The notes below the pieces were generated by a model, which was not told the DNA's origin, ran no database searches, and was given only the letters and a program-made list of their open reading frames with translations. 28,490 nt of DNA from Spizellomyces punctatus DAOM BR117. Lineage: Eukaryota. Numbering within the stretch: position 1 is the stretch's first letter; every line of letters begins with the position of its first letter. Shown here piece by piece: positions 1 to 28,490 of the stretch. A program made the translations under genes and the position numbers. The stretch lies in NCBI GenBank assembly GCA_000182565.2, contig KQ257474.1, one strand, 5' to 3'.

Positions 1-2
1 TT

Positions 3-761
3 CCCGATCCGATCAGAAAGCAAATTGTCGAGAATCCGTCATTGGGACACACTCTTCATTCTGCTTGGAAGCGTGGTGACGATCCCACTCCAAGGCTTTT
101 ATCAGATGGCCATCAGATGCCAGACAGTAGAGTGACGCTTTTGAACGAAGCGGTGCCTTTCATGCCAGACTGCGACGATCCACACGAAACGATGGAAGTG
201 TCTCGAGGACCATCAATTGGCTCTGATCGAAGCAACGCTCCAAGTAACTTGAGTGTGCTTGTGCAACCCCAGATGCTGCCTGTGAGGCACGAAGTCTTGG
301 AGATATCTGCGGTTCCACAACCATCAGCTGTACCCCACCATCCTATAGACGTCAAAACGTCTATTGAGGCGATGCCACTTGGCGATGGACCTGCCAACCG
401 AAAGGCCGCGTTGCGGCAAAGCCGTGCGTCCTCAAGCACCCTGATGGGATCCGGGAAGCAAGGAGATGACATTTCTACGGCAAGCTCAATCTATCCCCAC
501 AGCCGCCAGAGTACATCATCAGCGCGAACTTGGGCAAGCGACCGAAGTACAATGGTGAACTCTTCGGAAGACGACGCCGATGATGATCTTACGTCATCGA
601 CGCGACACAGTGGAAACAATCAGCAACAGATTCAAAAACCTACGACGGGACCAACGACAGGCGATGACTTTAAGATTGACGCACAAAAGCACACCTTAAG
701 TCGCACTGCGACTGATGGTACACTGAACATTACGGAATTGAACAGTATTGGGGCAAATTAG
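3..761 (+). CDS. 3' end of a gene of unknown function (Ser/Thr/Asp-rich low-complexity C-terminus); 5' end outside the window
   Basis: The frame is open from the window edge to TAG at 759-761 and is followed by an AT-rich 3'UTR-like tract. No recognisable domain. Confidence 0.6.
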   Translation, partial: PDPIRKQIVENPSLGHTLHSAWKRGDDPTPRLLSDGHQMPDSRVTLLNEAVPFMPDCDDPHETMEVSRGPSIGSDRSNAPSNLSVLVQPQMLPVRHEVLEISAVPQPSAVPHHPIDVKTSIEAMPLGDGPANRKAALRQSRASSSTLMGSGKQGDDISTASSIYPHSRQSTSSARTWASDRSTMVNSSEDDADDDLTSSTRHSGNNQQQIQKPTTGPTTGDDFKIDAQKHTLSRTATDGTLNITELNSIGAN

Positions 762-1003
762 ATTACGAACTTAATTGGTAGTGAGGACAGTCTGGCTACG
801 AAGTTGTATTTAACAGGATATAGATGCCAGTTTTCAGAGAAGGCGAATTTAAGTAGTAATGAGGAAAGTATGGTTAAGTAATTGTATTTAATGCTATATA
901 GGCGAAAGCTTAGAGACAAGGGGAATGTATGTAAGGAAGCGCATCGCACTTATTTTTGCATGTATTAGGTATTATATAGATAACTCAATCACATCTGTCC
1001 CGT

Positions 1004-2023
1004 TCAAAACCATTCATTTCCACCCAAGTGCCATACGCTAATCTTGGATGCACCAGCCATGTGAGCCGCTTGTACTTTTTCTCTCAAGCTTACATTATCC
1101 GAAATCACCCATTTGTCGCCTTGGGCATCATCAACCATGATCTCTGCAGATGTTGCCTCGCGCCGATTCGGATCATAAACGCCTAATGCTTTAGCGACCT
1201 CCAGCGTTGTCAGCGTTACGGTTCCATTATGTTTGTTAACTCGATAGCTATAGGATGGAAGCCCAATCACAAGGCGGCCCGTAGATATACCCAGCGAAAG
1301 AAGATATTGTGTCCAGACATGTATCCATTTGAGGGGCGCAATGGGTGCCCCGACTTCGTCAAGCCATTGGTAGTCATAGCACATGGGCGTAATGTAGTCA
1401 ACGGGGAGGTTTATGAAGTCTTCATAACGCCAACGGTAGTTTTGATTGGAGGGGTCATAATCCGTAGGCCCACAAACGCTCAATTTTCGATTGTGCGATT
1501 GCAAAAGCATACCCAGATCACTGACGAGGGATTTGTAATTCGCATAGTCTGCATCTGACCATTTACTGAATGCCTCCAAATCGAGATCAATTCCGGTCAA
1601 TCCATACTCATTGCAAAAGTCCACCAAAGTCAAAATAAAAGCATTTCGCTTTTCAATGTCCGTGTACACTGCACGAAATGCGTCCAGCTGGCATGATACA
1701 GTCACCAATTGCTCATCAGAGTGCGCTTTGATGTCGGCAACGTTGGTCAGACTGAATCCGTTCTTTGTGTCAAAAAGGTCATCGGGATCCTCTTTATCCA
1801 GCTTAAGAATTCCGTTTGGTTGTAGTGTAAAGTATTGCGGGCGCAGGACATGGATGCGAACGGAGCGATAAGTGTCCGGGGCATTGAGAGCTGGGCTACC
1901 TGGGTAAATCCAGGCGTGGAGTTGCATGTTGAGCGGAACCTGAGTTGCTCCTAACGTGGGTAATAGCACGAAAGCAAGCTTGGCAAATGTGGCAAACTTT
2001 TTCAGGCAAAGTCGTAGTCCCAT
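1004..2023 (-). CDS. Secreted glycoside hydrolase family 18 (chitinase-like) protein, intronless, ~339 aa
   Basis: Catalytic DxDxE motif (GIDLDLE), MCYDY motif, LVIGLPSY strand and C-terminal ISVWHLG typical of GH18 barrels. ATG at 2023 gives a signal-peptide-like start (MGLRLCLKKFATFAKLAFVLLPTLGA). Confidence 0.88.
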   Translation of the reverse strand: MGLRLCLKKFATFAKLAFVLLPTLGATQVPLNMQLHAWIYPGSPALNAPDTYRSVRIHVLRPQYFTLQPNGILKLDKEDPDDLFDTKNGFSLTNVADIKAHSDEQLVTVSCQLDAFRAVYTDIEKRNAFILTLVDFCNEYGLTGIDLDLEAFSKWSDADYANYKSLVSDLGMLLQSHNRKLSVCGPTDYDPSNQNYRWRYEDFINLPVDYITPMCYDYQWLDEVGAPIAPLKWIHVWTQYLLSLGISTGRLVIGLPSYSYRVNKHNGTVTLTTLEVAKALGVYDPNRREATSAEIMVDDAQGDKWVISDNVSLREKVQAAHMAGASKISVWHLGGNEWF

Positions 2024-2534
2024 TCCAGGATCTGACTTGTGCTGGGCATTGAAAAAATTAACGAAAATCCACAGCACATCATCAATTCTGTTATCACCCG
2101 GGCCTGGAACATTATGTGGCTTGGAACGCATAACGTTGGCAAGGTTCAAAAGGGCTGGCAAAGTGATCGGGGAGAAACAAAATGCACTCGTACCAATTTT
2201 CGGCTGGTTGAGATGATTCGGATGACTCGTAATGCTAAAGCGTTGCAAAGATGCACCTTGTTTTTTCAGAGAATTGCCGGACTGCAAAAGACGTAGTCTT
2301 GCTCATGCAGTATGTGCAATCGATATTCCACACATGGAGGATGACATACTCGTGCGACCCTGCTCTTGCAGACCCCAAAGTGACGAGAATTCTAGCATCA
2401 TTTGGTATGTTGTTCTCGCCGCACCTTTAGTATGTCCAATGTCCTCGAACTGTTTGTGACCTTACTTTAACATTCAAGCACACCTGCCATTGCTGAGGTC
2501 GATGTAGACTTCGCCTGTTCCCAATGTTTCTGTC

Positions 2535-4180
2535 TTGAAAATGTATCTCGATATTCGACTGTCGTCCACAGACATTGAAAAGTTCCTTGTCAGGAAAGGA
2601 TTTGGGGCGCCTATTATCCGGACCTTCCATGGTTCATCAGAGGGAAGAGGTGCCGCTGACTGCTCAATCTCGTCATTAAGCCTGGCAATCGCAACTTCTT
2701 GCGTAGATCATAGGGCTGTTATTAAAATTCCTTCTGATTGGTCATTCAGTAAGATGTAGCGGAGACAAGTTTTTTTTTTTTTTGATAGTTAAGAAACAGG
2801 AGCTTGCTGCTGTGTTCAGCTTGTCAATGCCTGCAGGCAATCTAACCCATGTCCACCGTTTATGGCCCTGGTAGTTGAGGCTTGAAACCATTGGTTACCT
2901 TATTGTTTACACAAATGCTAACGTTAGGTCCAGAGAATAACATTCTTGAAGTCTAGCTCTGCCCTCTCACGCGCCCGGATGATATATCTGTGGGTACAGA
3001 ACAGCGAACATCGGAATGCACACATTGATAAATCAACCATCCGTCTCATCGGGCTGGTAGGGCTGAACCTTTTCACACGGCAACGTAGCAGTATGCATAA
3101 AGCAGCTTTCCTTGCTCCTTGCAATTTGTGCAAAATGCAACGCTCGCTGGTGGCAGCATCGTTCGGACGACTCTCTTTCGCGGCAAGATGTGACAACATT
3201 AAAGAGTTTTAAAGGACTCAAGCCTACCCGTGACAATCAACGCCAGTTCACGACCTGAGGTTGGACTTCTTGTTCCATGGCCGCGAAAAGGTGGATGGCA
3301 ATTGTCGTTTGGCTAAGGTACAAGATGGATCTATTCAAGATTTCCATGAGGAGGTACTACCCGGCGAGCGTAAGCATATCGGAAGATGGAGAGATATGTT
3401 GCCTAAGTCGTCAACCCCAAATCTCTTTCATTTTGAGGAAGGCGTCCTCAGGTCGACTCTGACCATTTTGGATGTACAAAGTATGCACTGTCGGTAACAA
3501 GTTCCTTTCAATTTACTGATCATACATGAGATGCGTGGTCGATACCGCCCGCTCGAGGATGCTCACTACTATCAATCACGTCCCAGATATCGGGGAGATT
3601 CGTTAGAAATTGGCTGCTGTAATAATGGACAATTATAGACTTTTACAGTATCCCCCTATTAACGTACCAGGAACGAGGACGAAAGCATATCTTGGAAACT
3701 TGTCGCTGCAGCCGGTTCCTCGTTCAATCCGGACGGTCTCTCTGTTACTTAGCTGTGCTTGCCACAATTGGAATATGGCTTCGCTTCGCAGAAACGTCCA
3801 ATGCGTCGTGGCATGTGACGGATTCGTCATGGATGCAAGTACTAGTGGTAGTTAAACATGAGCAGACTGGGAATGAAAGGAAACCTTTTGTTTTAACATG
3901 ATGGGAATCCGTTATGGTCAATGCCATCATTCTAACGGTTTCCACAAGTGCGTGCGATCAGGTTGATCTCTAGAATTCGTAAATGCCAGGACCTCTGCAT
4001 TCCCCATTGTTGTGGCTTTGGATGATGCCAGTACCTCAACACAATGCTCCCGCATAGACCTCTTTGATACCGCGTAGTGAGCCAACAAATCACGAACGTA
4101 ATCTGACTTTCAAGACTATGCTCGCATAGTCCTGCGGTTTCCACTTTGTACACATGCATGGATTCACGATGGAACACCAA
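2535..4180 (+). pseudogene. Possible decayed gene remnant with WD40-like fragments
   Basis: Only short ORFs in shifting frames. Fragments resemble beta-propeller blades (ITFLKSSSALSRARMIYLW, LAKVQDGSIQDF, ASVSISEDGEICC, SFNPDGLSV). Branch/acceptor GCTAACGTTAG at 2917-2927. No coherent spliced model could be built. Confidence 0.25.
2770..2783. repeat. T14 homopolymer
   Basis: Directly visible run of 14 T. Confidence 0.95.
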
Positions 4181-4399
4181 ATGAGCTCAGGGAGTTTATT
4201 CATATATTACAATGATAAAAGAACATCCTACAACATCGCATTTGCAAAATAAATATTTGCTTTACCGTGTCAACCTTTCCAAAGGAGAGCACCGATTTAA
4301 GATCGGAAGCAGCTGAGGCGGATCGAGGGTTCTTCTTAGCGGCTATTCGTGCAAAGGAAAGATAACTTTCTCTTAAGTTAAGCACAAAAGATCTGCCTT

Positions 4400-5085
4400 C
4401 ACAGCCGAGGAAGTCGTATTAGCTGATCGCGGTCGCCCTTGGACCAGGTAGCCGCCGAGAAGTCGAAACCAAGTAATAAAAGGGAAAAGAAAATCGATCA
4501 GTACCTGTCCAGGAGCATGAAGCGTACCGTCTCAAAAACAGATCAATACGAGGTGCCGCGACTGGGGCACCTGGCGGTCATGAATCGGCACGCGATACAA
4601 GACCCCTGGCTTTCATCATGAATTGGTCCCCCTGGCCCTCTCCAGACGTCACACTTGGTACCCGCAAGGATGTGTGGTTCCTCCACAAACAAGGGGAGCG
4701 TAACTAATAGCCGCTAAAAAGCGAAAGAAACAGAGTGTACCACACGGGCGCGCAAGACCATTAACCCCGCCTCACTAGTCGGATGCCATCAGCCTCAACC
4801 CAAAAGCACAAAGGGCGAACGTTGTTCCCTCCACAATGTCTCAACTCCACAAAGGGAGTTCCACTTCGACAGGTCGCCGGGTTCTGAAATGAGCTGACCA
4901 AATCACTCACGAGTACGCGACAGCGCTCGGTTTTCAAACCCGGAGTTTGGCGACAGTGGAGAGTTTATAGCACCTCACACAGCACATAGCCAGACCATGT
5001 ACTCAACTTAACATAAGAAGTCCACAGCGGAGGTGAGACATGAATGAACAGCTGATAGTCATCGCAGAGAAAGATGAAGTGAAGA
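4400..5085. ncRNA. Candidate structured non-coding RNA (long 5' leader or divergent transcript); strand unresolved
   Basis: No convincing ORF. Many stems, including a nested hairpin at 4860-4960, AGGTGCC/GGCACCT at 4551-4572, AACTCC/GGAGTT at 4843-4860, TGGACCAGGTA/TACCTGTCCA at 4440-4511 and ccGCAAgg at 4662-4669. Confidence 0.35.
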
Positions 5086-5275
5086 GAGGTTTGGAACGCG
5101 GCTGCCGAGCGGTTTTTATATTGCTCTGCACTGCGCCACTCCCCTGACTCTCAACTTCTGGTGTAGTGGCACAGTCATACTAAGCCGCTCTATAACCATA
5201 TATGTGTAAATCAAAAACAGAGTGCTTGTCCGAATAAAATCGGACAACACAACGAGCTCACTTCATCACTTCATC
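5073..5275. promoter_or_regulatory. Putative bidirectional core promoter
   Basis: Minus strand: TATAAAAA (5120-5113) then initiator-like TCACTTCATC (5082-5073). Plus strand: AATAAAA (5233-5239) then two overlapping TCACTTCATC (5258-5267, 5266-5275) ahead of ATG 5307. Confidence 0.45.
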
Positions 5276-5306
5276 GCACCACGCAACTTCAACCCACCTA
5301 TCCTCA

Positions 5307-7118
5307 ATGACACCAAACGTGCGGCCCGCGTCACCGGCGGCGCCGAGCTCCGATCCCGCCGGTGCTGCTGGGGAGTCGCGAGGCACTAAACGCAGCCAAA
5401 GTGATGTGGACGGTGAAACAAAGAAGCGAAAGGTCACCTTAAGAAATGGTTTTGTTAAGATATCTGACAAGACCAGGCAGGAGCTAAGCGTGCCTAACTA
5501 CTGGGCAAATACGAAATTGATCGACTGGTCAGTCTTAGGATTCGCAGGGAATTGTGTTGCCAGTCACGATTGCGTGGAATGGACACTTGATAACATTAAG
5601 GAAGAGATATTGCATGACATCACTGTGTTGAAAGGAGTACTCACGCTCGTTAAAGCCGTAAGGATTTTAAGAGCCATGGAGAAGAAAGTTCGTGGAGAAA
5701 CCGAGGATCTCGCAGTTAGGGTATTTTGTAACGCTGTGAATAAGGCCCGATACCAGGAAATTGCTGCCGCACAGTTTGCCTCGAAAGTCAGTGGAGTTAT
5801 TGGTGCTAAGTCCATTATGTACACGGAGGCGGCTGGTATCGTCTGTGCGGATCTCCAACCAGCCGGACGACCAGAGATTGATGAGGATTCCGTCAATGAG
5901 GATAACGACACCGCCAATGACCACGATCAAGGCACCCCACGTCCGAATCTCAACACCTTCGAGCCCCTCAATCAGCACAGATCCGCCGATATGGTGTGTG
6001 CGCCGACTGAGGGGCATAGAGCGGATGACCTATTGGCAGCCCTGGTACCTGAAGCCAATTTGAGTAGCCAACCATCACTCTTCCAGAGGTTGAAAGACGC
6101 TTTTGAGCAGTACAAGAGTCAAGTTGCCGATGATTTTACAGTAGAGAACATATGCGATGTCAGAAGGCGGTCACCGTTCTTGCTCGCGGGATATGTGGAT
6201 GAGGCAGATTATCAGGAGCTTCTGGATATGGAGATAAAACCGATGGAAGATTTGTTGAAGCCGTCGATTGAAGCCGTGGTTGACAAGTTTTTCAATCAGG
6301 ATTTTGATGCGAAAAACTGGCGTCGGAGGCGTGAGAAGCTGCTGGATGTCATGGACGATGACATTGACGCAAAAAAGATGCGACATGTCCTGTATGAAGT
6401 CACACCGGCATATTTTGAAGCAATTTTTTCCGACCGCAACATTCTTCTGGAAAAGTCGTATGAAGAGGCGCCATATGCTCTGAAATTTGTTCATCCGCTG
6501 CTCCGCCACATTATCCGAGATTTTTCCAGTTTGCAATATGAGGGCGGTGATGTCGCTCTGATAAGTGTGCGGGAAAGGAAACGTCGTGAAGATCAAGATG
6601 GAACGGGAGAGCGAGCTGACGGTGTAGTTTACTCTTCAACGGGACGTGAACTCGCATCAGTGGAGATTAGCAAACCCTACCCTCCTCAGCAAAAGTTTGT
6701 GGACGACCTCGGCCAATTGGGACGAACAAGCAAGGATATAATCAACAATATGATCGTGCAGAACGTTTTGAACGATGAACACATACCGTCAGATCTTAAA
6801 GCCTACGAATGCCAAGTATACAACCACCGCCTTTCCCTTTCGTACATGAAGCTGGTGCATTCAGTTTACTTCAAAGTTGAATACGACAGAGAAGCACTCC
6901 CACGGACCGCCAAAGATCTTCCCAACCTCAGCAAAATTGTGAAGATGATCTTCTGTTGGGTTCAATCTATGGCCCAGTACTCGGAACTCTGTGAAAATCA
7001 GAGGACAAAGAGTCGTCGTCTCAGCAGCCTTCGAAACATGCGTAGCGCATACGAGCTCGCCGAAAACAGACCCAGATCGACTCGAAAGAAGACTTACATG
7101 GTGCTGAACAAATTCTAG
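5307..7118 (+). CDS. Intronless 603-aa protein with C-terminal PD-(D/E)XK restriction-endonuclease-like domain (Crinkler REase-type) and NLS-like motifs
   Basis: Long clean ORF. Motif string E..Y...FVHPLL ... GERADGVVY ... ELASVEISK ... KFVDD..QLGR.SKD resembles fungal REase-fold proteins. Basic clusters KRSQSDVDGETKKRK (N-terminal) and RPRSTRKK (C-terminal). Confidence 0.7.
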   Translation: MTPNVRPASPAAPSSDPAGAAGESRGTKRSQSDVDGETKKRKVTLRNGFVKISDKTRQELSVPNYWANTKLIDWSVLGFAGNCVASHDCVEWTLDNIKEEILHDITVLKGVLTLVKAVRILRAMEKKVRGETEDLAVRVFCNAVNKARYQEIAAAQFASKVSGVIGAKSIMYTEAAGIVCADLQPAGRPEIDEDSVNEDNDTANDHDQGTPRPNLNTFEPLNQHRSADMVCAPTEGHRADDLLAALVPEANLSSQPSLFQRLKDAFEQYKSQVADDFTVENICDVRRRSPFLLAGYVDEADYQELLDMEIKPMEDLLKPSIEAVVDKFFNQDFDAKNWRRRREKLLDVMDDDIDAKKMRHVLYEVTPAYFEAIFSDRNILLEKSYEEAPYALKFVHPLLRHIIRDFSSLQYEGGDVALISVRERKRREDQDGTGERADGVVYSSTGRELASVEISKPYPPQQKFVDDLGQLGRTSKDIINNMIVQNVLNDEHIPSDLKAYECQVYNHRLSLSYMKLVHSVYFKVEYDREALPRTAKDLPNLSKIVKMIFCWVQSMAQYSELCENQRTKSRRLSSLRNMRSAYELAENRPRSTRKKTYMVLNKF

Positions 7119-7132
7119 GAGGGACGTCAGGC

Positions 7133-7191
7133 GGGTGCCGGCGGAAGCATCGACTCTTCGGACTGAGGAGGTCGACGCCTCTGCCGGCCCC
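7133..7191 (+). other. GC-rich imperfect hairpin in the 3'UTR of the nuclease gene
   Basis: GCCGGCGGAAGCATCGAC (7137-7154) pairs with GTCGACGCCTCTGCCGGC (7171-7188), with one G-U and two A-C positions. c(UUCG)g at 7156-7161. Confidence 0.7.
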
Positions 7192-7575
7192 AATTGATGA
7201 GAATTCTGGAGTAGCGGGATTGCCGGACGGTGAGATGGGGTATTTGATTCTGTGGGACTTGAATTTGGATAATGAAATGAAAAAGGATAAGTGTGGTGCG
7301 TGGCGTTTGCGATGTGATCCTATTGGGCAAGTGACCGAATTATTGGAGTTAACTTTGTATGTGAAACTATTGGGAATGCGGTGTGCGAAAATATACCCTG
7401 TATTATTCATTGTTCTTGTTTTTGTATAAGAAAAGATTTGTTTTTGCTTTTGTTGATTTCATTGTAAAAGCGAGGGGCATTTCCGACTCTTTGACATGCA
7501 TCATGGTCATGTCTGCGGTCATGTGGTTTGCAGGGCACGCTGAGTACTGACTGTACTGTATGTTACATACTTGCA

Positions 7576-7966
7576 TCCCCACTATAGCGGACTGGCGTGA
7601 TCCCACATGACCAAACGCATCGATAAACGATTTAACATTGAACACGACGCGCTATGTCCAAGTTCATCATCGACCCTGTTTTCCTCTACTTTTCAACATA
7701 TCATAAACTAAATTAACATGCTTTAAAAATGTAGAAAAACAGTGGTATGTGGTATTTTCTATGCATCGGATAATCATTTCTGTATATGTAGTCTGCTACA
7801 TACCCAGCAGTATTTGTGAAAATAGTCTAAAGGAAATCGGTCCAAGTGTCGGCCGTGTCCAATTGAGGGCATGTGGAGCTGTGGAGCGCCGTTTCGTTAA
7901 ACCCCTCAAAATACTGTGTGTCATAACTTGGTCAGTCCACTTCACGCCAGTCCACTATAGTGGGGA
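7576..7966. mobile_element. MITE-like non-autonomous DNA transposon (~390 bp)
   Basis: TIRs TCCCCACTATAGCGGACTGGCGTGA (7576-7600) and TCACGCCAGTCCACTATAGTGGGGA (7942-7966) match 24/25. A further TGACCAA/TTGGTCA match (7608-7614, 7928-7934) lies at identical spacing. AT-rich interior. Confidence 0.8.
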
Positions 7967-8079
7967 GTACCCTTGCAGTTATCTTTCACGTGCATTGGTG
8001 ATCGGCGCGCTGTCAGCCGTGCTGCGGTCCAGCTCGCGTTTGGTGTCGTTTTGGATGCCCATCCAACTCGCTAAGGAGC

Positions 8080-8769
8080 ATGTCATCTCAAAAGTCTCTT
8101 CGCGTTCTCTACATACACGGTCGGCAATCTTCCAAAAACACCCCAAAGCTGGTACATTTATCAAAGTACTTTACGACACATTGCGTTGAATACACCGTGG
8201 AGCAGGCAGCAGATTATGAAGGCGTCGTCAAACAACAAGCTCGCGCCATCAAGGACTTTCAACCAGACGTAATTGTTGGGAGCAGTTATGGAGGGAGCGT
8301 GACAACCACCCTCGTACAGCGAGGGTTCCAGGCTTTGGCAGCGGCAAGGGAGGATCCAGAGAAAGCGCGCCGTGTGCTTATTTCTGGTGAGGAAAGTGTC
8401 CTTGGCGGTGACGAGGATATTGTAGGCTGGGTTGGTCCTGTGGTTCTTCTTGCGCCGGCCCACCTGAAGCGGTTTGGAATGGAAGACAAGGGGTGGTGGC
8501 CTACTGAAGCACCGGCAAAGATTATTCATGGCACTCAGGATGATATTGTCCCCATCGAGGACAGCAGGATTCTTGCGAAAAGTCTAAAATCTTTCACTCA
8601 GAAGAGGATCAACCTCCTTCCGATGAGATTTGTAGAATTAGTTGAGGTTGAGGATGGTCATCGACTTGAAAGTTTGGCCTCTGGCGATCTCTTGATTAAC
8701 GCGGTGACCGATGCCGCTAACACCTGGGGGCGTGCAAAGACGTTTGTTCCTTTGCCGGTGAATATGTAA
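8080..8769 (+). CDS. Small alpha/beta hydrolase (YqiA/UPF0227-like esterase), intronless
   Basis: YIHG oxyanion region, nucleophile elbow GSSYGG, LLAPA, IIHGTQDDIVP (Asp) and DGH (His). Confidence 0.85.
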   Translation: MSSQKSLRVLYIHGRQSSKNTPKLVHLSKYFTTHCVEYTVEQAADYEGVVKQQARAIKDFQPDVIVGSSYGGSVTTTLVQRGFQALAAAREDPEKARRVLISGEESVLGGDEDIVGWVGPVVLLAPAHLKRFGMEDKGWWPTEAPAKIIHGTQDDIVPIEDSRILAKSLKSFTQKRINLLPMRFVELVEVEDGHRLESLASGDLLINAVTDAANTWGRAKTFVPLPVNM

Positions 8770-9045
8770 AGGACTACCTGAGCGACAGTGGCTATAAAGG
8801 TATAGTAGACGCGAGCTGGGTGAGGGCAATAGTGTTTTGCTAGGTATGTAGGAATAGCCCATAGCGAAAGACATATCTTGTTGCACCATTCCCTGTGTGC
8901 AAGCTTTTATGGTGAACATCAATTATTAAATGGTCAAGTTCGCTATGATACAGATCATTGGAATTTCAAAAACAAAAAAAACCAGAATAAAAATAAAAAT
9001 CACCCCCTAGGGAGAAGTCGTTACGATCCAAAACTTGTGGTTAAA

Positions 9046-11090
9046 TTAATATTCCTCTTCTTGCGCTTCCGAAATCGCTATATTTCGATGAGGGCGAGCG
9101 ACACGATCCGCCCACCGCTCTGCGCTGTGTGTCTGCTCCACATCATCCAAGTCACTTGAATGCCGCTCACCGAGCGCCTGATCATTTCCGGTCGGGTTGG
9201 TAGTTTGTGTTTCGTCCCCATTTCCTTCCTCCGATTCAGACTCCTCCGTAATCCACCCTCGTCCGGACCCAAGCGGGGCATGGCCAAAGGATACAGACGG
9301 TCCTAGCCCCCTTCTTGTCCCCTGTCGATAATTGTCTCCGCCTTTCCCTTCCCAACGCCTGCGCCCTCGCCCAAACTTCCCACCACCCCGGTCAGCCGAA
9401 TTTGTGGCTTTTAAGTCTGTTAGCAACGGACGACGGGAACTGGAATTCCGCTGTTCGCCAAAAGAGGTACCAGCCTCTCCTAACGTTTTTCGGCGAGCTT
9501 GGGCCAGATAGTCGCCTCCATTCATGTCGCCCACCACCACAGGTGAAAGCGGAGATTCAGCTCCTGGCGAGAGTGGTGATCGCGGATATCCAGCATTCAC
9601 AGAACGGTGTTTGTCCAGTAACAAATACCATAATGCGCTGGCTTGATCGCACGCATTAGATTTAACGGATGTCATTATGGCATCTACATCCAATCCCGCG
9701 AGCCTCAAATTCCTCATCAGTGAAGACTCATCCGCCATGTCGACTGCAAGTGCAGGTGATGGCGCCGGGTTGCGAACCTCCTCCTCCGCTGCAGTATCGG
9801 CTTCCTTGAACCACGGATGTGCCAGCATCTCCTTGATACTGATGCGATCGCTTCCCTCCAATTTAAGCATGCTCTGTATCAGGTCTTTCGTCAATTCACC
9901 CAAAAAGTCCGGTAAATCGTAATCGAGCTCCAAAATTTTTCTGCGTATGTGCGCTTCACTATCATCATCGAAAGGCAGATATCCGCATAACAAAGTGTAG
10001 AGAATCACGCCTAATTAAGAGCATTAGAGCGTGCTGTGTCCTAATTGTTTATGCCTGAAACGCCAGTACCTAGTGACCATATGTCCGCCTGGGGTCCAGA
10101 GTATTGCTTGCCTGATATCATTTCTGATAAGATCGGACACATTTCGTTAACGAATGGACCCGATAGACAACCATAGAGACGCGAGTACTCACCTGGTGCA
10201 GCATAAGCAACCGACCCACAATATGTGTCCAATAAATTACGAGTAGTCACTTCACGGGTAAAACCAAAGTCAATCAGTTTCACGTCCAAATTCTCAGTTA
10301 AAAGAATATTTTCCAGCTTCAGATCCCTGTCAAATTCAAACTGAAAAACTTAGTGTCAATATCAAGACTTCCCCACTGAATACCCTACCTATGTACAAAG
10401 TTCTTCTCATGGCAGTACCCTACAGCCTCTGCAATTTGCCGGAACACTCTTTTCGCATCTTGGCATCGATCGTCGAATCTTCCGTGCGCACAAACATAGT
10501 CGAAGGCTTCGCCACCCGTACAGTATTCCATGACCATAAATATGCGGGTCTCACTACACAGAACTTCGTATAGGCGGGCAATGTTTGAATGATGCATATG
10601 ACGCCATGTTTCGATCTAAAGGATATAGGGCTGCTGAGCTGGATGCTCACCGCCTCTGGCAGGTCATATTTTTCAGCATTACCTCCCGAACCACGGTTGG
10701 TGCATGTATCTTGTCCACTATTTTGATGGCCACCTGCACTCCTGGCAGATAAGCAACATGTGCAAATTACAATATTGAGCCGATCTGCATACCTGCTGTC
10801 CAGTGAGGTTGTGTTTGGCAAGTTTCACCTTGCCAAACGTACCTACAATATTCTAGATATCAGCTTCTCCAATTCTATTTTCGCGCTACTATGCCATATC
10901 TCACCTTCTCCTAGTGTCCTTCCAAAGGTGTAATTTCCGATGGAGCCAATACTGGTCGAAGATAAAACCTTGAGGAGTTCGTTTTCCGCCGACTATGGTT
11001 CAATTAGCACGCTGACCAAACATCTCTTCTACGTGAACTAGAAAATCCACCTTCAAGCTCACTCACTTTTGGCCTGTGGACTCGCGACAT
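9046..11090 (-). CDS. Ser/Thr protein kinase, CAMK group (SNF1/MARK-related, Ppk16-like), multi-exon
   Basis: Spliced exons give MSRVHRPK|SAENELLKVLSSTSIGSIGNYTFGRTLGEG|TFGKVKLA, VAIK, HR|DLKLEN, DFG, TYCGSVAYAAP|E, DIWSLG and LLCGYLPFDD, then a UBA-like segment. Confidence 0.92.
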
Positions 11091-11424
11091 GCTGCCGTGG
11101 TGCCCGTCCGGATGCCCCAACCCAAACTCGAAACGACGAGTTCCGCTTGCTCGAGTAAGATGATTCCATCCGGATGTAGTTAATCCGGTTCCATTGTGTA
11201 ATGTATTACAAGAGCGGAGACGGCCGACCGCGTTTCGCAAGTCTTTTCAAAGCCGCCACTAGCAAATGCCAACTTTCTTTGCATGCTGAATTCTGACCAG
11301 GATTTTGTTGGGAGACGAATTATACACGACCAACGAGGTGAGCACCTCCTTATTCTTATTCTTTTGCGACCTCGACTTGACAAGCGTGGCAGCTACCGGC
11401 CGTAAAACTGGAACGCAACCGACA

Positions 11425-12564
11425 ATGACACAAATCACCAGTCCACCTCGTGTACGGGCCCGCCGAAACAATGCTCACCAGTTCAACCTAATGGTAGCTG
11501 GGCACGCTTTCTCGGGAAAGACTGCATACATTAAAACCCTCTATGACACCTTGGATATCAAAGCCATTTGTCCCGATGACGGAGAACAAGTTACCGAAAT
11601 CCTTCCACCGGATGATATTACTGCACCAACTGCTTCAGCTGCCCGGATCGAGTTTGAAATCGAGCAACCAGGGGAGCGTATCTCACTGCGGATTATAGAC
11701 ACCCCTGGATTACCCATTCCGAGGAATATTCACAAAGACCAGGACCATAACGAAAAGCATGTCAAAGTTGCTAAACCATTCGTAACGTCACTCGTCTCAT
11801 ATCTTGAAGCTCAGTTCGAGGCTACTCTTCTTGAGGAATCCAAAGTGAGACGGAATCCGAAATCTCCCGATTTCCAAATCCACGCCTGTTTGTATTTTCT
11901 TGATCCCCAGGTGTGCTTCGCCTGTCGTGGAATCACCGCCATAGATCGCTATGCTCTGGAACAGCTGTGCTCAAGAGTGAACGTAATAGTATGCTTTGCA
12001 AAGGCGGATCTCCTGACTGTGAGGCGTTTGCGAACCCTACGAAATCTTGTCGTAGAAGACTTGGCAAGGTTTGGAATTCCCGTATTTGCGTTCCCCGAAG
12101 ATCCAGACGTGGAGTACGACAAAGATGCAATAGAGCTGAACGAAGAGCTACGAGCAATGCTACCTTTTGCGATCGTTAATGCGGAAGAACCTGAATTGGA
12201 AGATGACGCTCCTGTAGACGATGACGCATCTATCCGCAAGACCGAGTCACCCCGCATTCTTGGGAGAGAGTATCCATGGGGAATTGTAGAGGTACAGAAC
12301 CCGTCGCATTGCGATTTTTTGCGAGTCAAGGAAACCCTCTTTATTACCCATCTACACGAACTGAAGCTTTTAACCCGTGAACTATATTACGAGCAATGGC
12401 GCACGGAGAAGCTCTTGGAGGTTAGGACATCTGTCTTAAATGGCAGTATCGACCGGAGGGATAGTTTTGCCACCACGTTGACCGCAGAAACTGTAAAAAC
12501 CAGAAACATGGAGGAGGAGATCGCGGATGAAATGCGTGAAAGGCGTTTAAAGAGCGATCATTAG
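11425..12564 (+). CDS. Septin-family GTPase, intronless, ~379 aa
   Basis: Polybasic RVRARR, FNLMVAG..SGKT (G1), DTPG (G3), AKAD (G4), HACLYF, LPFAI and septin-unique element GREYPWGIVEVQNPSHCDF. Confidence 0.95.
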   Translation: MTQITSPPRVRARRNNAHQFNLMVAGHAFSGKTAYIKTLYDTLDIKAICPDDGEQVTEILPPDDITAPTASAARIEFEIEQPGERISLRIIDTPGLPIPRNIHKDQDHNEKHVKVAKPFVTSLVSYLEAQFEATLLEESKVRRNPKSPDFQIHACLYFLDPQVCFACRGITAIDRYALEQLCSRVNVIVCFAKADLLTVRRLRTLRNLVVEDLARFGIPVFAFPEDPDVEYDKDAIELNEELRAMLPFAIVNAEEPELEDDAPVDDDASIRKTESPRILGREYPWGIVEVQNPSHCDFLRVKETLFITHLHELKLLTRELYYEQWRTEKLLEVRTSVLNGSIDRRDSFATTLTAETVKTRNMEEEIADEMRERRLKSDH

Positions 12565-12767
12565 CTAGAATAGATTTCGTCATGTAGATGGCACAACATA
12601 TAAAGTTTAGTTAGATGTAGTAGCAATCATGTATAGTTTGTAGGATAGATTGTCTTTCACTGCCTCCGTGAGGGTCGCTAATATGCACGTACGTCTTATT
12701 CATCGAACTAGTTACACAGTGGACTATATACTAAAATTGCATTATGATATGACAGCTTTAACACACT

Positions 12768-15220
12768 TTATACAACTTCTCCGGCGTAGGCGTATAAATA
12801 CGGGTTTCGTTTAGCAAACGGGTGAGGATGGCGTGCCGCGGCATTTGACGTCCTTGGTGTCGGGATTGCCCCATCGTTTTTCATTCGTCGTTTGCGCACC
12901 AATGCGGTCAATGCCAGAGCACAGGCTAACCCAAGCACAGCGGCACCAACCCCGATTCCCACATATTTACCTAGCGTCCTCTGTTCAGTCTTCAACGGCG
13001 CGTCAGGGTCTGCGGACGGGGTTGGGTTTGGAGTACCCCACACTGGAGTGAATCCTGGATTGACAGGCTCGACCGGAGGCGGAGTATAAGACCTTGCCGG
13101 AAGACCAGGTGTACATCCAATACGCAATGCCACTATCGAGTACTGCTGCACAGTAAAGGTAAACATTTGACCCTGCGCTTCAACAATCTCCTCTGTATAT
13201 GCCCCTATGGGATGCCCATCCAGTGAATTATCCCATGTCTGCTTATTGATCGTGACGCCTGTTTTTGCGTTGAGAGCAGGTGCTTCTAGACGTGTGATAT
13301 ATCCTTTCGGTTGCTGTGATGACGTGCAATTCGATAACGCAGAGAAGGCGTAGGGATACTGGACTGTGAAAGATGTGGCATTGGCGGCGGGGCTTTTGTG
13401 TATGACCACCAACGTCATCTCTCCAGTTGCGGTGTTGTTCACGCCCCAAGTTTTGATGGAATTGCCGGTGAGCGCCCATCCACCGTCAAGGGACGCTCGG
13501 AAAAGAGTACTGCCTGCTCCGCGAAGGATTCTGTTGACCTAGATGCGGGAATTTAAGCCTCGGACGTAAAAGCGACAGTAGTTCAATGTGCCTTGACGTT
13601 ACCATTAGCATTCCGTAGTACGTTGGCCTTGGGCTCATGCGCCCAGTTACAGGATCGAGCGAGTAAGGAGCATAGTATGTCTGAGCGGCACCGGACAAAG
13701 AGGTGTACTTGACGTTCCGATATGCCATCTGGTGCAAGTAACGTCCGCTGAGTACTAGCAATATGGATACGAATAATCTACTATGTTCAAATGCTAACCT
13801 CCAACAACGTGTCCACTGTCCATATCGCCGATGCAAACGTGTCCGATACTCCAGCGGTACCATTACACGATGAGGAACCGCCTTCTCCCCAGACAACATC
13901 TTGATTTCCGGCTAATAGCAACGCATTAGCATTATACAACTTGGATCTAATTACCTTTGTGACAAGTTCTCACCTTGGGCCACTTGGACGAGGCTGTCTA
14001 TCCACACATACTCTTCCGGGGCTGGGTCTGCTAGTAAAGTCAATGGAGTTACTGCGTCAGGGTTGGTGGCAGTCGAACAACCGCGTTGCCCATATTTGTG
14101 AAATCTGCTCATTCCGTTAGCTGATTGAGCAAAGGTTTTACTCGCAGGCGCCCACACTTCAATAACTCACGAAATGTATTTTGTTCCACGCTGTCCTTGA
14201 ATAAATGGTATCATATAATCGGAAGTCCACGGGTAAGCATAGGAAGGGCCTTGATAATCAAATCCAGGGCCAATGGCGGCAACAATCGCATTGTAGGCCA
14301 CGGTGAACTCTTTCGTGAAGTCATTAAAGGAGTAGCCGGGTGGACGTCGGCCGTTTTTTTCATAGTGGTCTACAAAAAGTGTTCAGTGGACTGCAGCTTG
14401 ATCCATGGTGACGGCAGATGTCTACCTGGCTCATTCCCAATCTCGATAGCAAGGATGTGGTCTTTGGATAAGTTTGGTATGACGCCTTTAACCAGAAACT
14501 CCACGGCATCTGCGTGTTCGATACTAAAATATCAGAGACCGGTTGTAAAAAGCCACATCTTCAGGTTAGAGGAAACTTACACGCCGGATCCGGACTCAAC
14601 ATCGGAACGGTTAAGACCATTCTGCTCCCTGTAGATGACTGTAAATGTGACATTCAGAACCAATTTGGTATATGTGGCTACTGATATTTGATAACAACTT
14701 CAGGACATACCGCAAATTCTTGAATGATCTTGAGCTCCATTGCGTTTACACTCCAGGTACTTTGGCTCAAACGCGGTAGAATAGAACCTTGCCACCATCT
14801 GAGCCCGCAGGTGCAGATTTAGCATGATCGGTCGAGATATAAATCGGTACACATCGAACATACTTACAATCGGGTTGCGCTATTTCCACCAATTCTAAGA
14901 GTCGGCGGATAGCCCGCAACTGCCTCAGCCAAGTGCCGAAAGAGATTGACTACGATGGGATTGGAACTGTAATCTACTCCAGTGTTCGCTCCGGGACCCG
15001 GTCCCAGTGCGTCGTCTACATGGGTCCATTCTACTGAAAATCCAACAAAACTAGGATCTATCAAGCCGGAGGGAGTTGTATTGGACGCTGGATGACTGAG
15101 CTCGACGATAGCTGCGTGAACAAGGCATCTGATTTCGACGAAAGCGAAAAGGCAAAGGAGCTTGATGTAAAGCGACTTTTGCCAAGCTGCATATTTGCCA
15201 AATGACAAAAATGCTGGCAT
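12768..15220 (-). CDS. Glycoside hydrolase family 79 (beta-glucuronidase/heparanase-like) with signal peptide, Pro-rich stalk and C-terminal TM helix, multi-exon
   Basis: FVGFSVEW, LRIGGNSA, IEIGNEP (acid/base), WGEGGSS (nucleophile), GVSDTFASAIW and PRPTYYGML. TM segment YVGIGVGAAVLGLACALALTALV followed by RKRR. Confidence 0.88.
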
Positions 15221-15787
15221 ATTCCTCTGCCTTTTGCACAATTAACGCAAGCTCAAGCAACTGTGTTGAAAGCTTTGAGTTACTCTTTAAACAAATGCAT
15301 ATCTTCTAGTGCGAACGCGCATTAGATCAGCAATCGCGTCGAACTTGGAAAGTGAATTCTTCGAATTCTCCAACCTTCCTGCTTACTTTGGAAGATGCAG
15401 CAACTTCCGCGGTACACGACACAGAAGACGCAGTGGATTCCACGGTATAGACGAACACCAGCAGTTAATAAAGCATGCAGCAAGGGCATTAGCAAGCGCC
15501 AACACAAGGTTTCTCCCCATGCCTAAAGTTTTCAGATCCAGATTATTTGACATATTTTGTTGATAGCGGGATCCAAACATCTGATGTTGGAAAAGAGATT
15601 AACAATGCTGGCGAATGTAGCCTGCGTATCTTGCTCGTTTCCACTAGGTTCACATACAAAGTTAACTGTGTAAGGCGGTGGAGGCAATGAGGTCACGTGC
15701 CTCTTACTGGTAAGATCATGGATTCCACAGCCTGGCTTACAGCAATCCTCCCAGAAGAATGAGCGTTCGGTTCGATGCGACATCGTA

Positions 15788-17984
15788 ATGAAGCGTTTTC
15801 TCAGCAATCGAACTGATACTGGGGGCTCTTCTCCCCGAAAGAAGAATAAACTCGATGTTGACAAGACTGCGGAGGTTTGGCTAGCAAGCGACGTGTTTGC
15901 CGGACTTATCTGACAGTGTATCCGGGCATAAGGAAGCCGACTATGACTCTGATGCAACAGAAATAATTGATGACGATACTCTTGAGGAGCAGCCTAATCG
16001 GACGTGCGTCAACCATGGTTTGATACAGTTTCTGTCGAACCGTAGTTGACGATCTGCCACTTGTCAACACTAGCCACAATGTCAAGGGTGCCTCGTCGAC
16101 GACGTGTAGCTCTGTTCCGATCTATATAGATTCAAGAATCTATCTTACCAAGGTCCGCGATCTCCCTGCCCAAAAAAATGTTTGGTCAAAAAGTCTCGAG
16201 CAAATCTTTCATTTTGTGAGCATGATGGATTCTAGCAATATGCGACCATTGGTTCGGTATTAATTCGAGGTTGATAGGGCGACTTGGCTTGTATGCTGCA
16301 GCTCAATTACATGGTCGAGTTGTCGTGGATGATGAATCACTTGCCAGAAAAGAGCCGTAGTATTCCAATCACCTTTGTTCATGGCCTGCGTGCATTAAGC
16401 AGGGAAGGACTGAGGGTGAGTCCTAAAACTGGCTGATCGTACGAATTTTGCAACCATCTACCAATACACGCAAATGTTATGATACGTAGGTCGAAGCTAT
16501 ACAATTTCCCAATGTCAAAATAATCAACCCCGATCTTCCAATTGCCTATGGTTGGTGATAGTATCAGCCTTTGATCTCCACTATGCGCAGAGCGTTACTT
16601 AGCCGAATTCTTTGGAATAGGTACGCATCATACCAAGGCGATGTTTCTCTTCTATAAAGACGACACCATGAGAGTTATTATTCATACCGCCAACATGATA
16701 TCACGGGACTGGAGGTACTAATTGTCCGTCAACAAGGCGGTGTGCCAAAGTTAATTTCGAAAGACCTACAGGAATAAAACTCAGGGAATCTGGATGTCAC
16801 CTATACTGCAGAGGAAGGCTCCCTCTACGACTATATCTGACTTTGAGGTCGATCTCCTCGCGTATATCAAGGCATATGGCCATCCACTCCGCGAATGGCA
16901 TGAAAAACTGAGCTTGTATGATTTTTCCACATGCAACGCGGTTATCATCGCGTCGGTTCCTGGACGACACGTAGGGAAAGGTTTGAGAAGATGGGGCCAC
17001 TTGCGATTGCGATCGGTCTTGGACGAGGTGACGATTGGCGAGCAATGTCAAAGTAAATCCATCGTTGTTGGTCAGGTACGTGAAATCGACATTGAGATAG
17101 TCATGCTAGCTGGGTGATTTTCAACTTGATCGTGGTTAGTTTTCCAGTATAGGGTCTCTGGGGACGTCAGATGAATGGCTCACACAAGAGTTTGGAGCCA
17201 GTCTGTCGGCATCACGCAACCTGGCTGAATGTCGACCGCCATCTATTCGCCTTGTGTTTCCTACCGTAGAGAATGTGCGGTCAAGGTTGGTGACTCGGGT
17301 TCCTACGTGGACCACAAGTATTAACGCCCAGGATTTGTAGTTTGGAGGGTTGGGCTGCCGGCAACTCGATCCCCTTTGATTCCAAAAATTGGGCGAAGCA
17401 ACAGCACTATATGAGACCGCGGATGTGTATCTGGCGTGCAGACGCGGCAGGGCGAGATCGAGCAATGCCACACATCAAGGTAGATAATTATGTTGAACAT
17501 TGCAGTGATAAGCGCTAATGTGAACATGCACAAAGACTTTCACTCGGCTGAGTGAAGATGGAGATATTGCTTGGTTTCTTCTGACTTCCGCAAACCTCTC
17601 AAAAGCTGCCTGGGGCTCCCTGGAGAAGAACGCGAAGCAGCTGATGATAAGAAGCTATGAACTTGGCGTTCTTGTTTATCCTGAACTGTTCAAAGTGAGT
17701 GTTTTTTCCCGAGGTCGGGATTGGTTTAGTGAAACCGCACTAACGGTCTAGCATAGATGTCTGGGGTAAACAACATTGCAATGAGGAACGTATCATCTGA
17801 AGTCGCGCCATTTCTCGACCTCACATTAAACGGCAGGGGACCTGATAACATGCAGCGACCCGTCATCATACCGCTTCGTCTTCCCTATGACCTTCCGCTG
17901 ACACCATATGGACCAAATGACGAGGCTTGGACATGGGACCTGAAGCGTACACAGTTGGACAGCTGTGGAATGACGAAGGAATGA
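15788..17984 (+). CDS. TDP1: Tyrosyl-DNA phosphodiesterase 1, multi-exon; 5' end uncertain
   Basis: [69 protein letters not shown] and LPYDLPL. Confidence 0.93.
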
Positions 17985-18760
17985 TTGACTGTGTTCGGCA
18001 GACCTTAATCAGATGCAACGTGTACATACAAAGATAGTATTTAAGCATAAATAAATGCTGTGGTAAGATACAACGTCAAAAGGGATCACAATGCCGAAAA
18101 CTACTCCGTTCTCATCGTTATAGGGAACGCTGGGAGGGATTATTTGAGCAGAGTAATGCTGATGGACAAGACTGGCAGGGATACAGGAGAATCTGATGCA
18201 TCACACGCCGTTTAGGGAGAGCGTCCGCCAAATCTGTCCGGCATAGGTAGAGCTGTTCTTTTTCGAATGGGTAGATTTGTCAATATGGGGATTTCTCTGT
18301 TTGCAACGGTAATCATAGCGTTTCTGAAGTCTTGTTGCAATGTACGGTAGATCATACATTACGAGCTAGATTGCCGCAACAGCAAAATATTGTCATATGC
18401 GATTACATTGGTCGCACTAATATCACTGCGAAATAATCGCTGCTACCGTCCTTCCCTCGCAGATACAGCTTTCGCCTGCGCCTAGTAGGTGCTTCTGATC
18501 GTAAACATGCATGGGTTTCCCCCAGATCGGATCCCTTGATGAGATCGATCCCAACCGTAGGTCCCAAAGTGAAAGAAGAAATGCACCTTAAAGTTTTCGA
18601 TTGTTATCCTCGACATTATGCACTTGTTTGACCGCAAGTTTCAGTCCGGCTGTAAAATCCTATGGGCTCTATCGCTGGGGTAAATTCGAGAACATCAATT
18701 TTCAAGCACTGCCAACGCGATCTCTGAGCTTGGTGATCATTTGTTGCGTGACCCTTCACA

Positions 18761-20970
18761 ATGACCACTGGGACACTGCTCTTACGCCGTTGTGCCTTGC
18801 GGCCAGCTCGGCGTTCTGTATTTAAGGTTCGAGGATTATCCTCCACGCCTATCGCTTCCGCCGATGCCACTGTCATTGGCGTCTATCAAGATGGCAACAT
18901 CACCGCCAACGCTTTCGCAGGGCAAGGCGCCAAAATGCCGTCCCAAGCCGTTGATTCCATTGTGTCCCAATTAAATATCTCAAGGTTCCAAGGGAAGAAC
19001 AACGAAGTACGACTGTGAGTGCCTTTGGGAGGAGAGTAAGCGCCGAATGACAGCAGATTTACCATGTGGGATTCAGACTTTATGGATTGGAGGGAGCGCC
19101 TTCACCGATCGTGGGAGTTGTCGGTCTCGGAAAGCGATCCCAAGACAATAATGAGAATGCCGAGACGGCTAGATTGGCGGTAGGTTAACGCATAATGCGA
19201 ACACTCCTGTTGACGACTTTACCGATTTGCCACTTTCAGGCGTCCGCTGCCCTCTCTGCTATAAAGCGCCTATCTCCAAAGTCGCCGATATCCGTAGAAT
19301 TTGATGCTCTCGGTAGTTCACTTGGTACGTTGAAGCGGGGGAATGCCAGTTGTCTCATGTTTGCTCACTTGAGACTGCCGCAGCCACAGCAGAGGGTGCT
19401 ACTCTGGGCACGTATGACTTCACTCGGTACAAGGAGGAGAAAGCGGCGCCAGTTACCATTTCCTTACGAGAAGAGCATGCGGCTAGCGAGGACTGGCATG
19501 TGGGCTCGGTGAATGGTCAAGGTATGGTTTTATGTCGAACGTCCTCACTTCATCCCAGGCTAAACTGGAAGGCCGACAGCCCAGAACCTGGCGCGGACTC
19601 TCGCCGAAACACCCGCGAATCTCCTAACTCCAACGCTCTTCTGCGACCGGGCCAAGGAGCTATTTGCTGGCCAATCATCGGTCGAGCTTGCGGTGCATGA
19701 CAAAGCATGGGCGGAAGAACAACAGATGGGTGCCTTCCTGGGTGTTGCCCGCGGGTCGGAGGAACCACTACGGTTTCTTGAGATTATTTATCGTGGTGGG
19801 AATGAGCAGGATGCTCCTGTTGCCTTGGTAGGTAAAGGGGTTACATTTGACTCTGGAGGCATCTCTATCAAACCGTCGACGGACATGGCGCTGATGAAGG
19901 GAGATATGGTAGGTATCATAGGCTACCAGACAGTGTTCCACCAGCTGCCACGCCGACTTACAGATGATCTTAGGGTGGGGCCGCCGCGGTCCTCGGTGCA
20001 ATGTGGGGCATCACCCAACTACGCCCACAGGTTAATGTCGTGGCCGTGATACCTTTGACAGAGAACATGCCTTCTGGCAGAGCAACAAAGCCGGGTGATC
20101 TCGTTCGTGCGAGGAATGGTAAAACCATCGAAGTGGACAACACAGGTATGTATCTGCTCGACCTGTTTCCGGTGAGTCCAACCTCTTAAACACAGTATCA
20201 TTGCATGTCCTCGTCTCCTATTTCAGATGCAGAGGTATGAATGCCCTTGTGTTAGTCTTGGCCATTGGTACCGGAGTAACTGAAATTGCATTAAATAGGG
20301 TCGCTTGATATTGGCAGATGCGTAAGTACACATCATAACTCTATTGGAGCAATGCGCTTGACTAATTCCTCAAACAGCATCCACTACGTCACCGAGACAT
20401 ACACACCGCATACTGTCGTCGAATTATCTACCTTGACTGGGGCTATGGATATTGCCCTTGGCGAAGGCTACGCTGGCGTGTTCAGCACATCGGACACGTT
20501 ATGGGAGCAACTGGAGAACGCGGGTAAAACCACCGGCGATCGGTTCTGGAAGATGCCTATGGATGACGTGTACAAGAAGCAGCTGAAAAGCAACGTTGCT
20601 GACTTGAAGAATGTTGGAGGGCGCTCGGCTGGGTCATGTACTGCCGCTGTTTTCTTGAAGGAATTTGTTCCCGGGCTTCGCAAAGCTGACGAAGGGATTT
20701 CATCGGGAGATTCTACTGTTCGATTTGCGCATATAGGTAAGAGATTTCTGACAAGTCCACTTCCCCAATGCATAAAGCTAACCCAGGAACCAGACATTGC
20801 CGGAGTCATGCACAAGAAAGGAGGAGACGGCTATATTAGCAGTGGCATGACAGGTATAGTCTGTATTGACGGGCACACAATTCAGGTGTAGTCTCGCTCA
20901 TCATTTTTTGCGCTTTCAAGGACGGCCCACAAGGAGCATTATTGAATTTGTCCGTTCAATTTCCAAATAA
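18761..20970 (+). CDS. M17 leucyl aminopeptidase with Arg-rich mitochondrial-type presequence, multi-exon
   Basis: [35 protein letters not shown] (spliced), [17 protein letters not shown] and HI|DIAG. Confidence 0.95.
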
Positions 20971-21158
20971 TAGATTTTTTAGTCTCTGTTGCCATCACTG
21001 ACTGTCCATTACGATTTCTTTTGTTTATATTTCAAACTAAGCCCTGCACGTCACACACCCGTGACCGCTCGTGATCCTCGTTGGCCATGACGACCCCCCC
21101 GTTTCCCCACATGCAGATCTCGCTTGTTGCCGCTTCTCAGCGCATTTGAAGAATAGCG

Positions 21159-22979
21159 ATGGCGGACCGATCCAAAGCTCCAGATTCTTACGGTGACAAG
21201 TCTGAGTGCGTAACATGGGATCTTTACTGTCAAGTTGTGAAACTGACTTTTGAATGCCGCTCAGGTCCACCCAAGGTGGGCAGTACGCTGGGTACGACGC
21301 GTCCAGCTACTCGTCGTACGATTATTACGGTAGTCAGGAAGGATCTCAAGGAAACACCAGCAATCCTGGAGGGGGTGGCCACTCTGGAGGTAGCTACGAC
21401 TATTATGGTGCCACAAATGAAGGAGGTAAAAGTGGTGGACGCTCCACGCCCATGACGGCATTCGCTAAAAGTGGTGCTTCTTGTCAGGCTACGCCACACA
21501 GCAACAGTATGCCGACTATTACGGACAACAGAGCGGTGGTGGCTCTAATGGCTATGGTGGCTCCGATCGAAGCTATGGTAGCAGAAGTTACGGAGGCGGA
21601 CAGCAGAGTCGAGACTATGGGAGCGGAGGATCTCGGGCGGATACAAGCAGCGCAGGAGGTAGCGGTAGGCTGCCAATGCAAAGATTATATGCGTTTTCTC
21701 CTGCTAATCCTTTTTGCTCATTCAAGAGGGCAAGACCCAGAGCCAGGATACAATCTACATTACTGGATTGTCCAAAAGTGTCACTGAACAGAAGCTCATC
21801 GATCATTTCGGAAGCATCGGCATAATTAAGGTACGCGGTTCTTATCGTCGCATGCAGGCAAGGATTCTATCTGAAGGGTTGTGTTTTGTCAGACTGATAA
21901 GAAAACTCAAAAGCCGAAAGTGTGGTTATACAAGGACAAAGCCACAGGACTGCCTAAAGGAGATGCGACTGTGACCTATGATGATCCGTGCTCGTGCGAT
22001 GGAGCGATTAATTGGTTTGACGGTATAACCTTTTTTGTATATTTTGACTCGGGATCTACCCGGATGGCATCCAAATGATATGACTATTTCTTTCTTCAAG
22101 GTAAGCAATTTGAGGGCTCCACCCTGAAAGTTGAACGCGCTGAGCAGAAAGCCCCTCCACCTGGTGGTTGGGGCGGCGGCGGTGGTCGTGGTGGTCGTGG
22201 CGGTCGTGGGCGCGGCGGAGGTCGTGGCGGCGGCCGAGATGGAGGAGGCCGCGAAGGAGACTGGATGTGCTCGTGAGTTGCCCTAAGATAAAGTGCTTGA
22301 ACTGATCGATGTAACCCACTGTCTACTTATAACTAGATGTGGTAACACGAACTTTCAGTGGAGGGATAGCTGTAACCGCTGCCATTCAGCTAAACCTGAT
22401 GGAGCAGGCGGAGCAGGTGGACCGCCTCCTGGGCGCGATGGCGGCCGGGACGGAGGTCGTGAAGGACGGGGTGGGGATTGGGCGTGCGAGTAAGTCGGGC
22501 TCACTCAGAATGGCCATATGATCTATAGTCCTGATCCCGACTTTTGCAGATGCGGCAATACGAATTTTGCTTGGAGGACTTCCTGCAACAAGTGTCAGCA
22601 ACCCAAACCTGGGAACTCTGGCTCCGGATACGAAGGAGGCGGCCGTAGCTCCGGGGGTGGTCGGGGCGGCTCCAGGCCAGGCGATTGGACATGCCAGTAA
22701 GTCATTTTTTACCTTGCGCTAGCTAAGTGTGAAAATCTCACAAGATTTGCCTTTAGATGCGGAAATACAAACTTTTCATGGAGGGATTCATGTCACAAGT
22801 GTCAAGCGGCGAAGCCGGGCGGAGGATCCGGAGGAGGTGGTGGCGGTTATGATGGCGGCAGCTCCTACGGCGGGGGTCGCTCCGGAGGATACCGTTCTGG
22901 AGGGTACGACAGGGGCGGGCATGACAGGGGTGATCATCGGTCGGATGCTCGTCGCGACCGCCGCGACCGGCCGTATTAG
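21159..22979 (+). CDS. FET-family (FUS/EWS/TAF15-like) RNA-binding protein, multi-exon
   Basis: G/S/Y/Q-rich N-terminus, FET-type RRM (TIYITGL...[21 protein letters not shown]), RGG tracts, three RanBP2-type zinc fingers and C-terminal [14 protein letters not shown]. Confidence 0.92.
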
Positions 22980-23164
22980 AAAAGCGGCGACTTCTGTGGA
23001 CTATAAAATCTCTGTAATTCTGTTCACAATCGCGATTGCCATCAGTGTCTATGATCTTGCATGCAGTATTATGTATATGGTACGGTCGTTGCTATGGAAT
23101 CTATATACTGTGGGCCAGCCGGACGTAGCTAGAAAACCCAATCAGGGGCCCTTCCACCTAATCA

Positions 23165-24881
23165 TCATTTTGGAATGCAGACTGTCTCGCCCAGCCTTGA
23201 CGTAAAGACGGTCCCTTCGGCAAGGTTTCTTCGTATTCGGCTTTCTTCTAAATACTTAGGAGGATCAAGATAATGCTCATCTGACATCATAAACGTTCCC
23301 CAGTGCACCCCAATCGAGTAAGAAGCGTTCAAATCGGTATGAATTTGGCACGCCTCGTCGGGGTCCACGTGTTGGTGTCGTAGGAACCATCGTGGTTCGT
23401 AGGCGCCGATAGCTATACTGGGAATGAGCCCAAGCAACGAGGTATCCTCAAGGACTGAGAAGAACTTACGCAGTGCAGCTAAAGTTATGGGGCCATACTT
23501 TTTTCCAATTTCCTTGAATGCCGTACAGTATCCCGTATCCCCGCAGTGGAAGAAGCTACTAGTTGGGCCTTTCACAACAAAGGAACACCACAAAGTTCTA
23601 TTGACATCAAAGAAGTGGCGTCCACTCCAATGCTGTATTGGAGTGCCGATGATGCGAAGTGTATTTTCGTGAAGGCGTTCTTCCCACCAATCAAGCTCCA
23701 CCACCTACGTATACAGTTGTTAAGACCACATAGCTGAGACACAGAGACAAGGTCAATTCTTACATTTGTAACGCCGTGGCTACCAAACCAGTCACGAAGA
23801 CCGAGAGGTACGTACCAAGTGACGGAATTACCAAGTTCCTTTACGACTGCCCGATCTGGTAAATACATCATCAGCCGGGCGAAGTCAATGCCTAGTTTGC
23901 AGGTGTGTGTACACGTACCAAGATGATCATAATGATCATGCGACACAAGTACGATATCAATCTTTGGCAAGTCAGAGAGATTACATGGTACCGGTCGAAG
24001 TCGGCGGGGTCCTAACCAGTTGCCCACAGTTCGAGAGCTGTATCCCACACAATATTAGCGTCATCTTAACCCGGGCGAGATGATAGTAGAATACCTGAAT
24101 ATCGGATCCGTAAGGATGTTATATCCATCCATCTGTACTAGGCAAGTCGATTGACCTAGACGAGAGCTCTTAGTATGTGGTACATCTCCCGATATCAATT
24201 CGACAGCAACTCCGCCCTGCCTTACCAAACCACGTCACTGTCATTGACGGGCGGGACCCATGTGATGGCAAGGTGATCCACGAAGCCTCAAGGTCGTCCA
24301 CTGAGCTGCGGTTATGGAAATTTTGCAACAGTTCCCAGTTCGGTTGTACTGTGGGAAGGCTCTCTGCCAAGACCTGACATAGGATGGACAATGTATGTTA
24401 AGTGCAGGACTGACCAAGTACGTTGACAAAACAAAGCAACCTTATTGTCCTTGGGGATGCCATTCCGATTATGTCTTGTAAGCTGCCAACGGACATATTC
24501 CCAGATGTTCGTCGCATTTTTATCTCGCCATTCCAAAAACGGATTGACAAAGCGTCCAGCGAACTTCAACGATGTATAAACTTTCTGTCTCCAGAATCCC
24601 ATCTGTGCCCTCGACAATGCCACAGCCTTGCGCGTTTCGTCTGGGTTAGCAGGTTCCAAGCCTTCCTCTTCCTCGGCTTCATTGGCATTCTCGACCTCTT
24701 CGACTTCCTTCATTTGACCGTCAATATACTCCCAATGGCGTTCAATTGCCCGTCTTCGGTGCCTTCGGTGCCATAACCAGCGGCTTTGCTCGAATAAAAG
24801 GATACTTCCCAGCAATGCCACTGGCACGGCTGCAAAAACATACGGCCGAACGCCCAAAGCGACAATACTTTGGTGACCCAT
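23165..24881 (-). CDS. N-acyl-phosphatidylethanolamine phospholipase D-like metallo-beta-lactamase (FMP30-like), multi-exon; start uncertain
   Basis: FVNPF, TWFG|QSTCLVQ..NILTDPIF, SHDHYDHL, QHWSGR, LWCSF, GDTGY, IGAYEPRWF and HWGTF. N-terminal hydrophobic segment. Confidence 0.92.
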
Positions 24882-25138
24882 GGAAGAGCTTTGGTGAAGG
24901 TTCCCGATACCTATGGGTTGAGGTCCCGGTTTGCCTGCAACGCAGCCTCAGCGGAGTTCGGTCGTTGACGGAAAAACCTGTCGTTGAGGAAATGTCCAAA
25001 AGGTGAAAGAAATTCGTCGGCATACGGAAATTGCCTGGTTGAGTCATCAAGTGCTGTGCCACTGAACACGTTGAAGGGTTGCCGATCGAGAGCGTTTTGT
25101 GGAGATTTCCAGCAGATTGCCAGCAGAAAAAAGATACA

Positions 25139-26060
25139 ATGACTTCCATAGACGACCTGGACCTTCCTCGTTCCATCATTGGGAGAGTGATAAAAAATGC
25201 GGTAAGTGGAATTTCAATGAAAATTGGGGGCGAGAACGGCTAGAATCCTCATAGTTGTCCTATCAGCTACCCGAAGGAGCGCAGGTCCAAAAAGATGCAA
25301 AGGCAGCAATGACCAAGGCGTGCACTGGTACGTCTCTCGAGGCTCTAGATATAAGGAACACCCGGTTCTGGGTGACTCTATGCAAGAGAGCACGTAGTTA
25401 ACTTTGGATCTCATTCATGATCTTTTCCTGGCTTCCCCTAGTATTTATCAACTATCTGACTGCCACGGCTCTTGATGTGACAAAACACAGTGATCGTAAA
25501 TCGATCAGTGCAAACGACATATTTAGAGCATTGGCGATCCTTGAATTTGATCAGTTTTTGCCAATGATTAAAGTTGCCGTTGAAGGTATGTAGAATATGC
25601 AGGAGCTCTCAGTTGCGTGGGCCCAGTATTGTTGGGACGACAACAGACTCTCATACCGAGCATTCCGCACTGTGTAGAATTTCAGCAAAAAGCTAAAGAA
25701 AAGCGTCAAGAGTACAAACGAAATTTCAAAGAAAAGCACCGTGTGTCCAATGCGGCTACAGGGTCGGCGGACGAGAAGGGTGACGCTGGCTATGAAGGTG
25801 ACACCTCGATGGCAGTGGACGAGCCAGTGAAATGCGAAGGGGTGGAAGGCTCTGGATCGATACCGCATAAGCGGAAATCGAACGCTGGGACAATAGGATC
25901 AATAAAACGGCCAAAGTTACCAAAAGGAGAAGGAGGAGTGGAAGACGGGTCTGATCATGGTTCGGATCAGGAAACGGTAACGGATCAGGAGGGGCAAAGA
26001 GACGGATCGGATCAAGAGGATGCTGAGAGCAGTGCTGGTGGACAAATGGACTCCGCCTGA
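25139..26060 (+). CDS. DPB4: DNA polymerase epsilon subunit D / CHRAC17 histone-fold protein, multi-exon
   Basis: Spliced MTSIDDLDLPRSIIGRVIKNA|LPEGAQVQKDAKAAMTKACT|VFINYLTATA...RKSISANDIFRAL, followed by a basic/acidic tail. Confidence 0.88.
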
Positions 26061-26214
26061 GTCCGCACTATGTCGTATATAACTGTAATATATATCCAAA
26101 AGCAGACACTGTTCGTCTTGCCATAGATGGTGGTTGTACGATCTGTTTTCATTAGTCCGATGTGTCGAGGACAACCGCCATGAAGGAGATATAAATCTAT
26201 TTATTCTGTTATAT

Positions 26215-26857
26215 TTACACAGTCTTCCTATCCGTCAAAGCTCGCACTATGCCTCCCAATCCTCCAACTTCGGTAGCCTGTAATCAAATATCAATACGTT
26301 GAGTTCACAAGAGACAATGATGTAGTCATAAAATTCCTCACCTTTTCATGCCACGTCAGCAGGATGGCAGAATTGTATAACTCTGGTGAGCCCATGCCTC
26401 GGTAAATGTACTTCATAAGAATGTCCATTTGTTGTGTGGATAGGCCTTTGACGATGTTGATGATATCAGTGGATCTGGCGGCGGCAAGTGCTTCCATGAC
26501 TGTAGCTGTGTTTCTGTCCTGTGCGGTTGTCAGAAGAGAGCCCATCTGCTATTTACAAGGGTATAGATCTACCTTGACTGTCTGTAGCGCGCGGCCCGCT
26601 GGAGGGTTCTCGAGTGCTTTTGCGACGGCGCCCGCAACATCTCCCCTATGCTGTCACTTAGTGGCACGCCCAGCCAACAATAACTTTCAAGTGTTTTGTA
26701 CAAACCGTGACAGATAATTCCGCACCTCAGCGGCGCGAGAGTTCACATCAGCTTCCACTTGGGCTGAATCCGCGGTTGGTCCGCTTGCGGTCTGGTTCTC
26801 ATCAACGAATGCATCCTCGTCGTCGTACTGGTCCACATTAATCTTGCGATGGGACAT
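26215..26857 (-). CDS. ARPC5: Arp2/3 complex subunit 5, 4 exons
   Basis: MSHRKINVDQYD, ALENPP, DILMKYIYRGM, SAILLTWHEK and GGLGGIVRALTDRKTV-stop. Confidence 0.95.
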
Positions 26858-27320
26858 GCTTCAAAAACTTGAAATGAAGTGGAAATAGAGAATCTGGGCA
26901 ATGCTCTCGGAATGTTCAACTCGTCTTGTTGACTCCACGACGCCGATATTCGTTAAAGGTCAGTGCCAATTGGTTGCTCCACCAGCGTTGGAATGAAGGA
27001 TGCCAAACGCGCCTCACCAGTCGGTCAAGTCAGCCAAGTCGGCATTGGATGGAATCCACCAGTCGAACACGTTCCATCCACTGTTAGCCAGAATTGCACA
27101 CAGCAACTTGGTCGACGACGACAGGCAACGTCGTCGCCAGTTCCTTCCGGGACGGAGAAGAAGGTAGCAAATAAGCAGCAATGCATTTTAGGATGCTTGC
27201 TGATACTTTTTGAATTAAAAACATTCCCATCTACTTTTTGGATTTCTATCTTTTGAACGTGGAGAGCACCCCGTCTATATACATATTTGACATAATGTAC
27301 AAGGAACGAGCAGATGTCAA

Positions 27321-27706
27321 CTATCTCGGTTCGTCCTCCCCGAAAGCCTCCATTGTATTCACCACCAGTCCCGCAAAATCCAAAAAGCTCGATACCGCCG
27401 TTCGCACAACCCGGACAGATACTCCTCGTATGGTGCTAGTTTCGTTCCCCTTTAGATATCTGCATATATCTCGACTAACCATGCAAGGTACTCACACAAC
27501 CAGAGACGTTCCTTCCACATTCATCTCCTTTTGACATTCAGCTGCTTTCAGTTCTTTGTCGACTGAGAGCACTTGTTGCGCTATTGTAGCTAGTCGAGTG
27601 TCGGGAAAGGGAATATTGATGGTGCTGTAGAATGTCGAGTCAGCCAAAGCAACGCTCAAATATAAAGTGTACTGCAGACGTACACAGTATGAGCCAGTGT
27701 CGACAT
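27321..27706 (-). CDS. PCC1: EKC/KEOPS complex subunit Pcc1 (LAGE3), 3 exons
   Basis: Spliced MSTLAHTV|TINIPFPDTRLATIAQQVLSVDKEL...RVVRTAVSSFLD...TMEAFG. Confidence 0.88.
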
Positions 27707-27857
27707 GGCGAGTGATGTTGGGACAAGCAGTCAAGAATGAGATCGCAAGAATGGAGCAAAGTGGTTACTTTTGCATGGCTGCAACCAACTTATTATAAGT
27801 CGATCAAATCCATGCGCGTTCCCCATTGTAGCGGCTGACCTTGTCGAATTAGCAATC

Positions 27858-28490
27858 ATGGCATCCGAGTCAAAGGTCGAACCTCAGGTGGACGATGTGG
27901 AGGGTGTGGAAACAATCATTACACCTGGGGCAGCAAATGCGACGAAATCTGATACCTCCAAAGCTCAAAATGGCGCCGCAAGTAGTTCTTCATCTGGATC
28001 AGCGGCTGTACCGGATGCTGTGTTGCAGAAACAAATGGAAGAGATCATGAGGAAAGTGCGTAACAGGAATTCTACCTCTTTAGCAAAGGCAGCTGTTGAA
28101 CCTGCTTGGTCGATTAGCTCTCTTCTAATCATGACATTGTCGACAGGTAGCAAAGGTAGATCTGATACGAAACCTCGCCGCAAATGATCAAAGGACTCGC
28201 AAGAACCCAAAGGACATGGACCAGTATAAGTTTTGGAAGACTCAACCAGTTCCGCGCGTTGGTAGGTCGAGGGTAGAGGAAGGATTGCCTTGAGCTGACG
28301 GCTTACGTCTTGAACTCAGACGAGAAGATTGAACAAAACGGTCCCATCGAACCTGATAAGAAGCGCGAGGAATTACGCCAGGAACCCTATCCGCTCCCAA
28401 AAGACTTTGAGTGGTCCCTTATTGACATTGAAGATGACGCGCAAATCAAGGAACTTTATCAGTTACTTTCGCTCAACTACGTGGAAGATG
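27858..28490 (+). CDS. NMT1: Glycylpeptide N-myristoyltransferase, 5' part (runs off the window)
   Basis: YKFWKTQPVP, EPYPLPKDFEW and ELYQLLSLNYVED. Confidence 0.95.

Follow-up and report, generated by a model that had tools for sequence, protein, structure and literature searches.

The region analyzed here lies in a window of 28,490 nucleotides of contig KQ257474.1 from Spizellomyces punctatus DAOM BR117. The sole long open reading frame between positions 4200 and 7200 is located on the plus strand and encodes a protein designated P0001. The corresponding gene, termed the nuclease gene in the following, sits between the GH18 and the alpha/beta-hydrolase genes. About 3 kb of ORF-poor DNA adjoins it. 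The features of the gene, its flanks, and the encoded protein are:

4182..4459, minus strand: neighboring polyadenylated RNA, abundant (~80×), without an ORF of at least 20 amino acids
5073..5275, no strand assigned: nested inverted-repeat domain, ~200 nt long, with its last position 32 nt upstream of the ATG
5307..7118, plus strand: coding sequence of P0001, single exon, 603 amino acids, ATG to TAG (stop codon 7116-7118)
5388..5432, plus strand: bipartite-NLS-like basic cluster, residues 28-42 (KR-x9-KKRK)
5454..5846, plus strand: N-terminal helical region, approximately residues 50-180, helices predicted with low confidence
5859..6056, plus strand: acidic, low-complexity linker, approximately residues 185-250, poorly conserved
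6075..7001, plus strand: helical subdomain (residues 257-375) and PD-(D/E)XK core (residues 385-565), as predicted in the AF2 model
6465-6467, plus strand: E387, present in 27 of 27 covered family rows
6618-6620, plus strand: D438, present in 26 of 26 covered family rows
6663-6665, plus strand: E453, present in 24 of 24 covered family rows
6672-6674, plus strand: K456, K or R in 20 of 25 rows (15 R, 5 K)
7002..7115, plus strand: C-terminal basic tail, predicted helix followed by disorder
7119..7615, plus strand: probable 3′ UTR, from sense reads of a 3′-biased library
7125..7199, no strand assigned: imperfect hairpin of 75 nt and 30 bp, starting 7 nt past the stop codon

A Spizellomyces protein of 504 amino acids aligns in one unbroken stretch to residues 104-603 of P0001, which therefore needs no intron, and the single-exon ORF of 603 amino acids proposed in the original prediction is real and unsplit. 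The neighboring genes bear introns. In composition and codon usage, the nuclease gene is native in appearance and matches its neighbors: its GC3 is 0.52 compared to 0.48-0.58 in ten neighboring ORFs, and its RSCU correlation is 0.32 compared to −0.11 to 0.53. The upstream DNA, described earlier as ORF-poor, contains no wholly contained ATG ORF of more than 37 amino acids between 4160 and 5306 on either strand. A hairpin-promoted read-through of the stop codon was ruled out, because the frame closes again 15 codons past it.

The RNA evidence stems from one raw, 3′-biased run of polyadenylated reads with the same species label. The nuclease gene is expressed. The sense depth was 3.5× at 6914-7147 and 28× at 7148-7381 before fading within 7382-7615, a pile-up that resembles the 3′ end of the neighboring hydrolase gene. 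The hairpin at 7125-7199 is located within this stretch of sense reads, consistent with a position in the 3′ UTR of the nuclease gene. Between 4574 and 6211, no sense reads were detected in the 3′-biased run, and the 5′ domain may therefore never be transcribed. A low antisense depth (0.4-1.7×) was observed across 4574-5977. The runs X1, X3, and X4 yielded even, low-depth contigs, which are DNA-like and uninformative for expression. The minus-strand RNA at 4182-4459, which shares 60 nt with the start of the segment 4400..7191, is bounded by a poly-T loose end before 4182 and by loose ends at 4448-4459, with AATAAA upstream of its end. It is unstructured (z +0.12; folding no better than 109 of 200 shuffles). 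Its assignment as the terminal exon of a protein-coding gene was ruled out, because there is no minus-strand ORF of at least 20 amino acids within 4204-5115 and no AG precedes the read ends at 4448-4459.

Both borders of the nuclease ORF are marked by strong secondary structure. The 5′ domain is closed by an outer stem of 13 bp (5073-5086/5262-5275) and contains inner stems at 5088-5103/5183-5197, 5104-5113/5120-5129, 5130-5147/5157-5175, and 5222-5233/5240-5250; the fold comprises 67 pairs, 4 of which are G-U. The hairpin-rich character attributed to the upstream DNA was recovered on the plus strand for 4400-5306 (z −3.45, 20 shuffles only) and more sharply for 5060-5306 (z −4.85, 0 of 200 shuffles folding as well), with the upstream signal concentrated in 5073-5275. 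The long hairpin expected just after the stop codon was likewise found (−46.9 kcal/mol on the plus strand, z −4.78, 0 of 200 shuffles as good), so that the flank structures do exceed their shuffled controls. The only candidate for the "mirror-image promoter-like motifs" mentioned in the original prediction is the 13-nt inverted pair closing the 5′ domain (5073-5085/5263-5275), which alone is not significant, since 3.8 kb of this DNA contain eight such pairs with lengths of 12-20 nt.

As a window-wide control, 947 plus-strand windows of 90 nt were folded. Only two had a z-score below −4, namely 5101-5190, the most extreme of all, and 7111-7200, and both border the nuclease ORF, as do five of the eight with a z-score below −3. 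On the minus strand (845 of the 947 windows), three of the four windows with a z-score below −4 were located elsewhere, which means that such hairpins are rare, but not unique to the nuclease gene. The 5′ element folds with −75.9 kcal/mol on the plus and −79.2 kcal/mol on the minus strand (minus-strand z −1.87), and the minus strand of the 3′ hairpin reaches −42.9 kcal/mol (z −5.41). As folding is about equal on either strand, nothing shows that the flank elements act as RNA; the strand symmetry of both is as compatible with DNA palindromes as with RNA. The 5′ domain is either promoter DNA or a 5′ leader. Searches of the whole window against Rfam gave no match at the gathering score. On the flanks, Rfam searches with E-values up to 1-5 returned only sub-threshold rows, and 5073-5275 matched no family; the rows on the 3′ hairpin were generic and pre-miRNA-shaped (17-20 bits compared to gathering scores of 60-97). 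A tRNA search found none, and the literature on S. punctatus hairpins in UTRs yielded nothing on the nuclease gene. On the evidence at hand, the hairpins amount only to UTR or promoter structures of an unusual kind.

The 28 non-self relatives of P0001 are all fungal (7 from chytrids, 19 from Glomeromycotina, and 2 from other Mucoromycota), and as far as seen, the family appears to be confined to Chytridiomycota and Mucoromycota. A truncated relative (217 amino acids, 48% identity) is also present in S. punctatus. The Atlas groups relatives into clusters with 125, 96, and 127 members, which are commonest in Mucoromycota, and Glomeromycotina show an expansion of the family. The family is not the product of a recent burst: 23 of its 30 clusters at 90% identity are singletons, and the largest has seven members. 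A word-index profile search added relatives from Chytriomyces only, none of which has a Pfam domain. In a metagenome scan, 310 stretches matched the pattern, none of which was confirmed by tblastn. Pfam returned no family for P0001 at E-values up to 10. For 27 relatives at E-values up to 0.1, 26 different families were reported, each in a single member, which look like chance matches. A phmmer search of the PDB with P0001 gave no match, and the best hits of a PDB profile search (CNOT10 and NuiA, E 0.05) were dismissed as chance. Judged from these comparisons, the family has neither a Pfam name nor a sequence-level link to any named family.

P0001 carries basic clusters at residues 39 (KKRK), 286, 339, 424, and 593, as anticipated from the sequence. 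K28-R29 followed by KKRK at 39-42 constitutes a putative bipartite NLS, judged by pattern. The N-terminal region shares the motif Y[FW]-x7-W[SC]-x4-L with the Glomeromycotina relatives in the alignment. No known fold was recovered for this part of the protein, all Atlas structure rows having a TM below 0.4 and feature scores below 0.8. In the tail, R-x-S-R-x-S is found family-wide (KSRRLSSLR in P0001), with S573 in 16 of 17 covered rows. A search for fused relatives of more than 1056 amino acids found none, which is in line with the stand-alone protein expected earlier, but is weak evidence.

The alignment-based AF2 model of residues 250-603 reached a pLDDT of 90.7 and a pTM of 0.90; a single-sequence model of P0001 was unusable (pLDDT 35.9). 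The order of elements in the model is H138-157, E161-168, E187-193, E199-205, H212-239, and E249-256, and the alpha-beta-beta-beta-alpha-beta core of the PD-(D/E)XK superfamily is present. The model was compared with 48,161 chains using VIA-align. The best matches were two mitoribosomal proteins, 3j7y chain 5 (Z 11.3) and 7a5f chain s3 (Z 10.8). The N-terminal nuclease domains of BpuSI and DrdV scored 9.8 each, HsdR 8.0, and TT1808 7.8, and NgoMIV (6.7), SgrAI, EcoRI, Can2, and NucC were found within Z 5.8-6.7. Lower scores were obtained for a Toxoplasma mitoribosome chain (5.5) and the RAP module of FASTKD4 (4.8). The top rows of a Foldseek search of the PDB were DrdV, BpuSI, and REase-like proteins, all with E-values above 0.001. 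In the viral structure library, there was no match at an E-value of 0.001 or below, only weak PD-(D/E)XK and bunyaviral polymerase rows. P0001 is thus predicted to carry a PD-(D/E)XK (restriction-endonuclease-like) fold; the REase-like core that had been proposed is borne out by structure (AF2 and VIA-align) and not by sequence.

The residues E387, D438, and E453 are candidate active-site residues in view of their conservation. E453 opens the motif E-[GI]-[SA]-[RK]-P, in which position +2 is S, A, or T in 24 of 25 rows and a basic residue occupies +3; P457 (23 of 25) and Q503 (17 of 21) are also conserved. Compared to the canonical signature, an Asp and (D/E)-x-K on strands 2 and 3 and in many cases a Glu on helix 1, the basic residue is located one place late (+3, not +2), and Arg is commoner than Lys. 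Because the canonical motif is not matched, nuclease activity is not assured.

The core fold resembles those of BpuSI (3s1s), DrdV (7lo5), and HsdR (3h1t) with an rmsd of 3.3-4.5 Å over 137-155 residues, and the acidic residue on the first helix, the Asp on strand 2, and the Glu on strand 3 are shared as well. However, the sequence identity to type IIG/IIL and type I restriction enzymes is only 9-13%, and P0001 has no methyltransferase, helicase, or specificity partner. Unlike these enzymes, it stands alone, comes from a eukaryote, possesses an additional helical subdomain, and carries E-x-x-K/R in place of E-x-K. In the alignments with 3j7y chain 5 and 7a5f chain s3, which we take to be mL37 and mL65/MRPS30, respectively, the helical subdomain preceding the core is also covered (rmsd 4.7 Å). 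Both chains have a structural role in the ribosomes of animal mitochondria and share 6% identity with P0001, whereas P0001 has an invariant acidic triad and a nuclear-looking N-terminus. No literature linking mL37 and mS30 to restriction endonucleases was found. The fungal families PF20516 (PDDEXK_12) and PF25545 (DUF7924) match residues 273-575 in the Atlas with a TM of 0.51-0.58, which is below the naming bar. Like the P0001 family, they are fungal and uncharacterized, but their clusters are commonest in Ascomycota, whereas the P0001 family is found in chytrids and Mucoromycota. Their HMMs were not detected by hmmscan in P0001 (E up to 10) or in 27 relatives (E up to 0.1). Literature searches yielded nothing on PDDEXK_12, nothing related on PDDEXK proteins in Glomeromycota, and an incidental mention of DUF7924.

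By a modest balance of probability, we regard the locus as an ordinary, expressed, intron-free nuclear gene encoding a nuclease-fold protein and accompanied by cis-acting hairpins. P0001 would consist of five parts: the NLS-like cluster at the N-terminus, followed by a helical head, the acidic linker, the domain combining helical subdomain and PD-(D/E)XK core, and the basic tail. Its most likely action would be that of a metal-dependent nuclease on nucleic acid in the nucleus. Candidate ligands of the metal would be E387 (first core helix), D438 (strand 2), and E453 (strand 3); a basic residue, K/R456 or another, could complete the site. The structured segments would represent the promoter or 5′ leader of the nuclease gene and the start of its 3′ UTR. 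The flank hairpins are probably cis-regulatory, and they might hold down translation or set the mRNA stability of a potentially harmful enzyme. As a counterpoint, an origin in selfish behavior or conflict would also be compatible with the intron-free gene and the expansion in Glomeromycotina.

The gene might instead have come in with, or be left over from, a mobile unit with 5073-5275 and 7125-7199 as its structured ends. Such a nuclease from a selfish or domesticated mobile element is unlikely, although the gene is intron-free amid intron-bearing neighbors, is adjoined by ~3 kb of ORF-poor DNA, and has structured DNA exactly at its ORF borders. In addition, a MITE-like element with 25-nt terminal repeats is located just downstream (7576-7966), a truncated relative exists in S. 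punctatus, and Glomeromycotina hold an expanded set of family members. However, the flank elements share no sequence, and the ORF is not bracketed by an inverted or direct repeat. Neither within 4000-7800 nor across the entire window did an inverted pair join the 5′ to the 3′ flank. A single pair brackets the gene (3921-3960/9644-9683, 70% complementary), but it spans two other genes, and no target-site duplication bracketing the nuclease gene was detected; the earlier suggestion that the hairpins are the structured ends of a mobile element found no support in these searches. Furthermore, the nearby ORFs encode no transposase, reverse transcriptase, or recombinase, composition and codon usage match the neighbors, near-identical copies are rare in view of the singleton clusters, and metagenome contigs yielded no relative. 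Of similarly low probability is an intracellular toxin of a conflict system of the Crinkler type (CR), in which an alpha-helical header, an REase toxin domain, and an NLS would be directed against other cells or invading DNA. Such a toxin would account for the Glomeromycotina expansion and the presence in chytrids; it fits the head-linker-REase-basic tail architecture, common to chytrids through Glomeromycotina in the alignment, and the large Atlas clusters, commonest in Mucoromycota. A review citing Zhang et al. 2016 (PMC5289972) states that the REase is the commonest CR toxin module, that CR proteins are not always secreted, and that their headers can be alpha-helical in place of ubiquitin-like; Rhizophagus CRNs bear CR-REase 5, 6, and 8 domains according to another publication (PMC6131194). 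P0001 resembles CR effectors in its head and REase, in nuclear targeting (NLS-like here), in its occurrence in chytrids and Glomeromycotina, and in its lineage-specific expansion. However, a ubiquitin-like header and an NTPase or kinase partner were not detected, the N-terminal region being predicted as helical with low confidence. Motifs resembling LFLAK or HVLV (LxLFLAK and HVLVxxP types) cannot be seen in the P0001 sequence. Pfam matched neither a Crinkler header nor a kinase or an NTPase in P0001 (E up to 10), where no recognizable header had been noticed before, or in 27 members (E up to 0.1). Spok meiotic drivers carry an REase-like domain coupled to a protein kinase, and the likeness to P0001 would consist in a eukaryotic nuclease with selfish behavior; P0001 has no kinase domain (Pfam), which speaks against a Spok-type driver, and longer fused relatives were not found (weak evidence).

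We give a smaller chance to a new, toxin-like class of fungal conflict nucleases that is expanded in arbuscular mycorrhizal fungi and RNA-gated. In this case, leader and hairpin would silence the mRNA or feed it to Dicer/RNase III, and the minus-strand RNA with its read-through antisense would repress the 5′ half of the gene in the manner of an antitoxin. Very unlikely is a catalytically inert REase-fold protein that acts as an RNA binder or scaffold, similar to mitoribosomal chains or RAP-domain proteins. The best VIA-align matches are indeed structural proteins, aligned over 207-210 residues including the helical subdomain, the Toxoplasma chain and the FASTKD4 RAP module were also retrieved, and the lysine of (D/E)xK is displaced. 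However, the three acidic residues at canonical positions are invariant in all 24-27 covered rows, whereas a protein with a structural role alone would not be expected to keep them so, and the N-terminus is acidic and NLS-like and, judged by eye, not a mitochondrial presequence. Least probable of all, and hardly to be expected, is an RNA from the flanks, or the neighboring minus-strand RNA, that guides, scaffolds, or neutralizes the nuclease. Within the 28.5 kb, the two plus-strand windows with the strongest structure border the ORF, an abundant, ORF-less, polyadenylated RNA lies ~850 nt upstream, and low antisense coverage extends over the 5′ half of the ORF. However, this RNA is unstructured, the flank hairpins show no strand asymmetry and match no Rfam family, and the 3′ hairpin is part of an mRNA-sense read stretch; the proposed unit of protein and flanking RNA is therefore unsupported, though not refuted. 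To our knowledge, PD-(D/E)XK enzymes are not RNA-guided, which also counts against an RNA partner. Fanzor/TnpB resemble P0001 as far as a eukaryotic nuclease with selfish behavior is concerned, but P0001 has a predicted PD-(D/E)XK and not a RuvC fold, and its flanks lack Rfam matches.

A family without a Pfam name or solved relative can now be assigned a candidate active site and, with confidence, a predicted fold. Should its members be active nucleases, the family would be a candidate for genome defense, incompatibility, or selfish behavior in chytrids and Mucoromycota, lineages in which such conflict systems are barely known. The hairpins at the ORF borders would offer a compact case in which to study mRNA-level control over a potentially toxic enzyme. 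Spizellomyces includes a genetically tractable chytrid, so that localization, knock-out, and mutant tests may be feasible.

P0001, the 603-aa protein encoded by the uninterrupted nuclease ORF 5307–7118 (plus strand), gave a useless model when folded alone (pLDDT 35.9). Residues 250–603, modelled with a 25-row alignment, reached a pLDDT of 90.7 and a pTM of 0.90 and form a helical subdomain, then a core with the order alpha-beta-beta-beta-alpha-beta, and finally one long helix. The model was compared with 48,161 PDB representatives using VIA-align. The top rows were two mitoribosomal chains (Z 11.3 and 10.8, 207–210 residues). The N-terminal nuclease domains of BpuSI and DrdV scored Z 9.8 each (rmsd 3.3 Å), HsdR 8.0, and TT1808 7.8; many type II restriction enzymes, Can2, NucC, and McrC-type chains were found at Z 5–7. 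DrdV and BpuSI were also the best Foldseek rows, none of which had an E value ≤0.001. Taken together, the VIA-align and Foldseek rows confirm the restriction endonuclease fold and thereby bear out the REase-like core assigned in the original prediction. The modelled fold is that of the PD-(D/E)XK superfamily, to which the mode of action of P0001 may be likened. In an alignment of P0001 with its family relatives, the positions expected for the PD-(D/E)XK site are invariant (E387 in 27 of 27 rows, D438 in 26 of 26, E453 in 24 of 24; P0001 numbering). A basic residue is located at +3 from E453 (K or R in 20 of 25 rows), flanked by S, A, or T at +2 and proline at +4. Judged by these residues, the site is non-canonical and probably active.

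P0001 does not detectably belong to a named family. Pfam returned no family at E values up to 10, and a PDB sequence search returned no chain. PF20516 and PF25545 are neighbors at the structural level only (TM 0.51–0.58), and the match fails at the sequence level. When 1.84 billion representatives were searched exhaustively with phmmer, 29 proteins, one of them the query, reached E ≤ 0.001. All 28 non-self relatives bear fungal names: 19 belong to Glomeromycotina, two to other Mucoromycota (Jimgerdemannia and Hesseltinella), and seven to Chytridiomycota (Spizellomyces, Gaertneriomyces, Geranomyces, Fimicolochytrium, Chytriomyces, and two from Nowakowskiella). The nearest named relatives are from Spizellomyces; in Spizellomyces sp. 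'palustris', a hypothetical protein of 504 aa is collinear with P0001 residues 104–603 at 44% identity (E 7e-142). The closest relatives are SpCBS45565_g00988 (Spizellomyces sp. 'palustris'), SPPG_08363 (S. punctatus), BC832DRAFT_618429 (Gaertneriomyces semiglobifer), and HK096_004060 (Nowakowskiella). In the Atlas, the domain adjoins unnamed clusters of 125, 96, and 127 members, which are commonest in Mucoromycota. Longer fused forms of the family were not found, which is weak evidence. A relative from S. punctatus, P0003 (SPPG_08363, 217 aa, 48% identical), spans only P0001 residues 293–496; either the paralogue is truncated or the gene model is incomplete.

Crinkler proteins are distinguished by a ubiquitin-like header, Spok proteins by a kinase, and Fanzor by a RuvC fold, whereas P0001 contains none of these; a recognizable Crinkler header and an identity with Fanzor had already been denied in the original prediction. 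The CR-REase families are reportedly those of Zhang et al. 2016. A kinship of P0001 with them is plausible, based on architecture and taxonomy as described in PMC5289972 and PMC6131194.

The window DNA looks like chytrid nuclear DNA. The genes around the nuclease ORF are ordinary eukaryotic genes, several of them split by introns:

1007–2302, minus strand: GH18 glycosidase
8002–8766, plus strand: alpha/beta hydrolase
further window genes: protein kinase, septin, and a TDP1-like ORF
M17 peptidase: gene in three pieces
metallo-beta-lactamase-fold gene: in two pieces

Between the GH18 gene and a minus-strand RNA, a stretch of approximately 1.9 kb (2300–4180) has no Pfam-matching ORF and an RNA read depth of 0–0.9x.

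Both flanks of the nuclease ORF are structured, as had been claimed. The 3' hairpin (7125–7199, 75 nt, 30 bp) begins 7 nt past the stop codon; its folding energy of −46.9 kcal/mol (z −4.78) was matched by 0 of 200 shuffles. The upstream signal centers on a domain of nested inverted repeats before the ATG (5' element, 5073–5275), and the segment 5060–5306 forms 67 pairs (z −4.85, likewise matched by 0 of 200). As a control, all 90-nt plus-strand windows over the 28.5 kb were folded against 30 dinucleotide shuffles. Only two of 947 windows had z < −4, namely 5101–5190 and 7111–7200, and five of the eight with z < −3 border the nuclease ORF. Among the 845 minus-strand windows folded (out of 947), four had z < −4, three of them away from the nuclease ORF, which indicates that such elements are rare, not unique. 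These three are located at 13351–13440, 24751–24840, and 23311–23400 (z −6.1, −5.4, and −4.1; 30 shuffles each). The folding energies of the opposite strand are similar (minus versus plus: −79.2 versus −75.9 kcal/mol for the 5' element, −42.9 versus −46.9 kcal/mol for the 3' hairpin), so nothing favors an RNA role over DNA palindromes for either element. Rfam gave no match at gathering score in the whole window and only sub-threshold rows for the flanks at relaxed thresholds; those of the 3' hairpin were generic and pre-miRNA-shaped (17–20 bits versus gathering scores of 60–97).

The nuclease gene is expressed according to X18, a raw RNA-seq run with the same species label. From approximately 6% of this run, 1387 reads (60-nt records) were placed on 2000–9000. 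The library is 3'-biased with first mates on the sense strand, as deduced from the pile-up of reads at the hydrolase gene's 3' end. Sense coverage over 6914–7615 was 3.5x, 28x, and 5.7x in consecutive 234-nt bins, which places the 3' hairpin inside a stretch behaving as the 3' UTR of the nuclease gene. In line with this 3' bias, X18 contained no sense reads over 4574–6211. A 30-nt motif within this 3' UTR (7347–7376) recurs inverted 8 kb away at 15638–15667 with a 90% match, and both copies share a GGCA-GTGACC stretch upstream; the pair could be a common 3'-end signal or a repeat remnant.

The original prediction had further proposed that the flanks might be the ends of a mobile element, for which we found no support. 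Neither inverted nor direct repeats joining the two flanks were found, GC3 and codon use of the ORF are similar to those of its neighbors, no transposase-like ORF was seen nearby, and, of the 30 family clusters at 90% identity, 23 have a single member. A rival reading, in which the nuclease gene has a selfish or conflict past, would fit its lack of introns, the 3 kb of ORF-poor DNA adjoining it, and the expansion of the family in Glomeromycotina. Of the original interpretation, the fold and the structured flanks were retained, while a unit of protein and RNA was not shown. With modest confidence, we consider an ordinary expressed gene for an uncharacterized, probably active nuclear nuclease, with hairpins acting in cis, the likeliest reading.

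Downstream of the gene lies a separate MITE-like element (7576–7966), whose terminal inverted repeats of 25 nt are 96% complementary and separated by 341 nt; no clear target-site duplication is seen. Its interior (7605–7867) is also present elsewhere in the genome: DNA-like contigs from the runs X1 and X4 diverge from the window at positions 7605 and 7867, and fixed differences appear in RNA reads at 7833 and 7843.

An abundant minus-strand RNA (4182–4459, approximately 80x in X18) carries a poly(A) tail at 4182 and AATAAA before its end. Many of its reads stop at 4448–4459 with mixed unmatched letters. It lacks any ORF reaching 20 aa and does not fold better than shuffled sequence (z +0.12). 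Antisense reads at low depth (0.4–1.7x) extend over 4574–5977, which takes in intergenic DNA and the 5' third of the nuclease ORF; they may stem from read-through in a longer transcript of the minus strand with its end at 4182.

The N-terminal 250 residues of P0001 contain a bipartite-NLS-like KR-x9-KKRK, in agreement with the predicted basic clusters. It is followed by a helical head, in which a Y[FW]-x7-W[SC] stretch is common to P0001 and the Glomeromycotina members, and then by an acidic linker. The C-terminal tail (residues 566–603, window 7002–7115) displays R-x-S-R-x-S throughout the family, here as RRLSSLR, and S573 is kept in 16 of 17 covered rows. This stretch resembles a basophilic-kinase phosphorylation site.
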